NCBI GenBank assembly: GCA_050015075.1
Contig: JBEKCB010000011.1
Span: 1-64,000, forward strand
Source of the DNA: Candidatus Brocadiia bacterium
GTDB lineage: Bacteria; Planctomycetota; Brocadiia; CAIUPP01
Reading direction: 5' to 3'
Length of the DNA stretch: 64,000 nt
Positions 1 to 64,000 of the stretch are shown piece after piece; within the stretch, counting starts at the first letter, position 1, and each line of letters begins with the position of its first letter. The notes under the pieces were generated by a model. That model was not told the origin of the DNA and ran no database searches. It saw only the letters and a list, made by a program, of their open reading frames with translations. The position numbers were made by a program, and so were the translations under genes.

Positions 1-897
1 CCGCGCGAAGCGCAGCGTGACCGCCTTCGGCTGAAAGGGCGCGGCCCACGCGTCGAGCAGCCCTTCAGCGGGGGTCCCGCCGGCGACTTTCTGGATGAGG
101 TGCAGCGCGCGCCGCGACGCCCACTCGGTCTGGACCGGGTCCACGCCGCGCTCGAAGCGGTACGAGGAGTCCGAGGCCAGCGCCAGCGCGCGCGAGGTGC
201 GGCGGATCTGCGTGTTCTCGAACTGCGCGCTCTCGAGCAGCACGTTGACCGTGCGGTCCGAGATCTCCGTGTCGAGGCCGCCCATGATGCCGGCGACGGC
301 GACGGGGCGCTCCGCGTCGGCGATGACGAGCATCGCCGGGTTGAGCTTGCACTGTGCGCCGTCAATCGAGACCATCGTCTCGGCTTCGGCGGCGCGCCGG
401 ACGACGATGCGCCCGCCGCGGAGTTTGTCGAAGTCGAACGCGTGCAGCGGCTGGCCGCACTCGAACATCACGTAGTTCGTCACGTCCACGACGTTGTTGA
501 TGCAACGCAGGCCGATGGCTTCGAGCCGCCGCTGCAGCCAGTCCGGCGAGGGGCCGATCTTGACGCCGCGGATCAGCCGCGCGGTGTACCGCGGGCAGAG
601 CGCCGGGTCGAGGACCTGGACCGACGAGGCCGACGCGACCTTTTCCTCGCCGCAGGCGAAGCCGGCTTCCGGAATGTGCAGCGGGGCGCCGCTCAACGCG
701 GAGACCTCGCGGGCGATGCCCAGGATGCCCAGGAGGTCCGGCCGGTTCGAGGTGATCTCCGCCACGAGCAGGGCGTCGTCGCCGAGGCTGTGGATCTCCT
801 CGACGAGCGTGCCGGACATGCTGAGCCGGCGCGCGAGTTCCTCGGGCAGGAGTTCGCACGGGCAGTAATCGCGCAGCCAGTTATACGTCAGTTTCAT
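1..897 (-). CDS. pheT: Phenylalanine--tRNA ligase beta subunit (5' part; runs off the window), short form lacking the B2 OB domain
   Basis: Manual translation from the ATG at 897: MKLTYNWLRDYC...VAEITSNRPDLLGILGIARE...NNVVDVTNYVMFECGQPLHAFD; lies directly downstream of pheS. Confidence 0.95.
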   Translation of the reverse strand, partial: MKLTYNWLRDYCPCELLPEELARRLSMSGTLVEEIHSLGDDALLVAEITSNRPDLLGILGIAREVSALSGAPLHIPEAGFACGEEKVASASSVQVLDPALCPRYTARLIRGVKIGPSPDWLQRRLEAIGLRCINNVVDVTNYVMFECGQPLHAFDFDKLRGGRIVVRRAAEAETMVSIDGAQCKLNPAMLVIADAERPVAVAGIMGGLDTEISDRTVNVLLESAQFENTQIRRTSRALALASDSSYRFERGVDPVQTEWASRRALHLIQKVAGGTPAEGLLDAWAAPFQPKAVTLRFAR

Positions 898-935
898 CGC
901 CAGACTTCTTTGCCGCGGGTTTAACGAAAAACGTT

Positions 936-1052
936 TTTTGCCACGGATTGCACGGATTTCCACGGATTACCGGCAACGGACTCCAAAGGCCTGAACTGCC
1001 TTTATCTTCATTTTCCGGTAATCCGTGGCCATCCGTGAAATCCGTGGCAAAA
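936..1052. repeat. Inverted tandem-repeat hairpin, CACGGAT-based unit
   Basis: 936-973 TTTTGCCACGGATTGCACGGATTTCCACGGATTACCGG is near-complementary to 1015-1052. Confidence 0.9.
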
Positions 1053-1060
1053 ATGACTTT

Positions 1061-2155
1061 TCAAAACTGCCGCAGGAAACGCAAGTCGTTTTCGAGGAAC
1101 AGGCGCAGGTCGTCTATGCCGTACTTGAGCATGGCGATGCGCTCGACGCCCATGCCGAAGGCGAAGCCGGTGTAGCGCTCGGAGTCGTAGCCGACGCATT
1201 GGAACACGTTCGGGTCCACCATGCCGGCGCCGAGGATCTCGATCCAGCCTCCGCGTTTGCAGATCGGGCAGCCCTGGCCGCCGCAGGCGAAGCAACTGAC
1301 GTCCATCTCGACGCTCGGCTCCGTGAAGGGGAAGAAGCTCGGGCGGAACCGCGTCCGGACGTCGGGCCCGTACAGGCCGCGCGCGAATTCGTGGAGGACG
1401 TATTTCAGGTCGGCCATCGTGACGCCCTCATCCACGACGAGCCCTTCGAGCTGGTGGAAGAGGAAGCCGTGCGTGGCGTCCACGGTGTCCGGCCGGTAAA
1501 CGCGGCCGGGCGCGATGACGCGCACGGGCGGCCGGCGCTTTTCCATCACGCGGATCTGCACCGTGCTGGTCTGGCTGCGCAGGAGCACGTCGTCGTGCAG
1601 GAAGAACGTGTCGAAGGCATCGCGCGCGGGATGGTCCTTCGGGATGTTGAGCGCCTCGAAGTTGTAGTAGTCGCGCTCGACCTCGGGGCCGAAGGCGACC
1701 TCGAAGCCGAGCCGCATGAAGATGTCCTTGATCGCCTCGACGGTCTGCGTGAGCGGGTGCAGCCGCCCGCGCGGCGGCTGGCGGCCGGGGAGCGAGAAGT
1801 CGAAGCCGGATTTCTCGACCGCGGGCGCCGCGGCCAATGCGGCTTCGCGGGCGCCCAGGGCGCTCTCGAGGCTGTTGCGCGTCTCGTTGAAGGCGCGGCC
1901 GAGCTCTCGGCGCTCAACCGGGTCCGCGCGGCCCATGGCCGCCGAGATATCTCTCAGCGCGCCGCTGCGGCCGAGCAGCCGGACGCGCAGCTTGCCGACC
2001 TCGTCGAGCGAAGGAGCCGCTGCAATTTCCTTTAGCCACTGCTGCTGAAGCTCCTGCAGGCGCAGGACCGTCAGAGGCGGCGGCGCCGAGGCCTGCGGCG
2101 GGCAAGCCGGCGCTTTCTCGGGCTCATTGGCAGTCGGCAGTTGATCGTTGTCCAT
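1061..2155 (-). CDS. pheS: Phenylalanine--tRNA ligase alpha subunit
   Basis: NFEALNIPKDHPARD, LLRSQTS, FHQLEGL, FRPSFFPFTEPS, GFAFGMGVERIAM motifs. Confidence 0.98.
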   Translation of the reverse strand: MDNDQLPTANEPEKAPACPPQASAPPPLTVLRLQELQQQWLKEIAAAPSLDEVGKLRVRLLGRSGALRDISAAMGRADPVERRELGRAFNETRNSLESALGAREAALAAAPAVEKSGFDFSLPGRQPPRGRLHPLTQTVEAIKDIFMRLGFEVAFGPEVERDYYNFEALNIPKDHPARDAFDTFFLHDDVLLRSQTSTVQIRVMEKRRPPVRVIAPGRVYRPDTVDATHGFLFHQLEGLVVDEGVTMADLKYVLHEFARGLYGPDVRTRFRPSFFPFTEPSVEMDVSCFACGGQGCPICKRGGWIEILGAGMVDPNVFQCVGYDSERYTGFAFGMGVERIAMLKYGIDDLRLFLENDLRFLRQF

Positions 2156-2197
2156 TCGGGTTCGTCTTTTTCAAATCGCCTTTTGCAATCGCCCGGC

Positions 2198-2554
2198 TCA
2201 GGCCAGCGCGGCTTTGGCCCTGGCGACGACCTGGTCGAAGCCAGTGGGATCGCTGCCGGCGATCTCGGCGAGGAGTCTGCGGTCAATCGTGATCTTGGCT
2301 TTCTTCAGCCCTTCGATGAACCGGCTGTACGTCAGCCCGCGTTCGCGGACGGCGGCGTTGAGGCGGACAATCCAGAGCGCGCGGAAGTTGCGCTTGCGCT
2401 GCTTGCGGTCGCGGGTGGAGTAGCGCATCGCGCGCGCGACGGTCTCTTTGGCCGTGCGCAGCAGCTTGCGGCGCCCACCGAAATATCCCTCCGCGGCCTT
2501 GAGGATGCGCTTGCGCTGACGGCGCGAGGCCGCTCCCTTGGTAGCTCTCGGCAT
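2198..2554 (-). CDS. rplT: 50S ribosomal protein L20
   Basis: MPRA...RDRKQRKRNFRALWIVRLNAA...YSRFIEGL; conserved operon position. Confidence 0.98.
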   Translation of the reverse strand: MPRATKGAASRRQRKRILKAAEGYFGGRRKLLRTAKETVARAMRYSTRDRKQRKRNFRALWIVRLNAAVRERGLTYSRFIEGLKKAKITIDRRLLAEIAGSDPTGFDQVVARAKAALA

Positions 2555-2580
2555 GAATGGCTCCTTCGTAAAAAAGCTTT

Positions 2581-2660
2581 TTTGACCGCGAAAGCGCGAA
2601 AGCGCGAAAGAATTAATTCAAATTTTTCGTTTTTCGCGTTTTCGCGCTTTCGCGGTCAAA
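2581..2660. repeat. Inverted tandem-repeat hairpin, CGCGAAAG unit
   Basis: TTTGACCGCGAAAGCGCGAAAGCGCGAAA ... TTTCGCGTTTTCGCGCTTTCGCGGTCAAA. Confidence 0.9.
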
Positions 2661-2692
2661 CTAAATTGCTTCGCCGTTTTGCGTTCCGGCGG

Positions 2693-2890
2693 TCACTCGA
2701 GGGTGAGCATCCTGCGAATCGTCTTCATGTTCGTCTTGTCTATCTGGACGACCCGGCCCAGCCGGCGGCGGCGGGCGCTGTTCTTGGAGGCCATCAGGTG
2801 GCCCTTGTTGGCCTGCCGGCGGATGATCTTGCCGGTGGCGGTCACTTTGACGCGCTTGAGCAATCCTTTATGCGGCTTGAGCTTGGGCAT
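2693..2890 (-). CDS. rpmI: 50S ribosomal protein L35
   Basis: MPKLKPHKGLLKRVKVTATGKI; between infC and rplT. Confidence 0.97.
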   Translation of the reverse strand: MPKLKPHKGLLKRVKVTATGKIIRRQANKGHLMASKNSARRRRLGRVVQIDKTNMKTIRRMLTLE

Positions 2891-2912
2891 TGGGCGATCC
2901 TTACTTTAAAAT

Positions 2913-3004
2913 TGACGATAGACGATGGACGATAGACCGCGGACGAGAGATGGACGATATACCAGCGAGCTGAACCATGGTCCAGCGTCTCTCGTCTATC
3001 GTCA
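2913..3004. repeat. Inverted tandem-repeat hairpin, GACGAT(A/G) heptamer
   Basis: TGACGATAGACGATGGACGATAGAC... followed by ...CTCGTCTATCGTCA. Confidence 0.85.
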
Positions 3005-3009
3005 CGCCT

Positions 3010-3513
3010 CTACTTCTTGACGAGCACCACGCCGATCCGGCGGCCTTCCATCGCGGGCGCGCGCTCGGGTTTGGCGATGTCCTTCAGCTCGGTGACGAAC
3101 CGCTCGAGCACGGCCATGCCCAGTTCGGAATGGGCCATTTCGCGGCCGCGGAAGAAGACATTGACGATCACGCGGTCGCCTCGCTCGATGAAGCCGCGGG
3201 CCTGTTTCACGCGCACGAGCAGGTCGTGCTCTTCGGTCTTCGGCCGCAGGCGCAACTCTTTAATCTGCGGCGCGTGATGGTGATGCACCTGCTGGCGCTT
3301 TTTCTGCTCGTACTTGTACTTGCCGTAATCAATGATCTTGGCCACAGGAGGGTCCGCCTCCGGCGATACGAGCACCAGGTCCAGCCCGGCCTCTTCGGAG
3401 AGCCGGCGCGCTTCCTCGATCGGCTGAATGCCCAACTGCTCGCCGGCCTCGCCGATCAGCCGCACTTGCGGCACAACAATCCGTTCGTTGATTCTAAGTT
3501 CTTTGGTCGCCAC
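3010..3513 (-). CDS. infC: Translation initiation factor IF-3
   Basis: RINERI..VRLI..GEQLGI, LDLVLVS..ADPPVAKIIDYGKYKYE, FRGRE; start codon uncertain (GTG). Confidence 0.97.
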   Translation of the reverse strand: MATKELRINERIVVPQVRLIGEAGEQLGIQPIEEARRLSEEAGLDLVLVSPEADPPVAKIIDYGKYKYEQKKRQQVHHHHAPQIKELRLRPKTEEHDLLVRVKQARGFIERGDRVIVNVFFRGREMAHSELGMAVLERFVTELKDIAKPERAPAMEGRRIGVVLVKK

Positions 3514-3564
3514 AAACCTCCCTCTTTGCTAAAAAGTAGACCCACATGAAAACCGGCCCAGATC

Positions 3565-5559
3565 CTATGTCTTTTCCTCGACTTCCCTCTTCAGGCGCTC
3601 AATGAATTGTTCAACGGTCACCACGCTCTGCGAACCGGTCTTGCGGTCGCGCACGGAGACCATGTTTCCGGCGGCCTCTTTCGCGCCGACGACGGCCATG
3701 AACGGGACTTTGTCCATGGTGGCCTGGCGGATCTTCGCGCCGATCTTCTCGTTGGCGGAATTGATCTCGGCCCGGAAGCCGGCCGCGCGCAACTGGGCGA
3801 GCACGCTGCCGGCGTAGTCGGCCTGCGCCTCGCCGATGGGCAGCACGCGCACCTGCTCCGGCGCGAGCCACAGCGGAAACGCGCCGGCGTAGTGCTCGAT
3901 CAGGATGCCGACGAACCGCTCGAACGCGCCGAGCGGCGCGCGATGCACCATCACCGGCCGGTGCGCCGCGTTGTCCGCGCCGATGTACTCCAGCCCGAAC
4001 CGCTCCGGCAAGTTGTAATCCACCTGCACCGTCCCGAGCTGCCATTCGCGGCCGATGCAGTCGCGCACGATAAAGTCAATCTTCGGCCCGTAGAAGGCCG
4101 CCTCGCCGACGGCTTCGACGACATTCATCTCGAGCCGCTTCACGATGTGCCGCAGGTTCTGCTCCGCCTTCGCCCAGTTCTCCGGCGAGCCGACGTACTT
4201 GTCCGACTTCGGGTCGCGCAGGCTCACGCGCACGACGACGTCGGTCAGGCCGAGCGTCGTCAGCATGAGCTTGGTCAGTTCGACGCACGAGGCGATTTCG
4301 CCCTCGAGCTGATCGGGCGTGCAGAACAGGTGCGCGTCGTCCTGCGTGAAGCCGCGGACGCGGATCATCCCGTTGAGTTCGCCGGACTGCTCGAAGCGGT
4401 ACACCGTGCCGAACTCCGCCAGCCGCAGCGGCAGGTCGCGGTAGCTGTGCGGGCTCGCCTGGTAAATCTGGATGTGGTGCGGGCAGTTCATCGGCTTGAG
4501 CAGGTAGCCGTCCACCTCGCCCTTCTCCATCCGGTTGCAGAGCGTCGCGCAGGAGCAGTTCTCCTTGGAGAGCAGTTCGAGCGTCTCGCGCTCGACGATG
4601 GGCGGATACTGCGAATCCTGGTAATACGGGTAATGGCCGCTGGTGCGGTACAGGCCGAGCTTGCCGATGTGCGGCGTGTAGACGTTCTGATAGCCGCGCT
4701 TGCGCAGCTCGGTACGGATCCAGTTCTCCAGTTCGCCGCGGATCACGGCGCCCTTGGGCATCCAGAGCACCAGGCCCGGGCCGACGACGTCGCTGATATG
4801 GAACAACTGCAACTGCTTGCCGAGGACGCGGTGGTCGCGCTTGCGCGCCTCCTCGAGCTGCTTCAGGTAATCGTCGAGCGCCTGCTGCGTCCAGAACGCG
4901 GTGCCGTAGATGCGCTGGAGCATCGCGTTGCACTCGTCGCCGCGCCAGTACGCGCCGGCCACGTTGAGCAGTTTGAAGGCGGCGCCGCAGGCGCCGGTGC
5001 CCGGCAGGTGCGGGCCGGCGCAGACGTCGGTGAACGAGCCGCTCGAGTAGAAGCTGACGCGATCCTCCTCGAAGCCCTCGATCAGTTCGGTCTTGTACGG
5101 CTGCCCCGCGGACTCCATCTTCCAGTGCGCCTCGGCGCGCGGGAGTTCGAAGCGCTTGAACGGCGCGTTCTCCGCGACGACGCGCTTCATCTCCGCCTCG
5201 ATCCGCGCGAGGTCCTCGGGCGTGAATTTATGCTCCAGGCCGAAATCGTAGTAGAAGCCGGTCTCGATCGCCGGCCCGATCGCCAGCTTCACGTCCGGAA
5301 ACAGCCGTACGATGGCGGCGGCCATGACGTGTGAGAGGCTGTGGCGGAGGAGTTCAACGGATTCCGGCGATTCGCGGGTGATCGGTGTGATCACCGCGCC
5401 GGCCGGCACGTCCGAGGAAAGGTCGCCGACCTTGCCGTTGACCAGCGCGGCCACGGCATCGGCGGCCATCTCAGGCGCCGCGGACTGAATCACCTGGGCG
5501 ACGGTCCCGCCGTCCGGCGCGGGCCGGCGGCTGCCGTCTGCAAGGACAATTGTGGACAT
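3565..5559 (-). CDS. thrS: Threonine--tRNA ligase
   Basis: LRHSLSHVMA, RDHRVLG, LKPMNCPHH, RVRGFTQDDAH, AFYGPKID, VMVHRA motifs. Confidence 0.99.
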   Translation of the reverse strand: MSTIVLADGSRRPAPDGGTVAQVIQSAAPEMAADAVAALVNGKVGDLSSDVPAGAVITPITRESPESVELLRHSLSHVMAAAIVRLFPDVKLAIGPAIETGFYYDFGLEHKFTPEDLARIEAEMKRVVAENAPFKRFELPRAEAHWKMESAGQPYKTELIEGFEEDRVSFYSSGSFTDVCAGPHLPGTGACGAAFKLLNVAGAYWRGDECNAMLQRIYGTAFWTQQALDDYLKQLEEARKRDHRVLGKQLQLFHISDVVGPGLVLWMPKGAVIRGELENWIRTELRKRGYQNVYTPHIGKLGLYRTSGHYPYYQDSQYPPIVERETLELLSKENCSCATLCNRMEKGEVDGYLLKPMNCPHHIQIYQASPHSYRDLPLRLAEFGTVYRFEQSGELNGMIRVRGFTQDDAHLFCTPDQLEGEIASCVELTKLMLTTLGLTDVVVRVSLRDPKSDKYVGSPENWAKAEQNLRHIVKRLEMNVVEAVGEAAFYGPKIDFIVRDCIGREWQLGTVQVDYNLPERFGLEYIGADNAAHRPVMVHRAPLGAFERFVGILIEHYAGAFPLWLAPEQVRVLPIGEAQADYAGSVLAQLRAAGFRAEINSANEKIGAKIRQATMDKVPFMAVVGAKEAAGNMVSVRDRKTGSQSVVTVEQFIERLKREVEEKT

Positions 5560-5665
5560 CCGTTTCCCTAGTTTCCAGGAAATGCCCTGGATTCATGCCG
5601 CCTGCGGGACAGGGAAACCCCTTTGGCGGCGAAAGCAACAACTTCTTTCACCACGACGGCTTGTT

Positions 5666-5754
5666 TTCACCACGACGACACTACGGGCACGACGCACGAA
5701 TTTTCCTATCCAGGACGGCGTCGTACGTAGTGCTCGTTGTGCCGTCGTGGTGAA
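5666..5754. repeat. Inverted tandem-repeat hairpin, CACGACG-type 8-nt unit
   Basis: TTCACCACGACGACACTACGGGCACGAC ... GTAGTGCTCGTTGTGCCGTCGTGGTGAA. Confidence 0.8.
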
Positions 5755-5767
5755 CGCCGTCTCCTGA

Positions 5768-5844
5768 TGGTGGGCGATACTGGGCTCGAACCAGTGACCT
5801 CCAGCTTGTCGAGCTGGCGCTCTAGCCAACTGAGCTAATCGCCC
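5768..5844 (-). tRNA. tRNA-Val (GAC)
   Basis: GGGCGAT acceptor stem, D arm AGCTCAGTTGGCTAGAGC, anticodon arm CCAGC-TCGACAA-GCTGG, GGTTCGAG T loop, encoded CCA. Confidence 0.97.
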
Positions 5845-5864
5845 GGCTAAATTCCTATCGTGGA

Positions 5865-5893
5865 ATCTTAGCAAACCGGGCGCTGACAGTCAA
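5865..5893 (-). promoter_or_regulatory. sigma70-type promoter for tRNA-Val/thrS
   Basis: TTGACT-N17-TAAGAT on the minus strand. Confidence 0.65.
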
Positions 5894-5911
5894 CGGCGCA
5901 TGAGCGGCGCT

Positions 5912-6089
5912 TCGTCCTCGTCCTCGTCGTCGTCCTCGTCCTCGAACGGGCTTTCAGTATCTCTGAGGGCGAACTTCGCTTCGGTTGTGCCTTGACCGAC
6001 GGGCCTTGGCAGATTATGTTAGCCTGGCTGCGCATGATTGAATCGAGGACGAGGACGAGGACGAGGACGATAACGATGACGAGGACGAT
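5912..6089. repeat. Inverted hexamer arrays (GTCCTC)n / (GAGGAC)n enclosing a putative promoter (TTGACC-N17-TATGTT, 5992-6020)
   Basis: Direct inspection; arrays at 5912-5946 and 6042-6089. Confidence 0.85.
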
Positions 6090-6111
6090 ACCTAATGCGG
6101 AGGATCCAACC

Positions 6112-6390
6112 ATGGTGACGGCATTCGTGCTGATCTCGGCGAAGCGCGACTTGATCCAGGAAACGGCGCAGGCGCTGAGCGCGCTGGAGGGCGTTGCGGA
6201 GGTGTACTCCGTCGCGGGGCCGTTCGACATCGTGGCGGTGATCCGCGTGCGCACAAACGAGGAACTGGCCGACCTGGTCACCGGCCACCTGCTCAAGGTC
6301 AAAGGAATCGAGCGGTCCGAAACGCTGATCGCGTTCCGCGCCTTCTCGAAATTCGACCTGGAGCGGATGTTCTCGATCGGTATGGAGTAG
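6112..6390 (+). CDS. Lrp/AsnC ligand-binding (RAM) domain protein, stand-alone
   Basis: MVTAFVLI...GVAEVYSVAGPFDIVAVIRV...GIERSETLIAF; GGAGG RBS upstream. Confidence 0.9.
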   Translation: MVTAFVLISAKRDLIQETAQALSALEGVAEVYSVAGPFDIVAVIRVRTNEELADLVTGHLLKVKGIERSETLIAFRAFSKFDLERMFSIGME

Positions 6391-6486
6391 GCGATGGTTG
6401 CGAGACCGGGCCAGATCGTCGTACAATAAACAGGCTAGCAGACGCGACATTCCCGTCGTGCCCAGACTCCGGAGGCCAGTCGCAAA

Positions 6487-7326
6487 GTGTTCACAGTCCG
6501 AGAAAAACAGCAACTCGCGCCGAACATTTACCGGATGAAAGTGCTCGCGCCGAAAATCGCGCAGAAACGGAAGGCGGGCCAGTTCGTCATCCTGCGGGTG
6601 AGCGAGACCGGCGAGCGCTTTCCGCTGACCATCGCGGATTCGGACCCGGCCGCCGGGACGATCACGATCATCTTCCAGGTCGCCGGGCGCAGCACGACGA
6701 TCCTCGGCGCGCTCAAGGTGGGCGAGGAGATTCTCGACCTGGTCGGCCCGCTCGGCCAGCCGACGCACGTTGAAAAAGTCGGCCACGTGGTCTGCATCGG
6801 CGGCGGCGTCGGCATCGCGCCGGTCTACCCGATCATCTGCGCCATGAAGGCCGCCGGCAACCGCGTGACGAGCATCATCAGCGCGCGCTCGAAGGACCTG
6901 CTGATCCTGGAAGAGGACATGCGCAGCCACTCCGACGAGTTGAAGATCGCCACCGACGACGGCTCGTATGGGATCAAGGGCTTCCCGACCCAGATCCTCC
7001 AGGCGATGATGGACGCGAAGGAGAAGATTGACCTGGTCGTCGCCGTCGGCCCGGTGCCGATGATGCGCGCGATCTGCCAGGTCACGAAACCGGCCGGCCT
7101 CAAGACGATGGTGAGCCTGAACCCGATCATGGTGGATGGCACCGGCATGTGCGGCGGCTGCCGCGTGAGCGTGGCCGGCAAGACGCGGTTCGTGTGCGTG
7201 GACGGGCCGGAGTTCGACGGCCATGAGGTGGATTTCGACCTCCTCGCCAAGCGCCTGCGCACGTACACGGACATGGAGAAGCAGTCGCTGCAGGCGCATG
7301 TTTGCAAGGCCACGGCGAACGGATGA
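6487..7326 (+). CDS. nfnA: NfnA / sulfide dehydrogenase beta-like FAD/NAD-binding 2Fe-2S subunit
   Basis: GQFVILRV..GERFPLTI, GGGVGIAP, SLNPIMVDGTGMCGGCRV, FVCVDGPEFDGH; paired with a GltD-like gene; TTGCGA-N18-TACAAT at 6398-6427. Confidence 0.9.
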   Translation: MFTVREKQQLAPNIYRMKVLAPKIAQKRKAGQFVILRVSETGERFPLTIADSDPAAGTITIIFQVAGRSTTILGALKVGEEILDLVGPLGQPTHVEKVGHVVCIGGGVGIAPVYPIICAMKAAGNRVTSIISARSKDLLILEEDMRSHSDELKIATDDGSYGIKGFPTQILQAMMDAKEKIDLVVAVGPVPMMRAICQVTKPAGLKTMVSLNPIMVDGTGMCGGCRVSVAGKTRFVCVDGPEFDGHEVDFDLLAKRLRTYTDMEKQSLQAHVCKATANG

Positions 7327-7437
7327 TTTGTGACTTCTGATTTCTGAATACTGATTTCTGATGTACGCTATCGGACGCGCGGCGCCGGGGAAATCAGTAA
7401 ATCAGAAATCAGAACTCAGATATCAGAAATCAGAAAT
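7325..7437. repeat. Inverted heptamer arrays (TGATTTC)n / (GAAATCA)n
   Basis: Direct inspection between nfnA and nfnB. Confidence 0.9.
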
Positions 7438-7466
7438 TGCCGTTCCGCCTCTTCAGGACGAGAAAA

Positions 7467-8882
7467 ATGGCCGATCAGGTCAGTTCAAAGAAACGCGCCC
7501 CGCGGCAGAAAATGCCTGAGCAGGCTCCGGCGGAACGCGTGAAGAATTTCCGCGAGGTGCCGTTCGGGTATTCGGCCGAGACGGCGCGGACCGAGGCCGC
7601 GCGCTGCCTGCAGTGCAAGAACGCTCCGTGCCGCGCGGGCTGCCCGGTCGAGGTCAAAATCCCCGAGTTCATCCAGCGCATCCGCGAGGGCGATTTCATC
7701 GGCGCCGCGCGGATGATCAAGGCCGACAACGCGCTCCCGGCGGTCTGCGGCCGCGTCTGCCCGCAGGAGGACCAGTGCGAGAAATTCTGCCTCCTCGGCA
7801 AGAAGGGCGAGCCGGTGGCGATCGGCCGGCTCGAGCGATTCGCGGCCGACTGGGGACTCGAACATCCGGACACCGAGCGGCCGACGGTCGCGCCGCCGAC
7901 GGGCCGGCGCGTCGCGGTCGTCGGGGCCGGGCCGGCCGGGCTGACTTGCGCCGGCGACCTCGCCCGCATGGGCTATCGCGTGACGGTCTTCGAGGCTTTC
8001 CATAAGGCCGGCGGCGTGCTGGTTTACGGCATTCCGGAGTTCCGGCTGCCCAAGGCGATCGTTCAGGCCGAGGTGGACGCGCTGAAAAAGCTGGGCGCGG
8101 AGATCGAGCTGAACTCCGTCATCGGCAAGCTCGACACGGTGGACGACCTGCTCGCGGAAGGCTTCGACGCGGTGTTCATCGGCACCGGCGCGGGGCTGCC
8201 GAATTTCATGGGCATCCCCGGCGAGAACCTCGGCGGCGTGTATTCGGCCAACGAGTACCTCACGCGGTCGAACCTGATGAAGGCGTACCGCTTCCCGGAG
8301 TACGATACGCCGATCATCCGCAGCCGGCGCGTCGCGGTCGTCGGCGGCGGGAACGTGGCGATGGACTCCGCGCGGACGGCCGTGCGGCTCGGCGCGGAGG
8401 AGGTCCTCCTGGTCTACCGGCGCTCGCGCGAGGAGATGCCCGCGCGCATCGAGGAAGTCCACCATGCGGAAGAGGAGGGCGTCCGTTTCGAGATGCTCAC
8501 GAATCCCATCGAGATCCTCGGGAACGAGAAGGGCCTAGTTCGCGGCCTGCGCTGCCTCCGCATGCGGCTCGGCGAACCGGACGCGTCCGGGCGGCGGCGG
8601 CCGATCCCGATCGAGGGCTCGGAGTTCGAGTTCGAGCTCGACACGGTCATCGTGGCCATCGGGAACACGCCGAACCCGCTGATTCCGAAAACGACGCCCG
8701 ACCTCAAGGTCGGCTCGCACGGCACGATCGAGGCGGACCGCGAGACGGGGCAGACTTCCAAGTCGCGCGTCTTCGCCGGCGGCGACATCGTGACCGGCGC
8801 GGCAACCGTGATCGAGGCCATGGGCGCCGGCAAACGCGCCGCGCGCGCGATCCACGCGATGTTGTCGAACGAAGGAAAATAG
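7467..8882 (+). CDS. nfnB: NfnB / GltD-like NADPH-dependent FAD, 4Fe-4S oxidoreductase
   Basis: EAARCLQC..PC..GCP, CGRVCPQEDQCE, GAGPAG, YGIPEFRLPK, GGGNVAMD, FAGGDIVTGAATVIEAM. Confidence 0.88.
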   Translation: MADQVSSKKRAPRQKMPEQAPAERVKNFREVPFGYSAETARTEAARCLQCKNAPCRAGCPVEVKIPEFIQRIREGDFIGAARMIKADNALPAVCGRVCPQEDQCEKFCLLGKKGEPVAIGRLERFAADWGLEHPDTERPTVAPPTGRRVAVVGAGPAGLTCAGDLARMGYRVTVFEAFHKAGGVLVYGIPEFRLPKAIVQAEVDALKKLGAEIELNSVIGKLDTVDDLLAEGFDAVFIGTGAGLPNFMGIPGENLGGVYSANEYLTRSNLMKAYRFPEYDTPIIRSRRVAVVGGGNVAMDSARTAVRLGAEEVLLVYRRSREEMPARIEEVHHAEEEGVRFEMLTNPIEILGNEKGLVRGLRCLRMRLGEPDASGRRRPIPIEGSEFEFELDTVIVAIGNTPNPLIPKTTPDLKVGSHGTIEADRETGQTSKSRVFAGGDIVTGAATVIEAMGAGKRAARAIHAMLSNEGK

Positions 8883-8911
8883 CGCCCAGGGCAGCGCAAC
8901 AGGAGATCGCT

Positions 8912-10378
8912 ATGGCGTTCCACCTCGGGGTTGATGTCGGGACGACGAAGATCGCCGCGGTGGTCGTGGATTCAAGCTCGGGGCGCGAGGTCGTGGTGAA
9001 GGAGGTCCCGAACGATACGGAGACGACCTCCGCCGCGGATAAGGCGCGCGGTCGCAGCGAATGGGACGCGGCGGCCTCGGCGAAGCGCGTGTTCGAATGC
9101 ATCGCCGCGGCGGTCAGGGGCGCTCGCGGCGGTGAGATTAAAGGGATCGGCGTTACCGGCCAGATGCACGGCATGGTGCTCCTCGCGGACGGCTCGCCCA
9201 TTTCACCCTTCATCGGCTGGCAGGACCGGCGCTGCCAGGAAATGCTCCCCGGACGCGACGTCAATTACATTGACCGGATGATGCAACTGGCCGGCGTGGG
9301 CGGATTTGCGGGGACCGGCTGCACTCCGGCGACCGGCTACATGGCCTCGACATTGTTCTGGCTGGCCCAGAACGGCAACACGCGCGTGACGAAATCCGCC
9401 GCGCGTCCCGCGCGCGATGGCGTCATGGCGTGCTTCCTGCCGGACTACCTGGTCCTGCGCCTCACCGGCCTTGGGCCGGTTACCGATCCGACCGATGCCG
9501 CCGGCGCCGGCGTGCTCGACGTGGCCACCGGCGCGTGGAACAACGGGTTGATCTCGAAGCTCGGGCTGAGGACGGACATCTTCCCGCCCATTCTCAAGTC
9601 CGGCGCGGTGGCCGGCGGGTTGACCGCGGAGGCGGCGAGCGCGCTGGGGCTGAAGCAAGGCATCCCGGTCTGCGTCGCCTGCGGCGACAACCAGGCCGGA
9701 TTCGCCGGCAGCGTGGCCGAGCCGCCGGAATCCATCCTCGTCAACATCGGGACCGGCGCGCAGGTGTCGGCATGGGTGCCCGGCTGTCCGAGCGCCGAGA
9801 ACCTCGACACCCGGCCTCACGTGGACGGCGGTTTTCTGCTCGTCGGCGCGCCGCTGTGCGGCGGCGTGTCGTACGCGTTCCTGCGGGATTTCCTCATCGC
9901 GGCCGGCCGCGAGTTTTTCGGCGCGAGCGGCGACGCTGACATCTACGAGAAGATGAACAGCCTGGCGGCCGCAGTGCCCGCCGGCGCGGACGGGTTGCGC
10001 TGCGAGCCGCTGTTCACCGGCTCGCGTGCGGATCCGCAACGGCGCGCCTCGTGGAACGGCATGAGCCCGGCGAACTTCACTCCCGGCCATTTCGCGCGCG
10101 CCATCATTGAAGGCATCGTGGAGCAGGTCCGGCTGCACTACGCGGACATGCTCGGCGGCGGCATGAGACCCCGGCGTCAGCTCATCTGCACCGGCAACGG
10201 CGTCCGCAGGAATCCGCTGCTCTCGCAGACTCTCTCCGCCGCGTTCCAGATGCCGCTCCGTGTGACCGTCAGCACCGAGGAAGCCGCTTTCGGCGCGGCA
10301 TTGCTCGCAGCGGTCGCTTCGGGCGAATTCGCCAGCCTTCGCGATGCGGCAGAACTGATCGCGTACAGTCCGTTGTAG
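8912..10378 (+). CDS. FGGY-family carbohydrate kinase (sedoheptulokinase-like)
   Basis: LGVDVGTT, IGVTGQMHG, WQDRR, GDNQA, VNIGTGAQVS, EEAAFGAA. Confidence 0.85.
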   Translation: MAFHLGVDVGTTKIAAVVVDSSSGREVVVKEVPNDTETTSAADKARGRSEWDAAASAKRVFECIAAAVRGARGGEIKGIGVTGQMHGMVLLADGSPISPFIGWQDRRCQEMLPGRDVNYIDRMMQLAGVGGFAGTGCTPATGYMASTLFWLAQNGNTRVTKSAARPARDGVMACFLPDYLVLRLTGLGPVTDPTDAAGAGVLDVATGAWNNGLISKLGLRTDIFPPILKSGAVAGGLTAEAASALGLKQGIPVCVACGDNQAGFAGSVAEPPESILVNIGTGAQVSAWVPGCPSAENLDTRPHVDGGFLLVGAPLCGGVSYAFLRDFLIAAGREFFGASGDADIYEKMNSLAAAVPAGADGLRCEPLFTGSRADPQRRASWNGMSPANFTPGHFARAIIEGIVEQVRLHYADMLGGGMRPRRQLICTGNGVRRNPLLSQTLSAAFQMPLRVTVSTEEAAFGAALLAAVASGEFASLRDAAELIAYSPL

Positions 10379-10493
10379 GGATTTCCGTCGTTGCGGGTTT
10401 TCATGTGGGAACTCGCCACAGGCCGCCTGCAAAATGGCTTGGATGCCGGCTGCGTATCTCCTTTACAGAAAGTAAGTTAGAGAATATGCCGAG

Positions 10494-10509
10494 CGGCACG
10501 CCAGTTGCA
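10494..10509 (+). promoter_or_regulatory. sigma54 (-24/-12) promoter of the Tad cluster
   Basis: CGGCACG-CCAG-TTGCA, GG to GC spacing 12 nt; a TTGCGG-N17-TACAAT element follows at 10519-10547. Confidence 0.65.
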
Positions 10510-10578
10510 CGACGTATATTGCGGTCGGTGTCTCAGAGTGGTACAATGAAAGCGTCGGAAGCCAGTTCCGGTAGCTCG

Positions 10579-10767
10579 ATGAACGTCAAAAGCATAGTAG
10601 AACCGGTCAGGCGGCTCCGCAGCGAACATGGCCAGGCGGTGACTGAGTATGCGCTGCTGGCGTTCTGGACGGTGCTCATCATCGTGCTGGCTTGGAAGGC
10701 GTTGCAACTGGCGTTGCTGGATTCGTACCAGGACTTGGCGTCGTTGATTTGCCTGCCCATCCCGTAG
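10579..10767 (+). CDS. Flp/TadE-like small prepilin
   Basis: G|QAVTEY prepilin motif followed by a hydrophobic helix. Confidence 0.75.
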   Translation: MNVKSIVEPVRRLRSEHGQAVTEYALLAFWTVLIIVLAWKALQLALLDSYQDLASLICLPIP

Positions 10768-10821
10768 ATGGGCGCTCAGGGGACAGCCGCCGAGAGGCGG
10801 CATTAAGATAGGAGGCGCGGA

Positions 10822-11055
10822 ATGCGTTACTTGCAGAGGAAGACGCGGTCCGGGCAGACGACGGCCGAGTACGCGATCATCGTCGCGCTCGTGGCGGTCT
10901 GCTCCATCGCAATCATCATGATTTTCGGCGACCAGATTCGCGCGCTGATCGGCGCGGAGTCCCAGCAGCTCGGCGGCAACACGGCCGCGCAGAATCAGCA
11001 GTTGGATACGGCTCCGGGCGCCACGCCTGGCCAGCACAACCTCGGCAAATTCTGA
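10822..11055 (+). CDS. flp: Flp family type IVc major pilin
   Basis: G|QTTAEYAIIVALVAV Flp motif; AGGAGG RBS. Confidence 0.92.
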   Translation: MRYLQRKTRSGQTTAEYAIIVALVAVCSIAIIMIFGDQIRALIGAESQQLGGNTAAQNQQLDTAPGATPGQHNLGKF

Positions 11056-11216
11056 GCCGGCGATTCCGCGGCGCGGCCCTGGCAGGCGGAAGGCGGGGCC
11101 GGCCGCATCTGCAGGATCGGCGGCCTTTCAATCCCGCGTACGGCCGCGGGGCTGAGGCAGTCGTGACACATGGCCCGGCGCGCGGCCACATCTCTGGGCG
11201 GTAGCGAGGAGGAGCG

Positions 11217-11795
11217 GTGTTCGGTGAGATTATTCTCGCGCGGCACATCTGCCTCCTGGCGCTGGCGGTGACCTGCGCCTACACCGATCTCGCGCGCGGC
11301 AAGCTGTACAACGTCGTGACCCTCGGCGGACTGGCCATCGGCCTGGCGCTGGCGTACTTCCTCGACTCGGCGGCTCCTCATACCGACTTCCATTATCCCC
11401 TGACAACGTATCTCGTCAACGCGGCGCTGGGCGCAGCGCTGGGCGGCGGAGTGCTGTTCCTGCTCTACCTGGCCGGCGGATTCGACGCCGGCGACGTGAA
11501 GATGATGGCGGCCGTGGGCGCGTTGGGGACGCCGACCGTCACGCGCAGCGCCCCGGCTGCGACCTTCGACTTCATCCTCTGGGCGCTCTTCTATACCGCG
11601 CTGGTCGGCGCAGTGATCGGCGTAGGCCTGCTGATCTGGCGCGGCCGGCTGCGGCAGGGACTCAAGGACAGCGTCCGCGCCATGGTGAGCTTCCGGAAAG
11701 TGCGCCGCGAGGAGGTTTCGCCCGACGCGACGATGCCGTACGGCCTGGCCATCGGGATCGGCGTCATCTGGGCCTGGCTCGAATGCGTATTGTAG
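11217..11795 (+). CDS. cpaA: Prepilin peptidase, A24 family (CpaA/TadV)
   Basis: AYTDL..GKLYN, GGFDAGDVKMMAAVG, MPYGLAI; multiple TM segments. Confidence 0.92.
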   Translation: MFGEIILARHICLLALAVTCAYTDLARGKLYNVVTLGGLAIGLALAYFLDSAAPHTDFHYPLTTYLVNAALGAALGGGVLFLLYLAGGFDAGDVKMMAAVGALGTPTVTRSAPAATFDFILWALFYTALVGAVIGVGLLIWRGRLRQGLKDSVRAMVSFRKVRREEVSPDATMPYGLAIGIGVIWAWLECVL

Positions 11796-11824
11796 ACTGC
11801 GGCTCGAACATTGAGGATTTCAGA

Positions 11825-12205
11825 ATGGACAGCCGGGAGAAGCGGGATGCGTTGGCAAGGCGATTTGTCTGTTATGCGGCCCGCGTTCTGCGACTTTCAG
11901 CAGCATTGCCGAAAACGGAAGAAGCTCTCCACGTTCGCCGTCAGATCCTCCGTTCCGGCACCGCGCCAGGCGCGCACTACCGAGAGGCTTGCGGCGCCGA
12001 AAGCAGGATGGATTTCGTTCATAAGCTGCGGATCGGTCTCAAGGAGCTGTACGAGACAGACTACTGGCTGGCGGTGATTGAGGAAGCAGGAATGCTGCCG
12101 GGCGTCAAGCTTAAGGACATCCAACAGGAGACGAGCGAGCTTATAGCCATCCTGGTGAGATCGGTCATGACCGCTCGAAGGAACGCCGCTCGTGCGAAAA
12201 AGTAA
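11825..12205 (+). CDS. Four-helix-bundle protein (TIGR02436 / 23S rRNA IVP-like family)
   Basis: QILRSGTAPGAHYREA..AESRMDFVHKLRIGLKELYETDYWL...ELIAIL signature. Confidence 0.92.
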   Translation: MDSREKRDALARRFVCYAARVLRLSAALPKTEEALHVRRQILRSGTAPGAHYREACGAESRMDFVHKLRIGLKELYETDYWLAVIEEAGMLPGVKLKDIQQETSELIAILVRSVMTARRNAARAKK

Positions 12206-12956
12206 TTCTTCAAACCCTCATCTTCAATCCGCAGTGTTCAATGCTCGCGCCGGCGAGCGCGGCCAGGCTCTGGTGGAATATGCGATCGTCTTTCCGCTTC
12301 AACTCATGATGACGCTGGCGATCATTCAGTTGGCGCAGATTTTCGTCGCGAAGCAGGTGGTCGAGTACGCCGCCTTCTGCGGAGCGCGAGCGAAACTCGT
12401 GGGCCTCTCGGACGACGAGGCGCGCGCGGCCGCCGTCATCCCGCTTTCGGGCATCTGCGGCTCCGATCCGATGTTGGACGGCGCCGGCACGCCGCCGCTC
12501 ACCGGCGCGGCGGGGAACACCACGGCGCCGCACGCGTTCTCCATGATTCTTCCCGGCTGGGGCAGCCGGACGATGTCCTCTGCGACCTACCAGGCGATCC
12601 TGGCCGGCATCCCGGCCGGCCCTGACGGCGACGCGGAGCGGGCGCAGTTGAACCAGTTTTACAATACGGCCCAGACGCAGTATCTCTCCGGCTGCGGCAC
12701 TGCTTCGAACGCCGACTTCACTCCGGTCAACCAATCGCAATCGAATGCCGCGCTGCCCGGCGTCGGCTGGACCATCCAGTTCAATTACCCGCTGCGGGTG
12801 CCGGTCGGGAATGTCCTCGACTACCAGATCGGCCAGGTTTTCCTGGGCGTGGATTCGCAGTACCTGACCACCGTCAGCACCGCCAACGGGTCGCAGCCGG
12901 CCCTGGTCATGACGGCGTCGTGCGTGTTGCCGAGTTTGACCAACGGCGGTCAGTGA
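12192..12956 (+). CDS. TadE-like minor pilin
   Basis: G|QALVEYAIVFPL...YAAFCGAR; start uncertain. Confidence 0.85.
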   Translation: MRKSNSSNPHLQSAVFNARAGERGQALVEYAIVFPLQLMMTLAIIQLAQIFVAKQVVEYAAFCGARAKLVGLSDDEARAAAVIPLSGICGSDPMLDGAGTPPLTGAAGNTTAPHAFSMILPGWGSRTMSSATYQAILAGIPAGPDGDAERAQLNQFYNTAQTQYLSGCGTASNADFTPVNQSQSNAALPGVGWTIQFNYPLRVPVGNVLDYQIGQVFLGVDSQYLTTVSTANGSQPALVMTASCVLPSLTNGGQ

Positions 12957-12992
12957 TGTGCAGGGCACATAGTTGAAAGCGCAGGGTGCAGG

Positions 12993-15611
12993 ATGACGGA
13001 TTCCAATCAGAAATCAGGAATCGGCCGTTTCGTCGCGGACGAATCCGGCCAGGGCATCATCTTCGCCGCGGCGACGCTGCTGCTTCTGGTGGGCTTCGTC
13101 GCGTTCGTGTTCAACTTCGGCCGGCTGCTCGACCGGCGGACGAAGACGCAGATCGCCGCCGATGCCGCCGCGTATTCCGGCGCGATGGTCGAGGCGGACG
13201 CGGTGAGCGCCATCGCCTATATCAACAGCGCCATGTCGCAGGTCTATTACAACAGCCTCAAGTACGCGGTGGACATGAACGAGTCGGCCGTGGCGGCGGA
13301 GCTGGAACGTCGGATGAATTTCACCACGAATCCGCCTTTTACGCCGGGCGGCCCCTCCTGGAATACTTACCTGACCGTGTACTCCACCGTGAGCCAAAGC
13401 CTGCCGGAGGCGAAGCAGTTGATGCTGCAGCTCTCGCAGCTCGAGAATGCCATCGCCATCGTCACGCCGCGGCTCGTCCAGGAAGAGATGTTCGCCGTCG
13501 CCGGCCGCGCGGGCGGCGAGCGCATGTCGGTTTACCCCAGCTTCCGCATGTTCCCTTCGCCGGACAGCCTGGTGCAATTTGCGATCTCGTGCCTGGGCAA
13601 CGGATGGCAGGTCACCAACCTCGGCACGGGGGACACGCTCACCATCACGCTCAACGGCAATACCTGGGACATGAAGTGGATCTCGGCCACGTCGTCCCGG
13701 GAAGTGCAGATTACGCAGAACAACTCGACGAGCTGGACGATTCAGTTCTCCCAGCCGGCCGGCACGCCGGTCCAGTTAGTTAACGTCGATAACGAGCCGA
13801 ACCTTGGCTGGGTGATCTCGGGCACCGGGGTGAACCCGAACGGCGGACCGCCGGTCCCGATGCAGCCGATCACGTTCACGCCGGTGGACCCGGCCGGCCT
13901 CGGCTACAACGAGGGTGTGCAGATCAGCCAGGGCGGATCTTCACAAATACTGATGCGCACGCCCGACGGCAACATCTCCCTCTGGAACGGGTCCAGTTAC
14001 ATTCCGATGACCTCGAACACCACAACCATCGGCGGCGTGAACGTGCAGGTCAACGTCACGAATACGATCAACTTTGCCGGCGGCGGCTCAGCGCAAATCG
14101 GCAATCCGAGTGTCTTGAACATCGGCGGGGCGCGCATCGTTCTGAGTAATCCGCCGACGATCGGGACCGGCTTCGGCCCGGTTTGGATCAACATCACGGG
14201 GTTCAACCCGAACCAGTTCAACATCTCCGCCGGCGGCTTCAGCCTGATGCCCGGCAATTCCAACGGCCGCTGGAACGACCACTATAACCCGGCCGAGGAA
14301 CTCTGGTGGCGCAACCGGCTGGTCGTCATGGGGACCGACGCCAACGGCAATCCGAACCAGTGGGAGTATGATTGGGAGCAGCTCGGGGCGCTGCTGCAAG
14401 CTGAGCCGCAGAACGGCAACATCACGGCCCACGCGTTCATGGGCAGCGGCAACGGCTACACTTCCGACCCCGGCACGTGGCCGACTTGGACCGGCTGGTT
14501 CAACCCGTTTCCCTACCCGATGCCCAATAACCCTACCCAAAATTACGCGATGCCGTACGATATCTCGACTCAAGCGCCCCAAGACCCCACTTGGTTCGGG
14601 CCGCCGGACGGGAAAGGCATCAGCCATTTGCTCTCGCAATACGCGGCGCCGGTTATCGCGCCCCAGGCGTACTACCAGACCGCGAAATGCGCTTATTGCA
14701 ACGGCACGGGAATGGTTCCCGGCACCAATGTGGTGGGTTCCTGCCCGGTTTGCCACGGATGGGACAATGCCGGGAACCTGACCTATTCCAATGTGCGCGT
14801 ATTCATCGGCGACCTTGCGACGAGTGTGCATACGGTCGTCCACTTGAGCAATCCGGCCGCGCAGATCTTCCCGGACGATTTCTATCTCAGCGCGCCCATG
14901 TTCCGTCAGACCAGCGTCACCAATTATCCCAATCCGTCGAGCCCCGGCGTCGCGATTGCGACCCCTGGGCTGCCGCTCGTCGCGTATGATGACTTCTTCA
15001 AATGGGGTGTGAACGTCGGCGTCTGGAAGCATCCTTACAACGGTTTATGGACCGGGACGAACGGCGGCCAGTCGGACAACCTGATGTTGTCCAACGTGCA
15101 GGATCCGCTTTCCCAAGTGGTGTTCTTCCCCAGTTCGGTCGAGCCGGCCTGGGGAACGGTGGCGGTCGCCAGCGCGCGCGTGGGGCTTCCGGTCGCCATC
15201 GGGGGCCTGCCGAACGGCGGCGTGGCGCTTCCGAATGTCAATGGAAGTTACCTCTGCCAATTCAGCGACGCGGCCGACCGCTCAGCCTGGTGTCAGTCCT
15301 CGCTCGAGAATCTCTACTACGCCGACGTGCAGGCGCAGCTCTTCGCTTCGAAGAACCAGGTGGGCGACTTCGACCTGGATGAGGCCATCCTGCAGGGCAC
15401 TCCGGTTGCCGCGATTGACGAGAGCGGGCTTTCGTACCTCTGGAGCGCGATCCTGGCGCAGAATAGTTATAACTACCGCAATGACTGGATGAACCGGTTC
15501 AACGGAGAGGCCGACCCGCGAATCGGCCAGGCTCTGAGGAACATGCAGGACCGCCAGGGCGCGACGTTCGACTACGGCAGCGGGAACTTGAACCAGGTCG
15601 TGCAGCATTAG
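12993..15611 (+). CDS. Large TadG-like pilus tip/adhesin protein with an N-terminal Tad domain and a CxxCxGxG zinc-finger-like motif
   Basis: ESG|QGIIFAAATLLLL..FNFG..KTQIAADAAAYSGA; Asn/Gly/Pro/Thr-rich body; CAYCNGTG...CPVCHG. Confidence 0.82.
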   Translation: MTDSNQKSGIGRFVADESGQGIIFAAATLLLLVGFVAFVFNFGRLLDRRTKTQIAADAAAYSGAMVEADAVSAIAYINSAMSQVYYNSLKYAVDMNESAVAAELERRMNFTTNPPFTPGGPSWNTYLTVYSTVSQSLPEAKQLMLQLSQLENAIAIVTPRLVQEEMFAVAGRAGGERMSVYPSFRMFPSPDSLVQFAISCLGNGWQVTNLGTGDTLTITLNGNTWDMKWISATSSREVQITQNNSTSWTIQFSQPAGTPVQLVNVDNEPNLGWVISGTGVNPNGGPPVPMQPITFTPVDPAGLGYNEGVQISQGGSSQILMRTPDGNISLWNGSSYIPMTSNTTTIGGVNVQVNVTNTINFAGGGSAQIGNPSVLNIGGARIVLSNPPTIGTGFGPVWINITGFNPNQFNISAGGFSLMPGNSNGRWNDHYNPAEELWWRNRLVVMGTDANGNPNQWEYDWEQLGALLQAEPQNGNITAHAFMGSGNGYTSDPGTWPTWTGWFNPFPYPMPNNPTQNYAMPYDISTQAPQDPTWFGPPDGKGISHLLSQYAAPVIAPQAYYQTAKCAYCNGTGMVPGTNVVGSCPVCHGWDNAGNLTYSNVRVFIGDLATSVHTVVHLSNPAAQIFPDDFYLSAPMFRQTSVTNYPNPSSPGVAIATPGLPLVAYDDFFKWGVNVGVWKHPYNGLWTGTNGGQSDNLMLSNVQDPLSQVVFFPSSVEPAWGTVAVASARVGLPVAIGGLPNGGVALPNVNGSYLCQFSDAADRSAWCQSSLENLYYADVQAQLFASKNQVGDFDLDEAILQGTPVAAIDESGLSYLWSAILAQNSYNYRNDWMNRFNGEADPRIGQALRNMQDRQGATFDYGSGNLNQVVQH

Positions 15612-15726
15612 AAGGCAGGATGCAGAATGCAGGATGCAGAATGCAGAAGTGAGCGTCCGATCAACGGCCTGAGCCATTCGCGGGAACGTTCTGCACTCTG
15701 CGCTCTGCACCCTGCATTCTGCACTC
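15610..15726. repeat. Inverted heptamer arrays (GCAGAAT)n / (ATTCTGC)n
   Basis: Direct inspection; overlaps the 5' end of the next ORF. Confidence 0.88.
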
Positions 15727-16784
15727 GCCGTTGCGCCCGCGCAACAGCGCTGATCGAAACCGCGATCGTCCTTCCGCTCTACATGATCCTGCTCCTCGGC
15801 CTGCTGTATTTCGGCTATGCGACGCTGGGGCAGCAACGGCAGGACAAGGCCACCGCCTACGCGGCATGGCAGCCTGGAGCGCAGCAGGCCCCGCAGCAGG
15901 CCGGCGCCCTGATCGGCCCCGGCCCGTTCTGGTTGTGGAACGGGCCGATCACGCCCAACCCGGCGCCGCCCGGCAATTCCAGCGCCACATTCGGCGACAC
16001 GACCCTCTCCTTTCACGGCGGCAGCATCAATGGCCTGTGGGTCCGCCCGACCGATGAGTACTACGGCATGACGATCAACGGCACGGTCTTCATCCCGTCC
16101 CAACTGGTTACGGGCATTTACACGATCCCCGGCTACGTGCAGCGCGACGAGGTCTTTGATCGCGAACGGATAGCCGTGGACCTGTGGAACTACGCACTCG
16201 GCTCCACTACGCAGTCGTTCACCTTTGTGCCCGGAGCGGGCATCGTGCAGAACTTCAATACGTATTACACTTCGTTCGCCCGCTACCTTAACATAGATGC
16301 GAACCCGGTTGCGGGAGCAGGTTTGCTCAGCGCCAATGACGGTACCCCGCCGACGATCACCGGACCCAATGGGTTGTTCGCGAGATTTACCTGCGCAGCG
16401 CTCAACGGTACTTCCAGCGGAGAACCATGGTTCCAACGGCAGACGGTGGAATCCACCATGTCCTATAACCCGCCGTACTTGCCATGGATCACCCGGGACA
16501 ACACAGTGCAGCAGAACGGCGACAACAATATCACGAATTTTCTAGCCTGGCAGAATCCCAATCCTCCGCCGACGACCGCGACGATGGACTGCGACGTCAC
16601 CCTCCGCAACTCGGACCCGGCTTCCGCGCGCCTGGGGGCCGAGGAGGCGCCGCAGACCGCAGCCGCGCTCCTGATGGACGTCGCCGGCCTCTTGGTCCAG
16701 CCTGCGCTGCCGCTGCCGGACAGCATGGACAACCTGATGCTGAATTCGGCCTTCACGATTCGGCAAGGGTCGGCGTCTTGGTGA
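15627..16784 (+). CDS. TadE-like minor pilin (start uncertain; N-terminus is translated repeat)
   Basis: ATALIETAIVLPLYMILLLGLLYFG...AYAAW TadE motif. Confidence 0.8.
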   Translation: MQDAECRSERPINGLSHSRERSALCALHPAFCTRRCARATALIETAIVLPLYMILLLGLLYFGYATLGQQRQDKATAYAAWQPGAQQAPQQAGALIGPGPFWLWNGPITPNPAPPGNSSATFGDTTLSFHGGSINGLWVRPTDEYYGMTINGTVFIPSQLVTGIYTIPGYVQRDEVFDRERIAVDLWNYALGSTTQSFTFVPGAGIVQNFNTYYTSFARYLNIDANPVAGAGLLSANDGTPPTITGPNGLFARFTCAALNGTSSGEPWFQRQTVESTMSYNPPYLPWITRDNTVQQNGDNNITNFLAWQNPNPPPTTATMDCDVTLRNSDPASARLGAEEAPQTAAALLMDVAGLLVQPALPLPDSMDNLMLNSAFTIRQGSASW

Positions 16785-16870
16785 TGGCGATGTTTGGATG
16801 CTGATTGCTGATTTCTGACTGACGGAGAACGCGCGTTGAACATGCGGCAGATCGCAGGCGGGTTCCGCCG

Positions 16871-17362
16871 ATGACGGAGGCCAATCAGAAATCAGAGATC
16901 AGAAATCACAAATCAGAAATCACCCGGTTAGCGCTGATCGTGCTGGTCGCAGCCGTCGTCCTCACCATCGGCCATTACGGCTTTCGAGCATATCAAGGGC
17001 CAGCCGTTGTGGGCGCGCCGGTGCCGATTCAGTTCGGCCGGTCGGCCGGATCCCGCGCGCCGGACGCGCCGCCGCCGCCTCGGTCGAAACCCGCCTTCAC
17101 GACGTCCTCGGCGGGCGCGCCGGGGCGCAGTCTGGCCGAGTACGCCAGCCAGGCCGCGCCGGAGGAAGTCCTCCGGTTCTATCGCGCCGAAATGCCCCGG
17201 CTCGGCTGGACGGAGCGGAAGCTGGCGCCCGGCGCATCCGGCCTGGCGGTGCTCTGGTACTCGAACGCGGCGGGAGATTCGTGTATCATTGCGGTCTCGA
17301 CCCAGCCGGCGGCGGAGACCGCGGTGACGGTTCTGCGCATGCCGCCGAGCGGTGGAAAATGA
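16871..17362 (+). CDS. Tad-cluster membrane-anchored hypothetical protein
   Basis: One N-terminal TM; PEEVLRFYRAEMPRLGW motif; co-oriented in the operon; N-terminus encoded by (AATCAGA)n repeat. Confidence 0.7.
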   Translation: MTEANQKSEIRNHKSEITRLALIVLVAAVVLTIGHYGFRAYQGPAVVGAPVPIQFGRSAGSRAPDAPPPPRSKPAFTTSSAGAPGRSLAEYASQAAPEEVLRFYRAEMPRLGWTERKLAPGASGLAVLWYSNAAGDSCIIAVSTQPAAETAVTVLRMPPSGGK

Positions 17363-17461
17363 ATTTTGCCGCAAAGAGGCGCAAGGAACGCAGGAACAAC
17401 GGATTCCTGAATTCCCTTCTGTCTCTTGCGCCTCTTCGCGGCTGAACTAAGGAGATCTGAC

Positions 17462-18325
17462 TTGAGAAACAAGCTGGCGCTGGTCGTGGCGGTGGTGCTG
17501 GGCCTCATCGCGGTTTATGGCGTCGCGCGGCTGATTCAAGGGGAGAAGGCGAAGTACGAGCAGAAATTCAGGACCGTCCGCGTGGCCGCCGCGGGCAAGC
17601 GCATCCCCGCCGGCACGGTGGTTGACAGGACCTGCCTGCTGGCCGAAGAATCGAAGGACGGCAAGGTCCTCCTGGGCATCGAGAAACCGGAGACGGCGGT
17701 GACCGGCGAGAACATCATGGTCGGCGACGAGGACCGGCTGATCGGCCTGACGATCAACCGCACCGTCGAGCGCGGCGACGACCTGCTCGTGAGCTATTTC
17801 CGGCAGCCGGTCGAGAAGCTCGACACGCAGTTGCACCTGGGCGAGCGGGCGATTACGCTGCGGGTGGACGCGATTACCGGCGTCGCCTCGAATATCGCCC
17901 CGGGCAGCCACGTGGACATCATCGGCACTTTCCCGCTGGCGCAGCAGGCCGGCGCGGCTTCTCCGATGAAGGCCGCCGGCGCGGCCGCCAGCCGCACGCT
18001 GCTGCTCTTCCAGGACGTCACGATCATCGCGGTGGACAACCGGATTCGCGATGAGGACTACGCGCCGACCGCCGGCGGCATGCGCTCGCGGACGTACGGC
18101 TCCGTCACGGTCGCGGCGACTTCGCTGGAGGCCAACGTGCTCGTCTTCGCCCAGCAGTACGGCACGCTGACGCTGGCGCTGCGGCCGCCCGCCGACAGCC
18201 TGCCGCCGTCCGGCGAGATCGAGATCACCGAGAGCAACGTCATCAAGAACGCCGAAGACGCCGAGCGGGCCCGGCAGGACCGGCTGAAGAATAGTTCGCC
18301 GATCCAGGCGACGCCGATGCAATGA
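17462..18325 (+). CDS. cpaB: Flp pilus assembly protein CpaB/RcpC (SAF domain)
   Basis: GERAITLRVDAITGVASNIAPGSHVDII, LFQDVTIIAVD, GTLTLALR; TTG start after AAGGAG. Confidence 0.92.
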   Translation: MRNKLALVVAVVLGLIAVYGVARLIQGEKAKYEQKFRTVRVAAAGKRIPAGTVVDRTCLLAEESKDGKVLLGIEKPETAVTGENIMVGDEDRLIGLTINRTVERGDDLLVSYFRQPVEKLDTQLHLGERAITLRVDAITGVASNIAPGSHVDIIGTFPLAQQAGAASPMKAAGAAASRTLLLFQDVTIIAVDNRIRDEDYAPTAGGMRSRTYGSVTVAATSLEANVLVFAQQYGTLTLALRPPADSLPPSGEIEITESNVIKNAEDAERARQDRLKNSSPIQATPMQ

Positions 18326-18341
18326 GCAGTGCGGAGTGCGG

Positions 18342-18371
18342 CTTGCCCGCCATAGCTTTAGCGAAGGTGGG
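18342..18371 (-). repeat. Small palindromic element (CCGCCTTCGCTAAAGCTATGGCGGGCAAG type) inserted in an AGTGCGG array
   Basis: Related copies at 38500-38529 and 34304-34347. Confidence 0.75.
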
Positions 18372-18394
18372 AGTGTGGAGGCACGAGAATAGCG

Positions 18395-20065
18395 ATGGCG
18401 GTTCTTCTCATTAAAGACGAAAACGGCGTCGAGCGGCGCGCGGCGCTCCAGCCGCTGCCGTTCCGCATCGGGAAGAAGTCGGGGCACAACGCGCTGGTGC
18501 TCGAGCACATCAGCATCTCTCGCGAGCATTGCGTGATATTCAAGGAGAAGGACGGGTTCGTCGTCGTGGATTCGGAGAGCCGCAACGGCACGTATCTCAA
18601 CGGGCGGCGGCTGGCGGGCCGCGAGCGCGAGGCGCTGCATGACCGCGATGCGATTCGGGTCGGGCCGTTTACGCTGACGTTTTTCGAGCGCGACACCGTC
18701 TCCGGCCCTTCGGCTGCGCTCAAGGCGGCGGCCAAGCCCGCCATGGCAGGCAAGTCCGCGCCGGCCGCGGCCGCTTCGGGCCGCCATACGCCGGTGGAAC
18801 TTAAAAAGAAGGTGCACGAGGAAGTCCTGGCGACGCTGGACCTGAAGCACACGGACCTGACGGAGAAGAGCGCCGAGGAGGTCCACGCGAAGGCCACCGC
18901 CGCCGCGCGCGCGGCCGTCCGGAAGTTCGACTCCGAGCGCCCCGCCTGGCTGGCCGCCGAGGTACTCGTCAAGGAGGTCGTGGACGAGGCGGTGGGCCTC
19001 GGCCCGCTCGAGGACTTCCTGGCCGATGACAGCGTGGACGAAATCATGGTCAACGGCTGGGAGCACCTCTACATCGAGCGCCACGGCAAGATCGTGCTGA
19101 CCGAGAAGCAGTTCACGAGCAACGAGCAGGTGCTGGCGGTCATCCGCCGCATCCTGGCGCCGATCGGACGGCGCGTGGACGAATCGAGCCCGATGGTGGA
19201 CGCGCGCCTGGCCGACGGATCGCGCGTCAACGCCATCATTCCGCCGCTCTGCCTGACCGGGCCGACGATCACCATCCGCAAATTCGCCCGCACGCCGTAC
19301 ACGTACGAAGACCTGATCCGCTTCGGCTCGATTACGCTGGCGATGGCCGACTTCCTGAAGCTGGCCGTCCACAATCGGCGCAACATCATCATCTCCGGCG
19401 GGACCGGCTCGGGCAAGACGACGTTCCTCAACATCCTCAGCGGCTACATCCCGCACACGGAGCGCATCGTGACGATCGAGGACGCGGCGGAACTGCGCCT
19501 GGCGCAGGACCACGTCGTCTCGCTCGAGAGCAAGCCGGCGAGCATCGAGGGGAAAGGCGAAGTCCCCATCCGCAAGCTGGTGATCAACGCGCTGCGCATG
19601 CGGCCCGACCGCATCGTCGTCGGCGAGTGCCGCGGCGGCGAGGCGCTCGACATGCTCCAGGCGATGAACACCGGCCACGACGGCTCGCTGACCACGCTGC
19701 ACGCGAACTCGCCGCGCGACGCGCTCGCCCGCCTCGAGACGCTGGTGCTCATGGCCGGCCTCGACCTGCCCACGCGCGCCATCCGCGAGCAGATGGCCTC
19801 GGCGATCAACCTCATCGTCCAGGGCGCCCGCATGCCCGACGGGACGCGCAAGATCACCAACATCTCCGAGATCACCGGCATGGAAGGCGAGACGATCACG
19901 ATGCAGTCCATCTTCGAGTTCACGCAGACCGGGTTCGACGACAAGGGCCGCGTCCTCGGCTCGCTGCACGCCACCGGCGCCATACCCAAGTTCGTCCACG
20001 ACCTGCGCCAGCGCGGCATTGAGGTGGACATGGGCATATTCCGGACCGAGGAGGAGGGCGGATGA
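18395..20065 (+). CDS. tadA: TadA/CpaF pilus ATPase with N-terminal FHA domain
   Basis: FHA (IGK...ISREH...SRNGTYLNG); GLGPLE, DEIMVNG, Walker [33 protein letters not shown]. Confidence 0.95.
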
Positions 20066-20940
20066 TGCCCGTGGCCGCCTCGATCCTCGATCCCTGGGCG
20101 GTGCTGTCGCTGGCCGCCACCTTCACCGCCGTGGTGATGCTCGCCTACGGGCTGCTCCAGTTCTTTTCCAGGGGGCTGAAGACCTACGAAGAGCGCTACG
20201 TCGCCGGCGCCACGCGCACCCTCGACGCGATGTACCTGACGATGACGCCGCAGCAAGTCCTCTATCTTTCCGCGCTGAGCACGCTGATCGTCGCCATCGT
20301 CGTCGGCGTGACCACGATGAACGCCGTCGCCGGCCTGGTCCTGGGCGCGGCGGCGTTCCTGACGCCGACGATCGTCATCCGCTTCCTCAAGTGGCGGCGC
20401 GACCGCAAGTTCGGCGTCCAACTCGTGGACGCGCTCGTCGCGATGGGCAACGGCCTCCGCGCCGGGCACAGCCTGCCCTCGGCGTTCGAGATGATCGCGC
20501 GCGAGACCGAGAACCCGATGGGGCAGGAGATGCGCCTGCTCACCCAGGAGATGCGCCTCGGCGTCAGCATGGACGACGCGCTCCAGCACCTCTACGAGCG
20601 CATGCCGAGCGAGGATCTGGACATCCTGATCAGCTCGATCCTGATCTCGCGCGAGGTCGGCGGGAACCTGGCGGAGGTGTTCGACAACATCGCCGACACC
20701 ATCCGCGACCGCCATCGCATCCAGGGGAAGATCACCGCGCTGACCGCGCAGGGCAAGCTGCAGGGCGTGGTCATCGCCGGGCTGCCGGTGATGATCGGGA
20801 TTTTCCTCAACGCCTGGAGCCCGGACCTGATGGCGCCCATGTTCAGCGACTGGCGCGGGCTGTGCATGCTGGGCCTGATTCTGGTCATGGAGACGATCGG
20901 CGGGCTCATGATCTGGCGGATTGTGTCCATCCGGATTTGA
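20062..20940 (+). CDS. tadB: Tad inner-membrane platform protein TadB
   Basis: [36 protein letters not shown]. Confidence 0.92.
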
Positions 20941-20950
20941 GAGATCGGCG

Positions 20951-21877
20951 ATGTCGCAATCATCCTGGCAGGTCATCCTGTGGTCGCTGGCGGCCGGCGT
21001 GAGCGTCGGCTGCGTCGGGTACGTGCTGGCGAGCACGCTCCTGGAGAAGCGCGATGAGGCGCGGCGGCTCCGCGCGATGGGCCGCCCGGCGACCTCGCTG
21101 CTTTTCAAGCTGCTCCGGCCGGTGGCGCGCTGGGTCGCGTTCTACGTCGGCGGCATCTCGGCGCGCATCGAGATGGCCCTGGGCCGCCCGGCGGAAAAAT
21201 CGTACCTTGTCCGGCCGCGCATCTGGGCCGAGAAGCGCCTGCGCTCGGCCGCGTATCCCGAAGGCGTCACCGCTGACGAAATGCTCGGCCTGATCGCGCT
21301 CGGCGGGCTCATCGGCCTGCTGTTCGGCCTGGCCCTGAACATGCGACTGCAGTTCGGCCTGATCGTCGTGCTCACCCTGGCGATGGGGCTTTACCTGCCG
21401 CTGCTGTGGGTGCGCGGGCGCATCCGCCACCGGCAGGACGAAATCCGCCGCAGCCTGCCCTACGCGCTCGACCTGCTGACCCTTTCGGTCGAGGCGGGCC
21501 TCGACTTCACCCAGGCGATGACCCGCATCGTGAGGAAGCTCGGCAACAGCGCCCTGGCGGTGGAGCTCGGGCAGACTGTCCGCGATATCCATCTCGGGCG
21601 CACCCGCATGCAGGCGCTGCGCGAATTGAGCCGCCGCGTGGATCTCCCGGAGCTCAACAGCCTCGTCGGCGCGCTGATCCAGGCGGACGAACTCGGCTCG
21701 AGCCTCGGGCCGATCCTGCGCATCCAGGCCGACCAGCTCCGCATCCGCCGTTCGCAGGCCGCCGAGAAACTCGCCATGGAGGCGCCCGTCAAGATCCTGC
21801 TGCCGCTCATCCTCTTCATCTTCCCGACGATCTTCATCATGATCTTCGGGCCGATTGCGCTCAAGCTGCTGAAGTGA
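20951..21877 (+). CDS. tadC: Tad inner-membrane platform protein TadC
   Basis: [46 protein letters not shown]. Confidence 0.92.
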
Positions 21878-21889
21878 CGGAGCGCGGCA

Positions 21890-22255
21890 TTGACGGAGAA
21901 GAACGGCGTGGTTAGACTGATTCACGTCCGGACCGGCCGCGAGATCGCGCGCCTGGAAATCGCCCGGACCGAGCTGCAGCGCATGCGCGGGCTGCTGGGG
22001 CGGAGCGGACTGCCGCCCGGCCATGGGATGCTGATCGAGCGCTGCTGGAGCATCCACACGTTCTTCATGAAGTTCGCGCTGGACGTGATTTTTGTGGATT
22101 CGGACTGGGAAGTGCGCCGCGTGGTCCGCGACCTGCGGGCCTGGCGAATGGCCAGCTCCCTGGGCGCGAGCCAGGTCGTCGAACTGGCCGCCGGCGCGCT
22201 CGAGGGAACGGACCTCGCGCCGGGCGACGCGCTCAAAATCGAGGAAATCGGATGA
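21890..22255 (+). CDS. DUF192 family protein
   Basis: RMRGLLGR..L..GHGMLI..CWSIHTFFMKFALDVIFVD, VVELAAG. Confidence 0.9.
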   Translation: MTEKNGVVRLIHVRTGREIARLEIARTELQRMRGLLGRSGLPPGHGMLIERCWSIHTFFMKFALDVIFVDSDWEVRRVVRDLRAWRMASSLGASQVVELAAGALEGTDLAPGDALKIEEIG

Positions 22256-23571
22256 GTTCCCCGCAGACCTGGGACGTGCGCGCGCGATTCGTCGCGCTCA
22301 ACCCGCCGCTCCAGGGGCGGAGTTTCCCCATTTTGCTTTTCCCCGCCGTCATCGGGCGCGGCACCGAGTGCGAGGTCTTCCTCGATGCCGTCTCCATCTC
22401 GCGCCAGCATGCCGTCGTCGAGGAAAAGGACGGCCGCTTCCACATCCGCGACCTGGGCAGCCGCAACGGCATCAAGCTGGCCGATCAGCCGGTCCACGAG
22501 GCGGTTTTGAACGCCGGCGACGTGGTCACCGTGGGCGACATCCAACTGCGGTTCGACCCGGTCTCCGCCGGCGAGCCGGCGGCCGCGAAAACCCCGGCGT
22601 CCGCGGATCGGATCCTGACCGGACAGGAGATCGTCGCCCTCGCGCAGTCCTCGCCGCCGGCGGACCTCGCCGCCGGGGCCGAGACCGCCGAAGGCGCGCC
22701 GGAGTCCCAGCCGCGCGTCGGCCTGAACCTGAAGATGGTCGTCGCGGTCGTCGCGGCGCTGGTCCTTTCGGTGGGCCTGGGCGCTTTCATCCTCCGTTAC
22801 CTCGGCAGCGCGTCGGAGGTTCACAGAGCGCAATGGCCCGGCGTCCTGGTCAAGGTCGGCGAGAAGAAGTGGATCCAGATCTCGCGCATGCAGTACCTGA
22901 AGATCGGGACCGACACCTGGTGGACGCCGACGGACTTGGGCGACCGCGATATCCGGGAAATCGTCGTGGGCGATCCGCAGGAATCGGCGAATCCCTCGGG
23001 CGGCGGCAACGGCGGCGATTCGCTCGCCGAGGTGGAGAAGTACGACCCCGGCGAAATCCTCGTCACCGGAAAGTCCCCGGGCGAGACCGGTGTGACGATC
23101 ACGCTGGACAACGGCTCCGTCCTTACCATGCGCGTCCTCGTGCGCGGCCGGCTCGAGGACCCGCTCGACCCGTTGCTCTACGGGCGCTATCCCGCGCCGG
23201 AGCGTATAGCGATGGCGGAGCAGTTCCTCAACAACGGCGTCCGCATCGAAAAGGAAAGGCCTTACCTGGCGCTGCAGGAATACCTGAAGGCCAGGGCCGT
23301 GCTCACGCCGCTGCCGGACCGGCTCAAGGGCGACCTGTACTATCTGCAGGTCGGCCCGCGGCTCGCGAGGGCGCAGAGGACCGTGGACGACAAGTGGAGT
23401 GCGATGCGCGGCAAGATCAGCGTGGCAGCCGCCAGCAACGATCTGGCGACAGCGATGGACCTCCTGCAGGAGGCCGTGAAGCTGATCCCCGACCCGAATG
23501 ACCCGCGGCACCAGAAGGCGCAGGGCGCCCTCCGCGCGCTCATCCGCCGCCAACTCGAGGAAAGGCAATAA
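22252..23571 (+). CDS. FHA-domain membrane protein with a pilus-formation N-terminal-like domain and a helical C-terminus
   Basis: FHA (IGRG...SISRQHA...DLGSRNG); TM; GEILVTGKSPGETGVTI motif. Confidence 0.8.
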   Translation: MSSPQTWDVRARFVALNPPLQGRSFPILLFPAVIGRGTECEVFLDAVSISRQHAVVEEKDGRFHIRDLGSRNGIKLADQPVHEAVLNAGDVVTVGDIQLRFDPVSAGEPAAAKTPASADRILTGQEIVALAQSSPPADLAAGAETAEGAPESQPRVGLNLKMVVAVVAALVLSVGLGAFILRYLGSASEVHRAQWPGVLVKVGEKKWIQISRMQYLKIGTDTWWTPTDLGDRDIREIVVGDPQESANPSGGGNGGDSLAEVEKYDPGEILVTGKSPGETGVTITLDNGSVLTMRVLVRGRLEDPLDPLLYGRYPAPERIAMAEQFLNNGVRIEKERPYLALQEYLKARAVLTPLPDRLKGDLYYLQVGPRLARAQRTVDDKWSAMRGKISVAAASNDLATAMDLLQEAVKLIPDPNDPRHQKAQGALRALIRRQLEERQ

Positions 23572-23573
23572 CC

Positions 23574-25706
23574 GTGCGGCTGATCGCCGAGTTCAAGGGA
23601 GAACGGCGCGAGCATCGCCTCCGCGAGGGGACCATCGTCATCGGCCGCGACCCTTCGTGCGACCTTGCCTTTCCCGACCCGATGCTCTCGCGGCGCCACG
23701 TGGAATGCAGCCTCGAAGGCGGGCGCATCGTCGTCCGCGACCTGAACACCAAGAACGGCACCTTCCTCGGCTCGCAGCGGATCGAGGTCGCGCGGCTGCC
23801 GCCGGGCGTGCCGCTTCGGGCGGGCAGCGTGTGGCTTCGGTTCGAGACCGAAGACAACGAGGAATCGCTCGTCCCGTCTCCGGGAACGGGGCAGGGCGCG
23901 ACGACTCCGCCCGGGCCGCTCGGCGACCTCGAATCGCGCGTGCCGGCCGCGGAGAATTACGAGCAGGACGAGGAACCCACGCCCAGCGTGGAGGAGGCGG
24001 CGCCGGCCTCCGGTCCCGCCGCCGACGACGCGCGAGTGGTGGTCCGCGACAACCGGTGGTACTTGCGCGACGCGGAGACCGGCTTGGAAGTCGAAATCGT
24101 CCCTCTTCAAAAAGACGGCGCCACCGGGCCGGAAGCCGCCGCGCCGCCGGGCGCCCAATTGCCCGCGAGGATCATTCGCCGCGACGAGACCGTCGCCGCG
24201 CCGCGCGCCGCCGTGCGCGGGCCCGGACCGGGCAGGTTCGGCGCCCTCATGGGCGACCGCAAGCGTCGCATCAGGATTCTCGTTGCCGCGCTCGCCGTCT
24301 TGGCCGTCCTCCTCGTCGTGGGCGTGGTTCTCTCCAGGCGGCCGAAGCCGATTCCGGCGCTCTCGCGCGCCCAGTACCGCGCGCTGGTTGACCGCGCCGT
24401 GGAACTGTTCCAAACCGATCCGGCCGCCGCCGCGGAACAACTCCAGGATTTGCAGCAGCGGCCGGCGGAAGGCGAGCCCAAGCTGGCTAAAATCCTGCAG
24501 GAGGCGTTCGCGGCCGACGCTGCCGGGGTCAAGAATCTTGAAAAAGGCTACGAGTCGGCGGAGGCGAAATGGGAGGAAGTCCGCAAATCCGCCGAAAGCA
24601 CCGATGCCGCCGTCAGCCTCGCGCGGGAACGGTTCGACTGGTTCCAGAGCCAGGTGATAGACCTGACCTACCTGGTCGCCGCCCGCGACGCCATCAAGCA
24701 GGGCGCGTATCTCAAAGCGCTGGAGAATGCCGCCAGCCTGGACAAGGCCGGCAAATACGGCAAAGAGGCCGAGGAGTTGGTCCAGCAGGCGACCGACGCA
24801 CTCATGAAGACCGTCACGGCCGACGTGACCCAGATGCGCTGGACCGCCGCCGCGAAAGGGCTCAGCGATCTGATGAAGGCGCGGCCGGACCTGGCCGAAT
24901 CGCTCCAGCCGAAAATCGCGGAGTATGAACAGAACGAAGCGCAGCGCTTGAACCTCGAAGCAGCGAGGCAGCTCGTCCAGGAAGGCAAATTCAGCGAGGC
25001 CGGCCCGTTGCTCGAAAAGATCGGCACGACCGGCCCGTACGCGCAGCAGGCCGCGGCGCTCATGACGCAGGTCCGCCAGAGCGACCTGGTCAAGGCCGCG
25101 CAGAAGGCGTACGAGAGCGGCTCAGGCGAGCAGGCCGTGGATATGCTCGTCAAAGCGGGCCTGGGCGACTCGCCGGCCGTCGCCCGCATGCGCACCGTCA
25201 TGGCGGACAAAGCCAAAGCCCACGACGCGCTCCAGGCCAGACGCTTCGGCGAGGCCAAAGCCGCGTGGGAGGAAATCCTCCGCCTGGAGCCGGTGCAGAC
25301 CAATGCTTACGCCCAGGACGCGAAACACAATCTGGACAACATGCCCGAGGCGGTCAAGGCCGGCGCCCACCATTTGGTTGACCAGGCGGACCAGGCCTTC
25401 GAGGACCACAAGTACCCGGCGGCGCGAGACGCTTACGAAGAGGCCCTCAAGCTCGATCCCGCCAGCAAGGAAGCCAAGGACGGCCTCGCCCGGATGTCCA
25501 AGAGCGCCCTTTTCGATTTCAACATCGCCATCTCGATGCCGCGCGACACCCTCGAACAGGTCAACGACGTGCTCGAGAAACTCCAGGCGGTCCGCGACCG
25601 CATCCTCACGGACGACTCGCTCTACCTGCAGGTGGACCGCGAACTCAGCGAGGTCCAGCGCATCAAGGCGAAGCTGGAAAAGCAGGCCGCCCCGAAAGCG
25701 CCTTGA
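23574..25706 (+). CDS. FHA-domain, single-TM, TPR-like repeat protein
   Basis: FHA (IGRDPSCD...LSRRH...DLNTKNGTF); TM; YEEALKLDP..KEA TPR-like helices. Confidence 0.82.
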   Translation: MRLIAEFKGERREHRLREGTIVIGRDPSCDLAFPDPMLSRRHVECSLEGGRIVVRDLNTKNGTFLGSQRIEVARLPPGVPLRAGSVWLRFETEDNEESLVPSPGTGQGATTPPGPLGDLESRVPAAENYEQDEEPTPSVEEAAPASGPAADDARVVVRDNRWYLRDAETGLEVEIVPLQKDGATGPEAAAPPGAQLPARIIRRDETVAAPRAAVRGPGPGRFGALMGDRKRRIRILVAALAVLAVLLVVGVVLSRRPKPIPALSRAQYRALVDRAVELFQTDPAAAAEQLQDLQQRPAEGEPKLAKILQEAFAADAAGVKNLEKGYESAEAKWEEVRKSAESTDAAVSLARERFDWFQSQVIDLTYLVAARDAIKQGAYLKALENAASLDKAGKYGKEAEELVQQATDALMKTVTADVTQMRWTAAAKGLSDLMKARPDLAESLQPKIAEYEQNEAQRLNLEAARQLVQEGKFSEAGPLLEKIGTTGPYAQQAAALMTQVRQSDLVKAAQKAYESGSGEQAVDMLVKAGLGDSPAVARMRTVMADKAKAHDALQARRFGEAKAAWEEILRLEPVQTNAYAQDAKHNLDNMPEAVKAGAHHLVDQADQAFEDHKYPAARDAYEEALKLDPASKEAKDGLARMSKSALFDFNIAISMPRDTLEQVNDVLEKLQAVRDRILTDDSLYLQVDRELSEVQRIKAKLEKQAAPKAP

Positions 25707-25754
25707 GCCGCGCGGTCCGGCGCCATCGCGGCCGCTGCGGGATCGGGGAATGGA

Positions 25755-26714
25755 TCAGCGGTATCGCTCCGCCGCCTTCCGGCACGCCTCGGCGACCTGG
25801 CGGCGCAGGGCTTCGGGGGCGAGCAGTTCCACTTTGCCGGCGTGCGCCATGACCCAGGCGATGATCCACTGCGGCTGGCTCACGGAGAGGTGCAGGATCA
25901 GGCCGCCGTCGGGCAGGGCGCGGATTTTGCCGGCCGGGTGCTCCTCGCGGACCCAGCGCGCCAGCTCCGGCGCAATGCGCAGCTTCACCCGCAGGTCGCG
26001 CGAGGTCGGGAAATACATCTGCGGACGCCGGTACTTCTCCAGGTCGAACGACGGCGGCGCTTCGAAGGTCCGTTCCAGCAGGCTCGCCCGCCGGATCCGA
26101 TCCACGCGGAACGGAAGCTCGCGGTCTCGCAGCAGGCAATGCCCGACGAGGTACCATTCGCCGCCGTGCTCGATCAGGCCGTACGGGCGCACGTCGCGCT
26201 CGGTCATCTCGTCGCGGCTGGCGGTGTAGTACTCCATGCGTACCTCGCGCCGCTCCTCGATCGCCTGCTCCAGCAGCGCCACGCGCGACTGGACCTCGCG
26301 CTGCGGCGGGCCGACCTCCACCTGTCGCCGCGCCGTCCGCCAGAGCGACCGCGCGCCGGTCGGCAGCAGCGCGACCAGTTTCCGCTGAAGCTGCTCCGCC
26401 GCCTCCAGGCCGCGATGCGTCAGCGGCAGCGCGCGCAGCGCCAGGTTCAGGCTCAGCGCCTCCTCGAACGTCAGGTTCACCGGCCGCTTGAAATGCTCCG
26501 CGAACGAGAGGTAGATGCGGTCGCCTTCGAGCACCACGCCGATGTAGTCGTTCGGCAGGTATGGCGGCACGCCGCAGAGGAGCACCGCGTCGAGGTCGGC
26601 GAGGATCGTCTCCGGCGTCGTGTGCAGGTACTGCGCCAGTTCGCGCACCGCGATTCCCGGATGCCGCTGGATGTACGGGATCATGACGAGGATGCGTGTG
26701 ATCTGGTCGCTCAT
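25755..26714 (-). CDS. HTH-WYL-WCX transcriptional regulator, PafC-like
   Basis: RILVMIPYI..HPGI...LLCGVPPYLPNDYI; YYTASRDEMTERDVRPY; WYLVGHC..R..FRVDRI; start overlaps upstream stop (ATGA). Confidence 0.92.
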   Translation of the reverse strand: MSDQITRILVMIPYIQRHPGIAVRELAQYLHTTPETILADLDAVLLCGVPPYLPNDYIGVVLEGDRIYLSFAEHFKRPVNLTFEEALSLNLALRALPLTHRGLEAAEQLQRKLVALLPTGARSLWRTARRQVEVGPPQREVQSRVALLEQAIEERREVRMEYYTASRDEMTERDVRPYGLIEHGGEWYLVGHCLLRDRELPFRVDRIRRASLLERTFEAPPSFDLEKYRRPQMYFPTSRDLRVKLRIAPELARWVREEHPAGKIRALPDGGLILHLSVSQPQWIIAWVMAHAGKVELLAPEALRRQVAEACRKAAERYR

Positions 26715-27787
26715 ATCGCATGCGCCTCCGCCATTGCCTGGAGCGCCTCGGCGACGCGGGCGCGAAACTCCGGCGGGTCGAGCACCTCGGCGTGATGCGC
26801 AAAACCGAGCACCCAGTGCAGGAGCGAATCGAGGTGCGTCGCCTGCCGCGTCAGGATCGCCGAGCCGTCCGGTCGCGCGCAGTACGCTGCGCACTCTTGC
26901 TGCTCTTCCCACTGGTCTCCCGGCGACGGACGCAGGCGGACCATGAACGCGACGTCGGCGTCGAAGCGGATTCGGACGGCCGTGCGGGTGGCTTTCCCGA
27001 AAAGCCAGGGCGGCATCCCGACGTGGTCCTGCACGCGGAAGCCGGGCGGCAGTTCGTACTCGGGCTGGAGGCTGTCGAGGTGCACGCGCGCCACGGCGCC
27101 GCGGATGCGGTCGGTGCGGAACACGCGGATGTCCTTGCGCGCGCGGTCGTTCGCGACCAGGTACCAGTGGCCGTTGGAAAAGCCGATGCCGTACGGCTCC
27201 GCCGTCCGGCGCTCGAGCCGGTCGTTGCCGATGGCGTAGTACGAGAACTGCACTGCGCGCCGGTTGAGTACCGCCGTCGTGAGTTGCCGCAGGTTCGCCT
27301 GGTCCTGGACGGTGGCCGGCTCGCCGGCCGCGGCGGGCGCGCCGAGGCGATGGAACAGGAAATGCTCCTCAGCCGTCTCGCGGATCTGGCCGGGGATCGG
27401 CGAGTCGAACTGGAGCTTCCGCAGCGCCGAGCGCAGGGCGTCGGAGACCGGCCCGGCCGCGCCGGTCAGCAGGAACCGTCCCGCCAGCGCCAGGATCGCC
27501 GCCTCGGAGGGCGAAAGCTGCACGTGCGGGAGGAAATACGCCTCGCGCGGGAGCACGTAGCCGGCCTCGCCCGTCTCGTCCTCCGCCTCGAACTTCAGCG
27601 GCACGCCCAGCTCGCGCAGCGCCGCCTTGTCGCGCTCGAACCGCCGCTCGAGCGACGCGCGGTTGCCGCGCTCGTCGCGATAGCCGACGACCGACTCGCG
27701 GATCTTCGCGAAGCTCACCGGCCGCCGCGATTTGAGCAGGAACGACACTAGGTTGAGCAGACGCTCGCTTTTCGATATCGCAACCAT
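26711..27787 (-). CDS. HTH-WYL-WCX transcriptional regulator, PafB-like
   Basis: SKSERLLNLVSFLL, FERDKAALRELGVPL, WYLVAND..R..FRTDRI, EVLDPPEFR. Confidence 0.92.
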   Translation of the reverse strand: MVAISKSERLLNLVSFLLKSRRPVSFAKIRESVVGYRDERGNRASLERRFERDKAALRELGVPLKFEAEDETGEAGYVLPREAYFLPHVQLSPSEAAILALAGRFLLTGAAGPVSDALRSALRKLQFDSPIPGQIRETAEEHFLFHRLGAPAAAGEPATVQDQANLRQLTTAVLNRRAVQFSYYAIGNDRLERRTAEPYGIGFSNGHWYLVANDRARKDIRVFRTDRIRGAVARVHLDSLQPEYELPPGFRVQDHVGMPPWLFGKATRTAVRIRFDADVAFMVRLRPSPGDQWEEQQECAAYCARPDGSAILTRQATHLDSLLHWVLGFAHHAEVLDPPEFRARVAEALQAMAEAHAI

Positions 27788-27819
27788 AGAACGGATTCCG
27801 CACGTAAAACCGTACGGCG

Positions 27820-27839
27820 CAGTATGTTACTACATACTG
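27820..27839. promoter_or_regulatory. Perfect 8-bp inverted repeat, candidate operator
   Basis: CAGTATGT-TACT-ACATACTG, 33 bp upstream of the PafB-like start codon. Confidence 0.5.
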
Positions 27840-27870
27840 TTACGCAAACATAAGCGCCGCAGTCCATTAG

Positions 27871-28256
27871 GACAAATTGGGTTCGTTTTTTCAAATCGTC
27901 TCGCGCGCATTATATCAAGTTGCGTCCTGCAGTTGTGACTTTCGCTGTCGGAGAACCTTGCGATGGTGCGTACCGCTGCTCGACCGGCCACGGCGTTGTC
28001 GGCACCCTCCGCAAGGTGGAGTGTATCACAAATTGGATTCGTTTTTTCAAACTCACCGACAATGGTTGCGCTGATCGCCTGCCGCCTTGCGGCTTCTCAT
28101 GCGACACCCTGTCTTTGTCATTCCCGCGAAGGCGGGAATCCAAGCGTGCAGCTTGCGATTCTGGATTCCCGCCTTCGCGGGAATGACGGGTAGATTCATA
28201 AGACATTTCAAAAGAACCTGTTGAGACAAATTGGGTTCGTTTTTTCAAATCGTCTC
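27871..28256. repeat. Three direct repeats of GACAAATTGGGTTCGTTTTTTCAAATCGTCTC
   Basis: Identical 32-mers at 27871-27902 and 28225-28256; 24-nt variant at 28028-28051. Confidence 0.9.
28117..28187. repeat. dRS3/RPE-like palindromic element
   Basis: GTCATTCCCGCGAAGGCGGGAATCCA...TGGATTCCCGCCTTCGCGGGAATGAC, perfect 26-bp arms. Confidence 0.9.
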
Positions 28257-28419
28257 ATCCGCGCCATCTTCGTCCTCGGCAGCATCATGCGACCTCGCGC
28301 GCGCGGATGCCGGCGCTTCCTGGCGCAAGGTGCGTGTCATTCCCGCATCAGCCTGAATAGTGAGACAGGCAACGAAGAGCGCATACGCTGCTTCAGCCTT
28401 CATTGTCCCTGCGGCCGGC

Positions 28420-28448
28420 AAGATACCATAATAATTCTTATATGTCAA
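28420..28448 (-). promoter_or_regulatory. sigma70-type promoter facing the WYL operon
   Basis: TTGACA-N17-TATCTT on the minus strand in an AT-rich patch. Confidence 0.6.
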
Positions 28449-28655
28449 GAGGAATCTTATGCTCTCCAGGGCGCAGACATGCGAGGTGACGTCGTAGCCC
28501 ACGTCCGAGACCCCGGTTACGACTTTTCTCTCCGCGAGAAGATTTTTCGTTTTTCCGGTTAGGTCAGGCGGCGATTCACACCGCCTCTTTGCAACGCTCT
28601 TTCACCGCATCGGTCGCCCATGTCCAGCGCCAGTTCAGGGCAGCCGAGCAACTAC

Positions 28656-28683
28656 TTGACAGCGGGCAATTCGAGCGTACAAT
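28656..28683 (+). promoter_or_regulatory. sigma70-type promoter
   Basis: TTGACA-N16-TACAAT, bracketed by GAGCAACT/AGTTGCTC inverted repeat. Confidence 0.55.
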
Positions 28684-28747
28684 CTCAGGCTAGAAAAAAA
28701 GAGTTGCTCAGACCCGCGTTTATGTCGGGAGACGCGCCGGTGGAAGA

Positions 28748-29269
28748 TTGAAACCGTCAGCCGAGGAAGAGAGCGAACCGGTTTGGCTTAGTCAGGCTAT
28801 GGATACGCACGCTGCTCTCGGCAAGAACATTTCAGCATTTGTGATTGCAGCAGCAGCCGTGAGTGTGGTCCTGATATGCCTTATGGTGTTTGTGACATCG
28901 GCCTACAACAGCAGGCGACTCGTCCTGATCGGCGCCCTCGTTGGTCTATGGCTCGGCGCCGTCATCGCAGGGGCATTTTGGTCAGTGTTTCGCTCCGCCG
29001 GCGGCAATGGATTCGTAGATGAGGGCGTCGCGCGTGCTCCAGGTTGGTTTGTCACGCGACTGGGGCTGGCTTCGCCGATGGCGTTCGTGAGCGACATTAT
29101 ACGATGGCGGCAACTGACCGCTCTTCTTGCCGCGCAGCGACAATACGCATCGGTCAGAGATTACCTGGATAAAGACAAAGCGCATGTGATCCGCAACCTG
29201 GTTGCGGCGCTGATTTTTTATCTCGGGGTTTCCGCCGTCATTCTCTGCCTGCTGCATCTTTGCCAATGA
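28748..29269 (+). CDS. Hypothetical membrane protein (3-4 TM), AT-richer than its neighbours
   Basis: ORF with hydrophobic segments downstream of a promoter; no recognised family. Confidence 0.55.
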   Translation: MKPSAEEESEPVWLSQAMDTHAALGKNISAFVIAAAAVSVVLICLMVFVTSAYNSRRLVLIGALVGLWLGAVIAGAFWSVFRSAGGNGFVDEGVARAPGWFVTRLGLASPMAFVSDIIRWRQLTALLAAQRQYASVRDYLDKDKAHVIRNLVAALIFYLGVSAVILCLLHLCQ

Positions 29270-29455
29270 TCCTCCGCCTTTCGCGCTTTCGCGTTTTCGC
29301 GGTTCATTGTTGACCTCCTTGCGCGGCGGGGCTAGAATAGGCCGTTCGAGGACGAGGACGAGGACGACGACGAGGACGAGGACGATTGAGGACACGCCCT
29401 GCGTGCCGTTCTTCGTGGTCTTCGTGACCTTCGTGGTGAACAACTCGTTTACCGC

Positions 29456-30298
29456 ATGCCAAAGGCCCGGCCGATGAGGTCCATCGCTCTGACGAATCAG
29501 AAAGGCGGCGTGGGCAAGACCACCTCCGCGGCGAACCTCGGCGCCTGCCTGGCGCTGCTCGGTCGCAAGGTTCTGCTGGTGGATATTGACCCGCAGGCGA
29601 ACCTGAGCGTCCATTTCGGGCTCGACATATATACTGACGCCAAATCGGCTTACGACGTGCTGATCGGCGAGGCGCGCGCGGAGGAAATCGTCCGGCATAC
29701 GCAGACGGCCAACCTCGACCTGATCCCGAGCAACATTGATCTGGCCGGCGCGGAGATCGAGATGGTCGGCGTGGTCGGCCGCGAGACGATCCTGAAGGAG
29801 GCGCTCGCGCCGGTGATGGCCGGCTACGATTACGTGCTGGTGGACTGCCCGCCGTCGCTGGGGCTGCTGACGCTGAACGCGCTGACGACCGTCCGCGAGG
29901 TGTTCATCCCGCTCCAGACGGAGTTCTTCGCGCTGCAGGGGATGACGAAGCTGATGGAGACGATCCGCGTCGTCCGCCGGCGGCTGAATCCGGATTTGCA
30001 GGTCACCGGCATCATCGCCTGCATGTACGACGGCCGGACGAAGCTCGCGCAGGAGGTCTGCGCGAACATCGAGGAGTACTTCCCCGGCAAGATGTTCAGT
30101 TCGGTGATCCACAAGAATGTGAAGCTGGCCGAGTCGCCCAGCCACGGCAAGCCGATCAGCGGCTATGACCGGAACTCGCGCGGCTGCAAGGACTATATGG
30201 CGCTGGCGCGGGAAGTGGATGCGCAAGTTGTGAGCAGCCCGGTTTCCCAATCTCCCAGCGTGCCAGTTGCCAATGAAAGTCCGCGGGAAATTGGGTGA
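29456..30298 (+). CDS. parA: ParA/Soj family ATPase
   Basis: NQKGGVGKTT, VDIDPQAN, DCPPSLGLLTLNAL, LAESPSHGKPI; promoter TTGACC-N17-TAGAAT at 29310-29338; alternative start 29474. Confidence 0.93.
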   Translation: MPKARPMRSIALTNQKGGVGKTTSAANLGACLALLGRKVLLVDIDPQANLSVHFGLDIYTDAKSAYDVLIGEARAEEIVRHTQTANLDLIPSNIDLAGAEIEMVGVVGRETILKEALAPVMAGYDYVLVDCPPSLGLLTLNALTTVREVFIPLQTEFFALQGMTKLMETIRVVRRRLNPDLQVTGIIACMYDGRTKLAQEVCANIEEYFPGKMFSSVIHKNVKLAESPSHGKPISGYDRNSRGCKDYMALAREVDAQVVSSPVSQSPSVPVANESPREIG

Positions 30299-30325
30299 TT
30301 GCGGAGCGGGCTGACGAGTGAACGC

Positions 30326-30408
30326 ATCGTACTCGTCCTCGTCGTCCTCGTCCTCGAATGGTTGTTCTGAACAGCCGAGGACGAGGACGAGAGCGAGGAC
30401 GAGGACGA
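30326..30408. repeat. Inverted hexamer arrays (GTCCTC)n / (GAGGAC)n
   Basis: Direct inspection. Confidence 0.85.
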
Positions 30409-30442
30409 TTAATCGCGCAACCGGTTTCAGTGGCGAGAGAAT

Positions 30443-31438
30443 ATGACTGAAAAGCCATCCGATGATCTGGCCTTCGCCCGCGCGGTGATCGGGTCGGAGG
30501 TGCGCGCGCTGCAGGGTCTGTCGCAGCGGCTGGGCGGCGAGTTCGGCGCTGCGGTGGAGTTGCTGCTCGCGTGCAGCGGGCGCGTGGTCGTGACCGGCAT
30601 GGGCAAGGCCGGGCTGATCGGACAGAAAATCTCCGCCACGCTCGCCAGCACGGGCACGCCTTCGTACTCGCTCCATCCGGTGGACGCGATCCACGGCGAC
30701 CTGGGGCGGATCGTCGAGGGCGACGTGGTCCTGGCGCTCTCGAACAGCGGCGAGACGGAGGTCGTGCAGGTGCTCAAGGCGGTGAAGCGGATGGGCGCGA
30801 AGGTGATCGCCGTGACCGGCAACCCGAAGAGCACGCTGGGGCGGCAGGCGGACGTGGTGCTCGACATCGGCGCGATCGAGGAGGCCTGCCCGCTCGGCCT
30901 GGCGCCGTCGGCGAGCACGACGGCGATGCTGGCGCTGGGCGACGCGCTGGCGCTGGCGGTGGCGAACCGGCGGAACTTCGACAAGGAGCGGTTCGCGCTC
31001 TACCATCCCGGCGGCGAACTCGGGCGCAAGCTGATGAAGGTCGAGGAGGTGATGCGCGGGCTGGACCAGTGCGCGGTGGTGCTCGCGAGCCTGACGGTGA
31101 GCGAGGCGCTCGAACAGGTCAACCGCGTGCCCGGCCGCGCCGGCGCCGCCTGCGTCACCGACGCGTCCGGGCGGATGATCGGCATTTTCACCGACGGCGA
31201 CCTGCGTCGCCGCGTGCCCCGGGACACCGCGTTTCTCACCGCGCCGATCTCGGAGGTGATGACGCGCAACCCGAAATCCATCCCGCTCGGCAGCCTCGCG
31301 CTCGAGGCCGCCCGCATCCTGAAGAAGCACAAGATTGACGAACTGCCCATCGTGGATTCCCACGGCAAGCTCTGCGGGATGCTGGACGTCCAGGACCTTC
31401 TCGAAGTGGGACTGATGCCGCTGGACGCGGAAAAGTGA
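30443..31438 (+). CDS. kdsD: Arabinose-5-phosphate isomerase KdsD/KpsF (SIS + CBS)
   Basis: TGMGKAG, ASTGTP, HGDLG, SNSGET, EACPLGLAPSAS, HPGG, GIFTDGDLRR. Confidence 0.95.
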   Translation: MTEKPSDDLAFARAVIGSEVRALQGLSQRLGGEFGAAVELLLACSGRVVVTGMGKAGLIGQKISATLASTGTPSYSLHPVDAIHGDLGRIVEGDVVLALSNSGETEVVQVLKAVKRMGAKVIAVTGNPKSTLGRQADVVLDIGAIEEACPLGLAPSASTTAMLALGDALALAVANRRNFDKERFALYHPGGELGRKLMKVEEVMRGLDQCAVVLASLTVSEALEQVNRVPGRAGAACVTDASGRMIGIFTDGDLRRRVPRDTAFLTAPISEVMTRNPKSIPLGSLALEAARILKKHKIDELPIVDSHGKLCGMLDVQDLLEVGLMPLDAEK

Positions 31439-31478
31439 CGTGAATGCCGATTGCCGATTGCCGAATGCCGAATGACTG

Positions 31479-32033
31479 ATGATGAAAGAAAAGACCACGC
31501 CGAAAAATCATAGGAACCTGAGCGAGCGAATCCGCCGCGTGAAGCTCGTGGTCTTCGATGCGGACGGCGTGCTGACCGACGGCACGATCTACCTGCTGCC
31601 GGACGGGCGCGAGCTGAAGGCGTTCAACGCGCTCGACGGCACGGGGATCAAGTACCTCGAGCGCGCCGGCATCGCCACGGCGATCCTCTCGGGCCGGCGG
31701 TCGGCGGCCGTGAACCACCGCGCGCGCGAGGTGGGCACGCGCTACGTGCTGCAGGGTTACAAGCGCAAGCTCGCCGGGCTGGCGAAGCTGGCGCGGCTGA
31801 CGAAGGTCCCGCCGGAGCGCATGTGCTTCGTCGGCGACGACCTGCCGGATATTCCGGTGATGGAGAAGGTCGGCTTCGCCGTCGCGGTGGCCGGGGCGCG
31901 GCCCGAGGTGATTCGCGCGGCGCACTGGGTGACTGAGCGGGGCGGCGGCCGCGGGGCGGCGCGCGAAGTGGCCGAGAAGATTCTCAAGGCGCAACGCAAA
32001 TGGCGCCCGATCATCGCGCGGTACGGACTTTGA
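31479..32033 (+). CDS. kdsC: KDO 8-phosphate phosphatase (HAD)
   Basis: VFDADGVLTDG, VGDDLPD, GGRGAARE. Confidence 0.93.
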   Translation: MMKEKTTPKNHRNLSERIRRVKLVVFDADGVLTDGTIYLLPDGRELKAFNALDGTGIKYLERAGIATAILSGRRSAAVNHRAREVGTRYVLQGYKRKLAGLAKLARLTKVPPERMCFVGDDLPDIPVMEKVGFAVAVAGARPEVIRAAHWVTERGGGRGAAREVAEKILKAQRKWRPIIARYGL

Positions 32034-32103
32034 AGGAGGCAGGAAGTTTGAATGATGAGTGATGAAGTGCTTTATCATTCCTCATTCATACTTCTGACTT
32101 GAC

Positions 32104-34278
32104 ATGAAGCTTCGCCGCGCGCTGCTGGCGTTCATCGTCCTCGCCGGCTTCCTCGTGCTCGTCCTGGGAGTCACCGGAGTCCTCTCGCCCAAAAGGCCGG
32201 AACCCGTCGTTTCGAAGACCGGCAACGAGGGCGGGCGCAGGGAGGATACGATAGATGATTTCGAGATCAAGGGAGACGCCTGGCTTCTGAAGGCCGACCA
32301 GGCGCGCCCGAAGGAGGGCGGCGGGTACGAGCTCATCAAGCCCTCGCTGGAACTGAAGCAGACCGTCGCCGCGGGAGAAGAGCGCCTGTCGGTGCAGGCC
32401 AGCGAAGGCACGCTGCAAATGGAGCCGGAGAAGCACGTGCGGATGTCCGGCGGCGTGCATATGGAGTTCGTCGGCGTGGAGAAGATCACGATGACCACGC
32501 CATCGGTCGAGGTGGCGCCGGACGAGGCGACCGGGCGCACGGCGGATGAGGTCGAGATGGTCGTGGACGCCAAGGAAGGCCGGCAGCACATCTGGGGCAA
32601 AGGCGCGGAATTCATCTCGAAGCAGCGGCTGAGCGTGGTCTCCGAGAATATCCGCATGGAACTTTCCGGCGCCGGGAGCGATATTTTCCCGCAGGCCGCC
32701 ACGGCGGGCAAGGCCGCCCCGGCGGAGGCGCCGGTGACGAAGATCGAATGCCGAGGCCCGGCGACGGCGGACGGGTTCAAGCGGACGGCGGACCTGAAGG
32801 GCGACGTGCACATTCACCAGGGCGAGAACACGCTGCGCGCCGACCACGTCGAGGTGCAGTTCGCCGAGAACAGCCGCGCGCCCGAGCGCTTCGTCGCCGA
32901 GGGCGGGGTGACCTTCAACGCCGCCGGCGCCGACGGCTCCTGTGACCGGCTGGAGCGCAGCGCGCTGGAGGACCAGCTTCTGCTCGACGGCCGGCCCGCG
33001 CGCGTCCATCGCGGCCCGAACGAAATCGAGGCGACGCGGATCGAGTTGAGCGGCCAGAAGGGCGTGATCACCGTGCCGGTCCCCGGAAAACTCAGGCTCG
33101 CCGCGGAGCAGGCGGCCCAGCCCGCGGAGCCGATTGACGTGAAATGGTCGCGGACGCTCCATCTCGATCCCGACGAGCACCGGGCGCTGTTCCTGGGCGA
33201 CGTGCGCTTCGCGCGCGGTGATCAGACGATCGAGTGCCAGACGCTCTCGGTGAAACTCGATTCGCAGAACCAGCGGATTCTCGAATGCAAGGCCGACACC
33301 GACGTGCGTATGGCGGCGCGGATGCAGGGGGCCGCCGGGCAGGAATCGGTGAACGCGCAGGCCAAGGAACTGACCTACGACCCGGAGAAGAACTCCCTGA
33401 TCCTCTCCGGCGGCGCGGCGCTGCAGCAGGGGCAACGGACGATCCGCGGCGAACGCATGGAGATTCATCCGGCGGACGCCGAAATCGCCGTCGCCGGCAA
33501 GGGCGTCCTCGAAGGCCAGGCGGAGAACGATTCCGAGGGGTTCAGCATCACGTGGGAGCGCGAGATGCGGTTCAGCCGCGCGACGCAAAGCGCGGTCTTC
33601 GAGGGCAGCGTGGGCCTGAAGTACGGCGCCGAGACGCTGCGCGCCGAGAGCCTGACCGCGCAGTTGAGCGAGAATGCGCTGAAAGGATTCAAGGCGACCG
33701 GCGGCGTGTACCTCGCGGAGAAGTCCGGCCGCACGTTGAAGGCCGACAGCCTGTCCGCCGACATCGGCGCGGACCGGAAACCCCAGGGGCTCGACGCCAC
33801 CGGACACGTGGCGATCCAGGAAGAAGTTCCAGCGGAGCACCTCACGCGGACGCTGACGGCGGACCGGGTGATATCGGCGATGGACGAGAAGACGAAGCTC
33901 CAGGAATACAAAGCGATCGGCCATGCGGCGCTCCGCGAGGACGCCGGGTCGGCCGGCGTCCGAACGATGCGGGCGGAGCAGATGACCGCGAAAGTGGGCG
34001 CGGAGAACCAACTGGAGGCGTTCGACGCGGTGGGGCGGCCGGTGATCGTCGAGGAGGAAGGGCGCGTGGCGCGCGGCGACCGGCTGACGTGGGACGCGCA
34101 GCGCGACTCGGGCACGCTGTTCGGGTCGCCGGTCGAACTGCGGATGGGACTGAGCCGCCTCTTCGGCGACCGACTGGAATTCGCCCCGAAACGCGGCGCG
34201 ATCACCGTCATCAGCAACCGCCGGGTCGAAGCCACCGTGACCGGCGGTGCGCCCGGCACCACGAACCTGCTGCCCTAG
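32104..34278 (+). CDS. Long LptC/LptA (OstA-like, repeated beta-jellyroll) LPS-transport protein
   Basis: N-terminal TM; repeated segments such as GDVHIHQGENTLRADHV, GDVRFARGDQTI, GGAALQQGQRTIRGERM; follows kdsD-kdsC. Confidence 0.72.
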   Translation: MKLRRALLAFIVLAGFLVLVLGVTGVLSPKRPEPVVSKTGNEGGRREDTIDDFEIKGDAWLLKADQARPKEGGGYELIKPSLELKQTVAAGEERLSVQASEGTLQMEPEKHVRMSGGVHMEFVGVEKITMTTPSVEVAPDEATGRTADEVEMVVDAKEGRQHIWGKGAEFISKQRLSVVSENIRMELSGAGSDIFPQAATAGKAAPAEAPVTKIECRGPATADGFKRTADLKGDVHIHQGENTLRADHVEVQFAENSRAPERFVAEGGVTFNAAGADGSCDRLERSALEDQLLLDGRPARVHRGPNEIEATRIELSGQKGVITVPVPGKLRLAAEQAAQPAEPIDVKWSRTLHLDPDEHRALFLGDVRFARGDQTIECQTLSVKLDSQNQRILECKADTDVRMAARMQGAAGQESVNAQAKELTYDPEKNSLILSGGAALQQGQRTIRGERMEIHPADAEIAVAGKGVLEGQAENDSEGFSITWEREMRFSRATQSAVFEGSVGLKYGAETLRAESLTAQLSENALKGFKATGGVYLAEKSGRTLKADSLSADIGADRKPQGLDATGHVAIQEEVPAEHLTRTLTADRVISAMDEKTKLQEYKAIGHAALREDAGSAGVRTMRAEQMTAKVGAENQLEAFDAVGRPVIVEEEGRVARGDRLTWDAQRDSGTLFGSPVELRMGLSRLFGDRLEFAPKRGAITVISNRRVEATVTGGAPGTTNLLP

Positions 34279-34425
34279 GCTCGGCTGATTTCCAAATTCC
34301 AATCCGCCTTCGCCCCTTCGGCTGCGCTCAGGGCTACGGCGGACAAGTTTCCAATATCCAGTGAACGACCGCCGCTGAACTCCGGCGGCTCGTCGGAAAT
34401 CGGATATTGGGCTCTTGAAATCGGG

Positions 34426-35676
34426 TTACTGCGGCGCTTTCGCAGGCGCAGTCGGCGCTGCGGCCGGCGCGGTAGCCGGCGCGGTCGGCGCTACAGACGG
34501 CGCGGTTTCCGGCGCGGTCGGCCCGGTCAGCGCGGCCTTTCGGGCCGCTTCCCTAGCTGCTTCGCGGACGACGATGGCGGCGCGGTCGCCCATGGCCAGC
34601 ACGCCGCCGGTCTTGTCGACCGCGTAGAAGATGCCGCCCTCGGCCGGCCCGGTGAAGAGAACGTACTGGTCAGCGGTCATTTCGGAAATCACTTTTCCGG
34701 TGGCGACGTCGGCCATGCCGATCACGTTCGTGTCTTTGTCCTTGCGCAGGAAAATGAGGTGCTCGGGCGTGGTGGTCAGCAGGCGGTCGCCCGGGATGGT
34801 CCAGAGGTCCTTTTGCGCGTTGATATCCACGGCATGGATGAGCTTCTCGGTAGTGGCGGCGTAGACGCGCGAGCCGATGACCACCGGGGTCGTGAGCACC
34901 GGCGCGCTGAGAGAGAGCCTCCATCGAACGTCGCCGATCAACGCGTTGATCGCGTAGAGATAAAAGTCAGACGAGCCGATATAAACGACGTCGCCGGCCA
35001 GCGCGGGACCCGATAAGGATTGCCGCGAGAACGGGTGCTGCCAGGTGAGTTCCTGCGCCGTGATGGTCACGCCGTACAGGATGCCCCGGGTGGTCGTGAA
35101 AAACATCATGCTGCCGCCATTCCAGGTGCTGCCGTTGGGCTGGCCGTCCATGGCCGCGCGCCAGGTCCTCGCTCCCTGGTCCACGGTGACGGCGTAGATA
35201 TACTGATCTCCCGAGGCAAAGACGCAGTACCGCTCCGTGGGATAGGCCGGCGTGAAGAAGCTGAAGCGCGGCCTCACGCGGGTCAACTCGTCGCCGGTGG
35301 CCGGGTTGAGGGTCACCAGCCGGCCGCCTTCGACCAGGTAGAGGACCTTGTCGAACTCGATCGGCGGGAACTCCGCCGGCAGCACTCCGGGATGCATCCA
35401 TTTCGAGAGGCCGGTTTCCGTCTCGATCGCTTCGAGGCCGCGCGGCCCGCCGGCGAGGTAGAGCGTCGGGCCGTCCACGGAGGCGAGGATGATTTTCTCG
35501 AACGCGCCGCCCGGCTTCTGCCAGAGCCGGACGAAAGCGCGCTCCGGCGAGAGCGTCGCCGCGGCGCCGGGCTTCGCGGGCACGTCCGCGGCGGCGGTCC
35601 GCACCGCGCCGGAAAGAACGCCGGACATGAGAAGGCTGAGCGAAACGCACGCGACCGTCAGAAGAGTTTTACGCAT
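34426..35676 (-). CDS. PQQ-like beta-propeller repeat protein (BamB-like), secreted
   Basis: Signal peptide; VYIGSSDFYLYAINALIGDVRW repeats; Ala/Pro tail. Confidence 0.82.
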   Translation of the reverse strand: MRKTLLTVACVSLSLLMSGVLSGAVRTAAADVPAKPGAAATLSPERAFVRLWQKPGGAFEKIILASVDGPTLYLAGGPRGLEAIETETGLSKWMHPGVLPAEFPPIEFDKVLYLVEGGRLVTLNPATGDELTRVRPRFSFFTPAYPTERYCVFASGDQYIYAVTVDQGARTWRAAMDGQPNGSTWNGGSMMFFTTTRGILYGVTITAQELTWQHPFSRQSLSGPALAGDVVYIGSSDFYLYAINALIGDVRWRLSLSAPVLTTPVVIGSRVYAATTEKLIHAVDINAQKDLWTIPGDRLLTTTPEHLIFLRKDKDTNVIGMADVATGKVISEMTADQYVLFTGPAEGGIFYAVDKTGGVLAMGDRAAIVVREAAREAARKAALTGPTAPETAPSVAPTAPATAPAAAPTAPAKAPQ

Positions 35677-35927
35677 GGCGGGGTTCCACCTCCGCTGAAT
35701 CCCGCTTGCGCGGGACCGGTATCCATCTCCAAGGACCGAAACGACGCCGCATTATAGACGCCTCATGCCGCCGGTTTCAAGGGGGGATGAAGATTTCCCG
35801 CGAGCCGGTCGCGAAAGCGGCGCCGTCGCCGGGCGCCGTGCGCGGGGCCCGGACGTTTGACAACACCGGCGCGCCGCTGATATTCTGCATGGAGCGCGTG
35901 TTGCGGTTCTCTCGACTGGACGGCCCA

Positions 35928-36782
35928 ATGCTCAATCCCGACGACCTTTCCATGATGACGGAGCAGGAGAAGCTCGACCTGCTCCGGCAGATCGGCGAAG
36001 CGGAGGAATGCCAGGACTGCTTCGAGCCGATCTACCGGCGGCTGCTGGAGGACGAGAGTCCCCAGGTGCGGCAGGAAGCGGTGGCGGCGCTGTGGGACCT
36101 GGCCGATCCGCGGCACGTCGAGCCGCTGATGCGCATGGCCGAGGGCGACCCCGACGACGAGGTCCGCGCGAAGGCCGCCAGCGTGCTGGGCATCTACATC
36201 TACGAGGCCGTGGTGGACGGCTCGCTCGACGAGCCGCGCTACCTGAGCGTGCGCAGTTTCCTCCTCGACCTGGCCCAGAACCCGCGGGAGAACCTCCTCG
36301 TGCGCCGCATGGCCCTCGAGGCGCTCAGCTTCGACGCCGACGAGACCGTGCACGACCTGATTGACTGGGCGTACCGGCATCCGGCCGTCGAGGTGAGGAT
36401 GACGGCGCTTTTCGCCATGGGCCGCTCGCGCAGCGCGCGCTGGACGGAGTCCATCCTGGCGGAGCTCGATTCGCCCGAGCGCCAGTTGCAGCTCGAGGCG
36501 ATCAACGCGGCCGCCGAAGCCGGACTCGGCATCGCCACCCCGAAACTCCGCAACCTGGCCGTGAACAAGGACCGCGAAATCCGGCTGGCCGCCATCTGGT
36601 CGCTGGCGAACACGCGCGGCCCGGGCGCGCTCGAGACGCTGGAGATGTGCGCGCAGTCCGAGGATGAGGAAATCCGCGACGCCGCCGGCGACGCGCTCGA
36701 CGAGTTCTACCACGCCTCGCGCGCCGACGATGAAGAGGCCGACGATTACGGGCAGTCGGACGATGAGACCGAGGAAGAGTAA
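35928..36782 (+). CDS. HEAT-repeat protein with acidic tail
   Basis: LLEDESPQVRQEAVAAL, DPDDEVRAKAASVLG, IRLAAIWSL repeats; promoter TTGACA-N18-TATTCT at 35857-35886. Confidence 0.85.
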   Translation: MLNPDDLSMMTEQEKLDLLRQIGEAEECQDCFEPIYRRLLEDESPQVRQEAVAALWDLADPRHVEPLMRMAEGDPDDEVRAKAASVLGIYIYEAVVDGSLDEPRYLSVRSFLLDLAQNPRENLLVRRMALEALSFDADETVHDLIDWAYRHPAVEVRMTALFAMGRSRSARWTESILAELDSPERQLQLEAINAAAEAGLGIATPKLRNLAVNKDREIRLAAIWSLANTRGPGALETLEMCAQSEDEEIRDAAGDALDEFYHASRADDEEADDYGQSDDETEEE

Positions 36783-36861
36783 TTGCCGAATGCCGATTGC
36801 CGATTGCCGAATGCTTAATGACGAATGACGGCTAATTGGATGATGCGCTTGGAGTGCGGCT

Positions 36862-37233
36862 ATGGATTGTCCTCGCTGTCACCGACCGCTGAACAAGACG
36901 CCGGTTGACGAAGTGGTGTTCGACCGCTGCGGCGTGTGCGGCGGGCTGTGGCTGGAGTTCGCTCAACTCGACGACGTGCTCGCGCGCGAATCGCACTCGC
37001 TGCACGACCTGCTGCCGAAGGACGTCCTCGCTGTCCCTGACGACGGCGCGCCGCCGGCCTGTCCGCGCTGCAGCGCCGCACTGATCCGCATGCGCGCCTC
37101 GCCCGAGCCGCTGATCTATTACGCCTGTCTCGGCTGCTACGGCCGCTGGCTCGACGGCAACCAGATCGAGCGAATCGTCGGCCGCCCGCTCGCCGCCAAA
37201 TTCGACAAACTCTTCCAGAGACTCTTTGATTGA
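36862..37233 (+). CDS. Double zf-TFIIB-type zinc-ribbon protein
   Basis: Two modules CPRC...DRCGVCGGLWL and CPRC...CLGCYGRWLD. Confidence 0.85.
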   Translation: MDCPRCHRPLNKTPVDEVVFDRCGVCGGLWLEFAQLDDVLARESHSLHDLLPKDVLAVPDDGAPPACPRCSAALIRMRASPEPLIYYACLGCYGRWLDGNQIERIVGRPLAAKFDKLFQRLFD

Positions 37234-37245
37234 GCGAATTGCTGC

Positions 37246-37302
37246 GCTTGTAGTGGCGCCGTAATGCGCTATTTCGTATGCCCTGACGGGCACACTACAA
37301 GC
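37246..37302 (+). repeat. 57-bp GTAG-family REP doublet (REPIN-like), copy 1
   Basis: GCTTGTAGTGGCGCCG...CGGGCACACTACAAGC; copies at 42444-42500 and 53663-53719. Confidence 0.85.
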
Positions 37303-37306
37303 GGCG

Positions 37307-38491
37307 TCAACTGGAACTTGGAACTTGGAAATCGGTCATCGCGCTCAAGAGCATGTCGCGGCCCACCGGAGTCCAGACGGCGTCCCGGAGTTTCATCGCG
37401 TCGGCGGGCGAGGGAATCCCTTTTCCGCCGATGGGGCCCGGCGCGGCGGCGCCGCCGAAGAGTTTCGGGGCGATGAAGATGCGGACTTCGTCCACGAGGC
37501 GGTGGTCGAAGAAATCGGCCAGGACGCCCGCGCCGCCCTCGACCATGAGGTTGGTGATCCGCTCGGCGCCGAGCGCGCGCAGGAGTTGTTCCGCATCCAC
37601 GCGCCCGCGCGCGCCACGGAGCGGCAGGACGCGGCAGCCGGCGCCGGTGAGCCGCCGCCGGCGCGCCGGGGGAACTGAGGCGAGGCAGGCGATGAGCAAC
37701 GGCGCCTCGCGGGCGGTGGCGACGAGCCGGCTGGTCAACGGAATTCTCGCCTCGGCGTCGAGCACGATGCGCAGCGGATTGCGCGCTTCGGTGACGCGGT
37801 CCTTCGACAATTGTTCAGGGCCGCCCTGAGCGAACTCGAATGGGCGGCAGGTGAGCAGCGGGTCGTCGCGCAGGACCGTGCCGATGCCGACGAGGACGGC
37901 GTCGGCCTGGTTGCGCCATCGGTGGACGAGATCCCTGGAGGCGTCCGAGGAGATCCATCGGGACTCGCCGGTGACGGTGGCGATTTTGCCATCGGCGGTC
38001 ATGGCCCACTTGGCGATGACGTAGGGCATGCCGCGCGCGCGCAGCTTGAGGAACGGCGCGATCATCCGCAGGCACTCCTTCTCGAGCACGCCGGTCACGA
38101 CGGCGATTCCGGCGGCTTCGAGGCGGGGAACGGCGCTCTGCTGCGTCGGGTCGCCGGCGCCGATGACGACTCGGCGGAAGCCGGCTTTCAGGACGGCGTC
38201 GCAGCAGGGCGGGGTCTTCTTGCTGAGGCCGGTGCACGGTTCGAGCGTGACGTAAAGCGTCGCGCCCCGGCAGGCGCCGGCGGCCGCATCCATCGCGCGG
38301 ATTTCAGCGTGCGGACCGCCGAAGCGCTCGTGGAAGCCTTCGCCGACGAGCTTGCCACGGCGCACGATGACCGCGCCGACCGGCGGGTTCGGCTCCGCGC
38401 GCCCGCGGCCTTGGGCCGCCAGTTCCAGCGCCCGCCGCATCCAGCGGACGTCGCCGGCGCTCGCGGCCTGGTTTTGTTCTTTACTCCGCAT
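37307..38491 (-). CDS. ribD: Bifunctional riboflavin deaminase/reductase RibD
   Basis: PNPPVG, HAE, LYVTLEPC..TPPC, KWAMTADGKIA, DDPLLT, VEGG. Confidence 0.96.
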   Translation of the reverse strand: MRSKEQNQAASAGDVRWMRRALELAAQGRGRAEPNPPVGAVIVRRGKLVGEGFHERFGGPHAEIRAMDAAAGACRGATLYVTLEPCTGLSKKTPPCCDAVLKAGFRRVVIGAGDPTQQSAVPRLEAAGIAVVTGVLEKECLRMIAPFLKLRARGMPYVIAKWAMTADGKIATVTGESRWISSDASRDLVHRWRNQADAVLVGIGTVLRDDPLLTCRPFEFAQGGPEQLSKDRVTEARNPLRIVLDAEARIPLTSRLVATAREAPLLIACLASVPPARRRRLTGAGCRVLPLRGARGRVDAEQLLRALGAERITNLMVEGGAGVLADFFDHRLVDEVRIFIAPKLFGGAAAPGPIGGKGIPSPADAMKLRDAVWTPVGRDMLLSAMTDFQVPSSS

Positions 38492-38646
38492 TCCGCGCTC
38501 CCGCCTCCGCTAAGGCTACGGCGGGCAAGCCGCACTCGAGAACGTGCCTTGCAACGCGCCGCTGCCGTCCGTATAATTCGCGCGGCTCCGGTCGCGGCGC
38601 CGCGTTCAAACGGGTGCTCCTTATGATACCGTTGAGGAGAGTGAAA

Positions 38647-39708
38647 ATGAAGCGGATTTCCTGGGAAGCCTATCTCGGCCTCGAAGTCAGCGAAAGAATT
38701 CCGTACTTGAACAAGGAAGGCGCGGAGAACGAGCCGTTCCACGTGCTTTACGCGCAGCAGTTCGACCGCAAGATGCTCGATGAGCTGTGCACGCTGGCCG
38801 ACCGGATCCGCAAGGTGCACAAGGCGCCGGAGGGCGCGGCGCTGCTGCGCACGCTGCTGCCGAACAAGACGGCGCTGAACCTGTTCGCGCAACCGAGCAC
38901 GCGCACGTTCATGTCGTTCCAGCTCGCCGAGCAGAAACTGGGCATGGTGACGAGCGACATCCGCGACATGTCCACCTCGTCCCAGGCGAAGGGCGAGACG
39001 CTGCAGAATTCCATCCGCACGTTCAGTTCCTACGTGGACCTGATCGTCATGCGCCATCCCGACCAGGGCGCGGCCGAGCTGGCGGCCTATGAGATGAACA
39101 TGGCCGACCGGCGCCTGCCGGTGCTCAACGGCGGCTCCGGCCAGGACCAGCATCCGACGCAGGCGCTGCTGGACATCTACACGCTGCAGAAATCGCTCGA
39201 CGAGATTGACGGCAAGAAGATCGCGATGGTCGGCGACCTGATGCGCGGGCGCACGGTCCGCTCGCTCTCGTACCTGCTGAAGAATTACCGGGACGTGGAA
39301 ATCTACTACGTCGCGCCGGAGCGGCTGCGCATCGGCGACGACATCAAGGCGTTCCTCAAGAAACAGCACATCCGCTATACCGAGAGCGACAACATCGAGG
39401 CGATCGTCCCGATCGTGGACGCGATCTACATGACGCGCATCCAGTGGGAATGGGACAAGGCGGCCGGGGCGAAGGCGGGCGACGCGAAGTACGACCCGCG
39501 CTTCGTGTTCAAGAAGGAATACCTGCGGCGGATGAAGAAGAAGTCCTGCCTGATGCACCCGTTGCCGAAGATCAACGAGATTGATCCGGAACTCGACTAC
39601 GTCGAGGATCCGCGGATCGTCTACTGGCGGCAGGAGCGCAACGGCATGTGGATCCGCGCGGCGCTCATCGCGCGCATTTTCGGAGTGGACGGACAGATTC
39701 CGGAATGA
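38647..39708 (+). CDS. pyrB: Aspartate carbamoyltransferase catalytic subunit
   Basis: PSTRT, KGETL, MRH, HPTQALLD, VGDL..GRTVRSL, HPLP; promoter TTGCAA-N17-TATAAT at 38549-38577. Confidence 0.96.
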   Translation: MKRISWEAYLGLEVSERIPYLNKEGAENEPFHVLYAQQFDRKMLDELCTLADRIRKVHKAPEGAALLRTLLPNKTALNLFAQPSTRTFMSFQLAEQKLGMVTSDIRDMSTSSQAKGETLQNSIRTFSSYVDLIVMRHPDQGAAELAAYEMNMADRRLPVLNGGSGQDQHPTQALLDIYTLQKSLDEIDGKKIAMVGDLMRGRTVRSLSYLLKNYRDVEIYYVAPERLRIGDDIKAFLKKQHIRYTESDNIEAIVPIVDAIYMTRIQWEWDKAAGAKAGDAKYDPRFVFKKEYLRRMKKKSCLMHPLPKINEIDPELDYVEDPRIVYWRQERNGMWIRAALIARIFGVDGQIPE

Positions 39709-39718
39709 AGGCGGAAGA

Positions 39719-40726
39719 ATGACCTCGCGCCTCGGGTTAAAGAATCTGACGGCCTTCAGCCGCCAACTGGGCACCATGCTCAGCGCGGGGTTGCCGATCC
39801 GGCGCGCGCTGGCGGTGGTCGAAAGGAGCGCCCGGCCGCCGATGAAGGGGGTCTTTCACCGCGTCGGAATGGCCATCGAGGAGGGCGACACCGTCTCCGA
39901 GGCGCTCGAGCGCGAAGGGCGCGCGTTCCCGGTGCTCTACATCCGACTGGTCCGCATGGGCGAAGCCGTCGGCAACCTCGACAAGGTCTTCGTCCGGCTG
40001 GCCGAGTATTACGACTTCGTCCGCGCCATGTGGATGAAGCTGATCACGCGCCTGATTTACCCGCTCATCGAATACTGGGCGGCCATCGGCGTCCTGGCGC
40101 TGGTGGCCTACATCCGCAGCATGTTCCTGCCGAACGGCAACGGATCGCCTCGGCAGGCCCTGACCATCCTGGGTCTCGGCATCCTCGTCTTCTGCGCGCC
40201 CATCGTCGCGTACTTCGCGCTCACGCGCAGCCTGAGCGGCTCGCGCACGGTGCATGAGCTGCTGCTCCGCGTGCCGGTGCTGGGCAATGTCTTCCGCACC
40301 CTGGCGCTGGCGCGGTTCTGCTGGTCCATGGAGATGATGACCGACTCGGCCGTGAACATCTTCAACGCGATCCAGTGGAGCATGGAGGCGACGGCCAACA
40401 GCGCGTTCGAGGCGCGGACGCCGGAGATCATCCAGCAGATCAAGGACGGCCTGCCGCTCTCCAAGAGCCTGGAGCTGTCCGGCCTGTTCCCGCACGACTG
40501 CATCGAGATGATCTCGGTCGCGGAGGAATCCGGCAGCATGCCGGAGACGTTCAAGCGGCTGGCGAAGAATTATTTCGAGGCGGCGGACCTGGCGTTGCGG
40601 GCGCTAGTCTCGGCGTTCACCTGGTTCATCTGGGCGGCCATCGCCGCGTTCATCATCTACAACATCTTCCAGTTCGCGATGATCTACATCAACGCGCTCA
40701 ACGGCGCCTTGAACGAGGTCAACTAG
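39719..40726 (+). CDS. Type II secretion system F / PilC family protein
   Basis: FSRQLGTMLSAGLP, GEAVGNLD, MISVAEESG; two T2SSF repeats. Confidence 0.9.
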   Translation: MTSRLGLKNLTAFSRQLGTMLSAGLPIRRALAVVERSARPPMKGVFHRVGMAIEEGDTVSEALEREGRAFPVLYIRLVRMGEAVGNLDKVFVRLAEYYDFVRAMWMKLITRLIYPLIEYWAAIGVLALVAYIRSMFLPNGNGSPRQALTILGLGILVFCAPIVAYFALTRSLSGSRTVHELLLRVPVLGNVFRTLALARFCWSMEMMTDSAVNIFNAIQWSMEATANSAFEARTPEIIQQIKDGLPLSKSLELSGLFPHDCIEMISVAEESGSMPETFKRLAKNYFEAADLALRALVSAFTWFIWAAIAAFIIYNIFQFAMIYINALNGALNEVN

Positions 40727-40828
40727 CGGCGGCGGCGTTCGGCCGCCAATTTCCAAGGCCAAAATGAATGAAGGCCGGCGATCTCCGGCCCGTTTGCGGA
40801 TATTGGATATTGGGCTTTGGAAATTACT

Positions 40829-42307
40829 TCAGTGCGCTTCCTGCACGTTGATCTTGAGGCGGTCCATCGCCTGCGCGAGACCGATGAATGAGGCGCAGGC
40901 GGCGGGGCCGTCCAGGGCGGTGGCGACCAGCTTGATGTGGGTGGCATCCACCACGTCGGCCGGCCGCGTGGCGTCGAAGGCGGTCCAGTCGTTGAGGAAC
41001 GCCTCGGTCCACATGTGGCCGAAGAACTGGCCCTTCGCGTAGGTGACGCCGACGGCCACGCGCGACGGGATTCCCGCCGCCCGCAGCAGCGCGGCGAGCA
41101 GCATGGCGTGCTCTTTGCAATCGCCCTCGCGCGAGAGCACCGTCTCCTTCGCCGAGGCGAAGCCGACGTTGTAATCCTTTTTCGTGATGTTCGTGAACAC
41201 CCACGCGGCGAGCTGTTTCGCCTTCACCGCCGGGGCGGCCGAGGGCGTGACGTTGTCGCGCGCGATGCGCCGGATGTCCGGGTCGTCGCTCTGCAGGTAC
41301 GCGGAGGCGGCCAGGTATTCCGGCCCGGGCCTCTCCGCCGAAAGTTCCGCCGCGTCGGGGAGCGCCTTCACCCGCAGCAGCACCCAGCCGGGACCCTGGC
41401 TCTCGACCTTCTGACGCCGGTCCTGGAAGTTCAACTGGGCGATGGCGCCTTCGATCCGGTAGAGCGCATCCTGGATCGCGGCCGGGTGATCGAACTTCAC
41501 GTTCGAGACGATCATGAAGCGTTTCGCCAGGTCCTCGATCTGGCCGGGCGAGTTCACCACGCTCACCGCCTCCGCGCGCGTGGCGCGGGTCGTCTCGACG
41601 CCGCCGATGATGTCCGTCACGCTCTTGAGCGTGTCGCCTTTCTCATCGAGCCAGACGTGCGTCACAACGCCCGGCAGCGCATCCATCACCGAGGCGGCCT
41701 TGTAGAGCTCGCGCGGCTGGCCCTCGATCATCACCGTCTCGCGGCCCTCGACCGTCATCGTCGCCGTGACGACTTTGTGGAGTTCGAGCATGTAGAGCTT
41801 GAACGTGAGGGCCTTGCCGATCGGGAAGCCCGACTCGCGCAGCTTGCGCGACTGGGCCTCGGGTCCGATTACCGCCGGGTCCCAGACGGATTCGCTGACG
41901 TGCGTTGTCCCGCCCGTATGCGTGGTCACGACCACCTTGGCGCCCTGGACTTTCGCCTCCGAGTCACTCACCATCGCGCCGGACTGGGAAGAGGTCGCGC
42001 GGAGCAGCGCCCCTTCGGGCGTCTCATAGTATTCCTCGGCCGTGCGGAAGGCGAGCGTCGCGCCGAAGCGTTTGATGCGCATCTCGCAGAAGGTCGAGGT
42101 GACGATCTCCGGTTCCGGCTCGGCGACCTGGCGCGTGATCGCGTGAGCGTAGCCGACCCGCGCGCCGGACATCGAGATGATGTCCCACGAGTCATGCATC
42201 GGCGGCTCGACCTTCTGCGCCGCGCACCCGATCGAGCAGACGAGCGCACCGAGCAGAAGAACCAGGGCCTGGGACCAGACGGCGGGGTTTCGGGATCGCA
42301 TGTTCAT
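40829..42307 (-). CDS. Transglutaminase-like domain lipoprotein
   Basis: Lipobox-like SIGC; GDCKEHAMLLAALLRAAGIPSR, HMWTE, FDAT catalytic motifs. Confidence 0.9.
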   Translation of the reverse strand: MNMRSRNPAVWSQALVLLLGALVCSIGCAAQKVEPPMHDSWDIISMSGARVGYAHAITRQVAEPEPEIVTSTFCEMRIKRFGATLAFRTAEEYYETPEGALLRATSSQSGAMVSDSEAKVQGAKVVVTTHTGGTTHVSESVWDPAVIGPEAQSRKLRESGFPIGKALTFKLYMLELHKVVTATMTVEGRETVMIEGQPRELYKAASVMDALPGVVTHVWLDEKGDTLKSVTDIIGGVETTRATRAEAVSVVNSPGQIEDLAKRFMIVSNVKFDHPAAIQDALYRIEGAIAQLNFQDRRQKVESQGPGWVLLRVKALPDAAELSAERPGPEYLAASAYLQSDDPDIRRIARDNVTPSAAPAVKAKQLAAWVFTNITKKDYNVGFASAKETVLSREGDCKEHAMLLAALLRAAGIPSRVAVGVTYAKGQFFGHMWTEAFLNDWTAFDATRPADVVDATHIKLVATALDGPAACASFIGLAQAMDRLKINVQEAH

Positions 42308-42443
42308 AGTCTTTCCAAGTGGGATGGAATCACGAAACCGCAGACATCAGAATACAGCAATTCGTTTAATGTACTTTCCCGGAGATAACATGCACAACTC
42401 GAGCCCGCGTCATGTCGCGCGCAGTACGCTGCGCGCTCCGGCT

Positions 42444-42500
42444 GCTCGTAGTGGGCCCGTCAGGGCTTACGAAATAGCGCCTGACGGCGCCACTACAAGC
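42444..42500 (-). repeat. GTAG REP doublet copy 2, within a cluster of small palindromes (42414-42438, 42508-42534)
   Basis: Reverse complement closely matches 37246-37302. Confidence 0.85.
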
Positions 42501-42568
42501 AGCGCATGAGATTCCTCGCTGCGCTCGGAATGACCAGAGATTACGCAAGCTGTTTCCGGGCCAGTACA

Positions 42569-43327
42569 CTAGCGTCCGTACTCCAGCCGGCCCGCCGCCT
42601 CTTTGCTGATCGGGCCGACGCGGTCCATCTTGGACATTGTCGTGTGGAAGGGGTACTCGACGCGTCGGTAGGTGATGCGGTTCCCGTCCACGAGCACGTA
42701 GCAGGCGCGGTTGTCGCCGTCGCGCGGCTGCCCGACCGAACCGACGTTGACGATAGCCTTCTGCCCGGGCGGCAGGTCGAACTCGGCGGCATTCTCGTCG
42801 GGATGGCGGAAGGTGATCTGCGGGTCAATGATTCCCGGATAATGTGTGTGGCCCACGAACAGCAGGCGCGGCGTCAGCTCGAAAATCTGCCGGATCTTGT
42901 CGGCCATGCCGAAGAGGATGTCGCTCTCGAGGATGTATTCGTTGCGGTCGTCGCGCGGCGAGCCGTGGACGTAGAAGAGGTCGCCTTCGGTGATGCGCGT
43001 CGGGAGCAATTCCAGGAACCGCCAGCGCGCCTTCTTGCGTCCGCTCGAAAGCGCCGCCGGTTTGAGGACGCCGCGCGTGTAATCCACCGCCTCCTCGGCG
43101 AGCGGGTTGAACCGGTCCGCGTGGGTCAGCACCGCGTAGTCGTGGTTGCCCGAGAGGCAGAAACGGCACGACTTCTCGATCAGGTCAATGCACTCTTCCG
43201 GGTTCGGGCCGTAGCCGACGATGTCGCCCAGGCAAAGGATTTCTTCGGCGCCCTGTTCCTGGATGTCCGCAAGCACCGCCTGGAGCGCCTCGATATTGCT
43301 GTGGACGTCGCTGATGATCGCCCGCAT
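42569..43327 (-). CDS. Metallophosphoesterase (calcineurin-like)
   Basis: ISDVHSN, LGDIVGYG, GNHD, VHGSP, VGHTH, NVGSVGQPRD. Confidence 0.93.
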   Translation of the reverse strand: MRAIISDVHSNIEALQAVLADIQEQGAEEILCLGDIVGYGPNPEECIDLIEKSCRFCLSGNHDYAVLTHADRFNPLAEEAVDYTRGVLKPAALSSGRKKARWRFLELLPTRITEGDLFYVHGSPRDDRNEYILESDILFGMADKIRQIFELTPRLLFVGHTHYPGIIDPQITFRHPDENAAEFDLPPGQKAIVNVGSVGQPRDGDNRACYVLVDGNRITYRRVEYPFHTTMSKMDRVGPISKEAAGRLEYGR

Positions 43328-43561
43328 CAATCCCTCTCGTCCGGGATACCGCCGAAGTGAATTCATCGCACGCCGGCGTCGCTCGCCGCGAATGCAGCCG
43401 GATTCAGCCGCCGGGCCTTCGCCGCCGGGCGCAGGCGCAATTCTATCAGCCCCCGGAACGGCCTGTCAAAGATTGCTTTTGCCCGGCTGGGAATATAGAC
43501 TGCTCCGCGTCAAGCGGATGGTTCTGCTCTCGATATTCATTATTCGCCGCGCGAGGACCCG

Positions 43562-44098
43562 ATGCGGATTCTGGGCATTGATCCGGGCACGCGGATCGTC
43601 GGCTACGGGCTGGTGGAGCCGCAGGGCAACCGGATTATCGCCATCGCTTTCGGCGCCATCCGCGCCCCGACGAGCGTGCCATATGCCGAGCGGCTGCTGC
43701 GCATCCGCGATGAAATCGTCCGCGTCATACGACAGGAGAAGCCCGACGCCGTCGCGATCGAGGAAGCGTTCTACGGCAAGAGCGCCTCGTCCGCGCTGCG
43801 CATGGGCGAAGGCCGCGGCATGGCGCTGGTCGCCGTCGCGCAGGAGTCGCGCCCGCTATTCCAGTACACGCCCGCCGAGGTCAAGAAAGCCGTCGTCGGC
43901 AACGGCCGCGCGCACAAGTCGCAGGTCCAGCAGATGGTCCGCATGATCCTCGGCCTGCGCGAAGTGCCCGAGCCCGAAGACGCCGCCGACGCGCTGGCGG
44001 TGGCCATCTGTCATTGTAATCGGGCGCGATTCGAGGGCGCAGGCTTGGCTGGATCATTCAACGCGAAGAAATCGGTGATTGGGAAATTGGGAGATTAG
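43562..44098 (+). CDS. ruvC: Holliday junction resolvase RuvC
   Basis: ILGIDPG, AIEEAF, KKAVVGNGRAHKSQV, DAADALAVAICH. Confidence 0.97.
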   Translation: MRILGIDPGTRIVGYGLVEPQGNRIIAIAFGAIRAPTSVPYAERLLRIRDEIVRVIRQEKPDAVAIEEAFYGKSASSALRMGEGRGMALVAVAQESRPLFQYTPAEVKKAVVGNGRAHKSQVQQMVRMILGLREVPEPEDAADALAVAICHCNRARFEGAGLAGSFNAKKSVIGKLGD

Positions 44099-44195
44099 GA
44101 GATTGGTAAATCAGGCAATTGGGAAATGGGCTTCGGGAAGCCGCCAGCCTGATTTCCGAATTTCCTAATCACCCAGTCTCCTAATTTCCCAATCA
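44076..44195. repeat. Inverted octamer arrays (ATTGGGAA)n / (TTCCCAAT)n between convergent ruvC and holA
   Basis: Direct inspection; same unit at 45656-45737. Confidence 0.85.
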
Positions 44196-45233
44196 ATGCC
44201 CGGCGCAAAGTTTCAACACCAGCCGCTCCAGAATCCAGGTGTCGCGTCCGCCGCCGGTCTTGCAATCCACGTCCGCCCTGAGCACCTGGTGCAGCATGTC
44301 CTTCAGCTCGGGGATGGCCAGGCCCCGCTTCTCGCGGAGCAGTTTGCCGATGAGCCACGGCTGCGCGCCGGCGCGGCGGGCGATTTCGTCCTCCTTCAGG
44401 CCCTGCCGGGCGAGCTGCTTGATGACGATCAGCCGGCGGATGTTGCGCCCGATCGGGACCAGCAGCCCTTGCGGACTGTCGCCGTCGCGGATGAGCCGAT
44501 CGAGCGCGCGCAGCGCCTGCGGCGTCTTTCGATCGAGGATCATCTCGGCCAATTCCCAGGCCAGCCAGAGGCGGTCGCCGCCGCACAGGTCCGCTACGTC
44601 CTTCTCGGTGATGCGCGGCCGTTCTTTGCAGCAGGCGATCAGGTTCCGGATTTGCCCGTCCATCTGGCCGAGGTTCGTCCCGATCCGGTCGGCCAGGAGC
44701 GCGGCCGCATTCGACTCCATCGGCTTGCCGAGCGCGCGCGCCCGCTGGACGCACCAGCCGGCGAGCGCTTTCTGAGGGACGACCGGACATTGCACCGTCG
44801 TGATTTTGCGGAGCACGCGCGCTTTGTCCTGCGCGGCCGCTTTCGGCGGTTCCTTCTTCGGCTTCTTCGACGGCTTCCGCGCGGACTTGCGCGCCTCGCC
44901 GGCGACCAGCACGAGCGTCGTCCGGGGCGACGGCTGCTCGACGTAGCGCAGCAGCGGCGCGGGCGCCCGGTCGAGGAGCAGCGCGGCGTTCTCGATGAGC
45001 ACCAGCCGCCGCGGCGCGAAGAGCGACGGCGTACGGAGGTCGTCGAGCAGCTTGAGCGGCTCGCCCTCGGCCGCGTCGAGTTCGAACGTGTCGCACGGCT
45101 CTTTCCCGAGCGCCGCCTTCTCGCGGAGCAGCCTGACCGCCTCGGTGCGCAGGAAATCCTCCGGGCCGGCGACGAGGTAAACCGGGTCGAGCTCGCCGCT
45201 CGCAAGATGTTTCGGCAGCTCCGAAAAATTCAT
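44193..45233 (-). CDS. holA: DNA polymerase III delta subunit
   Basis: PVYLVAGPEDFL, LRTPSLFAPRRLVLIE, ADVDCKTG...LERLV. Confidence 0.9.
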   Translation of the reverse strand: MNFSELPKHLASGELDPVYLVAGPEDFLRTEAVRLLREKAALGKEPCDTFELDAAEGEPLKLLDDLRTPSLFAPRRLVLIENAALLLDRAPAPLLRYVEQPSPRTTLVLVAGEARKSARKPSKKPKKEPPKAAAQDKARVLRKITTVQCPVVPQKALAGWCVQRARALGKPMESNAAALLADRIGTNLGQMDGQIRNLIACCKERPRITEKDVADLCGGDRLWLAWELAEMILDRKTPQALRALDRLIRDGDSPQGLLVPIGRNIRRLIVIKQLARQGLKEDEIARRAGAQPWLIGKLLREKRGLAIPELKDMLHQVLRADVDCKTGGGRDTWILERLVLKLCAGH

Positions 45234-45380
45234 GTCTTACTCCGCCTCCGATCCGATGCGCCGGCCCGCGCTCTGCCACGCTAGATCGTATCGTGTGCGG
45301 CTGCTCCGGGCAAGTTGATCCGCCTCGCGCCCGGCATGAAGCAGTTGAATAGAGGCGCGCGAAGTTGCTAAAATACCGTT

Positions 45381-45656
45381 ATGAAGTTCGAAGAGGAAAA
45401 ACCGAAAAACCCGTCTGCCGGCGAGCGGCACGCCTTGCTCCTGGGCCTCGGCCTGGACGGCGACGGCCAGAAGCGCGTGACGGTGGGGAAAAATTTCCTC
45501 CTGGCCGGCGGCTCGGCGCCCACCCACGAGCGGATGCAGGAAAAGGCGATCAAGTTCAACGAGGAACTCGACCGGCGCCGCAAGCGCCTCGAGGACATCG
45601 AGCCGGCCGAGTTCCACGACATCGCCGATCATATCCGGATGCATGACGAGTCCTGA
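45381..45656 (+). CDS. Conserved hypothetical protein
   Basis: LLGLGLDGDGQKRVT.G.NF.LAGGS..THERMQEKAIKFNEEL; typical codon usage. Confidence 0.75.
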   Translation: MKFEEEKPKNPSAGERHALLLGLGLDGDGQKRVTVGKNFLLAGGSAPTHERMQEKAIKFNEELDRRRKRLEDIEPAEFHDIADHIRMHDES

Positions 45657-46058
45657 TTGGGAAATTGGGAGACTGGGAAATTGGGCTTCGGGAAAAGCGC
45701 CAGTCCTGATCTCCCAATTACCCAATCGCCGAATCTCCACCCCGACCTCTGCGTCGTCCTCGTGACGGTCGGCAAGCGCGACGAGGCCGAGAAGATCGGC
45801 TCGGCGCTCGTCGAGGAGAAGCTCGCCGCCTGCTGCAACCTCGTCGGGCCGATCCGCTCCATCTATCGCTGGAAGGGGGAAATCTGCCGCGACGAGGAGA
45901 CGCTCCTGATCCTCAAGACGCGGCGCGAGGGGTTCGAGAAACTCCGCGCGCGGGTCATCGCCCTTCACAGTTACACCGTCCCGGAGATCGTCGCCATCCC
46001 GATCGTCGCAGGGCATGCGCCGTACCTCGACTGGGTCCGCGACGAGACCCTCGGATGA
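45657..46058 (+). CDS. cutA: Divalent-cation tolerance protein CutA (start uncertain)
   Basis: LVEEKLAACCN..IRSIYRWKG, LHSYTVPEI. Confidence 0.9.
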   Translation: MGNWETGKLGFGKSASPDLPITQSPNLHPDLCVVLVTVGKRDEAEKIGSALVEEKLAACCNLVGPIRSIYRWKGEICRDEETLLILKTRREGFEKLRARVIALHSYTVPEIVAIPIVAGHAPYLDWVRDETLG

Positions 46059-47071
46059 GCGGCATCGCGCGCATGACTCCCGAGGAGATCGAGCGCACGA
46101 TCGGGATCACGACGACGGTCCCGGTCGAGGCGATCTTCGCCGCCGGGCTGCGCCCGCTCGATCTCAACAACGTCTTCATCACCTCCGGCATCGCGCCCGA
46201 ACTCGTCGAGGAGGCCGAGCGGAGCGGCTTCCCGCGCAATTCCTGCTCGTGGAACAAGGGCCTCTTCTCCACCGCGCGCCGGCTGGGGCTGAAGCGGATT
46301 GCCGCGGTCGTCCAGGGCGACTGCGCGAACACGCACGCGCTCGTCGAGATGCTGCGCGCGGACTCGGTCGAGATCGTCCCGTTCGCGTTTCCGTATTCGC
46401 CGGCGGATTCGGCGCTGCTGGAACTGGCGCTCGACCGCTTCGCCGCGGCGCTGGGCGCCACGCGGCAGGAGGCGGAGGACTGGAAAGCGCCGCTGGACCG
46501 CGCGCGCTCGCTGGCCCACCGGATGGACGAATTGAACTGGCGCGAGAACCGCGCCACCGGAGCGGAGCAGCATCTCTGGACGATCTCGTGCAGCGATTTC
46601 TTCGGCGACCCGGAGCGCTACGCCGCGCGCGCGTCGGAGCGGATCGCCGAGTGCGCGGCGCGGCCGCCGGACGAACGATCCGTTCGCCTGGGGCTCATGG
46701 GCGTCCCGCCGATCTGCGACGGATTCTTCGAGCTGCTCGAATCGCACGGCGCGCGCGTGGTCTTCAACGAGATCCCGCGCCAGTTCGCCATGCCGGGCCC
46801 GACGCGCTCGCTCGTCGAGCAGTACTCGCGCTACACCTATCCGTACGACATCTTCCACCGCCTGGCCGACATCCGCGAACAGCTCGCGCTGCGGCGCGTG
46901 CGGGGCCTGATCCACTACGTGCAGAGCTTCTGCTTCCGGCAGGTGCAGGACGCGATCGTGCGCCGCGAGTTGCGGCTGCCGATCCTCACGCTCGAGTGCG
47001 ACCGCCCCGGCCCGCCCGACATGCGCACGCAGACGCGGATCGAGGCGTTCCTGGAGATGCTCGGCGGCTGA
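46055..47071 (+). CDS. 2-hydroxyacyl-CoA dehydratase D-component family protein
   Basis: IGITTTVPVE, GFPRNSCSW, GDCAN, IHYVQSFCFR, LTLECD, TRIEAFLEML. Confidence 0.82.
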   Translation: MSGIARMTPEEIERTIGITTTVPVEAIFAAGLRPLDLNNVFITSGIAPELVEEAERSGFPRNSCSWNKGLFSTARRLGLKRIAAVVQGDCANTHALVEMLRADSVEIVPFAFPYSPADSALLELALDRFAAALGATRQEAEDWKAPLDRARSLAHRMDELNWRENRATGAEQHLWTISCSDFFGDPERYAARASERIAECAARPPDERSVRLGLMGVPPICDGFFELLESHGARVVFNEIPRQFAMPGPTRSLVEQYSRYTYPYDIFHRLADIREQLALRRVRGLIHYVQSFCFRQVQDAIVRRELRLPILTLECDRPGPPDMRTQTRIEAFLEMLGG

Positions 47072-47194
47072 TACGACTTCTTCACCACCAAGACACGAAG
47101 GCACCAAGAACGGAAAGCGGGACACAGTCTCAGAAATTTTGTTCTTGGTGCCTTGGTGGTTAAAGAACGGTTCAAACAATGAAGGACGCGGAGG

Positions 47195-47983
47195 ATGTTC
47201 GGATTCCTAAAGGGACGCCGGCGGAAAGAGCTGAAGGCCGCTCCATTTCCGGCCGAATGGCGGGAGATCATCGAGAGGAACATGGCGCTCTATCGGCGCC
47301 TGCCCGAAGCGGACCGGCGCGAGTTGCTCGGTCACGTCCAGGTGTTCGTCGCGGAGAAACCGTTCGAGGGATGCGGCGGGCTCGCGATCACCGATGAGAT
47401 CCGCGTGACCGTCGCCGCGCAGGCCTGCCTGCTGCTGTTGCATCGCCAGACCGATTACTTCCCGCGCCTGTACTCGATCGTCGTCTACCCGACCAGCTTC
47501 GTCGCCAAGACGATCAAGCAGGAAGGGCCCGGCATGATCGCCGAGGGCCCGGTAGCGCGGCTCGGCGAGACCTGGCTTCGCGGGCCGCTGGTGCTTTCGT
47601 GGGACGACGTGCTCGCTGACGCGTCGGGCTCGCGGACCGGGTCGAACGTCGTCCTCCACGAGTTCGCGCACGAACTGGACGACGAGGACGGCGAGGCGAA
47701 CGGCGCGCCGGCGCTCGAACGCGGCCAGAGTTACGCCGACTGGGCGCGCGTGCTCGGCGCGGCCTACGAGCGGCTCCGGCGCGACGTCGAGCGCGGCCGG
47801 GAGTCGGTCCTCGACGACTACGGCGCCGAAAATCCCGCCGAGTTTTTCGCCGTCGCGACGGAGTGTTTCTTTGAGATGCCCGTGGACCTGCGAATCCAGC
47901 AGCCGGAGCTTTACGAGAAGCTTGAGGAGTTCTATCAGCAGGATCCGGCGACTTGGAAAGAGACGATGGACGATGGACGATAG
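47195..47983 (+). CDS. MtfA-like zinc metallopeptidase (M90)
   Basis: VAAQACLL, NVVLHEFAHELD, YGAENPAEFFAVATE. Confidence 0.92.
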   Translation: MFGFLKGRRRKELKAAPFPAEWREIIERNMALYRRLPEADRRELLGHVQVFVAEKPFEGCGGLAITDEIRVTVAAQACLLLLHRQTDYFPRLYSIVVYPTSFVAKTIKQEGPGMIAEGPVARLGETWLRGPLVLSWDDVLADASGSRTGSNVVLHEFAHELDDEDGEANGAPALERGQSYADWARVLGAAYERLRRDVERGRESVLDDYGAENPAEFFAVATECFFEMPVDLRIQQPELYEKLEEFYQQDPATWKETMDDGR

Positions 47984-48090
47984 ACGACCGACGATGGACG
48001 ATAGACGATGGAGGATGCCACCCGGTGCAGAGCAGCACATGCCCCGCGGCTGGCGATCATCCATCGTCTATCGTCCGTCGTCTATCGTCA
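47962..48090. repeat. Inverted heptamer arrays (GACGATG/A)n between convergent genes
   Basis: Same unit as 2913-3004 and 62741-62770. Confidence 0.88.
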
Positions 48091-49797
48091 CCTCGCGCCT
48101 TTCCCTTTCGGCGGCGTGGCGCGCGCGTTGAGCACGTTCGATTTCTCTAGCCATCCTCGCTGCGCCGTGGCGACGCCGTAGCGCATCAGTTGCAGGTCCT
48201 CGGTGCTGTGCGCGTCGGTGTTGATGACGACCTGGACGCCCAGTTCCTTCGCGCGGCGGCACGCCTGGTCGGTGAGGTCCAACCGCAGCGGGTTCGCGTT
48301 CAGCTCGATGGCCGTCCCATTCCGCGCTGCGGCCTTGAGCACCGCCTCGACGTCCACCGCGTACCCCTCGCGCCGGCCGAGCAGCCGGCCGGTCAAGTGG
48401 CCGATGCAGTCCACGTTCGGGTTGGCGACCGCCTTGAGAATCCGCTGCGTCATCTTCTCCTTGTCCTGCCGGAAGGCGCTGTGGACGGAGGCAATGACGA
48501 AATCGAGCTTGGCCAGCGCCGAGTCGGGCAGGTCGAGCGTGCCGTCGGCGCGGATATCCATCTCCGTCCCGGTCAGCAGCGTGATGTCGCGGAGTTTTTT
48601 CGCCGCGGCGCGCACCGCGGCGACCTCTTTCATGAGGCCGTCCACGTCGAGCCCGCCGAAGATCTTGAGCGCGCGTGTGTGGTCCGAGATCACGATGTAC
48701 TTGCGCCCGAGCGCCCGGGCGGCGCGCGCCATTTCCTCGATCGTGTTGCGCCCGTCGCTCCATTTCGTGTGGACGTGCAGGTCGCCGCGGATGTCGCCCA
48801 ACTCGATCAGCCTCGGCAGCGCGCCTTTCTGCGCGGCCTCGATTTCGCCGCGGTCCTCGCGCAGTTCGGGCGGGATCAGCGGCAGCTTCAGCGCGCGGTA
48901 AACTTCCTCTTCCGTCCGCCCGGCGATGCGCCGGTTGCCCTTGAAGATGCCGTATTCGCTCAACTTGAGCCCGCGCTCGCGCGCCATCGCGCGGAGGCGG
49001 ATGTTGTGCGCCTTCGAGCCGGTGAAGTACTGGAGCGCCGCGCCGAACGCCTCCGGCGGCACCACGCGCAGGTCCACCTGCACGCCGGACTCCATCACGA
49101 TGCTCGCCTTCGTGCCGCCCGCGCCGAGGATGCGCCGGACCTCGGGCAGTTTCGTGAATGCGCCGATGATCTTGCTGGAGGCGGCGCCCGCTCCCGCGGC
49201 GAGGATGTCAATATCGCCGATCGTCTCGCACATGCGCCTGAGACTTCCGGCGGCGAGCGCGCCCCGGACGCCGCGCTCTTCGAGCTGTGCGACGATTTTC
49301 TCGGCGAGCGGCAGCGCCTCGCCGAGCAGCATCCGCCGCGAACTGGCCTTGGCGAACTTGATCGCTCCCAGAAAGCCCGCCGCCTTTTTCGCGCCGATGC
49401 CCGGCACCCCGGCGAGCTTTCCGGTGCGCGCGGCCTCGGTGAATTCCCTGAGCGTGTTGATCCCGAGTTTCTCGTGGACCTGCGCCGCCGTCCGCGGCCC
49501 GACGCCGGGGATCTCCATCATCCGGAGAACGCCGGGCGGGACGGCTTTCAGGACCTCGGTGAGTTTCTCGATCTTGCCGGTCGTCAGCGCCTGGACGATT
49601 TTCTTCTCGATACTCTCGCCGATGCCGGGAAGTTCCTTCAGCCGATTCTCGCGAACGAGCGTCGCGACATCCTCCGTCTGGTCGCGCAAGACGCGCGCGG
49701 CCCTGCGGTAGGCGCTCAGCTTGAACGGGTTCTCGCCCTTGAATTCGAGAAGATTGGCCAGCGTTTCGAGCATTCCTGCGATTTCGTCGTTGCGCAT
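48088..49797 (-). CDS. polX: DNA polymerase/3'-5' exonuclease PolX (PHP domain)
   Basis: GENPFK..AY, AGSLRR..ETIGDIDIL, YFTGSKAHN, GDLHVHTKWSDG, NTDAH. Confidence 0.96.
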   Translation of the reverse strand: MRNDEIAGMLETLANLLEFKGENPFKLSAYRRAARVLRDQTEDVATLVRENRLKELPGIGESIEKKIVQALTTGKIEKLTEVLKAVPPGVLRMMEIPGVGPRTAAQVHEKLGINTLREFTEAARTGKLAGVPGIGAKKAAGFLGAIKFAKASSRRMLLGEALPLAEKIVAQLEERGVRGALAAGSLRRMCETIGDIDILAAGAGAASSKIIGAFTKLPEVRRILGAGGTKASIVMESGVQVDLRVVPPEAFGAALQYFTGSKAHNIRLRAMARERGLKLSEYGIFKGNRRIAGRTEEEVYRALKLPLIPPELREDRGEIEAAQKGALPRLIELGDIRGDLHVHTKWSDGRNTIEEMARAARALGRKYIVISDHTRALKIFGGLDVDGLMKEVAAVRAAAKKLRDITLLTGTEMDIRADGTLDLPDSALAKLDFVIASVHSAFRQDKEKMTQRILKAVANPNVDCIGHLTGRLLGRREGYAVDVEAVLKAAARNGTAIELNANPLRLDLTDQACRRAKELGVQVVINTDAHSTEDLQLMRYGVATAQRGWLEKSNVLNARATPPKGKGAR

Positions 49798-49928
49798 CGT
49801 GTGCCCCTGTCTTTCGTGACACCTGGATATCTTGCCCGCTGAAGCGCCCGCCCCGTTTCCATCGTACATCGGCCGCTCAAACGAAGCAAGGAAAGCAAAT
49901 GAATTGCCACATGCTGAGAATTTTCTTA

Positions 49929-49957
49929 TTGACGAAGGCGACGTATGTCGGTATAAT
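49929..49957 (+). promoter_or_regulatory. Near-consensus sigma70 promoter about 540 bp upstream of rny
   Basis: TTGACG-N17-TATAAT. Confidence 0.8.
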
Positions 49958-49989
49958 GCAAGAGCTTTTGCGGATTGTCAGTTCATAAC

Positions 49990-50460
49990 GCGGTCGGAGT
50001 GCGTGGCTGCGTGCGGGCTGGTCCGCGCAGGCGGGAGGAAGAGAGTCTGAGATCGTGTTCTCCCGTGGGCGAGTTTGAGCGTTTTGTGGAATCGGCAAAA
50101 TGAGCCTTCTGTCTGAACAGGTCGGCAGGCGGGCGTCGCCGGGGGTCGGCAAGGTCTCTGCGATCTTCCTCCTGATGGCGCTGGTCGGCCGGCTGATCGG
50201 ACATGTCGTGGCTCGGTTCGCTTTGAGCATTTGCTGCCTGATGCGCGCGTTCTGGACCGGGACTATCGGACCCAGGCTGTTCGGCGTGCGGCGTTTCGAC
50301 TCGTCTGCGCCGCGGACGGCCGGGCCGGCTTTGCAGCCACAGGCTGAAATCCTGGTTTACTTGCCGAACGCGTAAGCTCGGGGATTCCGCGCTCGCCTCG
50401 CACACCTCAAACCTCTTCTCTCGGGTTATCCCGTCTCCGCGCAGCCCCTGCGCCTCCGCC
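49990..50460 (+). ncRNA. Candidate large structured RNA or rny 5' leader (possibly an enlarged 6S-like RNA)
   Basis: Nested long-range helices 50005-13/50438-46, 50032-51/50405-23, 50067-74/50391-98, 50086-93/50383-90, 50122-29/50360-67, 50183-94/50318-30, many with G-U pairs. Confidence 0.55.
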
Positions 50461-50495
50461 CTGAACAGCACACTTGAGAAAGGCGGGAGGATTCG

Positions 50496-52088
50496 ATGTT
50501 GAATCTTGCGCAAGTGGTGCAGGCGACGGGCTTCTGGACGAGCGACAAGGTCCTGCTCCTGACGGGGCTGTGCGGCCTCCTCGCGGGCGGCATGGGGATT
50601 TATGCCATCAGTTGGCTCCGGGCCAGCGGCGCGGTCGTCCGCGCCCGCAAGGTCATTGCCGACGCCTCCGAGCAGGCCGAGCGCGTGAAGAAAGACGCCG
50701 AGGTCGCCGCGAAGGAGGAGTACATCAAGCGCCACGAGGCGCTCGAGTCGGAGGGAAACGCGCAGCGCGGGGAATTGCGCGAGACGGAGAAGCGCCTGAC
50801 CAAACGCGAAGACGGCCTTGAACACAAGCTCGACCTGCTGAACAAGAAGGAAAATTACGTCGAGACCCTCGAGCGGAGCGTGGCGGCCAAGCGCAAAGAG
50901 CTCAACGCCGAACAGGCCGAGCTCGAGCACTTGATGGAGCAGGAGAAGATCACGCTGCACAAGCTCTCCGAGCTCACGCGCGAAGAGGCGCAACAGCTCC
51001 TGATGCGCCGGCTCGAGGACGAGCTGCAGAAGGAATGCGCGGAGCTGGTGGCGCGCCGCATGGCCGAGGCGAAGGAGAACGTCGAGCGCGAGGCGCGCAA
51101 AATCCTGGGCATCGCCATCCAGCGCTACGCCGCCGACCACTGCGTCGAGAGCGTCGTGGCCGCCGTTGAACTTCCCAGCGACGACATGAAGGGCCGCATT
51201 ATCGGCCGCGAAGGCCGCAACATCCGCGCCTTCGAGAAAGCCACCGGCATGGACGTGGTCGTGGACGACACGCCCGGCGTGGTCGTCATCAGCGGCTTCG
51301 ACGGCGTCCGCCGCGAGATGGCCCGCCGCTCGATGGAAAAGCTCGTCCGCGACGGCCGCATCCATCCCGCTCGCATCGAGGAGGTCGTCGAGCAGTCCAA
51401 GAAGGAGATGGAGCAGGTCATCATGGACACCGGCAAGGAAGCCGCGTTCGACGTGGGCCTGCACAACCTCCACCCGCTCGAACTCGAATGCCTCGGCCGC
51501 CTGAAATTCCGCACCAGCTACGGGCAGAACCAACTTCAGCATTCGATGGAGGTCGCGCACCTGGCCGGCACGATGGCCGCCGAACTCGGCCTCGACATTC
51601 AGCTCGCCAAGCGCTGCGGCCTGCTCCATGACATCGGCAAATCCGTGGACCAGGAAGTCGAAGGCTCGCACCCGCAGCTCGGCGCCGACATCGCCCGCAA
51701 ATGCGGCGAGCCGACCGAGGTCGTCGAGTCCATCGCCGCCCATCACGACGACATCACCGCCGCGAACATCTTTGTGGTGTTGGTGAGCGCGGCGGACGCC
51801 ATTTCCGCGGCGCGTCCTGGCGCGCGGCGCGAGACGCTGGAGAAGTACGTCAAGCGCCTGCAGCGGCTCGAGGAGATCGCCGGCGCCTTCCCGGGAGTCG
51901 AGGTCGCCTACGCCATCCGCGCCGGCCGCGAGGTGCGCGTGATCGTCACCGCCGACCGCGTGGATGAGAAGATGTCCGCCAAGATGTGCCGCGACATCGC
52001 CAAGGAGATCGAGGCGGAAATGACGTATCCGGGCGAGGTCAAGGTGACATTGATCCGCGAGAGCCGGTTCGTCGAAGTGGCCCATTAA
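50496..52088 (+). CDS. rny: Ribonuclease Y
   Basis: N-terminal TM, coiled coil, KH ([17 protein letters not shown]), HD (LLHDIGK), [14 protein letters not shown]. Confidence 0.98.
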
Positions 52089-52100
52089 TGTCGTTAATGG

Positions 52101-52248
52101 ACCACCAAGACACCTAGGCACCAAGGACGACGACTGATATTGCAACCACGGAACACACTGAAGACACTGAAGCCGTTTAGGAAAGTCATTCGGTGTGCTC
52201 CGTGTATTCCGTGGTGGGAGCCGTTGTCTTTTTGTGCCTTCTGGTGGT
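52101..52248. repeat. Nested inverted tandem repeats of two unit types between convergent rny and dnaJ
   Basis: Outer CACCAAG-type arms 52101-25/52228-48; inner CACGGAA/CACTGAA-type arms 52144-71/52189-216. Confidence 0.75.
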
Positions 52249-52260
52249 GAGCAAGCCGTG

Positions 52261-53388
52261 CTATTCCGCCGGAATTCCCGCCGAGCGCGCGAACTCCCGC
52301 AGAAGCTTTTTCTGCTCCTCCGTGAGGTTCGTCGGCGTCGTGACGCGGATCGTGACGTAATGGTCGCCGGCGCGCCCGTCGGCGGTGGTCACGCCGCGGC
52401 CGCGCAGCCGCAGGGTCGTCCCCGGCTGCGTCCCCGCAGGAATGCGCAGCGCCACGTCGCCGTTGATCGTCGGCACATGCACCCGCGCGCCGAGCGCCGC
52501 CTGGACGGCGTTGATGGTCGCCCCGCCGTAGATGTCGTCTCCCTTCCGCTTGAACTGCGGATGCTCCTCGACGCGCACTTCCACCAGCAGGTCGCCGCTC
52601 GGCCCGCCGTCGCGCCCGGGCTGGCCTTGCCGCGCGAGGCGGATTTTCTGCCCGTCGCGCACGCCGCGCGGGATCTTCAGGCGGAACCGGCGCGTGGCCT
52701 GGATCTCGCCGGTCCCGTTGCACTTCGAGCAGGGCTTGGCGATCACCTCGCCGCGGCCGTAGCAACGCGGGCAGGGCCGGCTGAACGCGAACGCGCCCTG
52801 GACGGCCTGCACGTTTCCGGCGCCGTGGCATACCGGGCAGACCTGCGAGCGCGTGCCCGGCTCGCTGCCGCTGCCGCCGCAGCGGTCGCAGGAGAATACG
52901 CTCGGGATCGCGATCTCCGTCTCGCCGCCGTGCGCGGCCATTTCGAACGGCACCTGCAGCGCCACCTCGATGTCCTCGCCTTGCTGCGGCCCTCGGCGCC
53001 GGCTGCGGCCGCCGAACGGCGCCTCGCGCCGGAAGAACTGGCTGAAGATATCGCCCAGGTCGCCCGACTCGGCGCCGGAGAAGTATTCCTCGGCCTGCGG
53101 CGCGCTGCGCGGGCGGCCGCCCTGGCGGCTGCGGAATGAATCCCAGAACTCGCTCCCGGCGAACCCCTTCGCGCGCGCCTCGCCGAACTGGTCGTACTGC
53201 GCGCGCTTGTCCTTGTCGGTCAGCACGTTGTGCGCCTCGTTGATCTCCTTGAACCGCTGCTCGGCGGTCTTTGAGCCCTTGTTCCGGTCGGGGTGATATT
53301 GTTTCGCCAGGTGGCGGAAGGCCTTCTTGATCTCCTCCTCGCTCGCCGTGCGCGGGACGCCGAGAATCTCGTAGTAATCTTTTGCCAT
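52261..53388 (-). CDS. dnaJ: Molecular chaperone DnaJ
   Basis: [12 protein letters not shown], four CxxCxGxG repeats, C-terminal GTQPG domain. Confidence 0.95.
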
Positions 53389-53623
53389 AACTCGGCATTG
53401 TAAGCCATGCGCGCGGCGTCTTCAACTCACGCGCGACGGCGGTGCGATATTCGGTGCAGTCGTGGCCGGCGAGGCAATGTCATCGCCGGCCTGATAGCCA
53501 TGTGAAGGGAACGCAGAAGTCCGCCTGATTTGCGTAGGAAAGTTCTACACAGGCGGAGGTTGCGCGAATGCAGCTGTGCGCTTAACTACCGTCAGTGCAG
53601 TATGATAAGATAATCGAGCCAGA

Positions 53624-53639
53624 TGGCATATCGTTTGCG
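53624..53639 (+). promoter_or_regulatory. sigma54-type -24/-12 site
   Basis: TGGCAT-ATCGT-TTGCG upstream of the DUF4159/MoxR cluster. Confidence 0.5.
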
Positions 53640-53662
53640 GTCTCCTTAAGCGCGAGTGCATC

Positions 53663-53719
53663 GCTTGTAGTGACGCCGTCAGGCGCTAAGTCGTATGCCC
53701 TTACGGGCACACTACGAGC
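53663..53719 (+). repeat. GTAG REP doublet copy 3
   Basis: GCTTGTAGTGACGCCG...CGGGCACACTACGAGC. Confidence 0.85.
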
Positions 53720-53842
53720 GGCACGCCACGAGCAAAAGTTATTGCGTTCACACTGCCCTGGTGATACGATGGAACGCGCGAGTGGGCATCTTCATCGGGC
53801 CGCGCTCTACGGATTCTGCGCAGAGCGCAGGAGGGAATCGTC

Positions 53843-55357
53843 ATGCTCCGTAAAATGACCGCGTTGGGGTTAGCGGTTTGCCTGTTCTACGGCGCAGTCG
53901 CCGCGGCGCAGGAGGACATTCCGAGAGGGCCGTGCGGTTCGAAGCCCGTGGCGCCGCCGCAGTTCCGCAAAGGCGGCGAAGGCGTTCCGCCGCTGCCGCT
54001 GCCGGCCACGCCGCTGCGCCGCACCGAGCGCAAGCGCCCGCCCTCACCGCCGGTCCTCATCGCCAAGATCCAGTTCGGCTCGCTGAAAGAGCTGAAAGTC
54101 TCCGACGGAATCCTGCACTATTACGACTGGAACAAGGACCCGGCCGACATCCCGAACCTGCTCAATGACGCCGCCGAGCGCGCGCTGAATGTCCATTACA
54201 CCTGGAAGTCCGGCCCGCTCAGCGCCTTCGCGACCGATCCCTCGCAGTACCCGATCTACTATTACACCGGCAGCGACGACTTCACGCTCAGCGACGCCGA
54301 CGTGGCGCGGCTGCGCGACTACGTCCGCGCCGGTGGCGTGATCTGGGGCGACACCGCGCTCGGCGACCCGGACTTCTTCAAGGCGTTCGTCCGCGAAATG
54401 AGCAAGGTCCTGCCCGACCGCAGCTTCCACCGCCTCAACGCCGACCATCCGCTGTTCAACTGCTATTACCCGATGAAGCAGGTGGTCTACACGCGGCCCG
54501 TGCCTGACGCGCCCAACGGCGAGCCGGTGTTCTACGGCGTGGACCTCGGCGCGCGGACCGCCATCATGATCTCGCGCTACGGCCTGAGCTGCGGCTGGGA
54601 CGGCCACAAGCGCGCCGGCGCGTACAACGTGGACCCGAACGACGCGCGCAAGCTCGGCGTCAACATGATCGCCTACGCCCTGGCGATGTACCCCATCTCC
54701 ATCTACCAGAGCGCCGCAAAGATTTATTACCAGGAGGACGAGCGCCCGCGCGGCGAGTTCGTCCTGGCGCAGGCGCGGATCGGCGAGAACTGGGATTCGC
54801 AGTTCAACGAGATCGCCAACCTGCTCAAGACCACCGCGATGAAGACCAGCGCCGAGATCAAGTTCGAGCGCAAAGTCGTGGACCTCGGCAAGAGCGACCT
54901 GCAGAGCTATCCGTTCCTCTACATCACCGGCGAGTACGATTTCACGCTCAACGCCGTGGAGAAGCGGGCGCTGAAGACCTACCTGGCTGCGGGCGGCTTC
55001 ATCCTGGCGAGCCCTTCGTGCGGGTCGAGGGAATTCGACCGCGCGTTCCGCCGCGAGATCGCCGACCTGTTGCCGGGCCATCCGCTGGAGCGTCTGCCGC
55101 CGGAGCATCCGGTGTATGCCATCCTGAACAAAATCAAGGGCGTCGGCTACTCCGACTACGTCGAGAAGACCGGCGAGACTCCGCCGGCGCTCCCGCTGGA
55201 AGGCGTCTCGGTCGGCGCGGCGACGCCGATCATCTACAGCCCGTACGGCATCGGCGGCGGCTGGCGCGGGTTCGACAACCCGTTCGGCCGCGACATCGCC
55301 TCCGACGACGCCACGCGGCTGGGCGTGAACATCATCCTTTACGCCATGACGCACTAG
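53843..55357 (+). CDS. Secreted tandem-DUF4159 domain protein
   Basis: Signal peptide; two repeats of YP..Y.TG..DFTL...L..Y..AGG...F.RE....LP...GVN.I.YA. Confidence 0.85.
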   Translation: MLRKMTALGLAVCLFYGAVAAAQEDIPRGPCGSKPVAPPQFRKGGEGVPPLPLPATPLRRTERKRPPSPPVLIAKIQFGSLKELKVSDGILHYYDWNKDPADIPNLLNDAAERALNVHYTWKSGPLSAFATDPSQYPIYYYTGSDDFTLSDADVARLRDYVRAGGVIWGDTALGDPDFFKAFVREMSKVLPDRSFHRLNADHPLFNCYYPMKQVVYTRPVPDAPNGEPVFYGVDLGARTAIMISRYGLSCGWDGHKRAGAYNVDPNDARKLGVNMIAYALAMYPISIYQSAAKIYYQEDERPRGEFVLAQARIGENWDSQFNEIANLLKTTAMKTSAEIKFERKVVDLGKSDLQSYPFLYITGEYDFTLNAVEKRALKTYLAAGGFILASPSCGSREFDRAFRREIADLLPGHPLERLPPEHPVYAILNKIKGVGYSDYVEKTGETPPALPLEGVSVGAATPIIYSPYGIGGGWRGFDNPFGRDIASDDATRLGVNIILYAMTH

Positions 55358-55395
55358 GCGGCGTATTATTGACGTTTGCATAAAGAAAGGAATGC

Positions 55396-55474
55396 TCTCG
55401 CCAAGACGCCAAGAGCGCCAAGAACGAAAAAACCTGATGCTGTTGTCCTTTGCGCTCTTTGCGTCTTGGCGAGA
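55396..55474. repeat. Inverted tandem-repeat hairpin, CGCCAAGA-type unit
   Basis: CTCTCGCCAAGACGCCAAGAGCGCCAAG ... CTTTGCGCTCTTTGCGTCTTGGCGAGAG. Confidence 0.85.
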
Positions 55475-55554
55475 GACCTTTCCTTTTCTTACGCAAAGAT
55501 CAATAGCCGCCGGCGGCGGTTGAAAAGCCCAATATATAAGGGTTTATCTGTAAT

Positions 55555-55570
55555 TGTTTCACGTGGAACA
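55555..55570. promoter_or_regulatory. parS centromere-like site (ParB/Spo0J binding)
   Basis: TGTTTCACGTGGAACA matches the TGTTNCACGTGAAACA consensus on the reverse strand; AT-rich context. Confidence 0.85.
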
Positions 55571-55886
55571 TAATGGTATTTCTGATAGGCTTTGGCGCGC
55601 CATGCCGCCGTCATGCCGCCACATCGGGCCGCAATGAGGCCGGAGCGTCTGCGCATTGTCCGTAGGTCGGCGGCCATTGATGAAGCGACGGGCCTGCAGC
55701 GTCCTGAACAAGATCAAGGCGGTCAGGCGTCTCCATCGGCTCGGCGGCGCGACCCCGGTCGACGTGAACATTTTTACGCGATGACGCGTTAACAAAAATG
55801 CCGACTTGACCGCCCGAGCCTCGGCGAAGGCAGATTGCCGATAACTAATTCCTGGTGTCTAGTCCCATGTTCAGCGAGGTATCCCT

Positions 55887-56993
55887 GTGGAAAATGAAGA
55901 GGTAGTTGAGCCTCATCTGCGCGCCGAAGCTCCGGCGCGCGCGGAGCCGCTGGTGGAGGACGAGGAGAAACTCATCGCGCGGCTGGGCGAGGTGCGCGCG
56001 AAACTGCTCAAGGAGGTCCGCCGCGTCATCGTCGGACAGGACGAGGTGCTCGAACAGCTCCTCATCGCCATGTTCTGCCGCGCGCACACGCTCGTCGTCG
56101 GCGTGCCGGGGCTGGCGAAGACGCTGATCGTGCGCACGCTCGCGCGGACGATGAACCTGGACTTCAAGCGCATCCAGTTCACGCCCGACCTGATGCCCAG
56201 CGACATCACCGGCACGGAGATTCTCCAGATTGACCCCGAGACGCAGCAGCGCGATTTCAAGTTCATCCCGGGCCCGGTCTTCACGAATATCCTGCTCGCC
56301 GACGAGATCAACCGCACGCCGCCGAAGACGCAGGCGGCGCTGCTCGAGTGCATGCAGGAGTACCGCGTCACCTCCGCCCGGCGCACCTACAATATCAAGC
56401 CGCCGTTCTTCGTGCTCGCCACGCAGAACCCGATCGAGCAGGAAGGGACGTACCCGCTGCCCGAGGCGCAGCTCGACCGGTTCATGCTGAACATCATCAT
56501 CCAGTACCCGTCGCGCGAGGAGGAGATCGAGATCATGCGGCGGACGACGACGGAGGAGACGGCGGAGGCGCGGCTGGTGATGGACGCCGCGGAGATCCTG
56601 CAGGTCCAGCAGATCGTCCGGCGCGTGCCGGTGAGCGACCACGTGCTGGAGTACGTCGCCGACCTCGCGCGCGGGTCGCGGCCGAACTCGGAGAACACAT
56701 TCCAGTTCATCCGCGACTGGGTCGAGTGGGGCGCCGGTCCGCGGGCGGCGCAGTACCTGGTGCTCGGCGCCAAGGCGCGCGCGGTGATCGCCGGGCGGTT
56801 CAACGTCTCCTGCGCCGACGTGCGCGCGGTGGCCCTGCCCGTGCTGCGGCACCGCATCATCACCAATTTCAACGCCGACAGCCAGGGCGTGAGCGTGGAC
56901 GACGTGGTCGCCAAGCTCCTCCAGAGCGTGCCGGAGCCGTCGGAAGCGTCGTACGCCAAGAAAAGCGCCCTTCGGCCGGAGAAGCGGCGATAG
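55887..56993 (+). CDS. moxR: MoxR family AAA+ ATPase
   Basis: GVPGLAKT, RIQFTPDLMPSDITG, LADEINRTPPKTQAALLE, ATQNPIEQEGTYPLPEAQLDRF. Confidence 0.96.
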   Translation: MENEEVVEPHLRAEAPARAEPLVEDEEKLIARLGEVRAKLLKEVRRVIVGQDEVLEQLLIAMFCRAHTLVVGVPGLAKTLIVRTLARTMNLDFKRIQFTPDLMPSDITGTEILQIDPETQQRDFKFIPGPVFTNILLADEINRTPPKTQAALLECMQEYRVTSARRTYNIKPPFFVLATQNPIEQEGTYPLPEAQLDRFMLNIIIQYPSREEEIEIMRRTTTEETAEARLVMDAAEILQVQQIVRRVPVSDHVLEYVADLARGSRPNSENTFQFIRDWVEWGAGPRAAQYLVLGAKARAVIAGRFNVSCADVRAVALPVLRHRIITNFNADSQGVSVDDVVAKLLQSVPEPSEASYAKKSALRPEKRR

Positions 56994-56995
56994 CA

Positions 56996-57112
56996 ATCGT
57001 CCTCGTCGTCGTCCTCGCCCTCGTCCTCGAATTCCGTACGGAACGACCGAGGACGAGGACGAGGACGAAAACTAATTCGAGGACGAGGACGACGACGAGG
57101 ACGAGGACGATA
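56996..57112. repeat. Inverted hexamer arrays (GTCCTC)n / (GAGGAC)n
   Basis: Direct inspection. Confidence 0.88.
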
Positions 57113-57123
57113 AAAGACGAACG

Positions 57124-58023
57124 ATGCCCAAAGCCTTTCATAGCACATATTACGATCCCGCCCGCCTGGCCAAGCTCGGCAATCTGCAACTGCTGGCGCG
57201 GACGGTGGTCGAGGGGTACATCAGCGGGCTGCACCGCAGCCCGTTCAAGGGGTTCAGCGCCGAGTTCGCCTCGTACCGCGAATACCTGCCCGGCGACGAC
57301 CTGAAGCACTTCGACTGGAAAGTCTTCGCGCGCTCGGACCGGAAGTACGTGCGGGAGTACGAGGAAGAGACGAACATGACCTGCACGGTGGTCCTCGACG
57401 CGAGCGGCTCGATGTCATATCACTCCGACGGGATCAGCAAGCTGGCGTACGGCTGCTACCTGGCCGCGGCGCTGACGTACCTGATGGTGCAGCAGCGCGA
57501 CCAGGTGGGGCTGCTGATCTTCGACGAGGCGGTCCGCGAGCGCATCCCGCCGCGCAGCAGCCCGGCGCACATGAAATACATCCTCGACCGCCTCGAGAGC
57601 GTCGCGCCGAAGGGCCGCACCGGCCTGGCGCAGTGCCTTCACCCGGTCGTCGAGAGCCTCAAGCGGCGCGGGCTGGTGGTGATCATCAGCGACCTGATGG
57701 ACGAGCCGGACGCGGTGATGAACCTGTTCCAGCACTTCCGCCACGAGCGCCATGAGATCATCGTCTTCCACGTGCTCGACAACGCCGAGATCGAGTTCCC
57801 GTTCCAGGGGCTGATCGAGTTCCGCGACCTGGAGACGCGCGAGAAGATGCAGCTTCGCGCCGAGGTGATCCGCGAGGCCTATCGCCAGAAGTTCGACGAG
57901 TTCGTGGAGCGCTATCGCCGGGAATGCATGAAGGCGAAGATTGACTACCAGCTCGTGAACACGCAGACGCCGTTCGAGCTGATGCTCGCCGCCTATCTGC
58001 GAAAACGGGAGACGCGCGGCTGA
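57124..58023 (+). CDS. DUF58 (vWA-like) protein
   Basis: GLHRSPFKGFSAEFASYREYLPGDD..FDWK, LDASGSM, IISDL. Confidence 0.93.
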   Translation: MPKAFHSTYYDPARLAKLGNLQLLARTVVEGYISGLHRSPFKGFSAEFASYREYLPGDDLKHFDWKVFARSDRKYVREYEEETNMTCTVVLDASGSMSYHSDGISKLAYGCYLAAALTYLMVQQRDQVGLLIFDEAVRERIPPRSSPAHMKYILDRLESVAPKGRTGLAQCLHPVVESLKRRGLVVIISDLMDEPDAVMNLFQHFRHERHEIIVFHVLDNAEIEFPFQGLIEFRDLETREKMQLRAEVIREAYRQKFDEFVERYRRECMKAKIDYQLVNTQTPFELMLAAYLRKRETRG

Positions 58024-58035
58024 TGGATAACGGAT

Positions 58036-58137
58036 TCAACGTCGAACATTCAACGTCCAACATCGAACGTCCAAGTGCTCATGATCGCGCCAGCGCGCAC
58101 TTGGACGTTGAGCGTTCGACGTTGAGCGTTCGATGTT
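58036..58137. repeat. Inverted heptamer arrays (AACGTCC/AACATCG)n
   Basis: Direct inspection. Confidence 0.85.
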
Positions 58138-58162
58138 CGTCCGTTCTGAGAGCTGGTGCAGA

Positions 58163-60298
58163 ATGATCCATCTCCTCTGGCTCTCGCTGGCGATCCCGAT
58201 CATCATCCACCTGGTGCATCGGCGGAAGGCGAAGCCGATGCCGTTCAGCACGCTGCGCTTTTTGCAGATGGTGGACCAGCGCGTGGCGCGGCGGCAGCGG
58301 CTGCGGGAACTGCTGCTGCTGGCGTTGCGCATGCTGCTGCTGGCCGCGCTGATCGGCGCGCTCGAGCGTCCGATGCTCCACTCCGGCGGCTTCAAGGGAA
58401 CCGGCCTCCCGACCACCGTGGCGATCCTCCTCGACGACACCGCCTCGATGCAGGCGGTGAAGCAGGGCTCCAGCGCGTTCGCGCGCGCCCGCGACGGCGC
58501 GCTCCAGGTGCTCGACGGCCTGAAGAACGAGGATTCCGCCGTGGTGACGCTCGCGACTTCCGCCGGCGACCCGCCCGAGCCGCCCACCACCGCGCTGCCC
58601 GAACTGCGCGCCAAGCTCTCGCGGATGGAATGCGGCTACGGCACCGCGGAGCTGAGCGCGCCGCTGCGCCGCGCCATCGCCAGCCTCCAGCTCAGCTCGA
58701 ACCCGGTCAAGGAAATCTACATCCTCACCGACATGCAGAAGAACGCGTGGACGGAGGCGCTCAAGGACGCCGCCGCGCAGGCGCCGAAGGGCGTGCCGGT
58801 GTTCGTCGTGGACGTGGGCGCTGACGTGTCGGAGAACCTGGCGGTCAAGGACGTGGACTTCGGCATCAAGGCGAACGTCGTCGGCGCGCCCGCGACCTGC
58901 TGGTGCCGCGTCGAGAACGCCGGCTCGCAACGGATGGAGCGCAAGGTCTCGCTCTTCCTCGAGGGGCAGAAGATCGCCGAGCAGCCCGCGGCGGTGAACG
59001 CCGGCGGCACGCAGACGCTGACCTTCCGCCACGTCTTCGACCGGATGGGCGACTTCAGCGGCTATGTCGAGGTCGAGCCCGACGAACTGCCCGCGGACAA
59101 CCGGCGCTGGTTCACCGTGCAGGTCGTCGAGAAACTCCCGGTGCTGGTCATTGACGGCGCGCCGTCGGTCATCGCGTATCGCGACGGCGCGTTTTTTCTC
59201 CGGCTGGCGCTGGAGGGAAGCGCGGTGGCGGGGAAGAAGCTTTCGCCGATCGAGACGCGCGTCGTGTCGGAAGCGGAGGCGGCGTCGCAGCGCTTCGAGG
59301 ACTATCGCTGCATCATCCTCGCCGACGTGCCGCGCGTCGAGGAGCGGCTGGCCGACCGGCTGAAGGACTACGTCAAGGCCGGCGGCGGGCTGCTGATCTT
59401 CTGCGGCGAGAAGGTGGACGCGGCGGCGTTCAACGTGGCGCTCGGGACGCCGGACCTCGCCGGCGCCGGCGTCCTTCTCCCGGCGCCGCTCGGCCCGGTG
59501 ATGACCGCCTCGGAGAAGGAGCATCCCTTCTTCCAGGTCCAGCGCACCGACACGAGCCACCCGATCTTCCGCGACATCAGCGCGGAGACTGACCTGGGCA
59601 CCGCGCGGGTCAGGAGTTTCCTCTCGACCGAGGTCCCGAAAGGCAGCGGCGCCGCGGTGATCGTGGAGATGAACGGCGGTCCGCTCCTGCTCGAGCGCAA
59701 GTTCGGCGCGGGCGCCGTGGTCCTCTGCACGAGTTCGTGCACGCCCGCGTGGAACAACCTTCCGCTGAAGCCGTACTTCGTGCCGATCCTCCACCAGATC
59801 GTCTATTACCTCAGCCGCACCGGCGGCGACGCCGAACGCAGCACGCCGGCCGGGACGCCGTACCTGCTGAAGCTGCCGAACACGCCCGCGCCGGTGACGG
59901 TGGAGTTCTCGCTGCCGGCGAAGGACGCGAAAGAGAAGGCCGATTCGACCCGCGAGGTGAAGAGCGCGCAGACGGCCGGCGAGAACCGCGCGGCGCTCCG
60001 CGACACCGCCCGCCCCGGCATTTACAGCGCGGAATTCAACATCACCGGCGCCGCGCAGCGGCAGCTCTTCGCGGTCAACACACCGTCCGAGGAAACCGAG
60101 CTGGCGCGGCTGCCGCTCGAAAAGGCGCGCGACTACCTCGACCGCGGAAACGTCGTCCTCGTCCCCGGCGCCGAGGCGATCGCGCCCGCCGTCCGGATCG
60201 AGCGAAACGGCGTGCCGCTCTGGGATTACCTGCTGCTGGCGACGATCGTTCTGGCGGTGTGCGAGTGTTTCGTTGGGAACGTGGTGCTCAAACGGTGA
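58163..60298 (+). CDS. BatA-domain / vWA / Ig-like membrane protein
   Basis: LAIPIIIHL..R...FSTLRFL BatA motif; LLDDTASM MIDAS-like; ILTDMQ; DELPADN; C-terminal TM. Confidence 0.88.
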   Translation: MIHLLWLSLAIPIIIHLVHRRKAKPMPFSTLRFLQMVDQRVARRQRLRELLLLALRMLLLAALIGALERPMLHSGGFKGTGLPTTVAILLDDTASMQAVKQGSSAFARARDGALQVLDGLKNEDSAVVTLATSAGDPPEPPTTALPELRAKLSRMECGYGTAELSAPLRRAIASLQLSSNPVKEIYILTDMQKNAWTEALKDAAAQAPKGVPVFVVDVGADVSENLAVKDVDFGIKANVVGAPATCWCRVENAGSQRMERKVSLFLEGQKIAEQPAAVNAGGTQTLTFRHVFDRMGDFSGYVEVEPDELPADNRRWFTVQVVEKLPVLVIDGAPSVIAYRDGAFFLRLALEGSAVAGKKLSPIETRVVSEAEAASQRFEDYRCIILADVPRVEERLADRLKDYVKAGGGLLIFCGEKVDAAAFNVALGTPDLAGAGVLLPAPLGPVMTASEKEHPFFQVQRTDTSHPIFRDISAETDLGTARVRSFLSTEVPKGSGAAVIVEMNGGPLLLERKFGAGAVVLCTSSCTPAWNNLPLKPYFVPILHQIVYYLSRTGGDAERSTPAGTPYLLKLPNTPAPVTVEFSLPAKDAKEKADSTREVKSAQTAGENRAALRDTARPGIYSAEFNITGAAQRQLFAVNTPSEETELARLPLEKARDYLDRGNVVLVPGAEAIAPAVRIERNGVPLWDYLLLATIVLAVCECFVGNVVLKR

Positions 60299-60376
60299 GG
60301 CGCAAGAAATGGGAGTTATGGGAAGGAAGATGGGAGATATGATTGGCGCGGCGGCCTTCCTTATTCTGAAGCGGCG

Positions 60377-62737
60377 ATGAGTAACTGGGAATTCACATTC
60401 ACGGGAACCTGGTCGGCGTGGATCGTCGCGCTGATCGCCTTCGGGGCGGTCGCGTTGACGTTGCTCTTCTACCGCGCGAAGCGGGCGCAGTTGTCGCGGC
60501 GCGCGTTCATTATCCTCACGGTCCTGCGGACGCTGGTGATCGTGGCGACGGCGCTGTTCCTCATGAAGCCGGTGCTTCGCTTCAGCCGCAACGCCGCGGA
60601 GCGCAGCCAGGTGATTGTCCTGCAGGATGTCTCGCAGAGCATGGGCATCCACGACGCCATCGAGGGACGCAGCCGGCTCGAGGCCGGGCTCTTCCTGCTG
60701 CGCGAGTCGCCGTACAAGATCCTCGAGAAGCTCTCCGACACGCACCAGGTCCGCTTTTTCACGTTCGGCAGCGTGACGGCGGAGACGCAGCCCTCCGGCG
60801 CGTTCCAGGCGGACGAGCGCGCGACCGCGCTCGGCGACGCGCTGAAGGAATCCGTCGCGCGCGTCGGACAGCCGGCGACGGCGGCGGTGATCCTGCTCAC
60901 CGACGGCGTTCCGACTTCCGGCGAGGACCCGCGCATGGTCGCGCGTACGCTCGGCGTGCCCGTGTTCCCGATCGCGCTCGGCGGCCGGATGGCGGAGAAG
61001 GGAAAATTCTTCGACATCGGCATCGCCGGCGTCCCGCACAACCTGGAGCTGATCGTCAACAACATCGGGAAGCTGAAATTCACGCTCTCGAACTTCGGCA
61101 TCGAGGGCCTCAGCGACGCCGAGCGCGCCATGACGATGACGCTGAGCTGCAAGAACCAGGTCGTCGCGACCGCGCCGGTGCAGTTCCCCGCGCAGAACGG
61201 CTCGCGCGAGGCGGAGATCGAGTACACGCCCAAGGAGGTCGGCGTCCAGAAGCTCACCGTGGCGCTGCCGACGCTGCCGGGCGAGCCGATCACGGAGAAC
61301 AACACCCGCGAGTTCATCGTGCGCGTGGTGGAGCCGAGGATCCGCGTGCTGATCGTCGAGGGCGTCATCCGCAGCGAGTACCGCTTCCTGCGCAAGGTCC
61401 TCGGCAGCGACCCGACGATCCAGGTCACGAGCGTGATCAAGAAGGACAAGGAGGAGTTCTATCAGCAGGATTCCGACCCGGGCATTGACCTGAGCCGCGG
61501 GCTGCCGCGGAACAAGGAGGACTTCAAGAAGTTCGACGTCGTCATCCTCGGCGACATCGCGCGCGCGGAGTTCACCGACGAGCAGTTGCAGGGCCTGAAG
61601 GACTACGTCTCCGGCGGGGCCGGGCTGCTGGCCATCGGCGGTTATCACGCGTACGGGCCGGGCGGCTACGCGGACAGCCCGGTCGCCGACCTGCTCCCGC
61701 TGAAGATCCATGGGCCGGCGGACGGGCAGAGCGCGGGGAACTTCGCGCCCGCGCTGACGCCGCTCGGCAGAGCGCACCCGGTCTTCGAAGGCTGCGAGAA
61801 GTTCTTCGAGGACTCCTCGAACCCGGCCGATGCGGCCGCGGAGAAAAGTGCCGCCGCCATGGCGACGCTCGACGGCGCGAACCGCGTCGTCGGCGTCAAA
61901 CCCGGCGCGGAGATCCTCATGGTCAACCCGAAGGAGACTCTTCCGGGCGGCAACGAGAATATGCCCGTCGTCGCCGTGCAGCAATTCGGCGTCGGCCGCG
62001 TGCTGGCGCTGACGGCCGACACGACCTGGAAGTGGAGATTCCAGATGGAAGGGCATGGGCTGGATTCTCCGTACTATCGTTTCTGGCGCCAGTCCGTCCG
62101 CTGGGCGGCCGGGCGCAAGGACCAGGGCGGCCAGCGCGTCAAGGACCGCCTGATCGCGTGGCCGGACAAGCTGGAGTACGCGCTCGGCGAGCCGATGACG
62201 ATCGAGGCGCGTGTCCAGAGCGCCGACGGCGAGCCGCTGGACAACGCGAAGGTGGAGGTGGAAATCCAGAACCCGACGCCCGGCGGAGCGGCGCCGCCGC
62301 AGGCTTCGCCGAAAAGCACGGGCGGCGACGCGCCTGCCGCCAAGGCGGTCCTCGGCCGCGACGCTCAGACGGTCGGACAGTATCGCGGCAGCGTGTCGCC
62401 GAGCATCGGCGGGATCGGCCGCGCGATCGTGACGGCCTCGGACAAGAACGCCGAGTTCGCCCGCGTGGAATTCGAGTTCTCCGTCGGGCAGATCGCCGGC
62501 GAATTCGACCGCGTGGACGTGGACGAGGTGCTGCTTCAGACGCTGGCGGCGGAGACCGGCGGCGAGTTCCACACGTTCGCGACCGCCGCGCAGATCCCCG
62601 AGGAACTCGACCAGCGGCAGCACCGCGTGATGTATCACGAGGAAAAGAACATCTGGAACGAGTGGGGCTTCGCGCTGGTGTTCCTGGCGTGCGCCTCCGC
62701 CGAATGGCTCTTGCGCAAACGCAATGCGCTGAATTAA
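60377..62737 (+). CDS. vWA + glutamine-amidotransferase-like (DUF1355) membrane protein
   Basis: LQDVSQSM, LLTDG, FDVVILGD, GAGLLAIGG...YG.GGY..SP, G.GRVLAL..DTTWKW; C-terminal EWLLRKR. Confidence 0.85.
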   Translation: MSNWEFTFTGTWSAWIVALIAFGAVALTLLFYRAKRAQLSRRAFIILTVLRTLVIVATALFLMKPVLRFSRNAAERSQVIVLQDVSQSMGIHDAIEGRSRLEAGLFLLRESPYKILEKLSDTHQVRFFTFGSVTAETQPSGAFQADERATALGDALKESVARVGQPATAAVILLTDGVPTSGEDPRMVARTLGVPVFPIALGGRMAEKGKFFDIGIAGVPHNLELIVNNIGKLKFTLSNFGIEGLSDAERAMTMTLSCKNQVVATAPVQFPAQNGSREAEIEYTPKEVGVQKLTVALPTLPGEPITENNTREFIVRVVEPRIRVLIVEGVIRSEYRFLRKVLGSDPTIQVTSVIKKDKEEFYQQDSDPGIDLSRGLPRNKEDFKKFDVVILGDIARAEFTDEQLQGLKDYVSGGAGLLAIGGYHAYGPGGYADSPVADLLPLKIHGPADGQSAGNFAPALTPLGRAHPVFEGCEKFFEDSSNPADAAAEKSAAAMATLDGANRVVGVKPGAEILMVNPKETLPGGNENMPVVAVQQFGVGRVLALTADTTWKWRFQMEGHGLDSPYYRFWRQSVRWAAGRKDQGGQRVKDRLIAWPDKLEYALGEPMTIEARVQSADGEPLDNAKVEVEIQNPTPGGAAPPQASPKSTGGDAPAAKAVLGRDAQTVGQYRGSVSPSIGGIGRAIVTASDKNAEFARVEFEFSVGQIAGEFDRVDVDEVLLQTLAAETGGEFHTFATAAQIPEELDQRQHRVMYHEEKNIWNEWGFALVFLACASAEWLLRKRNALN

Positions 62738-62810
62738 ACTTGGATGGACGATGGACGATGGACGACGGACTAACGCTCCGATTCCATTGCCTATCTTCGG
62801 AGGCAAAAAT

Positions 62811-63941
62811 TTGCGGCGTTGTATCATTGGACTTCTGCTCATCTTTGCGGCATGCCGGACGGGTTTCGGCGCTGAAAAACTCGCATGGCGCGACGCGTCG
62901 GTCGAACTGAGCGACGGGCGGACGGTCGCCGGGCAGGTCGCGCTCGTGAACGACCAGTTGATCATCCATAACGACGCGCAGGAGAAGAAGTACACCGTCC
63001 GGCTCGCCGAGATGAAGCAGCTCGAGTCGCTCGTCGAGAAGGAATCCTTGGAGAAGAAGTGGTTCTTCAAGGAGGACGGCCGCGACGAGAAAGTCTATAC
63101 CGGCGAGGTCTATCCCGTGCGCTATTTCAACACGCGCGTGACGTTCGGCGACGGGCGCACGCTCGAGGGCCACATCATCAGCACCACGGCGCTTCTCAAA
63201 GTCGGCGACGACGCGCCGGAGCGCCTCTTCCTGACCCGGCAGATGGAGGGCAAGGTCGGCCAGAAGCTCGACGACCTCGTCTACGTCAAGCGCATCGCGC
63301 TCAAGGGCGAAGCCGCCGGCGTCCTGGGCAGCATCCGCGGGACGGTGCGCCTGCCCGCGGGCGAAAAGCTGGTGGGCGTCATCGCCATCAACTGCCAGGA
63401 CGATACCAGCCTCACGGCTGAAATGGGCGGGAACGGCGCGTTCAAGTTCACCGAGTGCACGCGCGGCGCTTACGACCTGATCGTCCTGTCGGACCGGGCG
63501 ATTTACGCAGGGTTCAGCGCGGAAAAGGCGCCCGACGGCGCGCGCCTCGGCGCGGGGACGCTGAAGGAAATCTCCGACTGGTCGAAGAACGTCCGCGATT
63601 TCTTCGACTCGCACGACCCGCTATACGGCGCCGGGAGCCTGGAGCGCGCCTACGTCCTCGTCCGCATGGAACGCGCGCGCGACCGCGCGAACACGCTCCA
63701 GGCCGACACGATGTTCCGCCGCTACGAGGTGTGGCTGATGGCGAAGCCGGAGGACGAGTGGGTGATCGCGAAGCGCTTCGTCCTCCAGCGCGGCCTCAGC
63801 GCGGGCAAGGACATCCCGAGAGAACGCATGGAAATCCGGCCGGCGCTGGCCGGACAGAACGTCAGCGCGGAGCGCAGCGACTTGACGCTTTCGCTGCAAC
63901 TGGCCGGCGGCGACGCGGCCGTTTCTCAGCCGTCGAACTGA
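62811..63941 (+). CDS. Secreted hypothetical protein
   Basis: TTG start after GGAGG; signal peptide; carboxypeptidase-regulatory-like Ig segment (GSIRGTV...GAFKF...GAYDL). Confidence 0.7.
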   Translation: MRRCIIGLLLIFAACRTGFGAEKLAWRDASVELSDGRTVAGQVALVNDQLIIHNDAQEKKYTVRLAEMKQLESLVEKESLEKKWFFKEDGRDEKVYTGEVYPVRYFNTRVTFGDGRTLEGHIISTTALLKVGDDAPERLFLTRQMEGKVGQKLDDLVYVKRIALKGEAAGVLGSIRGTVRLPAGEKLVGVIAINCQDDTSLTAEMGGNGAFKFTECTRGAYDLIVLSDRAIYAGFSAEKAPDGARLGAGTLKEISDWSKNVRDFFDSHDPLYGAGSLERAYVLVRMERARDRANTLQADTMFRRYEVWLMAKPEDEWVIAKRFVLQRGLSAGKDIPRERMEIRPALAGQNVSAERSDLTLSLQLAGGDAAVSQPSN

Positions 63942-63951
63942 AAGGGCGGAC

Positions 63952-64000
63952 ATGGCTGCCGGGATAACGGACGAAACGAGAAACGGTCAATCGCCCGAAG
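63952..64000 (+). CDS. Start of next gene (partial)
   Basis: ATG shortly after the previous stop; frame open to the window end. Confidence 0.35.
   Translation, partial: MAAGITDETRNGQSPE

Follow-up and report, generated by a model that had tools for sequence, protein, structure and literature searches.

RNase Y initiates the decay of most mRNAs in many bacteria without RNase E, and to our knowledge the control of its level is known for Bacillus subtilis only. In the 64,000-nt stretch analysed here, from an uncultured planctomycete of the Candidatus Brocadiia (the window; contig JBEKCB010000011.1), the RNase Y gene, rny, is preceded by about half a kilobase of DNA for which the original prediction proposed an oversized 6S-like RNA, an autoregulatory rny leader or a new large ncRNA class. 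The question raised by this locus is which kind of RNA, if any, the stretch encodes, and what it does for rny. The analysis indicates that it is most likely the leader of the rny mRNA, of about 530 bases, which controls the amount of RNase Y, and not a free-standing RNA gene. The fuller reading, a cis-acting regulatory leader with a translated upstream open reading frame (uORF), is given about an even chance.

The stretch begins behind a sigma-70-type promoter on the + strand, TTGACG (49929-34) and TATAAT (49952-57) separated by a 17-nt spacer, which matches the consensus at 11 of 12 positions. Two promoter-like sites, one on each strand, are found in 49700-50600, where shuffles predict 0.1, and the rny promoter is one of 196 sites with at least 11/12 matches that a whole-genome scan found in 9.29 million strand-bases. 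Both hexamers are invariant in all seven close relatives, and the 130 nt upstream of them diverge by 15-45%. The near-consensus promoter predicted about 540 nt upstream of the gene is real, and the end of its -10 box lies 538 nt from the rny ATG at 50496. The gene itself (50496-52088, + strand, 530 aa) is confirmed as rny by its Pfam matches to RNase_Y_N (2.6e-41), KH_1 and HD (1.4e-18). On the other side of the promoter, a PolX-type DNA polymerase with a PHP domain (48088-49797) is encoded divergently on the - strand, with Pfam matches to DNA_pol_B_thumb, HHH_8 and PHP on the ORF 48088-49869; its start codon is not fixed, and a start near 49797 is plausible because HHH_8 is matched from residue 25 onward. 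The predicted rny leader extends over about 532 nt (49964-50495, + strand), where the unmapped start at about 49964 is placed from the position of the -10 box. It is a single copy in the genome, and neither a terminator-like site nor a second + strand promoter was found between the 49929-57 promoter and rny.

Comparison with known RNA families, as the original prediction had proposed, gave no match for this region, 6S RNA included. No family among the 4227 models of Rfam 15, including rne5, riboswitches, OLE, GOLLD, HEARO and ROOL, matches the leader. At the gathering threshold, the only match in the whole window is a tRNA at 5771-5844; at E up to 10, the interval 49800-50600 yields two noise matches of 14-15 bits, and the upstream regions of 19 relatives contain nothing between promoter and rny. 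For 6S RNA, the Rfam covariance model RF00013, which describes a rod of about 185 nt with a central bubble, was used as the measure. It has no match in 49800-50600 at E up to 10, which leaves the oversized 6S-like RNA without support, and the best candidate in the genome, on another contig (C6:95401-95550), scores 31.8 bits, below the cut-off of 46.4. The loop near 50295, which had been described as T-loop-like, belongs to the hairpin 50287-94/50307-14 and varies among close relatives. A T-loop or tRNA-like reading was rejected on account of this variable loop and the lack of a tRNA match there.

The RNA of the + strand at 49965-50495 has a minimum free energy (MFE) of -249.7 kcal/mol (z -2.57), and none of 100 shuffles is as stable, whereas the - strand of the same interval has a z-score of +0.71, with 75 of 100 shuffles as good. 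Because only the + strand folds better than shuffles, the assignment of the RNA to this strand, first made from G-U pairs, holds. The six long-range helices drawn by eye fared differently. Three of them (50032-51/50405-23, 50067-74/50391-98 and 50086-93/50383-90) occur both in the single-sequence MFE and in the RNAalifold consensus of seven sequences, and a fourth (50005-13/50438-46) occurs in the MFE only, the consensus folding those bases locally. The two inner ones, 50122-29/50360-67 and 50183-94/50318-30, were not recovered in the computed folds, and the interior instead forms two separate long hairpins, 50094-50222 and 50237-50382.

In the consensus, the + strand RNA opens with a 5'-terminal hairpin domain (49964-50032) of three stacked helices, 49964-75/50021-32, 49979-84/50015-20 and 49988-96/50004-12, in which 98-100% of the alignment cells are paired; on average, the first 10 nt of the leader are unpaired with a probability of 0.13. 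A purine-rich strand (50033-50092) then pairs with a pyrimidine-rich strand (50384-50422) through the helices 50033-51/50406-22, 50065-81/50390-405 and 50087-92/50384-89, forming a long stalk whose duplex beats shuffles. The 3' stalk strand starts 9 nt past the stop codon of the 91-codon uORF described below. Since the two strands pair around it, the uORF is predicted to be looped out between them. Hairpin domain A (50094-50222, consensus helices 7-10) contains the start codon of the uORF and evolves more slowly than any other part, and hairpin domain B (50237-50382) contains the 3' half and the stop codon of the uORF. Only the outer helices of domain B are conserved: helices 12-13 (50237-62/50350-82) are almost invariant among relatives, and the inner helices (50266-50347) find no support, inferred substitutions keeping their pairs at the chance rate. 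A 3' hairpin (50426-50491) pairs the rny ribosome-binding region with upstream pyrimidines; its helix 18 is kept in 7/7 relatives, with 96% of the cells paired. The ribosome-binding region is GGCGGGAGGA at 50483-92, and CCUCCGCCC at 50454-62 is an alternative pairing partner, with which the Shine-Dalgarno (SD) sequence pairs at a probability of about 0.95 in an ensemble fold including 40 nt of rny. The word AGGCGGGAGGA in the 5' stalk strand duplicates 11 nt of the rny ribosome-binding region.

The rny upstream regions of seven close relatives are conserved at the nucleotide level. The first ~290 transcribed bases evolve 2-5 times slower than rny synonymous sites: the divergence over 49965-50257 is 1.7-7.5% between sequences that differ by 12-29% at the synonymous sites of rny, and 0-13 of the 158 bases of 50100-50257 differ. 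Covariation is not significant in the shallow alignment of 7 sequences with 93% mean identity, where the observed measures are equalled or exceeded in 43-483 of 500 shuffles, and this counts against the leader reading. Changes on both sides of a pair were seen in one pair of the consensus fold or three pairs of the MFE, and slid partners give 0-4. Single-sided substitutions kept the pair in 37 of 63 cases in the consensus fold against 29.1 expected (P 0.0014, from a biased test) and in 39 of 85 cases in the single-sequence MFE against 34.3 expected (P 0.05). Also against the leader reading, non-synonymous changes deduced from another 27 peptide variants kept ORF-internal pairs in 27 of 72 cases, with 26.0 expected (P 0.40), and four of five co-occurring double changes inferred from these variants break the predicted pair.

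The middle of the supposed RNA holds an ORF of 91 codons (50100-50375, + strand, ATG to TAA), which the original prediction overlooked and which gene callers in several sources have already annotated as a hypothetical protein. Its frame is open without an indel in 7/7 DNA relatives. Peptide variants number about 28, of which 25 are 67-100% identical and three form a 47%-identity clade (P0003-P0005); 27 of the 28 are full length, the exception being P0020, in which the last 14 residues are missing, although this sample is biased as peptide databases reveal open frames only. Single-base indels all fall outside the uORF (50037, 50042, 50083, 50086, 50096, 50376 and 50383), and the three indel events within it, among the peptide variants, are all of whole codons. 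Against the reading of a leader with a translated uORF, no Shine-Dalgarno-like motif is visible in the sequence upstream of the uORF ATG, its codon usage is ambiguous, and ATG ORFs of such length arise in 10-18% of shuffled leaders.

The same arrangement is found at two further loci of the family, L003 and L004. In the window, L003 and L004, TTGACG-N17/18-TATAAT lies upstream of rny, the leaders are 532, 534 and 503 nt long, and they contain ATG ORFs of 91, 91 and 89 codons, which start 136, 135 and 129 nt from the predicted start and are followed by spacers of 120, 123 and 104 nt to rny. The layout of a consensus promoter, a purine-rich 5' UTR of about 130 nt, an ORF of about 90 codons, a pyrimidine-rich spacer of about 110 nt that pairs with the 5' UTR, and rny is kept in the family without sequence similarity. 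When the leader was compared by blastn and nhmmer with upstream regions from 30 class-level loci, the same-genus locus alone was found, L004 appearing with an E-value of 0.87 at the concordant place; beyond the genus, neither tblastn nor a 28-peptide HMM detected a leader ORF in these upstream regions. In four lineages, the duplexes between 5' UTR and spacer reach -104, -98, -77 and -73 kcal/mol; their z-scores lie between -1.9 and -2.9, and 1-11 of 200 shuffles match them. However, non-cognate pairs of 5' UTR and spacer score nearly as high, which indicates that much of the stalk energy reflects base composition and weakens the leader reading. The L004 leader folds with a z-score of -3.36; against the leader reading, the L003 leader has no advantage over shuffles, with a z-score of -0.91 and 20 of 100 of them equally stable. 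A covariance model of the 5'-terminal domain matches L004 no more than 2 nt from its predicted start, with 18.7 bits (E ~0.006), but the model also has three chance matches of 15-18 bits in the window, above which the L004 match does not stand out.

The conserved frame, the whole-codon indels and the annotation by gene callers would also be explained if 50100-50375 were an ordinary small membrane protein gene, perhaps for a partner of the membrane-bound RNase Y, co-transcribed with rny, the RNA structure being incidental to a GC-rich 5' UTR and intergenic spacer. An AF2 model of the product is in line with this explanation, as it consists of one long hydrophobic helix (residues 14-55, pLDDT 88-94 across residues 21-50) and a disordered tail (58-91), and the L003 and L004 ORFs, alike in length and place, have a hydrophobic stretch near residues 19-31. 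However, purifying selection on the amino-acid sequence was not found among the relatives: the substitutions are near neutral, with pN/pS of 0.38-0.88, codon variants that are non-synonymous in 53 cases and synonymous in 20, and 19/21/27 variable columns at the three codon positions. In codons 54-82, pN/pS is 0.4-1.2 and pS is the same as in rny. In codons 1-53, pS is 0.02-0.13 compared to 0.12-0.29 in rny; because this conserved part of the ORF varies little at its synonymous sites as well, the constraint acts on the nucleotides. The leader ORF of the related pair L006/L008 has 17 non-synonymous and 3 synonymous changes. Furthermore, the 28-peptide profile misses the leader ORFs of L003, L004 and L005, loci with 64-80% identity in RNase Y, its best E-value there being 0.42, the product belongs to no Pfam family, and an Atlas search for look-alikes gave no usable match. 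The codon-usage score of 0.072 is ambiguous, lying at the 12th percentile of long-ORF windows, taken as real genes, and being reached by 5.3% of spurious ORFs. An ordinary small-protein gene is thus unlikely, though it keeps an appreciable share of the probability.

A further alternative is that the uORF encodes a nascent chain of the SecM/MifM type, whose hydrophobic N-part would engage the insertion machinery and whose C-terminal motif would stall the ribosome, so that the leader is remodelled and rny translation altered. By the search criteria of PMC7897499, such monitoring substrates adjoin sec or yidC on the upstream side, have 80-200 aa, an N-terminal topogenic segment, a hydrophilic region of at least 40 aa and a conserved C-terminus. 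Four of these five features appear to be present in the uORF, which has 91 aa, the hydrophobic helix in the N-terminal half, a variable hydrophilic tail of about 36-40 aa, at the edge of that size limit, and the C-terminus ILVYLPNA (VYLPDA in the distant 47%-identity clade), which is kept as residues 54-82 diverge; in addition, the downstream ribosome-binding site is paired. However, the downstream gene is rny, neither sec nor yidC, the stop codon lies about 105 nt from its ribosome-binding site, the C-termini of the L003 and L004 ORFs differ from that of the window, and P0020 dispenses with this end altogether. In addition, the C-terminal codons are synonymously invariant and lie within an RNA helix, so conservation at the RNA level explains them equally. 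This alternative is considered very unlikely.

Metatranscriptome coverage, suggested at the outset as a check, was found: contigs of four runs from four studies cover about 49998-50418 of the leader, and one contig bridges 50275-50962, running into rny. The interval 49824-49985 is covered by no RNA-library contig and gives no evidence either way. The runs were retrieved mostly with words from the leader, which biases this coverage, and it counts against the leader reading that contigs prove neither transcript ends nor a single transcript and that RNA libraries may carry DNA. Starts at 49998/49999 recur among contigs from two studies, and several contigs stop at 50413-50418. These positions are not relied on as processing sites, because assembled contigs do not reveal where a transcript ends, and the 3' boundaries fall where the most variable stretch sets in and alignment to the relatives breaks off. 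Taken at face value, the recurring ends, together with the strong fold of the + strand only, would suit a free-standing, stable, trans-acting large ncRNA of about 420-470 nt driven by the promoter, with rny read from another start or by read-through; with no Rfam family to hold it, it would be new. The missing terminator and second promoter ahead of rny, the bridging contig, the search bias just described, the maintained reading frame of the uORF and the fact that the element always precedes rny in relatives speak against it. The free-standing RNA, and with it the proposed new large ncRNA class, is therefore unsupported, the 91-codon frame being kept in relatives and the covariation not significant, and it is likewise considered very unlikely. 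Least probable of all is a ligand- or protein-sensing, riboswitch-like element in which competing pairings between pyrimidine tracts and the ribosome-binding site would control the translation of rny. The 11-nt word shared by the 5' UTR and the SD region, the several pyrimidine tracts and two mutually exclusive pairings of 50433-50446, both compatible with every observed substitution, can be cited for it, but it has no riboswitch family match, no conserved unpaired pocket that could be found, only 4 and 6 nt of the shared word in L003 and L005 and no ligand-related genes to hint at a signal.

The leader reading also fits the pattern in the class. Of 28 usable class-level loci, 13 have a promoter with at least 11/12 matches at 480-750 nt upstream of rny, and 10 further loci have a conserved TTGACT-N17-TAxxAT at -602 to -690; in total, 23 of 28 have strong promoters well upstream of rny (480-750 nt). 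Long leaders behind strong promoters are thus a class-wide trait of rny. In the anammox members, a conserved small protein, suggested by 'MDLKEK' pseudo-peptides upstream of rny, was rejected since the ORF ends prematurely in L010, L011, L014 and L015. The conserved anammox AUGGAUCU block looks like a helix strand because a complementary AGAUCC block lies downstream. The consensus-grade promoters 0.5-0.7 kb upstream of rny provide a defined sequence set for building an RNA family, and the pattern includes anammox bacteria, which grow in enrichment. Among the identities first proposed, the autoregulatory rny leader fits best, in view of the lack of a terminator, the bridging contig and the class-wide long leaders; the autoregulation itself is a conjecture.

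In the rny leader as we picture it, transcription would start at about 49964 from the near-consensus promoter, and the RNA would open with the stable hairpin domain 49964-50032. The purine-rich 50033-50092 would pair through its three helices with the pyrimidine-rich 50384-50422 just past the uORF, and the final hairpin 50426-50491 would tie up the rny ribosome-binding site. Such a leader would most likely set RNase Y synthesis post-transcriptionally. Excess RNase Y, or another RNase, could cleave it, for which the leaders of rne (RNase E) and of B. subtilis rny are precedents. Ribosomes translating the uORF to its fixed stop would melt the stalk, which would change the pyrimidine tract that can pair with the rny ribosome-binding site; we propose that RNase Y output would thereby be tied to translation.

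A more far-reaching version holds that an undescribed type of leader of 500-650 nt, with a translated uORF of about 90 codons looped out by a stalk, governs RNase Y throughout the class, and that the position of the ribosome, or the stalling of a membrane-targeted nascent chain, frees the ribosome-binding site, rather than the sequence of the peptide. This version is quite improbable. If it were true, the leader would be a sensor coupling the global capacity for mRNA decay to the status of translation or membrane insertion.

Three known systems can be compared with this leader. The 5' UTR of E. coli rne (Rfam rne5, RF00040) is a long multi-hairpin leader through which RNase E is under feedback control. 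Both it and the present leader are multi-hairpin leaders of the gene for a main decay-initiating endoribonuclease; RNase E is, however, an unrelated enzyme, rne5 has no match here, and the rne leader is not known to have a long uORF. The monitoring-substrate uORFs SecM, MifM, VemP and ApcA/ApdA/ApdP, as described in PMC7897499 and PMC10987492, resemble the uORF in a length of 80-200 codons, a hydrophobic segment near the N-terminus, a hydrophilic middle that varies, a conserved C-terminus and a paired downstream ribosome-binding site. They differ in lying upstream of a Sec or YidC component instead of rny and in the present stop codon being far from the ribosome-binding site; here the C-terminal conservation has the equally good RNA-level explanation, and arrest is hypothetical.

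The closest functional precedent is the 164-nt 5' UTR of B. subtilis rny, which, according to PMC10303841, is cleaved by RNase Y for autoregulation, mainly in its AU-rich, largely single-stranded first 50 nt, and is proposed to match the synthesis of RNase Y to the need for the enzyme and to ribosome occupancy. In that account the UTR lies, as here, between a sigma-A-type promoter and rny, with a ribosome-binding site that can sit in secondary structure, and the promoter 538 nt upstream and the bridging contig weakly indicate that the present 5' UTR is likewise on the same transcript as the RNase gene. The present leader is about 532 nt long and known from sequence alone, it has no sequence similarity to that of B. 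subtilis, for which no uORF is described. Against the leader reading, an AU-rich, single-stranded region near the 5' end is absent here, the first 70 nt being GC-rich and predicted to be paired in three stacked helices. If the leader reading is true, a conserved leader three times longer, with a uORF conserved in frame but free in sequence and bracketed by a stalk, would represent a second, different solution to the control of RNase Y, in a distant uncultured phylum.

The window is GC-rich, and rny occupies 50496-52088, the product being RNase Y by its Pfam domains RNase_Y_N (2.6e-41), KH_1 and HD. The upstream neighbor, on the opposite strand, encodes a polymerase of the PolX type that has a PHP domain (Pfam), and the gap between the two genes is approximately 700 nt. 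The promoter TTGACG-N17-TATAAT, which the original prediction placed upstream of rny, is present at 49929-49957 and matches consensus at 11 of 12 positions. The + strand has no other promoter-like site in 49700-50600, and its sole terminator-like site there, at 49792-49804, lies upstream of the promoter. A genome-wide scan gave 196 sites of this quality in 9.29 million strand-bases. On the − strand, a weak promoter-like CTGACA-N17-CATTAT (49953-49981, 9/12) overlaps the rny −10 region and is directed at the PolX gene. Downstream of rny, long ORFs overlap on both strands at 52094-53425, namely 52195-53139 (+, 314 aa, no Pfam match) and 52094-53425 (−, 443 aa).

The predicted rny leader (49964-50495, +) is present in one copy in the genome. 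The stretch was found in part in eight RNA runs, and contigs were compared from four runs of four studies. Contigs extend across about 49998-50418 in all four, and one contig spans 50275-50962, entering rny, while 49824-49985 has no contig in these runs. The runs were selected with words taken mostly from the leader, and the contigs attest to presence in RNA libraries and to continuity but give neither transcript ends nor levels.

A protein-guided scan of metagenome contigs retained 80 loci, seven of which (L031-L037) encode an RNase Y 88-99% identical to that of the window; that of a same-genus genome is 98% identical. Because L031 equals L034 in leader sequence and L032 has just 166 nt upstream, seven distinct leaders were available together with the same-genus genome. 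The promoter hexamers are invariant across these, and divergence over the 130 nt 5' of the −35 box is 15-45%. The divergence is 1.7-7.5% in 49965-50257 and 7-20% in 50258-50495, compared with a synonymous divergence of 0.12-0.29 in rny. Relative to the synonymous sites, the value in 49965-50257 is low, and the first ~290 transcribed bases are therefore under constraint as nucleotides.

The leader was originally described as a structured RNA; its structure is discussed below, and an ATG-to-TAA frame of 91 codons inside it, at 50100-50375 (the uORF), had been overlooked. This frame is open in all seven DNA relatives with zero indels, and the single-base indels observed in the leader all fall outside it: the DNA alignment places them at 50042, 50083, 50086, 50096 and 50383, and the RNA-library contigs at 50037 and 50376; a one-base loss and gain at 50301/50305 compensate each other. 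HMMER, run exhaustively on 1.84 billion representatives, found two clusters for the peptide. Twenty-five variants that are 67-100% identical occur in the 90%-identity database, as does a second clade (P0003-P0005) at 43-47%. In the peptide alignment, 27 of the 28 variants span the full length, and each of the three indel events comprises whole codons, in a sample biased by the fact that the databases show only open frames.

The pN/pS of the uORF is 0.38-0.88, the variable columns number 19, 21 and 27 by codon position, and the 20 synonymous and 53 non-synonymous codon variants correspond to a neutral ratio. In codons 1-53, pS is depressed (0.02-0.13) and pN is low too; in codons 54-82, pS is at the rny level (0.16-0.31) with pN/pS of 0.4-1.2; codons 83-91 are almost invariant. 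Codon usage is ambiguous, with a score at the 12th percentile among real windows that 5.3% of spurious ORFs also reach. A Pfam search gave no family, and the AF2 model of the product consists of one long helix (14-55) followed by a disordered tail. We read this as a frame that matters, a peptide whose sequence mostly does not, and a conserved 5' half that is conserved as nucleic acid. The boldest reading would make the uORF a monitoring substrate of the SecM/MifM type: it may have four of the five bioinformatic features that PMC7897499 uses for such substrates but lacks the first, a sec or yidC gene downstream, and this reading is quite improbable.

The RNA of 49965-50495 has an MFE of −249.7 kcal mol−1 (z −2.57; none of 100 shuffles is as stable), whereas the opposite strand gives z +0.71, in agreement with the + strand proposed earlier from G-U pairs. 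Four of the six long-range helices proposed by eye were recovered; the two innermost were replaced by two separate long hairpins, and the T-loop-like loop found no support. The RNAalifold consensus of the seven leaders (93% mean identity) has 178 pairs with 97.7% of cells paired, and consists of a 5'-terminal hairpin domain that begins at the predicted first base, a stalk of three helices (50033-92 with 50384-422) enclosing the uORF, two internal hairpins containing the uORF start and stop, and a last hairpin pairing the rny ribosome-binding region. Double-sided changes are found in just one pair, and the observed measures are reached by 43-483 of 500 shuffles. The window's MFE structure projected onto the alignment is 93.0% paired, and its three double changes do not exceed what slid partners give.

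Single-sided substitutions were scored by whether they fall where the predicted pair survives. For the consensus fold, 37 of 63 keep the pair (29.1 expected, P 0.0014), a value biased by choosing the fold on the same alignment; for the unbiased MFE structure, the count is 39 of 85 (34.3 expected, P 0.05). Among changes inferred from 27 further peptide variants, 27 of 72 keep the pair (26.0 expected, P 0.40), and four of five co-occurring double changes break it; these are all within the inner part of the hairpin at 50237-50382. These tests together indicate that the outer architecture is plausible and that the inner helices at 50266-50347 have no support; covariation is unproven, none being significant in the seven-leader alignment.

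The family of the window's genome comprises just four species genomes, and upstream of rny in these no similarity to the leader or the uORF was found by blastn, nhmmer, tblastn or a peptide HMM. Despite this lack of similarity, two family members, L003 and L004 (RNase Y ~80% identical), repeat the layout, with a TTGACG-N17/18-TATAAT promoter in front. The leader measures 534 nt in L003 and 503 nt in L004; the ATG ORF has 91 codons in the former and 89 in the latter, opening 135 and 129 nt, respectively, after the predicted transcript start (136 nt in the window), and the post-ORF spacer covers 123 and 104 nt (120 nt in the window). In L005, of the same order, TTGACA-N18-TATAAT precedes a ~600-nt leader with a 103-codon ORF placed differently. 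Since 10-18% of dinucleotide shuffles of each leader yield ORFs this long, the ORF length is weak evidence and the coincident position is stronger. Very long duplexes can form between 5' UTR and spacer in each of the four lineages, at −104, −98, −77 and −73 kcal mol−1 (z −1.9 to −2.9; 1-11 of 200 shuffles as good); much of this energy is compositional, purine-rich against pyrimidine-rich, with non-cognate pairs scoring nearly equally. The leader fold has z −3.36 in L004 and −0.91 in L003. A covariance model built on the 5' hairpin domain matches L004 at most 2 nt from its predicted start with 18.7 bits, the alignment showing common words and some pair-preserving changes; because the same model gives three chance matches of 15-18 bits within the window, the weight of this match rests on its position. 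A GC-rich (76-78%) palindromic hairpin at 9977-10057, which scores 15-18 bits on both strands with this unrelated model, probably represents either a bidirectional terminator or a large inverted repeat.

Across the class, 30 loci were collected, of which two lack upstream sequence. In 13 of the 28 usable loci, the rny strand bears a promoter 480-750 nt upstream of the gene that matches consensus at 11 or more of the 12 positions. Ten further loci, all from low-GC genomes of the anammox type, share a conserved TTGACT-N17-TAxxAT located between −602 and −690; the chance expectation in the window's genome is ~0.02 such sites per kb. Between L006 and L008, identity is 96% over −470 to −353 of the leader, compared with 73% over the first 150 nt of rny, and the leader ORF has 17 non-synonymous and three synonymous changes. 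The anammox leaders (L009-L020, 330 to 0 nt upstream) have conserved blocks in common. One is AUGGAUCU, to which an AGAUCC block some 150 nt further downstream is complementary; the others are pyrimidine tracts (AUCCUUC, UUCUUCC), two or three in number, which are complementary to GGAGGAU, the ribosome-binding region. These blocks could seed an RNA family. Leader ORFs are not conserved among the anammox loci compared. In this class, then, the long leader downstream of a strong promoter is an ancient rny trait whose content varies by lineage.

Other elements were observed near these leaders. Twelve anammox-type loci (L009, L011-L020, L022) have a perfect 12/12 TTGACA-N17-TATAAT ~570-780 nt upstream on the opposite strand, directed away from rny, and L006 and L008 have an opposite-strand 12/12 promoter back to back with that of rny. 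In further families within the class, a group II intron domain (L028:327-477, +) or an rRNA operon's 23S-5S end (L030:3897-4527, −; L027:492-607, +) lies upstream of the rny promoter.

The leader is real and conserved. It is not a free-standing ncRNA, and the new large ncRNA class once considered is set aside, given the 91-codon frame inside and the RNA contig continuous into rny. Nor is it an oversized 6S-like RNA: Rfam at gathering scores finds nothing in the whole window but one distant tRNA and, at E up to 10, nothing meaningful in the leader region, and the genome's top 6S candidate, on a different contig (C6:95401-95550, +, locus L192; full-length RF00013 match, 31.8 bits, E 2e-4, below the cut-off of 46.4), is probably the divergent 6S RNA of the organism.

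It fits best as a putative regulatory leader of an RNase gene, in a new and long version that carries a uORF with conserved frame. Of the readings in the original prediction, a putative autoregulatory rny leader agrees best with the results. The 5' UTR contains an 11-nt copy of the rny ribosome-binding region, and in an ensemble fold including 40 nt of rny this region pairs with CCUCCGCCC (50454-62) with a probability of about 0.95. RNase Y synthesis would be controlled in cis by the leader, where RNase cleavage and/or uORF translation may shift the competition among purine and pyrimidine tracts. Among the matches listed in full-text searches, none dealt with rny leaders of Planctomycetota or with a uORF preceding rny. 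In Bacillus subtilis, PMC10303841 describes a 164-nt rny 5' UTR that is cleaved by RNase Y and is linked to ribosome occupancy, which provides a precedent for control of RNase Y synthesis in cis.
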